Shown piece by piece: positions 1 to 37,321 of a DNA stretch of 37,321 bases (position 1 is the first letter of the stretch; the number at the start of each line of letters is the position of its first letter). Source of the DNA: a virus (taxonomy: Duplodnaviria > Caudoviricetes). The stretch spans positions 1 through 37,321 of IMG/VR virus record IMGVR_UViG_3300012942_001477. One strand, written 5' to 3'. Under the pieces are notes generated by a model, which worked only from the letters and a program-made list of their open reading frames with translations, searched no databases and was not told the origin of the DNA. The position numbers and the translations under genes were made by a program.

Positions 1-1152
1 ATGGCGAAACAGCCGAAGAAAGTAGTTGGTGTTTATCAGAGGGCGGGTACTGAGACGTGGTGTGCGCAGCTCCGCGTCGGGGGGAAGCTGGTTCGGAAAT
101 CCTTCGGGCTAGGACCGGCAGGACGGAACGCAGCGATTGAATGGGTGGAGAAGGCTAGGACTGTCCGGCGCACCGGCGAGGGAATCCTGCCGCCGACCGC
201 CAAGCGTCCCGTACTGACTACTCAAGAGGTCGCCGTTCTCGGCGACACTGGGGGAGTAACGGTCGGGAAGTTGTGCGACGAGTTCGCCGCTTACATTAAA
301 CGTCATCCGGAAGAATACCGAGATCAGAAGAATCCGCCAGTTCGGATCGCGAAGATCAAAGCGGCTTTCGGTGACCGGATCGCTAGCGGTTTGAAATCAT
401 CAGAGATCGAGGCTTGGCTCGATGACGTCCAGGAAGATAGGGAACTGGCGAACGCAACTATTAATAAGCTACGCGGAACTTTTTCGATGATCTATCAGCA
501 TGGCAAGCGGAAGGATCTGGTCGATGTGAATCCGGCTGCTGATGTGCCGCTGCGCGATGTGGGGAATGGTATTGAGCGATATCTGTCGGAAGCTGAGGAA
601 AAGCGGATGCGCGAGGTAATCCAGAAGGCCATCGACGCCTGTGACCCGATCCGCCAGCCCGTGATGAGGAATCATGCTATCCAGAGACAAATCGAATTCG
701 ACTTCGCGCTGAAGTCTGGGGTCCGACGCAGTGAGCAGTTCAACCTGACTTGGGCAGATGTCGACTTGAAACGGCGAATCATGAGGTTAAGGAAGACCAA
801 GAACGGAAAGCCTCGGAACGCTTTCATCATCGATGACGTGGCTGCCGATCTTAAGCAACTTCAGGAGATGAACCTCGGTCGACGCGACGGCAGGGAAAAC
901 ACCGATCTCGTCTTTTCAAAGAGCGATAACCACAAGTGGTTCAATTCCTATCTGAAGCAGGCCAAGATCAAGAACTTCCGTTGGCATGATCTCAGGCACA
1001 CCTTCTGTTCTCGTCTGGTTCAGGCCGGGGTGCATCTTTCAGTGGTCAAAGAGGCGGCGGGGCATGCATCGATTGCATCGACCATGAGGTACGCGCATCT
1101 GGGACCAACTCAGATACATGATGCGCTGGCGGTGTTGAATAGTGCGAAATAA
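1..1152 (+). CDS. int: Tyrosine recombinase / phage integrase
   Basis: Catalytic residues in the expected order: GVRRSE (R), KTKNGK (K), HDLRH (HxxR), GHASI (H), TMRYAH (Y). N-terminal arm-binding-like segment and ATINK core-binding helix. Confidence 0.95.
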   Translation: MAKQPKKVVGVYQRAGTETWCAQLRVGGKLVRKSFGLGPAGRNAAIEWVEKARTVRRTGEGILPPTAKRPVLTTQEVAVLGDTGGVTVGKLCDEFAAYIKRHPEEYRDQKNPPVRIAKIKAAFGDRIASGLKSSEIEAWLDDVQEDRELANATINKLRGTFSMIYQHGKRKDLVDVNPAADVPLRDVGNGIERYLSEAEEKRMREVIQKAIDACDPIRQPVMRNHAIQRQIEFDFALKSGVRRSEQFNLTWADVDLKRRIMRLRKTKNGKPRNAFIIDDVAADLKQLQEMNLGRRDGRENTDLVFSKSDNHKWFNSYLKQAKIKNFRWHDLRHTFCSRLVQAGVHLSVVKEAAGHASIASTMRYAHLGPTQIHDALAVLNSAK

Positions 1153-1175
1153 GCGAGAGTCAAACGGAAAGCAAG

Positions 1176-1208
1176 AAGCCCCGGTTTAGGCCGGGGCTTT
1201 CTGTTTCT
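1176..1208. terminator. Bidirectional intrinsic terminator between int and xis
   Basis: Stem AAGCCCCGG (1176-1184) / CCGGGGCTT (1191-1199), A-rich before and T-rich after, between convergent genes. Confidence 0.85.
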
Positions 1209-1219
1209 GGGGGCAGGAG

Positions 1220-1453
1220 TCAGGCGGCAACTCCATCGATGTGGTCCCGGCCAGCGAAACGAACCAACTCCTCATGTGGAACCAGGATCCGAGATCCAAT
1301 CCGTCTTACCTTCAACTCGCCGTTTGCGATCAGATAGTCAAGAGAACGGGCAGATAGTGAGAGCTGGTAAGCAGCTTCCCGGCGCGAGTACAGGAGACGC
1401 GGCTGCGTGGAAGCCGCGTCCTCGATCGATGGATACGTGCGGCAGTTAGCCAT
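1220..1453 (-). CDS. xis: Excisionase-like HTH DNA-binding protein (HTH_17 type)
   Basis: LLYSRREAAYQLSLSARSLDYLIANGELKVRRIGSRILVP is a typical excisionase winged HTH; adjacent to int. ATG at 1453 preferred over the ORF-track start at 1477 because it couples with the stop of the upstream gene. Confidence 0.85.
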   Translation of the reverse strand: MANCRTYPSIEDAASTQPRLLYSRREAAYQLSLSARSLDYLIANGELKVRRIGSRILVPHEELVRFAGRDHIDGVAA

Positions 1454-1775
1454 TGGCGATAACACCTTTGAACGCATCCATAGCTTGATGTAAAAACTCA
1501 GCTTCGGCGAGAGCTGAATTTACGGCGCGTATTTTTCCCGCAATCTTCTCTTCGTTGTAGTGACGACCAGCGCTGTAGCGGTATCCCATTACGCGTAAGA
1601 GTTCCGCAACTGATGCTGCGGTCATGGGTCCATCTGTCAGTGCTACGGCAAGAGCTGCGATAGCTTCAGACTGGCCGAATTCGGCGTCTTCATCGTCTCT
1701 ATAGGTGGAGATAATAGACCTAATCTGCTCCATCTGTTCTACGGTGAGGCGGGTATTACCTGAAACGTTGTTCAT
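1446..1775 (-). CDS. Hypothetical phage protein (109 aa)
   Basis: ATG with an AGGTAGGAAAG purine-rich RBS upstream; overlaps the xis start by 8 nt. Confidence 0.75.
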   Translation of the reverse strand: MNNVSGNTRLTVEQMEQIRSIISTYRDDEDAEFGQSEAIAALAVALTDGPMTAASVAELLRVMGYRYSAGRHYNEEKIAGKIRAVNSALAEAEFLHQAMDAFKGVIANG

Positions 1776-1966
1776 TGATTCTTCTTTCCTACCTATTTGA
1801 TTTTTGCAAGGGGAAAACGCTCGCTCCCAAAGCAGGGCAGTCGAGGGTGTTACAGGATTCGCCAGCAGTTAGCGCCGGGCTGAATCATCTCGGTCAGTGG
1901 TAGGCGACCGATAGCCTCATCGCTCAGATGAGCGGAACATCATCATTGCATAGGGTGGCAAGGAAC

Positions 1967-2674
1967 TCAAGCAGCACGTTTTCCACATACGCGCCTGGGA
2001 ATTGAAAACGTCCTCTCAGCCACCGGCATAGCAACGGGCCTTGCCGGGTAGAGCAATGAGGCCAAAGCTTCTGGCTTTGGCTCGACCAGGCTCTGGATGA
2101 AGTCTCTAGCCTTCACGCCATCCTTCAGATAATGGCCGCGCTCGGCGGCGGCCTGGCGTAGCTCCCGCAGATAGCTCTTTACCTGGTCAATGTTCGCTTC
2201 GACGATCCGCTTGCGCTTCTCGATAAGCATCCGGCGAAATCTGGAGATCGTCATGGAACGATGGAATCCAGCGACCTCATAATGTGTCGGGAACGTCATG
2301 GCGACCACCTCGTCGTCGGTTAGATCGAACACCTTGTACTCACGCCGCGCCTCGGTCAGGGATTCGTGGACGCCTTCGATCTTTCGAGACTCTTCCGGCC
2401 AGGTGTTGGGATCTTCGGTGATCACGAAAAAGTAGGAATACGCGGAGAGAAACTCGTCAGCCAGGAATCCATTCCGGCCCAGGCCGAACCAGAGGAAGCA
2501 GTTGACCGCATCGCATATCGTGGAGCGGGATAACGCGCCGAGGCCATCGCCTGGACGAGTGGAGAAGAAGTGGTCATCACCAAGGCGGTCGGTTCGGGAT
2601 TCTCCGCCGAATGGGTTGGCACACATGCCACCCTTGGTGGCTTTGGAAGAGGGGCAGACATCGGTATCGTTCAT
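1967..2674 (-). CDS. Hypothetical early protein (235 aa)
   Basis: Long ORF co-oriented with the xis operon; no motif recognised. Confidence 0.7.
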   Translation of the reverse strand: MNDTDVCPSSKATKGGMCANPFGGESRTDRLGDDHFFSTRPGDGLGALSRSTICDAVNCFLWFGLGRNGFLADEFLSAYSYFFVITEDPNTWPEESRKIEGVHESLTEARREYKVFDLTDDEVVAMTFPTHYEVAGFHRSMTISRFRRMLIEKRKRIVEANIDQVKSYLRELRQAAAERGHYLKDGVKARDFIQSLVEPKPEALASLLYPARPVAMPVAERTFSIPRRVCGKRAA

Positions 2675-2759
2675 GATCCGATCTTGCGCCGCCGGGTTAA
2701 CCGAACCAAAGCATTGCCTGGAGCTGCGACTTAGCCAGGAGTCCAGACGACATCTGTTG

Positions 2760-3000
2760 TTTATTCCACTAAAGAAATTGCTTATGGAGAACAGTTAATC
2801 AGGCCACCGTCGCTCCCTCGTTCCGCGCCGACCCTGCCGGGCCACCGCGCCGGTCGCGGCTCAGGGCCGCCAAATGGCCAATTACAGGCCCGAATGGACG
2901 ATACGAGCTAAGTCATTGATTATCCTGCGTTAGTCGATTTATTCCACTAAAGATGTTGTCGTACAGAACAGTTATCAGCCGCCACCGCTCCGTCCGCGGC
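2760..3000 (+). repeat. Imperfect ~60-bp direct repeat, two copies (about 2760-2827 and 2938-2998)
   Basis: Exact 16-mer TTTATTCCACTAAAGA at 2760 and 2938, each followed by AGAACAGTTA, TCAG, GCCACCG, GCTCC and TCCGCG blocks. Confidence 0.85.
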
Positions 3001-3431
3001 CAAGAACGCAAGCGCCTCCCTTCGGGCGGCTTTGCTACCGCCGACTCCGCTAAATCCTCTCCTGGGAGGCTTCGCGCCTGATAGTCCGTGATCCGGGAAG
3101 GGAGAAGCTGGCAGGTATGTCACTCGAAAACTGGCAGTTCCGACGACGTCGGCTCATCCTGGAACCCTCGGCTGTATCGGCTCCGTCTTTGGACAGGATC
3201 TCGGAAGGCGGCCCCTCGAGGGAGCCGCCCTAGATCAAAGTCTCGGTTCGGTTCTTCTTTTATAGATATGTGCTGGATTTTGGAACTCCACCAAATTATT
3301 TTTATCTTTTTTTCTGTAGATTTCCTCCAGAACAGGGGTAAAATAGGGAGGGGTACGATATACTATATATAAACATGCAGCGCAGCCTAGGAACTGTTTG
3401 GCAGTAAGGCAGAAAGGGGCAGGATAAAGAC

Positions 3432-4511
3432 GTGGGAAAGATTCTCCAGTTCGCGCCGGTTGTTTCGAAATACTCGTTCCGCGAGTACCGTCTCCCTGTT
3501 CCTGTCGCTGAAGTTGACCGCGCCAAAGTTGGAGACCTCATCGAGGGACGCGGTCTTGTACTGGAGATCCTCAAAGGTCCGTCGCGCACTCACGACAAAC
3601 TGATGGTCCTTTGTTATTGCGGGAAGGTTTCTCCGAAGCCTACGTCACGCTACAACATCAAAAGCGGAAAGAGCCGGAGCTGCGGTCATCTCCGGTCGAC
3701 ACATGCGAAAAGTGTCTATATGAAGATGAGCCCGAAGGAGCGTCGGGATCTCTTTAACTGCGTATGTGGGAAGGGATCCTGGAAGGCCGCCAAACAGCAC
3801 AAGCAACCGAAGTTCGTTATCGACATTGCGTCTCGTGAATACGTGCAGGATCTGCTCGAGCGCGAGGAAGTGGCCGAGGTGAGGAAAGTAGTCCGTCAGG
3901 CTGCTCGCTTCAATCACGGCGTAGAGCTGGCCCGCAAGTATTTCGATCTGTCCGTTGATGAGGTGAAGGCGATTATGGCGAGAAGCCATAAATCGCCGGT
4001 GGAGGAAGAGAAGACGGAGCTGACCGAGAACCAAAAGGCTCTACTGCTCTCGGCACTGAATGCTCTGGATGGAGCCGCCGATCCCATGTTCCGTGATCTC
4101 GGAGTTGCCAAGAGCTCCGAGCATCTCCTGGATCTGATGAACGATGCGGCTGAAGTCGTGGCCCTCACTGTCAACGATGACATCCACATCAGTACCCGCG
4201 AGTTTGCCACGCCTGGTACGGTCGCCGCCGCAAAGTCGAAAAGCCTACTGAACTGGATGTGGAAAGTTCTGAATGGCTTGGATGCATCCTGTATGACGCC
4301 AGCTCTCAAGTGGCTGCTCCGAACGCTGAAGCTGAATATCTGGTTACGTGAGGCCCGTCGCAAGGATGCTTTGAAGCGCCGACTCAAGCGCCGCACCAGT
4401 CCATCAGATCGCTTCGGTTGGAAAGCACCAGATATTGCTGCCGATGGTGCCTCCGCTGTCATCCGGGCCAATGCAGTGGTCGCGCTCGTCCCTGCAACGA
4501 TTGCTGCCTAA
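3432..4511 (+). CDS. Hypothetical protein (359 aa) with Cys-rich putative DNA-binding motif
   Basis: GTG start; LCYCG...IKSGKSRSCGH resembles the CxCG...SGxSxSCGC module found beside HNH/AP2 domains in phage proteins; remainder helical and basic. Confidence 0.75.
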   Translation: MGKILQFAPVVSKYSFREYRLPVPVAEVDRAKVGDLIEGRGLVLEILKGPSRTHDKLMVLCYCGKVSPKPTSRYNIKSGKSRSCGHLRSTHAKSVYMKMSPKERRDLFNCVCGKGSWKAAKQHKQPKFVIDIASREYVQDLLEREEVAEVRKVVRQAARFNHGVELARKYFDLSVDEVKAIMARSHKSPVEEEKTELTENQKALLLSALNALDGAADPMFRDLGVAKSSEHLLDLMNDAAEVVALTVNDDIHISTREFATPGTVAAAKSKSLLNWMWKVLNGLDASCMTPALKWLLRTLKLNIWLREARRKDALKRRLKRRTSPSDRFGWKAPDIAADGASAVIRANAVVALVPATIAA

Positions 4512-4569
4512 AGGTTGAGCGGCTGGTAGCCGCCCCCTCGACTGCTGCGATGAGTGTACCCGCCGCGAT

Positions 4570-4770
4570 CTATGCCACCACTTCGATCTGGCGGCTAGCC
4601 GACGCCAAACCACCCCGGACGGAGCGAACAATAATGTCGCCGGTGTCGAGCAACTGCTCCTCAGAAATATCTAACTCAATGTCGCAGATTAGCTTTTGAG
4701 CGCAGATCGCTGCTTCATTCTTGTTCCCAGCCGGCAGAGCAATGCAAAACGTGATCACGTAGTTGTTCAT
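4570..4770 (-). CDS. Small hypothetical protein (66 aa)
   Basis: ATG ORF filling the gap after the 359-aa gene, with a promoter-like sequence directly upstream. Confidence 0.55.
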   Translation of the reverse strand: MNNYVITFCIALPAGNKNEAAICAQKLICDIELDISEEQLLDTGDIIVRSVRGGLASASRQIEVVA

Positions 4771-4776
4771 GTATTG

Positions 4777-4805
4777 ATGATGGCGAGTATCGACGGTAAC
4801 TGCAA
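4777..4805 (-). promoter_or_regulatory. Putative sigma70 promoter giving a leaderless mRNA for 4570..4770
   Basis: Minus strand reads TTGCAG-N17-CATCAT-N6-ATG; no Shine-Dalgarno before the ATG. Confidence 0.45.
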
Positions 4806-5184
4806 TAGATGCAAAGTCCGCATAAACGCTATCTACCTACCACCTCGTTAGATTGCCGATTCCGTAAGTCATTTAATCGTTAGGACCTACACGCCATCGA
4901 TGTTCCAGGCGATCCTGAACAATATTTTGGCGTAATAACTCTTTGGTTCATCTCCCCACTAGATCTAAATTCTGGATATCGACAGGCGTGGGGACGCCTT
5001 CGATTGCAGTGGCGGCTCCGGCGTATTAACGAGGTCTGGTACACGCTGGGGCCAGTCACCCCTCTCTCCCCATCCCTTCTAGTTCTACCCATCTCCTCCA
5101 TCCAGGACGACTCCCCATGCAAGCATCTTCCGTTAACCAGATCCCTGCCTTCCCGCTCACCCTACCGTCGATGACCTCGGCTCG

Positions 5185-5487
5185 ATGGCCGCCGACCCGA
5201 CAACTCTGCGCAAGATCCTGAGCAACTGCCGACAAGACGGCGATTGCTTGCTCTGGCTCGGTGGCACATCGACGAAGGGCGCGTATCCATATTTGGGTCA
5301 TGGACGGTACGGCCACCGTGAAGCTTACCGAGCGTACAACGGCGATCTGGAAAACGGATCACTGGCCCACGAGAGCCACTCCGTTGAAGTGCATCATACC
5401 TGCCGCCGCAAGAGATGCTGCAATCCGCGACATCTCGAAGAAGTTACCCGCCGCCGCCACTCGCAACTTCACAAAGGAGTGAACTAA
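5185..5487 (+). CDS. HNH endonuclease (HNH_3 / homing-type)
   Basis: DCLLWLG...GHREAY...VHHTCRRKRCCNPRHLEEVT matches the CWxW...HR...HxCxxxxCxNPxHL pattern. Confidence 0.85.
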   Translation: MAADPTTLRKILSNCRQDGDCLLWLGGTSTKGAYPYLGHGRYGHREAYRAYNGDLENGSLAHESHSVEVHHTCRRKRCCNPRHLEEVTRRRHSQLHKGVN

Positions 5488-5582
5488 TGACCACGTTCTT
5501 AATCGGCGCCGCCTTCTCCATCATCTCCGGTCTGACTCTAGCTTGTGCTATTTCCCTGATCAAAGATCTCCGCAGACCTTAA
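5487..5582 (+). CDS. 31-aa single-pass membrane peptide (not in ORF track)
   Basis: MTTFLIGAAFSIISGLTLACAISLIKDLRRP*; AAAGGAG RBS at 5473-5479; TAATG coupling with the HNH stop. Confidence 0.65.
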   Translation: MTTFLIGAAFSIISGLTLACAISLIKDLRRP

Positions 5583-5665
5583 CTCGCAACCCCAAACACC
5601 ATCCCAGAAGCGGCCCATCAAAGGGCCGCTCTGAATTTAAACCTACCCTCCCAGGAGCAGCCAGA

Positions 5666-5920
5666 ATGAGCAAGAAGAAGACAGTAGATGCGAACGGTGA
5701 TCTTCCAGTAATTGAACGAGTACCAGTTGACGCGCGTAAGGCACTTCGCAGTTCCGCGTCTCTCCGTCCCGGACCGGCAATGATGATGGCCGCCGCCGAA
5801 GGGAACCAGGAGGCTCAGGCAATTCGAGACAGTTGGAGATTCAACTTTCCCATTCGCACAGTTTCTCCCGAGGAATTGGCTGATATCTGCGACCGCGGCC
5901 GGGTAACCTTCCATGGCTGA
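5666..5920 (+). CDS. Hypothetical protein (84 aa)
   Basis: AGGAG RBS then ATG at 5666 (MSKKKTVD...), in frame with track ORF 5543..5920; overlaps the next start. Confidence 0.65.
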   Translation: MSKKKTVDANGDLPVIERVPVDARKALRSSASLRPGPAMMMAAAEGNQEAQAIRDSWRFNFPIRTVSPEELADICDRGRVTFHG

Positions 5921-6365
5921 TCTACATCCGCTCGACCTCGCTTACGATCGATGGTGGCGCCACCCTTCGAGCAGACCGCCAGTAGATGAGCTGATGGCCA
6001 TCGTTCTATCCCACGCGAAACGACTAACAGGTGACGAGGATGCGGCGGCAGACGCGACCCTGTACGTTATCCAGAATCTCCATCGTTTCGTTCGTCAGAA
6101 GGCGAACTCGTTTTCCCACTGGATATTCTCCATCTGTCGCCGGCGAAGACTTGAGTCCTACCGTCGCCGAGATCATGAGGAGTTCATCGATGAAACCTAC
6201 CCATCCGACGAGGGGGAGTATCGGGATTACTCGCTACTGTCTCCGTCACTTCGATCTATCGCACAGGATCTTGCATCCGGGAAGACGATTGACGAGTTGG
6301 CTGCAAAGGAAGGTGTCGAGCCAGCCAGCATAAGACGAAGAATTTTGCGCCAGTGTGTCACGTAA
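5913..6365 (+). CDS. Phage ECF-type sigma-70 family factor, probable late-gene regulator
   Basis: Region-2-like DEDAAAD...FSHWIFSICRRRRLESYRR and region-4 HTH LSPSLRSI...GKTIDELAAKEGVEPASIRRRI; last gene before the late operon. Confidence 0.75.
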   Translation: MADLHPLDLAYDRWWRHPSSRPPVDELMAIVLSHAKRLTGDEDAAADATLYVIQNLHRFVRQKANSFSHWIFSICRRRRLESYRRRDHEEFIDETYPSDEGEYRDYSLLSPSLRSIAQDLASGKTIDELAAKEGVEPASIRRRILRQCVT

Positions 6366-6526
6366 TAAGGCGGTCGACGCCTATACAGGCAGACGGAAGT
6401 TATGCATCGCGCCTAGCTCGACGCCAGTGGCGCTGAATGAAAGCCACTCAAAGAGAGCCATACTCCGAGGTCGGCGCGGCGGCTCCAAAGGCCGCCCCGC
6501 TCGGAGGCTAAGATTCTGGAGATCCG

Positions 6527-6844
6527 ATGAACCCCTTTGCACCCATTGCTCATTACCTGCTGAATATTCTCCGTGCCGTCGGCGGACAGCTAGCCGTCAA
6601 GACTGAGACCTTCCTGAAGCAGTTCGTCAAGGAAGATGTTGCGAAACTGGCTATTGACGCTGTGACCGTCATCCAGTCCGAGATGCCTGATGCCGATGGA
6701 ACTGTAAAGCGTGATGCTGCCGTTGCCCAGCTCAAGTCGGATCTTGCATCCGTTGGCCATGATGTTCAGACTTTCGCGCTATCCACACTGAATTGGTTGG
6801 TAGAGACGGCCCTTCAGGCCGTGCTGACAGGAGTGGCTAATTAA
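6527..6844 (+). CDS. LL-H-family holin-like protein (tentative)
   Basis: AVTVIQ...DGTVKRDAAVAQLKSDL...LNWLVETALQAV resembles the LL-H holin C-terminal pattern (G..K...A...l...IEaAV); GGAG RBS; no strong TM helix, so function uncertain. Confidence 0.4.
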   Translation: MNPFAPIAHYLLNILRAVGGQLAVKTETFLKQFVKEDVAKLAIDAVTVIQSEMPDADGTVKRDAAVAQLKSDLASVGHDVQTFALSTLNWLVETALQAVLTGVAN

Positions 6845-7167
6845 TGATCGTACATCTAACCGAGGAGCAGGTGGAGTTGCTTTCGCTGATGTGTCTGGAT
6901 GTGCTCGGGCAGTTATGCGCCGACCGGCACTACTACGCCGGCAGAGAGAGGGAAGACCTCGAAGATCTGGTCGAACATCTCGGAGAGACACACGAAGTTC
7001 TGAATGCAGCTAACTCTAATGTCGTCGACATTGACGCTCGTGGACTCACCCCTGCCGAACTAGAAGAGGTCATTCGCAGGGCCATTGCGAAAGCCACTCC
7101 TAAGATCATCGCAGAAGCAGTCAAGACTGTACGGGATACCAATCGTCGCCGTGCCAGCGGCTGCTAA
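6844..7167 (+). CDS. Hypothetical protein with tape-measure C-terminal-like tail
   Basis: TAATG coupling and AGGAG RBS; residues from IDARG onward align ungapped with the end of the tape measure protein. Confidence 0.75.
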   Translation: MIVHLTEEQVELLSLMCLDVLGQLCADRHYYAGREREDLEDLVEHLGETHEVLNAANSNVVDIDARGLTPAELEEVIRRAIAKATPKIIAEAVKTVRDTNRRRASGC

Positions 7168-7501
7168 ACGTCTCTGCCGAAAGCCAGGCTGTCCAGCCCT
7201 GACCGACACCGGTTACTGCGATGCACATGCACCTGAGGCAAAGCAACAAAAGGAACGGTGGAGAGGTTCCAGTTCGTCCCGTGGATATGATTCGGCCTGG
7301 CAGCGCGTGCGCCTCCTGGCGCTACGCCGCGATGGCTTCCGTTGTGTGAATTGCCGGGACAAGTACAAGCGAGTCACACCGGCTCAGTCAGTCCACCACC
7401 TGAAGAAGGTGGCAACGCATCCGCATCTTCGGCTGGAGCTGTCTATCCTCATTTCCTGCTGTGCGCCGTGCCACGAAGAGCTGGAGAAGCTGGCCGAGTA
7501 G
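7151..7501 (+). CDS. Packaging-associated HNH endonuclease (HK97 gp74-like)
   Basis: Likely GTG start at 7151: MPAAAKRLCRKPGCPAL...YCDAH, RGYDSAW, RDGFRCVNC, VHH, CAPCH; located just before cos and terminase. Confidence 0.88.
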   Translation: MPAAAKRLCRKPGCPALTDTGYCDAHAPEAKQQKERWRGSSSSRGYDSAWQRVRLLALRRDGFRCVNCRDKYKRVTPAQSVHHLKKVATHPHLRLELSILISCCAPCHEELEKLAE

Positions 7502-7506
7502 ATTCG

Positions 7507-7600
7507 GAGGGGATAGGGGGGCAAATCTCTATTGCTCCGACCCCTGCCAGACCCAGCCCTGGTCGAATTTTCGCGTGGTCGAATTGAAGGGTGGGGGTAT
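7507..7600 (+). other. Probable cos / packaging-initiation region
   Basis: GGGGGGCAAATCTCT...AGACCCAGCCCTGGTC...AATTTT...GGGTGGGGGTAT between the HNH and the packaging genes, the layout typical of HK97-like 3'-cos phages. Exact cut site not determinable. Confidence 0.6.
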
Positions 7601-7621
7601 CGCCTGCCCGAAAAGGACATT

Positions 7622-8920
7622 TTGAAGGTTCACGAACTCCAACTCGACAAGCTCAACGCGAACAGGGGCACGAAGCGCGGCCAGAAGGCCATCATTGCAT
7701 CCCTGGAGCGTTTCGGCGCTGGCCGGTCGGTGCTGATCGACAAAGATGGCCGGGTAATCGCTGGCAACCACATTATCGAGAACGCTGCCGTCGCCGGTAT
7801 TGATGAGGTTGTAATCGTGCCGTCAGACGGCACGAAGATCATCGCAGTGCAGCGCACCGATCTATCCCTGGATGATGCAAAGGCGCGAGAGTTGGCGATA
7901 GCCGATAATCGTAGCTCTTCCCTTGGTCTTGAATGGAATCCCGAGATCCTCGGACAGCTTGCCATCGACCTCGATCTGAAGCCGTTCTTCACGGATATTG
8001 AACTTCGTGATGTCATCGGCGCATCATTCGGCGAGACGAATGACGGTGACGGCTGTGAGGTTCCTGTACCCGTAGACCCAGTTGCCAAGCCAGGCGATCT
8101 ATACATGCTTGGTGACCACCGCCTTCTTTGTGGCTCAGCAACCGTTCAAACCGATGTTGATCGTTTGATGGACGGCGAGCTTGCCGACCTCATCTGGACC
8201 GATCCTCCTTACAACGTCTCATACGAAGGCAAGACGAAAGACAAACTGCGCATCGACAACGACTCAATGGGCACAGATGTCTTCCGGTTATTTCTCTATG
8301 ACTCCTTTGTATCGATGATAGCGGCGGCCAAACCCGGCGCTTCGATCTATGTGGCTCACGCCGACCTTGAGGGATACAACTTCAGAGGTTCATTTATAGA
8401 TGCTGGATGGTATTTCGCTCAGTGTCTCGTATGGGTCAAACAGGCGATGGTGCTTGGACGCTCCGATTTCCAGTGGCGTCACGAACCGATCCTGTATGGA
8501 TGGAAGCCAGGAGCAGCGCATTCGTGGTATTCAGACCGCAAGCAGACGACTGTATTAGAGTTTGACCGACCGTCACGAAGTACAGATCATCCGACCATGA
8601 AACCGGTCGAATTGATTCGATACTGTCTCGAGAACTCGTCAAATCGCGGCGATATTGTCCTCGACCTCTTCGGCGGCTCCGGCTCCACGCTGATTGCATG
8701 TGAGGAGACAGGCCGCAGATCCCGGCTAATGGAACTCGATGCTCGGTATGTGGATGTGATCGTTCGGCGCTGGGAAGAGTTGACGGGAAAGAAAGCAGTT
8801 TTATGTCAGCAGGACGACGACCAAAACCCACAGCACTCCACGAACTCGAAGGCACTCGCAACCGGCGGGGCAACAATGAGCCGAAACCTTCTGGAATTCC
8901 CGGCTGCCCAAAGCATCTAG
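7622..8920 (+). CDS. ParB-like N-terminal domain fused to beta-class N6/N4 DNA methyltransferase
   Basis: SLERFGAGRSVLID...IAGNH and LAIADNR (ParB-like); TDPPYNV (motif IV), HPTMKP, DLFGGSGST (motif I). AAGGA RBS supports TTG at 7622 rather than 7532. Confidence 0.92.
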   Translation: MKVHELQLDKLNANRGTKRGQKAIIASLERFGAGRSVLIDKDGRVIAGNHIIENAAVAGIDEVVIVPSDGTKIIAVQRTDLSLDDAKARELAIADNRSSSLGLEWNPEILGQLAIDLDLKPFFTDIELRDVIGASFGETNDGDGCEVPVPVDPVAKPGDLYMLGDHRLLCGSATVQTDVDRLMDGELADLIWTDPPYNVSYEGKTKDKLRIDNDSMGTDVFRLFLYDSFVSMIAAAKPGASIYVAHADLEGYNFRGSFIDAGWYFAQCLVWVKQAMVLGRSDFQWRHEPILYGWKPGAAHSWYSDRKQTTVLEFDRPSRSTDHPTMKPVELIRYCLENSSNRGDIVLDLFGGSGSTLIACEETGRRSRLMELDARYVDVIVRRWEELTGKKAVLCQQDDDQNPQHSTNSKALATGGATMSRNLLEFPAAQSI

Positions 8921-9339
8921 ATAAGGCAGCGAAGGCCGAGTGGAAGAGGATCTCCTCAGAACTCATCGGCCTCGGTCTGCTCACACCGCTTGATAGGGCT
9001 GCTCTGAGTGCATACTGCTCCCTCTGGTCCCGGTGGATCAGCGCCGAGGAAAATATCCAGAAGTTTGGCGCGGTGATCAAGTCTCCCAAGTCCGGCTACC
9101 CAATCCAGAACCCCTATGTGGGCATTGCGAATACGTCGCTCCAGATGATGCACCGATTTCTGATCGAGTTCGGGTTGTCGCCCAGTAGCAGATCGAGAAT
9201 TTCCGTCGAGGCCGCGCCAAAGAGCGCGGACCCATTCACTGAGTTTATGGCCTCCATCGGTGGTGCCGGGGTCGACGGGGCAGAAGTGATATTTGATAAT
9301 GACGAGGCCGAACAGGACATACGCGCAGAGAGCAACTGA
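8803..9339 (+). CDS. terS: Terminase small subunit (P27 family)
   Basis: GRRPKPTAL...LEG, AKAEWKR, DRAALSAYC, QNPYV, EFGLSPSSRSRI. Confidence 0.93.
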   Translation: MSAGRRPKPTALHELEGTRNRRGNNEPKPSGIPGCPKHLDKAAKAEWKRISSELIGLGLLTPLDRAALSAYCSLWSRWISAEENIQKFGAVIKSPKSGYPIQNPYVGIANTSLQMMHRFLIEFGLSPSSRSRISVEAAPKSADPFTEFMASIGGAGVDGAEVIFDNDEAEQDIRAESN

Positions 9340-10969
9340 TTACTGCCGTCGTGTTGTCGCTGGTCAGATTCTCGCGTCGAAGTGGATTCGACTGGCCTGC
9401 CAGCGTCACCTGGACGATCTGAAGGTTACTGGTAGCCGGTGGTACTTCAACGAGGACAAAGCTAACCGGGTCTGCCGCTTCATTGAGTCACTGCCGCTCG
9501 ATAACGGCCAGCCCTTCGCCCTCCAAGATTTCCAGGTATGGCTCGTTTCGAGCCTTATGGGATGGATGGACGACGTCGGCACTCGGAAGTACATCGAAGC
9601 GCTGATCATGATTCCGAAAGGCAACGGCAAGTCGCCGCTTGCTGCGGCTCTCGGCCTCTGGTTCGCTTTCCTTGATAGCCGTCGTAATGCGGAAGTTTAT
9701 TGCGGTGCGCTATCGATGGCGCAGGCGCAGGAAGTATTTACCCCGGCGCGTAACTTCGTCGACTCTCAGCCAGCATTTAGTCGCCTCGGTATCCAGGCGC
9801 TGAAGAAGTCAATCTTCTCGCGCGACGGCTCGCGCTTCGTCCCTGTCATCGGCAAGGGCCGACATGGTGCCCGCCCATATCTGGCGATCTTAGACGAACT
9901 GCACCAGGCGACAACTGCCGACCTCTACGGCACCTTCAAGACCGGCTGCAACAAAACACCGAACTCGCTGATGTTGACCATCAGCACAGCCGGTGTCGCG
10001 TCGATGGAGAATCCCTGCCATCAGCTCCAGATCAAGGCACAGAAGGCTCTCGATGGCTCTTTGCCAGATGAGCGTCTGTTCGCAGCGATCTACTGCGCCG
10101 ATGAGTCGGTTGAGTGGAGTTCAGAAGAAGCGCTTCTGATGGCAAATCCGAATCTTGGCATCAGCAATGACGCCGAGAAGCTGCGCCTCGCTATAGAGGC
10201 AGCGCTTCGGAACCCTGGTGAGCAGAACAATACAAAGGCCATGCATCTCAACATCTGGTCGACTGCTGCGTCGGCCTGGATGAACATGGCGAGTTGGAAT
10301 GCTTGCGCCGACCCTACGCTTAAGATTGAGCATTTCTCAGACGCTGACTGCTGGCTCTCTCTTGACGCTTCGGTAAAAGTCGACCTCTCTGCAATCGTCG
10401 CTCTCTTCAAGCGAGAAATTGACGGGAAGTCACATTACTATGCCTTTGCGCGGACATATCAACACAAGGGGCAGATCAACAGGCCGGAGAACACTCACTA
10501 CCAACGCTGGGTGAAGCAAGGCCACCTGATCGTCGCTGGTGAATCAGCCATCGACTTCCGTCACCTTGAGGATGATCTTGTGGATCTCGTGAAGGCCTTC
10601 CGTGTCGAGGCCTTGTGTTTCGATCCTTCGCATGGTGGTGCTGGGTCTGCGCAAAAGGTTGCCACGGATACAAACGTGACCACCATTGAGACACCGCAGC
10701 GTGCTATATACCTGTCGCCTGCGATGACCGAGCTAGAGTCAGCGGTGGCCGACGGGCGATTCCATTTTAATGATGATCCAGTATTGACGTGGTGCGTCTC
10801 AAATATCGTCACAGAGCTAACGCGAAACGGCATCTACAAAATGCCTGACAAAGAGCGGCCTGAGTACAAGATAGACACCGCAATGGCGCTGCTGTTCGCT
10901 ATGGGGCGCGCCATGCTCATGCCGGTTCAAGAAAAGACCATTACTTACAGAGGGCTCAGGAGCGTTTGA
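9293..10969 (+). CDS. terL: Terminase large subunit
   Basis: Walker A IPKGNGKS, Walker B LAILDELH, ISTAG, ANPNLG, nuclease DASVKVD and KIDTAMA; ATG at 9299 is an alternative start. Confidence 0.96.
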   Translation: MIMTRPNRTYAQRATDYCRRVVAGQILASKWIRLACQRHLDDLKVTGSRWYFNEDKANRVCRFIESLPLDNGQPFALQDFQVWLVSSLMGWMDDVGTRKYIEALIMIPKGNGKSPLAAALGLWFAFLDSRRNAEVYCGALSMAQAQEVFTPARNFVDSQPAFSRLGIQALKKSIFSRDGSRFVPVIGKGRHGARPYLAILDELHQATTADLYGTFKTGCNKTPNSLMLTISTAGVASMENPCHQLQIKAQKALDGSLPDERLFAAIYCADESVEWSSEEALLMANPNLGISNDAEKLRLAIEAALRNPGEQNNTKAMHLNIWSTAASAWMNMASWNACADPTLKIEHFSDADCWLSLDASVKVDLSAIVALFKREIDGKSHYYAFARTYQHKGQINRPENTHYQRWVKQGHLIVAGESAIDFRHLEDDLVDLVKAFRVEALCFDPSHGGAGSAQKVATDTNVTTIETPQRAIYLSPAMTELESAVADGRFHFNDDPVLTWCVSNIVTELTRNGIYKMPDKERPEYKIDTAMALLFAMGRAMLMPVQEKTITYRGLRSV

Positions 10970-12306
10970 TGTTTGAAGGAATCAAAGGTGCGATCAAAGA
11001 TCTAGTAGACCGCACCGACGCTCCGCTCTCCATCCGACCGGAAACCAAAGCTGCCGACTTCTCCTTCGACACTGTTTCGGCTGGATGGTACGGGCGCAAT
11101 GGCTATCCGCGCATCTACGCTGCGCTGGCCGGTGGACTCCCCGCCTGGAGCGGGGAGCCTGTCTCGACGGCGACCTCACTAGGGCTTTCCGCTGCCTGGG
11201 CATGTAATCGCGTGATCTCGGAGTCTGTTGGTTTCCTGCCGTTGCTCATGATGCAGGAGCGAAATGGAAAAAAGGAAGCAGCGACCGCTCACCCGATCTA
11301 TTCAGCGCTCAAGTTTGCGCCGAACGCCGAGATCACATCACAGAATTTCACCGAGCTGCTGACGTCCCACTGTGTACTCCAGGGGAACAGCTATAGCCGG
11401 ATCATTCGTAGATCCGGAACCGGTACAGCGATGGAGATGTATCCGCTATCTACGGAGAACGTCTACCCGGACAGGGAAAAGACCGGACAGAAACGCCTCG
11501 TCTATGTACTGAAAGAGGCCAATCAGCCGGATAAGACGTTTACAGTCGAACGCGGCAAGCCACAAGACCTGCTACATATCAGGGGACTTGGGTGGGACGG
11601 CCTCCGAGGTTACTCCGTCATTGCAATGGCCCGGCAGTCCTTTGGGACTGCGATTGCGCAGGAGCGCAATGTCGCCAACTTCTATGCAAATGGCGGTCGT
11701 GTTCCATACGTGCTGAAACATGAAAACCATTTTGCCAACGAGCAGGACTTCGACCGTTTCCGGGCTGACTGGGATAAGACTTACTCGCAGCCACACAAGG
11801 CACCGATCCTGGAAGATGGTCTTGACTACCAGCAGATTGGCTTATCGGCGGCAGACGCTCAGCTCATCGAGTCCCGTCAGTTCACTATTCCCGAGATCTG
11901 CCGCTGGTTCAGCGTAAGCCCGCATCTTGTCGGTGACCTAAGCCGGGCAACGTTTGCGAACATCGAGTCCCTGGCCGACCAGTTTGTTCGCTTCACGCTG
12001 ATGACTTGGCTTACCCGTTGGGAGCAGGAGCTGTGGCGGTGTGTGCTCACTCCGGACGAGCAGGCTCAGGGCTATTACTTCCGGCACGATCTGACTGCAC
12101 TGCTTCGTTCCGAGTTTCAGGCCAGGATGCAGGGCTATGCAACGCTCCTCCAAAACGGCATCGAGTCCATCAACGAGGTACGCGGTCACGAAGGACTGAA
12201 TCCGATTGCCGGTGGTGATGAACACCATGTCCAGGTCAATTTGATGCCTGTATCCGATAGCGGAGCGTCCAGCTCCGCGCGTGTAAAGGTCGGAAGCGAC
12301 AAGTAA
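10969..12306 (+). CDS. HK97-family portal protein
   Basis: LQGNSY, LLHIRGLGWDGLRGYS, DAQLIESRQF...EICRWF, SINEVRGHEGLNPIAGGD; TGATG coupling to terL. Confidence 0.95.
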   Translation: MFEGIKGAIKDLVDRTDAPLSIRPETKAADFSFDTVSAGWYGRNGYPRIYAALAGGLPAWSGEPVSTATSLGLSAAWACNRVISESVGFLPLLMMQERNGKKEAATAHPIYSALKFAPNAEITSQNFTELLTSHCVLQGNSYSRIIRRSGTGTAMEMYPLSTENVYPDREKTGQKRLVYVLKEANQPDKTFTVERGKPQDLLHIRGLGWDGLRGYSVIAMARQSFGTAIAQERNVANFYANGGRVPYVLKHENHFANEQDFDRFRADWDKTYSQPHKAPILEDGLDYQQIGLSAADAQLIESRQFTIPEICRWFSVSPHLVGDLSRATFANIESLADQFVRFTLMTWLTRWEQELWRCVLTPDEQAQGYYFRHDLTALLRSEFQARMQGYATLLQNGIESINEVRGHEGLNPIAGGDEHHVQVNLMPVSDSGASSSARVKVGSDK

Positions 12307-12323
12307 CAAGGAATCCACAAACG

Positions 12324-13190
12324 ATGAAGAACAAACAGCAGCATCTTCGGATGCAGGTTAAAGCCCTGTCCGACGACGGAACCTTCGACGGCATCTTGTC
12401 TCCTTACGGCAATGTGGATGAGGGCGGTGATTGCGTCGATTCAGGAGCCTTCACAAAGACGCTCCAGGAGAACGGCAGCAATGTTCCCATGCTCTGGCAG
12501 CATAAGACTGACTGCCCCATCGGTGAACTCACCCTCTCTGATCGGCCCGATGGCCTCTACTGCTCCGGAAAGCTGTTGCTCGATATTCCAGAGGCGCAGA
12601 AGGCTTATTCGCTACTGAAGGCGGGTATCGTCAAGGGTCTCTCAATCGGATACGAGGCGATCAAGGCCCAGGTAATTGGCGGTGTCCGGCACCTGAAGGA
12701 AATTCGCCTGTACGAAGGATCGATCGTTACCTTCCCGATGAACACGCTGGCAACTGTGACTTCGGTAAAGTCGCATGAGGAAAAGGGTGATTTCAGCGAC
12801 GAACTGCTGGAGATCCAGCTCCGCGCAACGGGCGATCAACTGCTCTGGGCGCTATCCTGCGCTCTTGGCCCGATCCCCTGGTCCGGTGTCTCTCGTGACG
12901 AGATGATCTCTCTGGCTGAGACGGTCATTGATCAATTCCGCGAGGCATACATGCAGTACCTGCCTCAGTACCTCGACTATCTGAGCCGAGAGTACGGCAT
13001 GGATACGAAGGGCTGGTCGGAACACGAAACGAAGACTCGCCAATCTCCCGCAATACTTTTGAACGCACTCAAGTCAGACGGAGCCGGTAATACCACTCCC
13101 GAAGACGGAGCCGCGATGGAACACAAGTCCGAGCCGGATACCCACTCGGCAGCCTCAATCCTTACTTCGATGCGCTCGCTGTTCAACTGA
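12324..13190 (+). CDS. HK97-family prohead protease with C-terminal extension
   Basis: GAFTKTL, MLWQH...PIG, GLSIGY, EGSIVTFPMN. Confidence 0.95.
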   Translation: MKNKQQHLRMQVKALSDDGTFDGILSPYGNVDEGGDCVDSGAFTKTLQENGSNVPMLWQHKTDCPIGELTLSDRPDGLYCSGKLLLDIPEAQKAYSLLKAGIVKGLSIGYEAIKAQVIGGVRHLKEIRLYEGSIVTFPMNTLATVTSVKSHEEKGDFSDELLEIQLRATGDQLLWALSCALGPIPWSGVSRDEMISLAETVIDQFREAYMQYLPQYLDYLSREYGMDTKGWSEHETKTRQSPAILLNALKSDGAGNTTPEDGAAMEHKSEPDTHSAASILTSMRSLFN

Positions 13191-13242
13191 CGCGGCCATC
13201 CACAATCTCCAAAATTCCACCTTTAAAAAGGAAGTGTCCCAT

Positions 13243-14400
13243 ATGGACCTGACTCAGGAACTTTCTGCGCTTCAGAACGATCTGAAGGGCTATGTCTCCA
13301 AAGCCGCCGAGGAGAAGACTCAGTTCGGCACGATGCTCGGCGAGACCAAGACAGCCGTCGAAAATATTCAGAAGCAGATCGACGCGCTCGACCTCAAACT
13401 GGCCGAGAAGGCTTTCGGCGCTCCCGACAAGTCTCTCGCCGATGAGCTGAAGGAGAACGAGGACATCGCTCGTCTGCTCCGCAATCGCAAGGGCTCCGCC
13501 GCGATCACGCTGAAGGCCCGCGACTTCGCCACCAAGACGACCATCTCCGGAACCGCCGTGGGTGCGCAGACGACCGGCGTCCTCCAGATCGACCGGATTT
13601 CCGGCATCACCGAGGAAGCTCGCCAGGCCCTGACCATCCGTGATGTGCTCTATGCGCGTCCGACGCAGCTTGCGCTGGTCGATTTCGTGAAGGTTGGCAC
13701 CAAGCCGTCCGCCGGATCGATGACCGCAGAAGGAAATGCGATCACCGAGAACGCGGTTACGTTCACTGCTGCGTCCGAGAAGGTTCGCACCGTTGCGACG
13801 TTTATCCCGGCGACTCGCCAGATTCTGGACGACTTCTCCGAACTGGCCGGTTACATTACCTCCTCGCTGCCGTACTACGTGAACCTGGAGGAGGAGCTTC
13901 AGCTTCTGTCGGGCGATAATACCGGCGAGAATCTGCACGGCCTCATCACCCAGGCGTCGGCCTATGACACCGACCTCGATATCGCCAACGACACCCGGAT
14001 CGACAAGATCGGCCACGCGATCTCCCAGATTGCGGCGGCGAAGGAACTGGACCCCACCTTCATCGCATTGAACACCGCCGACTGGTGGGCGATTCGTCTG
14101 ACCAAGGACAACTATGGTCGTTACATTCTGGGTGATCCCCAGGCCAATGTGACGCCGTCGCTGTTCGGAGTCCGTGTGGTTCCGACGACTTCGGTCACCG
14201 CGAACAACTTCCTGGTTGGCACCGGGGTCGCTCCGGCTGCTGAGATCCGCGACCGAATGGAAATGACGGTCGAGATCAGCACCGAGCACGCGGACTACTT
14301 CGCAAAGAACCTGGTGGCTATCCGCGCCGAGAAACGCATGGCCCTGGTGGTCAAGCGTCCTGGTGCTTTCGTCACTGGTAGTTTCGTCTCCGGTACCTAA
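13243..14400 (+). CDS. Major capsid protein (HK97 fold)
   Basis: N-terminal coiled-coil delta domain; TRQILDD, EEELQLLSGD, KDNYGRYI, LFGVRVV, FAKNLVAIRAEKR; ATG 13243 follows AAAAGGAAG. Confidence 0.96.
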   Translation: MDLTQELSALQNDLKGYVSKAAEEKTQFGTMLGETKTAVENIQKQIDALDLKLAEKAFGAPDKSLADELKENEDIARLLRNRKGSAAITLKARDFATKTTISGTAVGAQTTGVLQIDRISGITEEARQALTIRDVLYARPTQLALVDFVKVGTKPSAGSMTAEGNAITENAVTFTAASEKVRTVATFIPATRQILDDFSELAGYITSSLPYYVNLEEELQLLSGDNTGENLHGLITQASAYDTDLDIANDTRIDKIGHAISQIAAAKELDPTFIALNTADWWAIRLTKDNYGRYILGDPQANVTPSLFGVRVVPTTSVTANNFLVGTGVAPAAEIRDRMEMTVEISTEHADYFAKNLVAIRAEKRMALVVKRPGAFVTGSFVSGT

Positions 14401-14407
14401 GCCATAA

Positions 14408-14440
14408 GCCGGACGGGTGGAAATCCCGTCCGGCCTTAAT
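14408..14440 (+). terminator. Stem-loop after capsid gene (terminator or mRNA stabiliser)
   Basis: GCCGGACGGG (14408-14417) / CCCGTCCGGC (14425-14434); weak T tail. Confidence 0.65.
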
Positions 14441-14453
14441 TAAGGACTGTCCC

Positions 14454-14678
14454 ATGATTGTTATCCCTCTTCGCCAATTGCGCGGATCACACGGGACGCT
14501 TGTGCCTGGTAGGGAATACAACATCTCTGACGAGTTGGCGAACGACCTGCTGAATCGTGGTCTTGCGACCATGCCCGCCGAAGCCAAGGTCATCACCCCG
14601 TCTTCGACGCAGGACATAACCCCAGCAGATATACCAGCGCCACGCAAGCGAAGCACCAAGGCCAAGGTTCAGGAATGA
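14454..14678 (+). CDS. Small head-associated protein
   Basis: AAGGA RBS; position after capsid; PGREYNISDELANDLLNRGLA followed by a low-complexity basic tail. Confidence 0.7.
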   Translation: MIVIPLRQLRGSHGTLVPGREYNISDELANDLLNRGLATMPAEAKVITPSSTQDITPADIPAPRKRSTKAKVQE

Positions 14679-15346
14679 TCTATCCCTACGGTTACCCGTA
14701 CATCTCGCGTTATGACTCGACCTACGACGAGTTTGGGACCCTGCGGTTAACTGAGGGAGCGACGCCGCAGGTTTTCACCGAGCCGCTCGAACTCGCCGAT
14801 ATCAAGAACTATCTCCGCATCGATCCGGAGGTAAACGATGACGATTACCTCATCACTGTCTTGATCTCCGGAGCCCGTGAACAGGCGGAGATTCTTCAGG
14901 GCCGTGATCTCGTCCGCAAGCAATATGACCTCAGCTACGACTACTGGCCGCAATACCGTGTTGCACTACGCGCGCCGACCGTCTCCGTCGATCTGGTGCA
15001 GTACAAGGATCTTAGTGGAAAAGTGACGACGATGGCCGAGGGTAGCGACTACATCGTCGACCTCGCCAAACAGCCTGCGATCATCACACCTCCTTGGAAC
15101 ATCTCATGGCCTTCGTTTACACCCTGGCCTTCCTCTGCGATCACTATTCGCTTTACGAGTGGGTATGGCAAGGATTCACCCTTCTGGTTCGGCTCTGGTG
15201 CTCGCCTTAAGGCGGGCATGATGTTGTTGATTTCGTCGTGGTATGAGAAACGTCTGCCTTTTGAGACTGGCATCGGTGCAACCAATGAATATCCCTACGC
15301 AGTGACATCGTGCCTGACATACGGATCTCTCCGGAGGCCGCGATGA
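14675..15346 (+). CDS. Head-tail connector (HK97 gp6 / phiE125 gp8-like)
   Basis: EPLELADIKNYLRID...DDYLITVLISGARE; TIRFTSGYG; LLISSWYEKR. Confidence 0.9.
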   Translation: MIYPYGYPYISRYDSTYDEFGTLRLTEGATPQVFTEPLELADIKNYLRIDPEVNDDDYLITVLISGAREQAEILQGRDLVRKQYDLSYDYWPQYRVALRAPTVSVDLVQYKDLSGKVTTMAEGSDYIVDLAKQPAIITPPWNISWPSFTPWPSSAITIRFTSGYGKDSPFWFGSGARLKAGMMLLISSWYEKRLPFETGIGATNEYPYAVTSCLTYGSLRRPR

Positions 15347-15672
15347 ATCCAGGCAGACTGAACAAGCGAGTTACTATCCAGTCACCTTCCGAATCGCAAG
15401 ACGAGTACGGTCAGCCGACGCAGGATTGGACTGACGTTTGTTCCACTTGGGCCGGTATTCGAGCGGCTACTTCAAAAGAAGTTTATGCGGCCAGCTCTTT
15501 CGTGTCGAAGGTGTCTCATGTTGTCACGATCAGATGGAGATCTGGTATTGAGGCGGACCAGCGGATTCTTTATCGGAGCCGGATTTTCGAGATCCAAGCC
15601 GTCTCAGACCCTGACGAGTCCCGCGTAGAACTGAATCTCCTCTCCCTCGAAATTGATGGAACCTCTGCATGA
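15343..15672 (+). CDS. Head closure protein (SPP1 gp16-like)
   Basis: ATG at 15343 after GGAGG; MNPGRLNKRVTIQ...DEYGQ...W...TWA...TIRWR. Confidence 0.9.
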   Translation: MNPGRLNKRVTIQSPSESQDEYGQPTQDWTDVCSTWAGIRAATSKEVYAASSFVSKVSHVVTIRWRSGIEADQRILYRSRIFEIQAVSDPDESRVELNLLSLEIDGTSA

Positions 15673-16064
15673 CTCCTGCTGACATTTTTATGACTGCGCT
15701 CTGTCTCTGGAGAGAAGCGCGAGGTGAGAGCGAGCAAGGCACGACCGCCGTCGGCTGTGTGATTCGTAACCGCGCCGCCAAACATAAGACCTCGCCCTAT
15801 GCCGAGATCGTCAGACCATGGGCTTTCTCTTCCATCACCGCTCATGGTGATCCTCAGCTATCCACCTGGCCGAAAGAGAGTGATCCAACATGGATCGCAG
15901 CTCAGAAGATTGCAGCGACGGTCCTGAATGAATCCGCTCCCGACGTGACCGGTGGCGCGACGCTTTACTACGACGACTCGATTTCGTTCCCGAAGACCTG
16001 GAACCGCGCTGCTGTGGAGCCGACTGTAAAACTTGGACGCCTGAACTTCTATAGGGAGGTGTAA
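15669..16064 (+). CDS. Cell-wall hydrolase, SleB/Hydrolase_2 family (probable endolysin)
   Basis: LCLWREARGE...AVGCVIRNR...FS...DVTGGATLYY...W...G...FY. Confidence 0.88.
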   Translation: MTPADIFMTALCLWREARGESEQGTTAVGCVIRNRAAKHKTSPYAEIVRPWAFSSITAHGDPQLSTWPKESDPTWIAAQKIAATVLNESAPDVTGGATLYYDDSISFPKTWNRAAVEPTVKLGRLNFYREV

Positions 16065-16441
16065 TGGGACTCGAAGCACACCTCCACCAACTCCTGGCCG
16101 ACTCCACTGACCTGGCAGATGTGCGGGTCTATCCGGTGCTACTACCCGAGGAACCCCAGCTCCCAGCGATCACCTATCAGCGCATCAGTACTACTCGCAG
16201 TTATACGACGTCTGGACCTGTCGCCCTCAACCGGGTGCGGATTCAGTTCGATTGCTGGTCGCACACATACGCTCAAGTGAAGCAGCTCCAGGCTGCTCTT
16301 CTCTCCACCCTGGAAGACCGCAGTCTCTATGCCGATACAAACATTGATTCGATCACGCTGATCACTGCCGTCGATGGCTACGAGCAGGAAGCTCGCTTGT
16401 ATCGAGTCTTCCTCGACTTCTATATCAATGTGACCGAATAA
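16064..16441 (+). CDS. Tail terminator (DUF3168-like)
   Basis: RVYPVLLPE...LPAITYQRIS, RIQFDCWS; directly before the tube gene. Confidence 0.85.
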   Translation: MGLEAHLHQLLADSTDLADVRVYPVLLPEEPQLPAITYQRISTTRSYTTSGPVALNRVRIQFDCWSHTYAQVKQLQAALLSTLEDRSLYADTNIDSITLITAVDGYEQEARLYRVFLDFYINVTE

Positions 16442-16462
16442 GTCACTCCTCATCCTCATCAT

Positions 16463-16482
16463 GGCCCGGTTCAGACCGGGCC
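16463..16482 (+). other. Intergenic hairpin upstream of tail tube gene
   Basis: GGCCCGGT-TCAG-ACCGGGCC perfect 8-bp stem. Confidence 0.55.
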
Positions 16483-16520
16483 TTCGCATTTAACAACTCA
16501 ATTCTTTGGAGCTGTACACA

Positions 16521-17003
16521 ATGTCTGATCCCATCCTTACCCCTACTTACGGCGTCGCGCCTGCTGTCACTGGCTTCGGCGACGTAATCTTTATCTCTGC
16601 CGACGGCGGAACGACCTTTAAGCAGCTCATGCACACGAAGGGAATCAAGTACAACGGCCAGCAGAAAAACAAGATCGACACCTCCACGACTACGAATACC
16701 GGGGGTTACCAGTCCTCCATCGGCGCTTTGAAGGATCCCGGAACGCTTGATTTTTCGATGATCTTCGACCCCTCCGACGCGGCTCAGTTGCTCTTGATCA
16801 GCTCCTACGATTCAGATATCACCCTTCAGGTCAGGCACGTTTACCATGCGACACCCGGCTACTCCTCGGGAAGAATTAACGCCTTCGATGCATGGGTGCA
16901 GAAGTGTCCGGTGCCTTCAAGTGATGAGTCGGCTGTGACCGCGATGGATGTTTCGCTCCAGGTTACGGGGCCTATCACCGTAACCGACGCAGTAGCGGAG
17001 TAA
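16521..17003 (+). CDS. Tail tube (major tail) protein
   Basis: IDTST...GALKDPGTLDF...SLQVTGP, a lambda gpV / TP901-like pattern; GGAG RBS before ATG 16521. Confidence 0.85.
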   Translation: MSDPILTPTYGVAPAVTGFGDVIFISADGGTTFKQLMHTKGIKYNGQQKNKIDTSTTTNTGGYQSSIGALKDPGTLDFSMIFDPSDAAQLLLISSYDSDITLQVRHVYHATPGYSSGRINAFDAWVQKCPVPSSDESAVTAMDVSLQVTGPITVTDAVAE

Positions 17004-17006
17004 TCA

Positions 17007-17366
17007 ATGGCCCAGGTTTTCAATGCAAGCACTAACCCGACCTTGCCCTCGGTAGCAATCGTGATTGGGGGCAAGGAACGCCCGATGGCGTTCTGCTATA
17101 AGGCTATCGCCGCTCTGGAAGGCAAGCACCAGCAGAGTGTCGGTGAACTGCTCGGTAAGGTTGATCGACTCTCCCTTGCCACTGACCTGCTTCACGCTGC
17201 ACTTTGGCGTGACGATCAGACACTTACGGTCGAGCAGGTATCCACATGGGTAACCTTTCATAACCTTCGTCCGATTCAGGATGCATTACTCGCTACCTGG
17301 TTTGGTTCGTTGCCGGATAAGGATGAAAGCTCGGGGGAAGCGGAGGCTCAGGCGACCGAGGCCTGA
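17007..17366 (+). CDS. Tail assembly chaperone (gpG-like)
   Basis: Position after tube gene; slippery G GGG GAA near its 3' end. Confidence 0.8.
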   Translation: MAQVFNASTNPTLPSVAIVIGGKERPMAFCYKAIAALEGKHQQSVGELLGKVDRLSLATDLLHAALWRDDQTLTVEQVSTWVTFHNLRPIQDALLATWFGSLPDKDESSGEAEAQATEA

Positions 17367-17761
17367 GCCAGATCATCTGCGACACCTGGGCGCAGGCCAG
17401 GTACGACCTCCATCTCTCCGAAGATGAGTTCTGGGTTATGACTCCGAAGCAGTTTCACCTGCTCTGGCGCCGTCATCGGGAGGACATTCTGCACCGAGAG
17501 ATGATCGCTGCGTTCACGACTTCGGCTGTCATCAATCACTCGCTCTGCCGTCCTGAAATGCCGGTTCAGCCCAAAGATTTCATGCCAAACTTCATAGTCC
17601 CGACTGTACATAAGCCGCAAGGTAACCCGATTCCTTTCGAGGTTCGGGGCGAGTTTGAAGCGAAGCGAGCGCGGATCAGCAAGCTACTCAAGAAGTACAA
17701 AGCGACGGGTAAGGCAGACCCATACTTGATCGAACTAGGATTGGTGGCCGCTGATGGCTGA
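17333..17761 (+). CDS. Tail assembly chaperone -1 frameshift extension (gpT-like)
   Basis: The -1 frame is open from 17327 to 17761 and includes LHLSEDEFWVMTPKQF; continuous with track ORF 17438..17761. Confidence 0.8.
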   Translation, partial: GGSGGSGDRGLSQIICDTWAQARYDLHLSEDEFWVMTPKQFHLLWRRHREDILHREMIAAFTTSAVINHSLCRPEMPVQPKDFMPNFIVPTVHKPQGNPIPFEVRGEFEAKRARISKLLKKYKATGKADPYLIELGLVAADG

Positions 17762-18230
17762 CGTAGACATCGATACGACATGGCTCGATGAGTTGGGCGA
17801 CCGGCTCGAAGGTATGACGACAACGGAGCTGCCGCAGATCGAAAGAGCAGGATTGCGGGAAGTCAATAAGGTCGTCAGGCCTGCCATTGCTGCGGCTACT
17901 CCAATCGCATTCCAGATTCCATCTCCGCTCTCTAATGCCCTCCGCACTGGTGAGCTCAGAGCAAGCGTCCGTGCCCGCGTGCTTGAACCCAAAGATGACC
18001 TCGGTCGTGCAGCGGTGGTTGATTTCGGCAAGTACAACTATGTCGCTAACTGGGTCGATGCTGGCCACGTACTTGTCAAAGGTGGCCGCCGGGATAAGGG
18101 AAAAGAGATAGGCCATGTAGCCGCTTTTCCCTTTGTTCGAACAGTACAGGATTCAATGCAAGCAGAGGCGGAAGAGGCGATGGTTGCTGGTGCCGATGCA
18201 GAGGTAGATAGGATCATCAATGGCAGGTAG
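17754..18230 (+). CDS. HK97 gp10-like neck/tail protein
   Basis: RTGELRASV, YVANWVDAGH, VAAFPFVR match the gp10 pattern (TG.Lr.Si...ya..vE.G...a.PF.rp). Confidence 0.75.
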   Translation: MADVDIDTTWLDELGDRLEGMTTTELPQIERAGLREVNKVVRPAIAAATPIAFQIPSPLSNALRTGELRASVRARVLEPKDDLGRAAVVDFGKYNYVANWVDAGHVLVKGGRRDKGKEIGHVAAFPFVRTVQDSMQAEAEEAMVAGADAEVDRIINGR

Positions 18231-20799
18231 AGTAGTTTTTCAGGCAGACGTCAGTAAGTTCACGCAACCCGTAGAGCGTTCTGCGACTGTCGTCCGTGAT
18301 CTTTCGAAGGCCCTCAAGGAGCAGGAGAAGGCTGCTCGTGAGTCCTTCCGCGACCAGATCACGAATGCGAAAGCCGCCGGTGCTTCTGTAGAAGAGTTAC
18401 AGCAGATCGAACAGCAGCGATACAGGTCTCTCCTCGCCCTTCAAGCCGCACAGAAGCAGATCAATGCCGAGACAGTCTCGAATGGCAAGGCAGCCGTCAA
18501 TTCTGCCGAGGCGCGTGCTGAAGCTGAGAATCTGGTCACCGCCGCATATGAAAAGCAGCTTGCCGCCGTCAACGCTACGTTCGGCGCAATCAAAAAGCAG
18601 CACGCGGAAGTACAGGGCAGTATCGCGGGCGGCGCTGCGATCCGCACCGTCGACGGCGGCCAAAATGTCCGTGCCGTTGAGAACTTCCTGTCCAAGACTC
18701 TCGGCTTGGAAGGCGCACTACAGGCGCTCTTTCCCCTGGTGGGTGGTGTAGCCTTCATCCAGATTCTGAGCGAAGGCGCTGAGAAGCTGTACGAGATGCA
18801 CCAACGTGCTGAGGAGGCCGGTAAGGCCCTCCAGGCTGCGATGGATGACGCACACGCAAAAACCTCGCTGACCATCGATGATCTGGCGATCCAAGCCGAC
18901 AAGCTCCAACTTAATATAGATAAGCTCAAAGGCCATCCGGGTAACGGATTGCAACTCGGCCTGGACGAAGCAAAGAAGGCCGCAGACGACCTACTTTCAT
19001 CGCTATCCGCTGATCGAAAAGAGCTTGAGGCACTCTTCAAGGAGTCTCACGTCGGCTCGGTAGATGCATGGTTATCTGGTTCCAATCCGACCGGCAATCA
19101 GGAAAAGTCAATTAAGGCCCGGCAGGATGCCTATATCAAAGGCATCCAGTCCATCGAGACGGATGTCAATGGACGCTACGCCAACTCCAGCACGGACGAT
19201 GAGCGTAAGGCGCTTGATGCAGAGAGACGTCGCCGGATTGAGCAGGCAATGCGTCAGGAACTGGCCAATGTAGCCGGTGAGCGCAAGGATCTCGTAAGTG
19301 GAAATACGACCATTGACGTAGATGCTAAGTCAGGTCAGGTATCCACGAAGCAAACACACCAGAATGACGTTCGCATTGGGGAACTCGATACCTACGCGCA
19401 ACAGGTACAGTCCCAACTCTCCCTGTATCAGTATCGCGCCAAGATTGCCGATCTGATGGGCCAGGAACAGACCCTCAAAGGCGGCAAAGGCAGCACGGGT
19501 CTCGCAAACCGCGCTGCTGAGGATCAGCGTCGGCAGTGGGAGACACAGCTCAAGAAACAACAGAGCAACGCCGACATGACGATTGCTCAGGAGCGCGAGT
19601 TCTGGCTCGCGCGTCTCCAGGTCGCGCAAGTCGGCAGCACGAATTACCTGTTTGCTTACGATCGGTTCTTGGATGCGACGAAGAAACAAAGTGAGCAGCA
19701 GCGTAAACAGATAGACGATCTCCGCAAGGCTAACGCGGAGGCTTCAAAGCAGCAGACCGAAGCCTTGTATAAGGCGCTGAATCCCGGTGCAGTTGCTCAA
19801 TCTAACGGAATCGTAAATGCCAGTAATTCAGCCAACCGTCTAGAGGATGCAAAGACCAAGGCCGGATACTCGAGTGCCGAGTCGGACATAAACTTCCAGC
19901 GTCAGACCAAGCAGATCACGGAGCTGGACGCCGCGATGCAGCTTCAGGCTCTCCACACGAAAGAGTACCAACAGGCTCTCGCCAAGCTACAGGAGCAGCT
20001 TGCGGCTGTAGGTACGGGACCTGATGCCGAGGCTCAGCGAAACGGGATTCAGACTCAGATTGTAGACCTAAACTCCCGCCGTGCATCCCAGGCCAATCAG
20101 GATCGTTTTGCTACGTGGGATGGCTCAACGTCTGGAGCCACCGGGGCAAAGGATGCACTTAATGACTTCGTTCGCTCCACACGGGACGCAGCCACGCAGA
20201 TGCGAGATATCACCGCTTCAATCCTGAATAGCGTAAACGACCAGCTTGCCAATGCAATCGTTGGCGATAACACCGACTGGGGCAGCACCTTCAAAGGTAT
20301 CGGGAAGCAGGTTGCCAAGTCTGGCCTGGAGCGTGCGGAAGGGTCTGTGCTCGGGGCCTTCGGACTCGGCAAGCCGGATGGTTCCATCACGAATCCCCTG
20401 AATGTCCGAGTCGTCCAAGGGCTTGAGGATGGGATCGACAGCCTCTTTGGTGATTCCGATGACTCCGATGGTGGGGGCGGAATCAGTTCCTTTTTCAAGT
20501 CCATCTTCGGCGGTGGTAAAGCTGTCGGCGGCTCAGTCGACGCGGGTACTACTTATCTCGTTGGTGAGAAGGGGCCGGAGTTGTTCACCCCCGGCACGTC
20601 TGGAGCCATCACCCCGAACAACAAGCTGGGCTTCGGCGGTGGCGACAATATCAGCTACTCCATCGATGCAAGGGGAACCGACCCCGTGCAAACCGATATG
20701 CGCGTGAGAGCGGCTATCGTAGCGGCTCACCAATCGAGCGTGAAACAAGCCGTGATGCAAGTCCAGCAAAAGTCAACACGTCAACCCCGGAGAAGGTAA
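18220..20799 (+). CDS. Tape measure protein (859 aa)
   Basis: Ala/Gln-rich helical protein; C-terminal AVGGSV...YLVGEKGPELFTP...GAITPN motif. Confidence 0.92.
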   Translation: MAGRVVFQADVSKFTQPVERSATVVRDLSKALKEQEKAARESFRDQITNAKAAGASVEELQQIEQQRYRSLLALQAAQKQINAETVSNGKAAVNSAEARAEAENLVTAAYEKQLAAVNATFGAIKKQHAEVQGSIAGGAAIRTVDGGQNVRAVENFLSKTLGLEGALQALFPLVGGVAFIQILSEGAEKLYEMHQRAEEAGKALQAAMDDAHAKTSLTIDDLAIQADKLQLNIDKLKGHPGNGLQLGLDEAKKAADDLLSSLSADRKELEALFKESHVGSVDAWLSGSNPTGNQEKSIKARQDAYIKGIQSIETDVNGRYANSSTDDERKALDAERRRRIEQAMRQELANVAGERKDLVSGNTTIDVDAKSGQVSTKQTHQNDVRIGELDTYAQQVQSQLSLYQYRAKIADLMGQEQTLKGGKGSTGLANRAAEDQRRQWETQLKKQQSNADMTIAQEREFWLARLQVAQVGSTNYLFAYDRFLDATKKQSEQQRKQIDDLRKANAEASKQQTEALYKALNPGAVAQSNGIVNASNSANRLEDAKTKAGYSSAESDINFQRQTKQITELDAAMQLQALHTKEYQQALAKLQEQLAAVGTGPDAEAQRNGIQTQIVDLNSRRASQANQDRFATWDGSTSGATGAKDALNDFVRSTRDAATQMRDITASILNSVNDQLANAIVGDNTDWGSTFKGIGKQVAKSGLERAEGSVLGAFGLGKPDGSITNPLNVRVVQGLEDGIDSLFGDSDDSDGGGGISSFFKSIFGGGKAVGGSVDAGTTYLVGEKGPELFTPGTSGAITPNNKLGFGGGDNISYSIDARGTDPVQTDMRVRAAIVAAHQSSVKQAVMQVQQKSTRQPRRR

Positions 20800-20803
20800 G
20801 TCA

Positions 20804-21439
20804 ATGTCTGTCCTGTTTACGTTCAATGGGTTGAAGGTCATCTCGACGCCGTTGGAGCCCGATCCCGTCTCCTTCGATTTCTCGGTGACTGATTTCGTAG
20901 CGCCGAACAACAACACCTTCACCGGGTCGCAGCAGATCGTTGACTGGCAGTCTTCTCTCATCTCGATTTCCGTGCAGCTTCCACCGATGACGCGGGAGAC
21001 GGGCGAGGACTGGGCGGCTTTCCTGATGCAGTGCCGGGGCATGTCGAATGCTTTCCTGATGGGGGATGCGACCAACAAGATCCCCCGAGGAACCTGCGCT
21101 ACTACCGGCGCTCACCCGCTGATAGACGGTGCCAACCAGACCGGCTATCAGCTCAACACAAGGGGCTGGGTAGCAAATGCTCACGGCGTTCTACGTCGCG
21201 GAGATTGGATACAAATCGGGTACCGGGTGCATAAGGTACTCGACGATGTGGATGCGGATGCGAGTGGCAAAGCAACGCTGCCGATCTATCCCCAAATCCG
21301 AGAGAGTCAGGCAGACGGGGCTGACATCATCACCACCAACACGCAGGGGCTGTTTCGCCTTGCCAGCAACACGAATAAGTTTTCAATCGGTCTGGCCAGC
21401 ATTTACGGCTTCCAGTTCGATATCAGAGAGGCTTTTTAA
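20804..21439 (+). CDS. Distal tail-like protein
   Basis: Directly after tape measure; FTGSQQ...W...LPPM...AFL..CRG pattern. Confidence 0.7.
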   Translation: MSVLFTFNGLKVISTPLEPDPVSFDFSVTDFVAPNNNTFTGSQQIVDWQSSLISISVQLPPMTRETGEDWAAFLMQCRGMSNAFLMGDATNKIPRGTCATTGAHPLIDGANQTGYQLNTRGWVANAHGVLRRGDWIQIGYRVHKVLDDVDADASGKATLPIYPQIRESQADGADIITTNTQGLFRLASNTNKFSIGLASIYGFQFDIREAF

Positions 21440-22027
21440 ATGCCGAGAGCAGGAATGACGGTTGCGTTTGCAGCCGCAATGGCTGCACGAGTAATTCGCC
21501 CATGCTTCCTGGTCCAGCTCCAGTTCAAGACTGATGTTCTGAATCTCTGGTCCGGCACGTATCCGGTCACCTTCGGCGGGGCTACCTTCGAAGGTGCAGG
21601 ATCGCTGATGACCATCTCTGGCATCTCAGAGGACTCGACCGTCGAGGCGAAGAACGTAACGATCACCGTCAGCGGTATCCCGTCCGAGATCATCAACGAC
21701 GCTCTGAACGAAACGCAGCGCGGATTGAAGGCTCAGGTCTACCTCGGCCTATTCGAGCAGGATGGCGTAACGCTGGTCCCTGATCCGGTGCTGGCGTACA
21801 CAGGCCGCATCGATCAACCGACGATCACTGACTCGGGTGATACTTGCACGATTGCGATCAACATCGAAAACGCACTCGCGGATATGAATCGTCCTGTGGA
21901 TCGGCGCTACACCGATGCTGACCAGCAGCACGACTATCCCGGAGACCTCGGCTGCTCTTTCGTTGCAGCGATCCAGAACATCCAGATTTACTTCGGCTCT
22001 CTGCCGAGCAATATCAACAACGTATGA
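21440..22027 (+). CDS. Tail tip / hub protein
   Basis: LWSG...F.GAG, YTGRID, RRYTDADQQHDYPGDLG; synteny. Confidence 0.7.
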   Translation: MPRAGMTVAFAAAMAARVIRPCFLVQLQFKTDVLNLWSGTYPVTFGGATFEGAGSLMTISGISEDSTVEAKNVTITVSGIPSEIINDALNETQRGLKAQVYLGLFEQDGVTLVPDPVLAYTGRIDQPTITDSGDTCTIAINIENALADMNRPVDRRYTDADQQHDYPGDLGCSFVAAIQNIQIYFGSLPSNINNV

Positions 22028-22449
22028 GATATGCAGATTGGCCGTCGCGTTTGCAGGCTTATCTCGACCTGCATCGTGACGAGAAGTTCAAGTATGGCGC
22101 TCGTGACTGCTGCCTGTTCACCGCCGGGTGCATAGAGGCCATGACCGGCGTCGATATAGCCGCATGGTTCCGTGGCCGGTACAGCACCCGCAAAGAGTCA
22201 TTGGCCCGGATCAAAGAGCGAACCGGCAAAGCAAGTATCCAGGCAGTCATCGAGTACGTGGCTGCGGAGCACAGCTTTCAGCCCATACCAGTATCAATGG
22301 CGCAGCGCGGCGATATGGTCCTGATCGGTAAAGGTGCAAGGGCCGTGGTCGGAGTCGTATCCCTCTCTGGCCTAGACGTTATGTGCCTGACCCGGGATCA
22401 GGTAGTACGAGTCGCACTCAATTACGCGACATTCGCATGGAGAGTTTAG
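22024..22449 (+). CDS. Tail-associated NlpC/P60-like protein (DUF6950-like)
   Basis: WPSRL...FKYGARDCCLF...AMTGVD...RGRY...AQRGD...AWRV. Confidence 0.75.
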   Translation: MRYADWPSRLQAYLDLHRDEKFKYGARDCCLFTAGCIEAMTGVDIAAWFRGRYSTRKESLARIKERTGKASIQAVIEYVAAEHSFQPIPVSMAQRGDMVLIGKGARAVVGVVSLSGLDVMCLTRDQVVRVALNYATFAWRV

Positions 22450-22450
22450 C

Positions 22451-25400
22451 TTGGCACAAGTTGGAAAAGTTATTGCAGGTGCGGCGCTGGTCGCGGGTGC
22501 TATCACCCTCGATGTAGTTACCGGAGGCTCAGCCGCTGCCCTCACCGCCAGTGAATTCTCCGCGCTGCTGACCATCATGGGGTCCACGGGTGTGTCCCTG
22601 CTCACCGGTGGAATCGCAGGAATCCTCAAGGGTACTCCTCCCGGACGCGGCGTAAGCTCGCAGAATCCGATTCAGCCGTGGAATATCGCCTATGGACAGG
22701 TCCTGGTAGGAGGGACGTTCGCCTACATCGAATCCAATGGCGGTATCCTGTCGAATGGCTCAAACACTTATAACAAGTGCAACAATCAGGTCATCATCCT
22801 CGCGGCTCACCCCATCAAGTCAGTCGATCAGGTTCGGCTTAATGGGAAGCCTATCCAGTTAGGTCCGGGCGGCAGTGGGGCGCAGAACACTACCTGGTCA
22901 TACTCGCCCTCGACAAACCAGAATCAGACGAACATCACCAGTATCAGCAGGTCCGGCGAAGTCGTTACCATCAAGCTGTCAGCGCCTATCGCGGGGCAGA
23001 ACGGACTCCAGCTTCGGATTCAGAATGTAGCCGACTACTCGTTCAACGGGACTTTCACGGTCACGCAACCGAATCCGAGCGATGACACCACCTTCACTTA
23101 TCTCTGCGGCGGGCCTGATACGTCCAGCTCCGGCGGGTATGTCCTGACCTGCTACCCCGATTACAAGAACCGCGTCCATTGCGATCTGACCTCATGCCTG
23201 GGGAATCACACCTCAACCTTCCCGGAACTATTGAGCACGTCATCTCTGTGGACAGCCGCCCATAAGAATCTGGGCAAGGCATCGGTCTACATCGCCTATT
23301 ACTACGACGACAATGTCTTCGCGAACGGCCTTCCGACGAGCAGCTTTGTCATCTCGGGCAAGGCAGACATCTACGATCCTCGGCTAGGTGATATCTCCAA
23401 TCCGGCTGCACATGTTTACACGAACAATGCCGCCCTGGTGATCGCGGACTATCTGTCGAACAAGACGTGGGGATACGGGCTCGAGTACGGTTCCGACATC
23501 CCGCTTGCTGCCCTGATTCAAGCCGCAAATATTTGCGACGAGGAAATTTCCCTCGCGGCTGGTGGCACCGAAAAGCGTTACACGATCAACATGAATTCCA
23601 CCCTGGATCGCAGCCGGGGGGAGATCCTGCAAGATATGCTTGGCGCTTGCCAGGGCCGCATCACGATCCAGTCCGGACAGTACATCATTGTTCCCGGAGC
23701 GTGGGTCGGACCATCACTGTCGCTGAACCAGAAGAATCTCATCGGCCCGATTGAATACAAGCCGATCCTGACGATCGGCGAATCCTGCAATGGCGTCAAG
23801 GGAACCTATACCTCTCCTGTGACCGGCTGGCAGCCAGCCGACATTCCGCCGTATGCAGAAGATGAGGACCACAAATTCGACTCCGACCGCTGGCTGGAAG
23901 CGGATGGAGGTCAACGCATTTGGAAGGATGTTTCTTTCCCGGCGACGACTTCCCCAGCTACAGCGCAGCGTCTGGCGAAGATCGAACTGGAGCGTACTCG
24001 CAGGGAAGGGCGATTGACGCTTCATTGCGATATGTCTGCATACTCTGCGGTCGCGATGGATGTGATCGAGTTCACCTATCCACGCTACGGATGGGTAAAT
24101 AAGACCTTTGAAGTGCTGTCGTCTCAGCTCGTATCGCAGGCCGGGGCGAATGGTGAACCGCCAACTCTCGGCGTGGATCTCGAACTCGCTGAAACAGACA
24201 GTACAGTCTACGACTTTTCAGTAGCAGAAGAGATGACTCCGGCTGATACTCCAAGTCCAGCCATCGACACGGGTCAGATCGTAAATGGCCCGCAGTTCCT
24301 GGAGATCGAGTCCGGTCCCACGACTGCATACGTCGGATCAGACGGACTGGCGATACCGCGCATCTTCTGCTTTTGGCAGGCGGGTCCGGACATTACCTCG
24401 GGCGGCACAATCCGCATCGAGTACCAGAAAGTCGGCGATACGTTCTGGATTCCAGCAGGGACTATCAGTGGGGACCAAACCAGTTGCTATATCACTGGTG
24501 TAGTCGCAGGCGAGCAGTACAACGTTCAGGTGCAGGGATTCCGCGCTTCAGGCGCGGGATCAGGATGGCAGCAGGCCGGACCAATCACGGTCAGCTCCAC
24601 GGCAACATCGTTGAGCGCAAGTAGTGTGACCTATCCTGATGGAACGCCGGTCAGTGGACTGCAAACATTGGCCTACGCCGGAATCAGCAATAATCTGATT
24701 CCCAATGGGAACTTTCTTCTGGGTACAGATCAGGGATGGCTGAAGGTAGGTGACGTAACGTTCGATTCGACACCTCAGTTATTCGTGCCTCCAGGAGCGA
24801 CAATTTGGTCTCCCACCTTCGCTGTGCAGCCGGGCAACAAGTATCGCTTTATTATCGATGCTCAAAGTACGTCACAGCCTTCTCCCGGCGGACATAGGAT
24901 TATGAAGGCGAGTCGATATTCACCGAACATTGTGGATTTCACCCCTATATCTGGGTTCATCGGTACCGACGAGTTGGCAAGCGTTACCGTGAGCACCAGA
25001 AACTCATTTACCTACGATTGGGTATGCCCCGATGGCTGTTACTTTGTCAGCCTGGTTGCTTTCAACGCGAGTTCTGCGCCAAGCTCGGTCGCATATTTCA
25101 AGATGATCGCCCAGGACTACAGCGCCTCCGCTCAGTGGGGCGCAGATCGGACCGTCGAAAATACGGCAGGAAATACCCTCCTGGTTGGTGATCGATCTGC
25201 CAGTGACGTAAGCAGTACGGTTCTGGCGGGTGGTGGGATCGACTTCAATAATCCCGGCAATGCAAACCAAGGCGATCTGTCCAAGGTAGACAAGGCCAAC
25301 ACGGTAAATATCGTTGCTGGTGCGGTGAACAGCAACATCCTTTATCAATCAACACTCCTGCAATTCGTCAGTGGCGGTGAGCAGGCTATCGGACAAGCCA

Positions 25401-25693
25401 CTATAACGACAGGCGGGGGCTACGTGAAGGTGACTCTGGTCGCATACCTCGCAAGTTCGAACACGACCTTTCTGCCGACCGTGAACTTGCGGAAGGGCGG
25501 GGCTACGGGAACCGTTATGTCTGTCGCGCCACATGCAAATGTGGCTACTTCCGGCTACTCAACTGTTGCCTTATCCATAGTGGACGCCTCGCCAGATCCG
25601 ATCCAGCAGTACACGGTGACGGTCCTTCCTGGGGCCAGTGAAACGATTACGTGCCAGTATGTATCCCTAATTGTCGAGAATGCGAAGGTCTAA
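22451..25693 (+). CDS. Tail tip / host-specificity protein (gpJ-like) with FN3-like and carbohydrate-binding-like C-terminal domains
   Basis: IAYGQVLVGG, IYDPR...YTNNAALVIADYL, AANICDE, TAQRLAKIELER; IEYQKVGDTFW...YNVQVQ (FN3-like); NLIPNGNF...GW (CBM-like). Confidence 0.88.
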   Translation: MAQVGKVIAGAALVAGAITLDVVTGGSAAALTASEFSALLTIMGSTGVSLLTGGIAGILKGTPPGRGVSSQNPIQPWNIAYGQVLVGGTFAYIESNGGILSNGSNTYNKCNNQVIILAAHPIKSVDQVRLNGKPIQLGPGGSGAQNTTWSYSPSTNQNQTNITSISRSGEVVTIKLSAPIAGQNGLQLRIQNVADYSFNGTFTVTQPNPSDDTTFTYLCGGPDTSSSGGYVLTCYPDYKNRVHCDLTSCLGNHTSTFPELLSTSSLWTAAHKNLGKASVYIAYYYDDNVFANGLPTSSFVISGKADIYDPRLGDISNPAAHVYTNNAALVIADYLSNKTWGYGLEYGSDIPLAALIQAANICDEEISLAAGGTEKRYTINMNSTLDRSRGEILQDMLGACQGRITIQSGQYIIVPGAWVGPSLSLNQKNLIGPIEYKPILTIGESCNGVKGTYTSPVTGWQPADIPPYAEDEDHKFDSDRWLEADGGQRIWKDVSFPATTSPATAQRLAKIELERTRREGRLTLHCDMSAYSAVAMDVIEFTYPRYGWVNKTFEVLSSQLVSQAGANGEPPTLGVDLELAETDSTVYDFSVAEEMTPADTPSPAIDTGQIVNGPQFLEIESGPTTAYVGSDGLAIPRIFCFWQAGPDITSGGTIRIEYQKVGDTFWIPAGTISGDQTSCYITGVVAGEQYNVQVQGFRASGAGSGWQQAGPITVSSTATSLSASSVTYPDGTPVSGLQTLAYAGISNNLIPNGNFLLGTDQGWLKVGDVTFDSTPQLFVPPGATIWSPTFAVQPGNKYRFIIDAQSTSQPSPGGHRIMKASRYSPNIVDFTPISGFIGTDELASVTVSTRNSFTYDWVCPDGCYFVSLVAFNASSAPSSVAYFKMIAQDYSASAQWGADRTVENTAGNTLLVGDRSASDVSSTVLAGGGIDFNNPGNANQGDLSKVDKANTVNIVAGAVNSNILYQSTLLQFVSGGEQAIGQATITTGGGYVKVTLVAYLASSNTTFLPTVNLRKGGATGTVMSVAPHANVATSGYSTVALSIVDASPDPIQQYTVTVLPGASETITCQYVSLIVENAKV

Positions 25694-26254
25694 ATGGCTG
25701 CGTATGTGATTTACAACAGTGAAGGTACCGTAACGGGTGCCTTTCGCTTTCATTACGTCGAGGATAGTGAGTCCCTGATCGCGGCGAATACTCCCGCAGG
25801 AATGAGAGCCCTTGAGGTCGATGATGACTCTCCGGTTCTGGTCGATCAGAAGGGTTGGTTTATTGTCGATAGTGAGCTAACGCATACGCCACCGTCTGAG
25901 GCAGAGTTACTCGCCGACACAAAGGCGAAAAAGCTGGCAGACCTGACAAATAGCTACGAGGCAGCGAAGTCTTCGGATGTGCCCTATATGGGCACATCCT
26001 TTATGGCGGACGCTGACTCCCAGCAGACCTTCGGTCATGCGCTGTTGGCTTTTCAGTCCGCCGGGGCTGCACCAGAAGGTTTCTTTACGGTCGATGCCAG
26101 CTACAACAAGGTGCCCATGAACCTGAGTCAGCTTCAAGGGCTGGTTGAAGCAATCGCCACTCAGGTCTGGTCGGTCTTTCAGCGATGGATTGCCGTCCGC
26201 GAACAACTTGCTGCGGCCACAACGGTTACAGATGTACAAGCGATTGGCTGGTGA
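25694..26254 (+). CDS. DUF4376-like tail fibre-associated protein
   Basis: KAKKLADL...FMADADSQ...NKVPMNLSQLQGL...LAAATTVTDVQAIGW. Confidence 0.75.
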   Translation: MAAYVIYNSEGTVTGAFRFHYVEDSESLIAANTPAGMRALEVDDDSPVLVDQKGWFIVDSELTHTPPSEAELLADTKAKKLADLTNSYEAAKSSDVPYMGTSFMADADSQQTFGHALLAFQSAGAAPEGFFTVDASYNKVPMNLSQLQGLVEAIATQVWSVFQRWIAVREQLAAATTVTDVQAIGW

Positions 26255-26262
26255 GGGCGGCG

Positions 26263-26523
26263 ATGGAAGACACTCAATCTCTTATTCTCTCGGAGCTTCG
26301 TTCACTTCGGGAAGACTTCAATTCATACGCGCGAGAATCCGGCGAACGTATTTCTTCCCTTGAGGTCCACGTTAAAACAGGGATCACAGGGAACGGACAA
26401 CCATCACGCCTTCAGGTATTAGAGGCAGCCGTCGAAAAACTACAGCAATGGCGCTGGTATCTGCTCGGTGCGGCTGCTGGAATATCTGGGATCGTGTCCT
26501 GCCTCGCGTGGATCGTCAAATAG
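26263..26523 (+). CDS. Putative holin / XhlA-like membrane protein (86 aa)
   Basis: GAGG RBS, ATG 26263; coiled coil, GNGQP, C-terminal TM WRWYLLGAAAGISGIVSCLAWIV. Confidence 0.6.
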   Translation: MEDTQSLILSELRSLREDFNSYARESGERISSLEVHVKTGITGNGQPSRLQVLEAAVEKLQQWRWYLLGAAAGISGIVSCLAWIVK

Positions 26524-26573
26524 CAGCCAGCCGTTTATAACTTCCCCTCCTCCCCCACAAACAAGGAAATTAC

Positions 26574-28982
26574 ATGAATAAGCTGCTTAAGGCAGCCGTC
26601 GCGCTCGTGTGCGCGGTCGGCCTTCACGTCTGTGCCCGGGCTCAGATGACCACCATTACGGCTACCTCTATCCAGATGAAGGGCGCTCCCATCCAGACGG
26701 GTACTGTCACCTTCATCCCCGTTAACCAAACTGGCCAGCCTGTTCCGATCACCGCTGGTGGCTCTCTCTATGACGCGCAGGGATTCACGGCTTCCATCAC
26801 CAACGGCGTAGTTGCAGATGGATTCCAGGTGCCGGACAGCTGTACGGCCTCCCCAGTCACGGCCAACACCCATCTGTCCTACTCGGTCCAGGTCTACAAC
26901 AGCACCACCAAGCAGAGTTTTACCCTCCAGCATGTAACAGGTGTTTGTGGGGCAAGCTGGGATCTCGACAGCTACGTGCCGACGCAGAACGCGGTTGTTG
27001 CGTCGACAGGGCTGGTGAGCGGATCAACCGTACCCGCACATTGCTCGAATACCTCTATCTTCTATAAGCAGTCCTCGCCTCCCCAGCTTTATACCTGCGT
27101 CTCAGGTTCCTATCTGTTCATGTCAGGCAGCTCGATTGCCGTCCCCAACAGTGGAATCCTCAAGGCTGATGGTGCTGGTGGCATTGAGACCGCGGTTGAG
27201 GGCACGGATTATGCCACGCCCGCGTCCGTTCAGGCGGCATCCGATGCGGCAGCAGCTGCGCAGAGCATGGCTGATTCTGCTATTCCTGCGACTCAGAAGG
27301 CTGTGGCGAACGGAGTGGCGACGCTCGACGCCAATGGGAAAGTACCCGTTGGCCAGATTCCGAGTAACCTGGCTAACTCGGGGCTGCTTGCTGATTATCA
27401 GTTCGCGGATGGCACAGGAACGACCGTTACAGACTCCAGTGGCAATGGAAACAATGCCACTTTCATCAGCGGTCACAACCCGTCCTGGGCTCAGAACGGA
27501 CTCCAGTTCACTACATCGACACAAGGGGTGAATCTTCCGTCGGCTCTGAATGCAGGAGAAACGTTCGAGATCACCTCATGTGTGGACGCTTTGCCATCGA
27601 GCGGCGGCCAGCCCAAAAACAATCAGTACCCCCTGTTCATCACCAGTTCTCTCGGTTTTAGCGGGCTAAACCTGCTCTATGCTGGGGCAGGGCAAAATTC
27701 GCCCTACGCCCTGGGAGTTGTGGCTGGATCGGCAACCAGGAGCGCAGCTAGCCAGACGTTTTCCGGGTGCCACGTAATCACATATGTTCTAGGGACCGGA
27801 TCAGGAAATCTCGACCACCTCTACATTGACGGGGTCGAGCTGTCCTACACATCCGAGGGTTCAAGTGCCGGTTTTCAGGCCAGCGGGAATCTTATCCTGG
27901 GAAACAGCGGCATCAGCCCGTATAACGGCTCCGGTATCATCGGAACCGTATACCGTCTCAGAGTCCTTTCCTCCCAGCTTACGGCAGGGCAGGCATATTC
28001 TGACGCCATCGCACTCCGGGCGGCAGCGTCAGCTCGGGGCATTTCGCTGTCTCCACCTCAATACCTCCTAAACACACCTCAGATGCACCTGATTGGTGAT
28101 TCGATTACATGTGCTTGGAACGGCAGTGCGTGTAACAGTTCCTACTCGTGGGGATCGCAGCTTTCGCTAACGAATCAGCCCACGTACACCATAACTAACT
28201 GGGGCATTTATGGTGCCTATATGTCGGCAATGGTTTCGTCAGAACCGTGGAGGGTGTCTCCATACTGTAAGACTCAGGCAGGCCCGGCAATCGCTATCAA
28301 CTTTGCTGGAACTAACGATTTGCGAATCCTAACGGCCTCTCAGTTGGGACAGTATGCGGCTGCTATGGCGCAACTCCTGAAGAATGCGGGGTGTGATCCG
28401 TTCATTATGACGGTATTGAGTCGGACGGGAAATAGCTCTATATCGGGCACTCCAACGAATGATGCCCAGAAGAACGCTTACGACGCCCTTGTCTCGGCGC
28501 AGTGGAAGTCATGGGGATACAAGGGTCTTCTGGATGTAGGTGCAGACCCACTGATCGGGGCTGACGGACAAGGTGCTAACACAACGTACTTCCTCGATGG
28601 CACTCACCCGACTGCAACAAGCCAGGGCCTCATCGCTGCGGCGGCAAGCCGGGCGCTCAATTACTACTACAGTCAGTACAGCCCCTCGAACCCGCACGTA
28701 ATCAGCGCAGGCACAACACTCACGACGGCAGATGCTGCGGTGTCCATTGCCTCACCAACCGCTGCTGTACCTCTCGTGATGCCGGACTGCATCGGACCCA
28801 CAGGAGCGATGTTTGTGATCTCCAACCCGCAGTCTGCCCAGCCGGTTACGGTCGCGGGTGGCTCGGCCTCGGAGCCAATCAATGGCCTTACAACACCGAT
28901 CACGATTCCGGCGAACTCCACTGTGACGCTGACGGATGTGGCGAATCCCAGGAGTACGGCTGGCTGCCATTGGGTGATGTAA
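26574..28982 (+). CDS. Signal-peptide-bearing tailspike-like protein with LamG-like and SGNH/GDSL hydrolase domains
   Basis: MNKLLKAAVALVCAVGLHVCARA-Q signal; ANGVATLDANGKVP fibre motif; YQFADGTGTTVTDSSGNGNN...LYIDG (LamG-like); IGDSIT, GTND, DGTHP (SGNH). Confidence 0.85.
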   Translation: MNKLLKAAVALVCAVGLHVCARAQMTTITATSIQMKGAPIQTGTVTFIPVNQTGQPVPITAGGSLYDAQGFTASITNGVVADGFQVPDSCTASPVTANTHLSYSVQVYNSTTKQSFTLQHVTGVCGASWDLDSYVPTQNAVVASTGLVSGSTVPAHCSNTSIFYKQSSPPQLYTCVSGSYLFMSGSSIAVPNSGILKADGAGGIETAVEGTDYATPASVQAASDAAAAAQSMADSAIPATQKAVANGVATLDANGKVPVGQIPSNLANSGLLADYQFADGTGTTVTDSSGNGNNATFISGHNPSWAQNGLQFTTSTQGVNLPSALNAGETFEITSCVDALPSSGGQPKNNQYPLFITSSLGFSGLNLLYAGAGQNSPYALGVVAGSATRSAASQTFSGCHVITYVLGTGSGNLDHLYIDGVELSYTSEGSSAGFQASGNLILGNSGISPYNGSGIIGTVYRLRVLSSQLTAGQAYSDAIALRAAASARGISLSPPQYLLNTPQMHLIGDSITCAWNGSACNSSYSWGSQLSLTNQPTYTITNWGIYGAYMSAMVSSEPWRVSPYCKTQAGPAIAINFAGTNDLRILTASQLGQYAAAMAQLLKNAGCDPFIMTVLSRTGNSSISGTPTNDAQKNAYDALVSAQWKSWGYKGLLDVGADPLIGADGQGANTTYFLDGTHPTATSQGLIAAAASRALNYYYSQYSPSNPHVISAGTTLTTADAAVSIASPTAAVPLVMPDCIGPTGAMFVISNPQSAQPVTVAGGSASEPINGLTTPITIPANSTVTLTDVANPRSTAGCHWVM

Positions 28983-29002
28983 CAGAGGAAATACTGAACG
29001 CG

Positions 29003-29040
29003 AATCCCCGGATCAGAGATGGTCCGGGGATTTTCTTGTT
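29003..29040 (+). terminator. Intrinsic terminator ending the late operon
   Basis: AATCCCCGGATC (29003-29014) / GGTCCGGGGATT (29021-29032) followed by TTCTTGTT. Confidence 0.85.
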
Positions 29041-29188
29041 GCAGGGCACATTACCTTCGTAGCTCCCATTCGGGTGACGTGCCCCTTGAAATTGTGCCTA
29101 AGGCATCCAATCCTGTTTGTACCGCCCGTGTGGCTATGATAGCTCCGCAACTCTTCTGATTGCCCTGGGTTATTTGGGGCGCAATCAG

Positions 29189-29599
29189 TCAAGACCGCGG
29201 TCCATTAGGATCTAACAGCTTTGCCAAGATACCGAAGGTAATTAACAACAGGACGGTTTCCGGTGCCCAAAAGAAGAAAACAACTAAAGAGTTGCTTAAC
29301 GGAAATAGCGGAGCAGCCAAATATACCAATGCGCAATGGACAATAAGGGTGATCGTAAATGCTAAAGCTAGCTTCGACCTTCTCAGCAATTTACCATAAG
29401 CAACAAGAAGTAGCCCAATTGTACAAATAGACCAAATAAGCTTTTGAGAAAGTTCTCTCCTTTCAGGACCAAGATAGAAATCTGTAAAAATCGAAGCAAT
29501 ACCAAAGACCAGACCAAGTACGATAGTGAAAGGGCGGTTCTTCAGCCCCTGGACCCTAATCTGCTCTTTGACATCACGATTTCGCATTAATTTTGGCAT
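29189..29599 (-). CDS. Putative Rhs immunity protein, four predicted TM helices
   Basis: Directly downstream of rhs (alternative ATG at 29587 gives TAATG coupling); visibly AT-rich; four hydrophobic stretches. Confidence 0.7.
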   Translation of the reverse strand: MPKLMRNRDVKEQIRVQGLKNRPFTIVLGLVFGIASIFTDFYLGPERRELSQKLIWSICTIGLLLVAYGKLLRRSKLALAFTITLIVHCALVYLAAPLFPLSNSLVVFFFWAPETVLLLITFGILAKLLDPNGPRS

Positions 29600-32500
29600 T
29601 TGGCGTTCTGTTCTTTATAAAAGTTGATTCCGTTGCTGATACCAACATATCCGAGATATGCTGCGCCACCGACTGCTGCAACATCACCTATTCCGCTTTC
29701 CGCAGCAGCGCCTGCTAACAATCCAAGAGAGGGCTCTCCTATCGTATGAAGAACTCCCCATACACCTATGCCTACACCTGGAGCAGCTTCCTTAACCTGA
29801 TCAATCAGCCCCATTATTTGACCTCCCCTCTTTGCAGTCTCAGCTTCCGCTGCCAGAGCTCCAAAGGTCACCGCTGCCAAGCCTAGCCCCTGACAGTGTG
29901 AGGGTTCGTAATGAACTTGTATGTTATTGCTTGGGGTGGGAGCACTACTGCCACCGCCGGAGCTGGAAGGGTTGATCGGGATAGCACCGAGATCTGGTCC
30001 GATCTGCGGATCGGGACCAGGGTCATTGCTATTCACATTCACAGTTGTGTCTGAGCTCCCATCATCTACCCAGCTACCGTAGTTGGATGCGCAAGTGAAT
30101 GAATCAACGATCCAAGTATTGACAGAGTACTGATCCGGTTCGGCTGTGCCATACGGGAAAGCACCTAAACAGTATCCGTTTTTCCCACTCGGATCGACCA
30201 TACCTAATGGATTATTCCGGACATACACATACCGATTGAAGCTCTGAGGATTGGTCAAGTCATAGCTCCCATCATAGGGATCAGGACTCATCCATCGACC
30301 TTTTCCAGGAGAATATTGACGGAACTGCGCATGATTCGTCCCGCTCACGGCGTCGAAGTCCATTCCCGCATACCCATACTGATCATAATTTGTTCCAGTA
30401 ACCGTATATGCATCTCCGAAGGGGAGAGTGTTATACGTGGCATCAATTGCGCCAGCGTAGTCCGTGTGGATCCGCTCTGCTCCGATCCAGTCCTCATGCT
30501 GGAAGTGGATCCCAAAGTTGTAATCGAAGGCTAGAGGTTTGCTTCCCCAGTAACTCTGCCATCCGTACCAGTTTCCCGTGCTTGGCTCCCAAATGGAGAT
30601 TCGCCGATTGAATTGATCGAAGAGGAACTCCTGAGAATAGGCACCTGTGATGTCCTGACGAATACGACGATTTAGCGCGTCGTATGTATAGGTAGCGGTG
30701 CTGCCCCCGTCGACAGCCGTGACATTGCCTTCTGCGTCGTAGGTATAAGTGTGAATGCCGTCATTGACCAGATTACCCGCTGCATCATAGCCAAATCCAG
30801 CCATGCGATTGTTTGACGGATCGTAGTTCACAGAAAAGTAGGAGGAGCCTCCATTTTGAGACCATCGGTTTCCGTATCGATCATAGTCACTGGAATAGGT
30901 GCTTGATCCCTGAGTGAAGCCCTTAAGACGGTCGAATTCGTCATATGTAGTACTCATATTGCCCATGACCGCATCACTGCTCGAAATGAGTCGGTTTCCG
31001 TGCCAGTTGGCAGTAAAGCCATAAACCTGGTTGCCACCGCTACAGCCCGGCTGCGCTGATCCGCTGCACACCCAGCCTCCGTTGGGACGGCCCATAGTGT
31101 CGTAGGTGTTTACACCTTTCAATCCATTACCGAGATCCCAATTCACCGGGCCGAATGGACTATTCGTCACATTAGAAACAAGCGAAGCTGGGTGAGTTGA
31201 ATCGGGCAATGAGTTCGAGATCGAAATGACCTCACTCGCTGGGTTGTAGGTGTACGATGTGACCTGTCCGATCGTGTTACTGCTGGTCTTATCATTGCTT
31301 ACAGAAAGCAGATTACCGGCTAAATCGTAGGTATAAGAGATCGATCTGTCCCGTGATGCGTTTCCACACCCGGAAGGGAAACACTGGACACTCTGTCTTA
31401 TATGGCCCATCTCGTCATAGCTAAAGATCGTTGCAGCGGAAGCTGCTCCAATATAGGAGAGGCGTCCTTTCAGATTGTACTGGGGTTCAGCCCAACCGAT
31501 ACTCGTATCGTAGTGATAGACCCGAGATGGGGTTCCATCACTGTATGTAATACTCTCTAGCCGACTGAGGCTATCATACTGTGTTGTTGTCGTGGTGGTC
31601 AGTGTTCCGATCTGATTGGCACGGGGCCTTATCCGAATGACCTGAAGGCCTGTCGAATTGTACGAATAGCTATACGTCGTGGGTCCACGTTCCGGCTCGT
31701 TGGTATAAGTTGTTCGCCCCAAAAAGTCTGTCCGAAGAACTCGCTGTTGAGCTCCCTGTGTGATTGTGGTCGTACCGCCTGCCGGATCGTAAGAATATGT
31801 GGTCAGATAGCCCACTCCGGGAATGTCCAAACCGCAATTCTTCGGGGAATCTGCTTGTTGGGTGTTCCCCGACACCTCACAAACTGCCGTGATACGTCCG
31901 AATGCATCGTATTGGATGATCTTTTGCACCCCATTCGGATCCGTCACTTTGACCGCGCGGGAATTGTATTCATACGTTGTGCTTCCGTCAGCGGTGTTAA
32001 TACTTGTGACACGGCCTAGAGCATCATAACTGTATGCGGTCCCATCTCCCGAACATTGCTTAGGTGCTACGAAGCCGTTATTCTCATATTTCGTCGAGAC
32101 GAAGCGCAGATTACCGACCGGATCGTAACAATAATCAGTCTGATACCAGTCATTCCCGCCTGGAGACTGTCCGTTATGCGTCGCGCTCCGGCTGAATCGA
32201 CCGTAATCATCATAGATAGCGTCCGTCTCCGCATTGCTGTCCGAATTGAGTGCCGTGAAGACGTCGACTTGGTTACCCCACGGACCCTGCACATACTCAT
32301 ACCTTATGTTGCCACCATCAGCCCTATCGATACGTGCCGGTCTCAGTAATTTATCGTATTGTGAATACTGAATTCGTGGCGAAGTTGGAAAATTCGCGTC
32401 TGATGCACTGAGCTGGACACCCGACATTGCATCATAACTGGAATAACTGGGAACGGATACACCGCTAGACGGGGTAGGTGGCGTGATCTGTGTAGCGAAG

Positions 32501-34281
32501 CCCTGTGTGGAATCGTACGAATAGGTTGTCGTCCCATTCGGACCTGTGGAGGAAAGCGGGACGCCAGCATCATTATACGTCGTCGTAGTAGCCAAAAAGG
32601 TCCAAGGGTCGATCCACACATTAGATGAGGTTGCGTTGCCTCGTGGCCCTGTAGCGGCTATGTGCTGTGGTAATCCTGAAGTCGACGTAGGCGTTTGCTC
32701 GTCGTAGCCGAATGTCTGCTGGGCGATCATATTGCCAATATGATCCACGGTTAAAATCTGAGAAACTCGCCCCGGTGGCTGATAATTGTAGGTTGTATTT
32801 GTGAGGACGCCCCCGCCGTAGTCGCTGACAGACTCTCTGACCAAATTAGAATCAGTGTAGTCATCGATCGTCTGCTTCGAAGCGCCGCCGTTAAGGCTCG
32901 AAGTTACCGTAGTCTCGATGATCGGAAGCGCTACACCTAAGCCATCGCACGCCGTTATACCGTTGTAGCAAGTTTGTCGATCAAGCAGGGGGGTGCCACC
33001 GACACTGCCTTGATACACCTGCCGGTGTGTCTCATAGAAAATTCCTCGCCAAAGAGTCCATGCAGGTGAAGAAAATCGGTATAGAGTTTGGTTGTTAGTC
33101 TCATCCTGTACCAGCGTCGTATAAGTGTGATAGGAAGGGTAGGAACGAGGGTCGTTTACCGCAGTACGAGTATAGGTCCTCGTCCCATCGGATGTGGTAC
33201 GGACAAGTCTCCCTGGAGCGCCGTCCGCATTGATGGCCGCCCCGCAATCTCCTGAATACTGATAGGAGATTGTTCCGCCCGTCGGCAGAGTCACCGAAGC
33301 CAGACGACCTGTTTTGGCTCCGCTGATTCCTTGAGTGTCCTCGTAATTGAATTGATAGTATGTCCTATCTGCTAACGTGATCCGGTCCACCAGATCATTC
33401 TGTAGCGGCCCGTAGTTTAGGATCGGATTGCCTGATGAGTCGTAGCATCCGAAGTTCGTAGCAACGGTATAAGTCCGATAGGACATCGTCGCGGTTGCAG
33501 TCGTGCTCCCATCAGACTGACGGGCAACATTATAGGTAAAAGTGAGCGGGCTCGACGCATTTCCGGCACCGCCAATCGTTAAAGCAGTCGTCCCAAGTGT
33601 ATCTGTAAATGAGCCTCCATTTATGTATGGGCTCCCATTACCTGCAATGGTGTTGCCATTGGTATCCGTAGTTGAACCAATCGCTAAAAAGCCATTCGCG
33701 GTGTAGATGCTGTTAAAGACAGCAGCAGCAAGGATCTTACCCTGAGCATCATGCACATTCGTTCCATCAAACCAGTAGCCGGAACCATCGGAGGTTGTAC
33801 CGTCTCCGGATGCCCCAGGCACCCCGCCGACGCCACCACAAGGAGCTGTCCATGTGTAGTTAAATATGTGTTTGACACCGCGTGAATCTAGGTAAGTATA
33901 GTCTGTTTGGATAAATGCAAGTTTAGGCGGTGGACATGTCAGCGTTTGTAAATCATAGGTAACATATCCCCCCATATCTCCAATCACGCCACGAAGCCCC
34001 CAGTTGGGGGATGGTACCCAAGATTGGCTGCCGGAAGATTCCGCAGCAGACCAGATCAATCCGTCATACACAATTTTGTAGTTGAACGGCATTCCACGTC
34101 CCGACTTACTGACAATAGGAATCTCAAAATGAACATTGAGATTTCCGATGTTGATCGAGTCGAAACCACGGTTATCAAAAGAACCAAAAGCGTATAGTCC
34201 CGTTCCTGGCGCTTGGGCCAACGAAAACATCGAAAGAAGGCCAGACAAGACCAGAACTGCTAATAAGCGAACTCGCAGCAT
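29587..34281 (-). CDS. rhs: Rhs / YD-repeat polymorphic toxin with N-terminal Sec signal peptide
   Basis: Many YD repeats (YSYDALGRV, YTYDLAGNL, YTYDAEGN); core GRWMSPDP...NPQSFNRYVYVRNNPLGMVDPSG; N-terminus MLRVRLLAVLVLSGLLSMFSLA-Q. Confidence 0.95.
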   Translation of the reverse strand: MLRVRLLAVLVLSGLLSMFSLAQAPGTGLYAFGSFDNRGFDSINIGNLNVHFEIPIVSKSGRGMPFNYKIVYDGLIWSAAESSGSQSWVPSPNWGLRGVIGDMGGYVTYDLQTLTCPPPKLAFIQTDYTYLDSRGVKHIFNYTWTAPCGGVGGVPGASGDGTTSDGSGYWFDGTNVHDAQGKILAAAVFNSIYTANGFLAIGSTTDTNGNTIAGNGSPYINGGSFTDTLGTTALTIGGAGNASSPLTFTYNVARQSDGSTTATATMSYRTYTVATNFGCYDSSGNPILNYGPLQNDLVDRITLADRTYYQFNYEDTQGISGAKTGRLASVTLPTGGTISYQYSGDCGAAINADGAPGRLVRTTSDGTRTYTRTAVNDPRSYPSYHTYTTLVQDETNNQTLYRFSSPAWTLWRGIFYETHRQVYQGSVGGTPLLDRQTCYNGITACDGLGVALPIIETTVTSSLNGGASKQTIDDYTDSNLVRESVSDYGGGVLTNTTYNYQPPGRVSQILTVDHIGNMIAQQTFGYDEQTPTSTSGLPQHIAATGPRGNATSSNVWIDPWTFLATTTTYNDAGVPLSSTGPNGTTTYSYDSTQGFATQITPPTPSSGVSVPSYSSYDAMSGVQLSASDANFPTSPRIQYSQYDKLLRPARIDRADGGNIRYEYVQGPWGNQVDVFTALNSDSNAETDAIYDDYGRFSRSATHNGQSPGGNDWYQTDYCYDPVGNLRFVSTKYENNGFVAPKQCSGDGTAYSYDALGRVTSINTADGSTTYEYNSRAVKVTDPNGVQKIIQYDAFGRITAVCEVSGNTQQADSPKNCGLDIPGVGYLTTYSYDPAGGTTTITQGAQQRVLRTDFLGRTTYTNEPERGPTTYSYSYNSTGLQVIRIRPRANQIGTLTTTTTTQYDSLSRLESITYSDGTPSRVYHYDTSIGWAEPQYNLKGRLSYIGAASAATIFSYDEMGHIRQSVQCFPSGCGNASRDRSISYTYDLAGNLLSVSNDKTSSNTIGQVTSYTYNPASEVISISNSLPDSTHPASLVSNVTNSPFGPVNWDLGNGLKGVNTYDTMGRPNGGWVCSGSAQPGCSGGNQVYGFTANWHGNRLISSSDAVMGNMSTTYDEFDRLKGFTQGSSTYSSDYDRYGNRWSQNGGSSYFSVNYDPSNNRMAGFGYDAAGNLVNDGIHTYTYDAEGNVTAVDGGSTATYTYDALNRRIRQDITGAYSQEFLFDQFNRRISIWEPSTGNWYGWQSYWGSKPLAFDYNFGIHFQHEDWIGAERIHTDYAGAIDATYNTLPFGDAYTVTGTNYDQYGYAGMDFDAVSGTNHAQFRQYSPGKGRWMSPDPYDGSYDLTNPQSFNRYVYVRNNPLGMVDPSGKNGYCLGAFPYGTAEPDQYSVNTWIVDSFTCASNYGSWVDDGSSDTTVNVNSNDPGPDPQIGPDLGAIPINPSSSGGGSSAPTPSNNIQVHYEPSHCQGLGLAAVTFGALAAEAETAKRGGQIMGLIDQVKEAAPGVGIGVWGVLHTIGEPSLGLLAGAAAESGIGDVAAVGGAAYLGYVGISNGINFYKEQNAKCQN

Positions 34282-34310
34282 GGAAATCCCTCAAACTAAA
34301 GCTGAATTAT

Positions 34311-35075
34311 TTAGCTGATAACCGCTGAATCAATACTGATGCGCAGCTGAAGAGAGCCATTGACATACCGCTCGATATCCATGGGAAGCTCGACACCAGA
34401 AACATTTTGGTAGTTGCTGTAGCGAACCTCGACCTGAATATCTACGAAGGAACTGTTGTCGGGATGAATGGTGTATTTCAAGCTGGAAGGAAGGGACGTC
34501 GTAGAATCGAGCGTAAGATCGGTTCGACTCCAACGCTGAATCAACGCGGTAACATCGGCAGCTTCATTGGGCTTAGGAGTCGTATCAGCAGTAAGCGCGA
34601 CCTGATGACGAATGTGCGATCCATCCGGGGACGATATTCTGAGCAACGATGGCTGCGCAATGGTTTGTAAAGCTACGTGTGGCAAGAACCATACTGTAGC
34701 GGTCCAGCAGTTCGAGGATGCCGCATTATGTACAACCCCGTCTTTCCCTGACCACGTACAAGTCCTATCCTCGGCAAGAGCTGACTGGCTCTCTATGCGG
34801 GTCCCATTGCTAAAATCGAACTCGGCCTTATTCTCACCGTTCACATTGGCGGTTAGCTTTACCGGGCCGCTGTCTTTCGTAGAACCGGCAGTCCATTCCG
34901 CTCTTCCCGTCATCTCGACGGAAGTCACTGGCTTACCAGCAGAGAAAGCCTGACTCGCCCGAGCTACGGTGCTCTCTGCTTCGACGGTTGGAGTTTGGGC
35001 AGGAATTTCTGAACTGAAAGGCAGAAAAAGGGCAAGGCAAGACAAAAGACGAACAAGTCGCACGTACATCTCCAC
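34311..35075 (-). CDS. Secreted beta-rich accessory protein (LolA-like fold suspected)
   Basis: Signal-like MYVRLVRLLSCLALFLPFSSEIPA-Q; C-terminal EVRYSNYQNVSGVELPMDIERYVNG; 29 bp upstream of rhs on the same strand. Confidence 0.7.
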   Translation of the reverse strand: MEMYVRLVRLLSCLALFLPFSSEIPAQTPTVEAESTVARASQAFSAGKPVTSVEMTGRAEWTAGSTKDSGPVKLTANVNGENKAEFDFSNGTRIESQSALAEDRTCTWSGKDGVVHNAASSNCWTATVWFLPHVALQTIAQPSLLRISSPDGSHIRHQVALTADTTPKPNEAADVTALIQRWSRTDLTLDSTTSLPSSLKYTIHPDNSSFVDIQVEVRYSNYQNVSGVELPMDIERYVNGSLQLRISIDSAVIS

Positions 35076-35149
35076 TGGTGCTTAGGGGTATGAGGAGACC
35101 ATATCTTTAGCTCCAAGAGCCTGACAACCATTAAACGGTGGCAATAGAA

Positions 35150-35650
35150 CTTAAGTGGTAGAGCCCCGGATCACCGGCTGCCTGTCATGAATACCAGACA
35201 TCACCTCATTAGGCTCACTCGTGAGAATTGAGAACGGTCGGGAGTGTCTGCCCGGCCTTATTCTTCCAGTGGCTCCAGATTCCCGCTAATGCAAAAGGCT
35301 CTCGACCTGGAACGGTAATCTCGAATTTGGGTTGTTCTTCTTCCGGATCTTCTGCCACTCAAAGAATGAGTCGGCGGGTACGATGCAACGCCTCTCCTCA
35401 AACGAGGACTTCCACAGTCCAGACTTCAGTACTGAATCTGACCGCGTGTTGAAGGTGAATCGCTGAGGGAAGTTGAATCCCCAATACATCATTGCAATGC
35501 ACCGTCTTCGTTGAGCCAAACCACCGGCTGAATGGAGCCTGGTGCAATGTCGTCCTCTGGCGCGAAGTCGAGGCCATCCAAGCTCACCCTTATGGTAAAG
35601 GCTTCAGCGATTTTCTGTTTGTCTGAACGTCTACGGTAGCGGCCACACAT
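35150..35650 (-). pseudogene. SRAP / SOS response-associated peptidase (YedK/HMCES family) pseudogene
   Basis: Starts MCGRY at 35650; WG...FNTRSD...RRCIVPADSFFEW, FALAGIW and FSILTSEPN...IHDRQPVI are recovered only by three frame changes; stops just after PVI. Confidence 0.9.
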
Positions 35651-35725
35651 TCAACAATTTTGCATCGATTACACTATCCAAACCAATAGCTTTAGCTCGA
35701 ACATTGATCGGAGAGAAGGAAGGGT

Positions 35726-36364
35726 ATGGCATCCACTGAAGCGTACATCAAGGAGAATCTCTCGAAATGGTCAGCAATGCTGCGCCAACTGTTTAGGGAA
35801 AATATTCCTCAATCCATGACTTGGTCGACACTGCCAGAGATCGTCATGGTGCTGAAGCAAGTGGGCGCGGAAGGTGACGTCGCTCATATGTTCTACCCTA
35901 CGGGTGGCGGCAATGATCTTAAGGGAGCGGCTGTGTCGCCGAGCGAGGCCGGTTGTATCGAATTGAGGCCAAATGGAGCCGTACAGCTTGTCAAGCCGGT
36001 ATTACTCAGCTTCGAGTCCGTGAGGGCGGATGACTTGCAGTGGGCCTACTTCCGATTGGAGTGCGAAGCTCTGAGTGCGACAAATATGGACAATGAACCG
36101 CCCACGGAAACCGAAGAACTTACTGAAATCCAGCCTGGTGAATATGCGCCCCGGTCAGCATGGGATGAAAATTACCATGATGGTCAGAGATTACCCGATG
36201 GAGCTCGCGTGGTGGTGCGTTGGTTGAGCGCAGGGGCTTGGGTCATCTTTGCTAAAGGCTCTGTATACAACCAGGTGTCAGGAACTTACGATGGACGCCA
36301 CGCGAAACTTACCGCCTCCCAATTCCGAGACTACATAGCAAATAGCGCAAGGGCTTCAGATTAA
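35726..36364 (+). CDS. Hypothetical protein (212 aa)
   Basis: Strong purine-rich RBS (GAAGGAAGG); motif-rich sequence HMFYPTGGGNDL, GCIEL, YFRLE, IFAKGSVYN, TYDGRH. Confidence 0.85.
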   Translation: MASTEAYIKENLSKWSAMLRQLFRENIPQSMTWSTLPEIVMVLKQVGAEGDVAHMFYPTGGGNDLKGAAVSPSEAGCIELRPNGAVQLVKPVLLSFESVRADDLQWAYFRLECEALSATNMDNEPPTETEELTEIQPGEYAPRSAWDENYHDGQRLPDGARVVVRWLSAGAWVIFAKGSVYNQVSGTYDGRHAKLTASQFRDYIANSARASD

Positions 36365-36642
36365 ACTGTTTTTACTGGAGTTCTCTTCTGCTTTGATTTC
36401 GGAGATGAGGCAGTGTTCTCAACCCCTTCGAAATCTGGACGTCCGACCGATATAACGTCCCCACTGGAACCGCAATTATCACACTTCAATTCTGTTGGCT
36501 TAGGCCCTGTCACGCGGCAAACGCCACTGAAACCAGCGAGGTATCCAGACCACCTGAACCAGTCATCTGAATCAACTGTGGCCTTGCCACTATTCCCGCA
36601 GGCCTGACATCGCAAATCCCATTGAGTAGTCTCGGTGCTCAT
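36361..36642 (-). CDS. Small Zn-ribbon protein (93 aa)
   Basis: Two CxxC pairs (CQACG, CDNCG); ATG start with GAAGG upstream. Confidence 0.65.
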   Translation of the reverse strand: MSTETTQWDLRCQACGNSGKATVDSDDWFRWSGYLAGFSGVCRVTGPKPTELKCDNCGSSGDVISVGRPDFEGVENTASSPKSKQKRTPVKTV

Positions 36643-36687
36643 TGCCGAATTGTACCTTCACATCTATCTGCTGTTATCAACAAAAGG

Positions 36688-36720
36688 AGACCCCGGTTTT
36701 CAGGCCGGGGTCTTTGCTTT
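36688..36720. terminator. Intrinsic terminator-like hairpin
   Basis: AGACCCCGG (36688-36696) / CCGGGGTCT (36705-36713), A-run on the left and T-rich on the right; directly after the stop of 36723..36848. Confidence 0.8.
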
Positions 36721-36722
36721 CT

Positions 36723-36848
36723 TTATTCGTTTTCTCTGGCTTCGTCTTCCAGGAACTGCTGTTCGATCCGATCTAGGCGAGCAATCAGCAGGCGGATAAG
36801 GAGGATGGTGGCGACAACGATGGTGAGGAGGATGGCAACTATCTTCAT
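36723..36848 (-). CDS. 41-aa single-pass membrane peptide (not in ORF track)
   Basis: MKIVAILLTIVVATILLIRLLIARLDRIEQQFLEDEARENE*; GGAGG RBS; ATGA overlap with the upstream gene stop. Confidence 0.75.
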   Translation of the reverse strand: MKIVAILLTIVVATILLIRLLIARLDRIEQQFLEDEARENE

Positions 36849-37321
36849 TGCGCACCCTCCGTCTGGAGCAGCGCCACAGCTTGCATCCGGTTATGGCCTG
36901 CCCTGAGCCAATCCGTTGCCCGATCCTCGACTCGGCGCTCATCAGAGGAGTGCAGGTATACGTGGGCCAGCTCATGAGCGACGAGGTGCTCTGGCATCAT
37001 TACCCGGTCCTGGCCTAGTAGGGTGGTTCCCCTGAGCAGGGTGGAATGGTTGTCAGGATTCGTAGCTCCGAAGATGCCCCGGCCGTACCCGGCATGCCCA
37101 GCGAGGGCCATCAGGTCGTCCCAGGCGCGGTCGTCGCAGGCTATGACGAACGTCCATCTCTCCGGGTGGGGGAAAAGGGCAAGCTGCCCCTTCAAGGCCT
37201 CTCCCTGATCCAGGCAGACCTGCGGGATGGAGTCGTCTGCGGGTGGATGGGAAGGGAAGTAGCGGATAGAAATCTGTCCCAGGCCGGGCAGTGTCGGCAG
37301 GAACAAAAACAAAGTGAACAT
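36845..37321 (-). CDS. Putative secreted HEXXH zinc metallopeptidase (start may lie beyond window)
   Basis: LVAHELAHVYL...DE; hydrophobic N-terminus. Confidence 0.7.
   Translation of the reverse strand: MFTLFLFLPTLPGLGQISIRYFPSHPPADDSIPQVCLDQGEALKGQLALFPHPERWTFVIACDDRAWDDLMALAGHAGYGRGIFGATNPDNHSTLLRGTTLLGQDRVMMPEHLVAHELAHVYLHSSDERRVEDRATDWLRAGHNRMQAVALLQTEGAQ

Follow-up and report, generated by a model that had tools for sequence, protein, structure and literature searches.

A small phage gene ends in a tape measure tip of foreign subtype: a possible plug of rival tails

The 37,321 nucleotides analysed here (IMG/VR record IMGVR_UViG_3300012942_001477, referred to below as the window) represent a temperate siphophage. 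The genes are ordered as integrase, excisionase-like gene, sigma-like gene, holin-like gene, a small ORF, HNH gene and methylase, followed by HK97-type head genes, tail tube, tape measure protein (TMP), distal tail protein, hub, a DUF6950 protein and a J-like fibre (Table 1). The same DNA is also embedded in a 265-kb metagenome contig and the phage is therefore likely a prophage; locus L045, which is letter-identical to the window, was not considered independent. The best genome match of the prohead protease (56%) is found in a Granulicella MAG, which suggests an acidobacterial host. Among the ORFs scanned between positions 1 and 6365 no replication initiator, helicase, primase or clear repressor was recognised; this early region is short and mostly orphan, and the head and tail genes look complete. 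An AT-rich direct repeat of 21 nt (2760-2780 and 2938-2958, 90% identical) lies in the intergenic space between divergent early genes and is possibly an operator. Further downstream, a cell-wall hydrolase gene (PF07486, 15669-16064) is located between the head-closure and tail-terminator genes and distant from the holin-like gene, the tail-completion (Neck1) gene (17754-18230) is found between the tail chaperones and the TMP, not before the terminator, and a 1564-aa RHS-repeat protein is encoded antisense after the tail genes (29587-34281, minus strand).

Table 1. Features of the small ORF, its surroundings and the tail genes to which it is compared, with positions in the window.
Feature	Position	Strand	Remarks
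Sigma-70-region-2 protein	5913..6365	+	PF04542, E 2.5e-7
Holin-like gene	6527..6844	+	TAA overlaps the ATG of the ORF (TAATG)
AGGAG, Shine-Dalgarno-like site	6829..6833	+	10 nt 5' of the ATG of the ORF
107-aa orphan ORF (P0001)	6844..7167	+	TMP-tip module behind an acidic helical N-part
ORF N-part, residues 1-57	6844..7014	+	net charge -10; helices predicted at 7-31 and 37-56
ORF TMP C-terminal tip module, residues 58-105	7015..7158	+	AAP subtype, by profile scores and tree
Packaging-associated HNH gene	7151..7501	+	PHROG 144, E 3e-29
Own tape measure protein, 859 aa	18220..20799	+	PF09718; PHROG 8892
Own TMP tip, AAH subtype	20662..20799	+	AAH model 93.3 bits, AAP model 27.1 bits; tree
Distal tail protein and hub (gpL/HDI-like)	20804..22027	+	PHROG 1302, PHROG 2048, PF09931

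The first-pass annotation of this DNA had placed a small gene before the packaging genes, and indeed the ORF adjoins the HNH gene that precedes the terminase. The HNH gene likely begins at a GTG, a start set by comparison with the HNH gene of a related locus (L001), and then overlaps the final five codons of the ORF. The intact frame, the coupling to the holin-like gene and the overlap with the HNH gene point to late expression of the ORF, and the sigma-70-region-2 protein is a candidate late regulator. Neither a sigma-70-like promoter nor significant RNA structure (z -0.48) was found in the region upstream of the ORF. The codon score was 13.1 in frame versus -14.8 and -66.3 in the other plus-strand frames; the in-register antisense frame scored 17.1. 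The holin-like gene itself has weak matches, to PF09682 (E 0.0032, sub-threshold for Pfam) and to the holin families PHROG 2609 and 608 (E 0.002-0.004).

The acidic helical N-domain described earlier is borne out by the net charge of the N-terminal half (-10) and by the helices predicted in it. The AlphaFold2 model of the ORF (mean pLDDT 78 and pTM 0.49 for the whole model) has a third helix at residues 70-103, with a block pLDDT of 84-90, so that the long terminal helix typical of TMP tips is predicted here too. The tip module is made up of a strand-like VVDI, a DARG motif, the helix 70-103 with its A-T-P kink motif and a terminal RR. Searches of Pfam, PHROG and PADLOC with the ORF yielded no significant match.

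The relation between the ORF and the TMP of the phage was proposed on basis of an ungapped match at the extreme C-terminus of both proteins, which was reproduced exactly: ORF residues 63-102 (from nt 7030) and TMP residues 815-854 (from nt 20662) share 14 of 40 residues, and both segments are followed by five further residues and a stop. The Smith-Waterman score of this match (61) was reached by one of 5000 shuffles. Taken alone, the match is borderline, since the comparison covered 630 protein pairs from the window, one unrelated pair (1446-1775 versus the TMP) obtained the same score, and pairwise BLASTP did not report it. The two tips do not form a repeat at the DNA level, with 53 of 120 nt and 13 of 40 third codon positions in common, and they were absent from the output of a repeat search. 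Comparison with a profile was more informative. An HMM of 99 distinct TMP C-termini, which had been recruited with TMP residues 740-859 and from which the own TMP was excluded along with the four TMPs closest to it, gave 32.5 bits on ORF residues 61-105 (E 3.3e-9 among the 759 six-frame segments of the window), a score second only to that of the TMP itself and well above that of the next segment (9.3 bits) and the best of 5000 shuffles (12.7 bits). With IDARG masked 17.6 bits remained, and on a larger tip profile the ORF reached 47.6 bits. Moreover, the length from DARG to the end, 44 residues, falls within the range found in TMPs (36-49).

A chance or convergent origin of what might be a generic strand-plus-amphipathic-helix motif would fit the borderline pairwise score and the short, helical nature of the region. 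It is largely refuted by the test with the 99 TMP ends. Scores of 32.5-47.6 bits on independent TMP-tip profiles stand against at most 12.7 for shuffles, and a chance origin leaves the position of the match at the exact C-terminus and the in-register, subtype-specific proline to coincidence; we consider it extremely improbable. Thus, on sequence grounds, the end of the ORF is firmly homologous to the C-termini of PF09718-bearing TMPs. A longer TMP profile aligned to the ORF from around residue 55-60 to the end, and the upstream GG..VGE.GPE part of TMPs is therefore absent. The ORF is not a whole tape measure protein, considering its 107 residues, its position between the holin-like and HNH genes and the presence of the true TMP at 18220-20799. 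Neither is it an internal deletion of one TMP, as residues 1-58 match no TMP or locus.

The comparison of TMP ends of acidobacterial and related siphophages revealed two well-supported subtypes, in which the spacing between DARG and P is two residues (AAH) or three residues (AAP). These labels were coined in this analysis, and the set of 197 distinct tips comprised 52 AAH, 96 AAP and 49 others. On the full subtype models the ORF scored 46.1 bits for AAP versus 24.7 for AAH. Because the spacing of the ORF had served as the pattern for recruiting the majority of the AAP tips, the test was repeated on 11 AAP and 19 AAH tips of other origin, namely locus L048 and the protein and genome searches (the ORF was one of the 37 rows in the profile used for the genome search); the ORF then scored 43.9 bits for AAP versus 22.5 for AAH and the own TMP 27.1 versus 93.3. 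In a tree (57 rows, 52 columns) AAP and AAH were separate, with support 99/96; the ORF fell within the AAP clade, where two TMPs of acidobacterial prophages were its neighbours (95/88), and the own TMP fell within AAH. In agreement with this placement, the nearest foreign tips were 54% and 51% identical to that of the ORF, against 34% for the own tip, which ranked 24th of 121 tips by score against the ORF, and the AKATPKII of the ORF holds the A-x-P-x-I kink motif of AAP tips in register. Some features do not conform. The best raw score among those 121 tips was that of an AAH tip (84), although an AAP tip (L354) scored 95 in a later comparison. In addition, the G-to-P spacing is three residues ending in D or N in 94 of 95 AAP tips, whereas the ORF has two and thus lacks both the AAP spacing feature and the near-invariant D before the P; none of the 12 matches to a two-residue G-to-P pattern were TMPs. 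Taken together, profile scores and tree indicate that the module is a foreign TMP end of the AAP subtype, from another phage lineage than the own TMP, and not a copy of the phage's own TMP as originally supposed.

The foreign subtype also makes it unlikely that the ORF times the assembly of the phage's own tail, another of the roles put forward earlier. More generally, an accessory factor of the own tail, be it an assembly timer, a placeholder or an ejected virion cargo, would be in line with the late position and with the motif and helical register that the ORF has in common with the own TMP tip. Such a factor should not carry a foreign subtype, however, and it lies outside the tail gene block. 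In addition, no copy turned up in close relatives that have nearly the same head genes (L001, portal 84%), and the ORF would thus be dispensable. We regard this role as very unlikely.

What a free TMP tip might do can be deduced from solved tail tips, in which the last 25-35 residues of the TMP form a three-helix bundle (lambda gpH 818-842, PMC10721106). In T5 the last 35 TMP residues were resolved (10.1101/2022.09.20.507954), and in JBD30 the last 33; in the latter phage the upper baseplate protein is contacted by basic residues at the TMP terminus, and polymerisation of the tube follows the anchoring of the tip (PMC11445458). The homology span of the ORF is approximately the span resolved in these three phages. 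The tips of JBD30 gp46, T5 TMP pb2C and lambda gpH resemble that of the ORF in having a terminal amphipathic helix of similar length with basic end residues, whereas the ORF is a free protein of 107 residues with an unrelated N-part, encoded outside the tail block. The ORF tip matched no solved chain in sequence, nor did searches of solved-structure sequences with tip and hub alignments give a match; the docking role is therefore transferred by position and not by alignment. Immediately before its tip, the own TMP weakly resembles T5 pb2 1127-1167 (E 0.2). By analogy with JBD30 (PMC11445458), the distal tail protein and hub are the expected partners of a TMP tip. Tip contacts may differ between systems, considering that the density between the TMP end and the iris of RcGTA has been assigned to a peptidase (PMC7296036), and a 2022 review called the step by which the TMP end nucleates tail assembly open (PMC9022992).

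The reading that we prefer, with a probability of roughly 0.35, is that the ORF encodes a late plug, specific to one subtype, that blocks the tail tips of rivals and leaves the tails of its own phage unaffected. What was observed directly is the homology of the tip, its foreign subtype, an intact and coupled frame and the position of the gene. From these we infer that a protein in which a private acidic helical N-part is joined to the tape measure tip of a different phage lineage would probably be expressed late, along with the genes for lysis and packaging, would trimerise and would occupy the tip-docking site (the hub) in nascent tail tips of AAP-lineage rivals. The rival tails would stall and the own phage would be spared by its different, AAH, tip type. 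Expression would be lytic, and the target would therefore be co-induced or co-infecting phages rather than invaders of a quiet lysogen. The plug is ranked first because a late gene that copies the own tip should poison the own tails, which a foreign tip would avoid; accordingly, among the roles proposed earlier the foreign subtype fits the plugging of competing phages better than the timing of the own assembly. The ORF carries the tip span by position, terminal arginines included, and potential rivals exist, as AAP tips are common in prophages of related hosts (two of 25 positive genomes have two tips). On the other hand, the ORF lacks the TMP segment of 100 or more residues upstream of the tip as well as the near-invariant D, late-only expression would limit the benefit, and both the apparent lack of full-length relatives and the pattern of conserved columns (see below) argue against the plug.

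If a free tip does block rival tails, rivals would be hindered through imitation of a structural docking peptide, and self-immunity would come from subtype mismatch with no antidote gene involved, whereas both Tab and Tai require an antidote. It would also provide a short natural reagent to study the nucleation of tail assembly by the TMP end and the degree to which the pairing of tip and hub is lineage-specific. The foreign subtype in any case makes for a sharp and testable prediction.

The tip of the ORF has diverged considerably. It retains DARG, PA, AI, A-P, I and the terminal R, or 11 of the 15 columns with a conservation of 80% or more in ten genome-derived AAP tips, but it scored 45-50 bits where 36 of 37 held-out AAP tips scored 55-86 (the 37th, at 8.6, had been misfiled). 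Its branch in the tree is long (1.32 versus a median of 0.39) and its composition was flagged as atypical. Neither third-position saturation (25 of 124 four-fold sites versus 0.30 among real AAP pairs) nor the GC content at four-fold sites (12 of 24 versus an AAP median of 0.52) was informative on selection. The retained columns are not clearly skewed to conserved sites (11 versus 13.6 expected, 4 versus 7.2 and 4 versus 5.5; without the pattern columns 3 versus 4.4, 2 versus 6.4 and 6 versus 6.8). Yet despite this divergence, and a one-codon difference that preserves the frame, the ORF has no stop and has kept the Shine-Dalgarno-like site and the coupling.

Full-length relatives of the ORF were found neither among 5.8 billion proteins at near lengths, which gave 14 candidates only, nor among 1.84 billion representatives, where the seven other matches were repeat proteins (five of the seven were viewed and rejected). 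IMG/VR, 50,697 phages, plasmids and three overlapping samples of 401 acidobacterial genomes likewise yielded none, so that the recommended survey of related prophages for the same small gene came back empty. A further homologue search returned 99 candidates, none of which scored, the best values in the ESM Atlas (0.77 for the whole protein, 0.83 for residues 1-58) were both under the bar of the tool, and Foldseek searches of viral models and the PDB with the model of the ORF gave no match. Within the databases covered the ORF is thus a singleton. The slot before the HNH gene is variable, with an unrelated 111-aa ORF in L001, a putative holin-like gene directly before the HNH gene in L048 and a 259-aa ORF in L005.

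These data suit a second explanation almost as well as the plug, namely that illegitimate recombination put a foreign TMP 3' end in frame behind a small unrelated gene and left a tip without a role that has been drifting since. We rank this mosaic scar almost equal to the plug, and if it is correct the locus is an ordinary mosaic joint. The orphan status of the ORF in protein, IMG/VR, phage and plasmid searches, the variable slot, the long branch, the scores below those of real tips and the unselective retention of columns all agree with a scar, as does TMP-end debris in two acidobacterial genomes (G147 and G840), which also counts against the plug. A drifting scar would not be expected to keep its frame intact with ribosome-binding site and coupling after so much divergence, frame-preserving indel included, and its junction would not need to lie at the border of the tip module, without the upstream GG..VGE motif, unlike the debris in G147. 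Moreover, the neighbouring holin-like gene has no relative in IMG/VR either, and orphan status therefore says little in an undersampled host group.

The searches for tips in the three overlapping samples of 401 acidobacterial genomes gave 25, 9 and 14 matching genomes, in which only TMPs, broken TMPs and relics were seen. The tip-bearing frames of less than 400 residues were interrupted or truncated TMPs (G335, G358, G423 and G956), relics (G147 and G840) or false matches (G068 and G390). The decayed TMP end in G147 (L382) also adjoins an RHS-like gene. In the decayed prophage of G840 (L379, G840:C76:1015-2064) two TMP tip copies, 83% identical, flank a small two-gene pair that resembles an antitoxin-toxin module (PIN-like).

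Tail-assembly interference by small prophage genes is already known. The Tab protein of Pseudomonas phage JBD26 halts tail assembly in a way that is linked to the TMP C-terminus (PMC10884400). The genes for Tab and TaiEcA run against the late operon and are active in the lysogen. Both are countered by late genes in sense orientation, of which anti-Tab is located between the terminase genes and AtiEcA precedes the packaging module (PMC10884400, PMC11364771). Tab and anti-Tab share with the ORF their small size, a location near the terminase and a link to the TMP C-terminus and, putatively in the case of the ORF, to tail assembly, and anti-Tab also the presumably late sense orientation. Tab itself differs: it is antisense, has a promoter of its own and is made in the lysogen, whereas the ORF is sense-oriented and upstream of the HNH gene. 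A TMP origin of Tab or anti-Tab is not described in the available text of PMC10884400; the tip of the ORF is TMP-derived. The tai and ati genes of phi80 and its satellites are likewise tail-assembly interference genes, with AtiEcA in the late operon before the packaging module, but the target of Tai is the central fibre or needle rather than the TMP site, Ati has an antisense tai gene as its partner, and the text available of PMC11364771 does not report TMP mimicry. The TMP is also a target in phage-host conflict for the Avs18 sensor (PMC13581612) and for gp45 of mycobacteriophage NBJ (10.64898/2025.12.12.693979); these act on internal TMP segments and are not TMP copies.

When compared to these systems, the ORF departs from Tab in its layout: it is not antisense, has no promoter of its own that we could detect, does not lie between terS and terL and has no anti-Tab partner. 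Its layout is that of anti-Tab and AtiEcA, a sense gene beside the packaging genes, where lateness itself is deduced. In its lysogen-expressed, Tab-like form the tail-blocking defence initially suggested finds no support in the layout, since the ORF is sense-oriented and TAATG-coupled and no sigma-70-like promoter was found upstream. The layout and the link of Tab action to the TMP C-terminus (PMC10884400, PMC11364771) raise the question whether the ORF could be a counter-defence decoy, a late free tip that soaks up a Tab-like host or prophage factor recognising TMP C-termini, so that the own tails assemble. A decoy should, however, resemble the tip that it protects, and with a tip of the other subtype it would need a past tail swap or an inhibitor of broad range. 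There is no adjacent antisense cognate defence gene, as the minus-strand ORFs in 6366-7624 all overlap plus-strand genes, PADLOC gave no match for the ORF, and the TMP sensor Avs18 was modelled on a central segment and not on the tip (PMC13581612). We consider a decoy unlikely. As the first-pass annotation had stated, no gene of this design appears to have been described: no account of a free TMP-tip mimic was found in the literature searched, which included few subscription papers, and the available text of PMC13243795, PMC13728456 and 10.64898/2026.10.15.759431 contained nothing relevant to free TMP tips.

Returning to the plug, a second small tip-bearing ORF was found in a related phage. 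Pattern scans of IMG/VR DNA gave 114, 12 and at least 120 loci (the last of an estimated 220), and among the 246 loci listed in all, 74 of which had flanks of only 300 bases, there was one other chimeric small ORF; L125, L147 and L301 were rejected as such, because they resemble broken TMPs. This ORF of 71 residues (L155:834-1049, minus strand, which equals G001:C1:44783-44998) carries a TMP-tip patch and belongs to a complete phage, G001, with a capsid 59% identical to that of the window. It lies some 10 kb from the TMP tip of G001 itself, and its N-part is unrelated to that of the window ORF. It is a member of a family of 11 loci (L368-L378) that share an RKWADLIDP helix and have a variable strand-helix end, and whose genes lie in front of the terminase or at the junction of the head and tail genes. 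The existence of this second ORF favours the plug; against it, a true C-tip was present in only one of the 11 loci, the G001 member (39.5 bits), where it looks like a one-off patch. Five other members scored 6.5-19.3 bits on a TMP N-terminus profile (shuffle maximum 5.9). It is thus conceivable, if doubtful, that temperate phages repeatedly build small late TMP-end proteins as allele-specific tail-assembly poisons, in which tip subtype would separate self from non-self, as with the AAP tip of the ORF and the AAH tail of its phage, and that the RKWADLIDP family swaps TMP N-end-like and C-end modules. In G001 the same slot before the HNH gene is occupied by an ORF (G001:C1:53455-53778, minus strand) that carries the sub-terminal GG..VGE motif of TMPs (15.7 bits, E 0.009 among 22,520 segments) behind what is presumably a twin-arginine-like leader.
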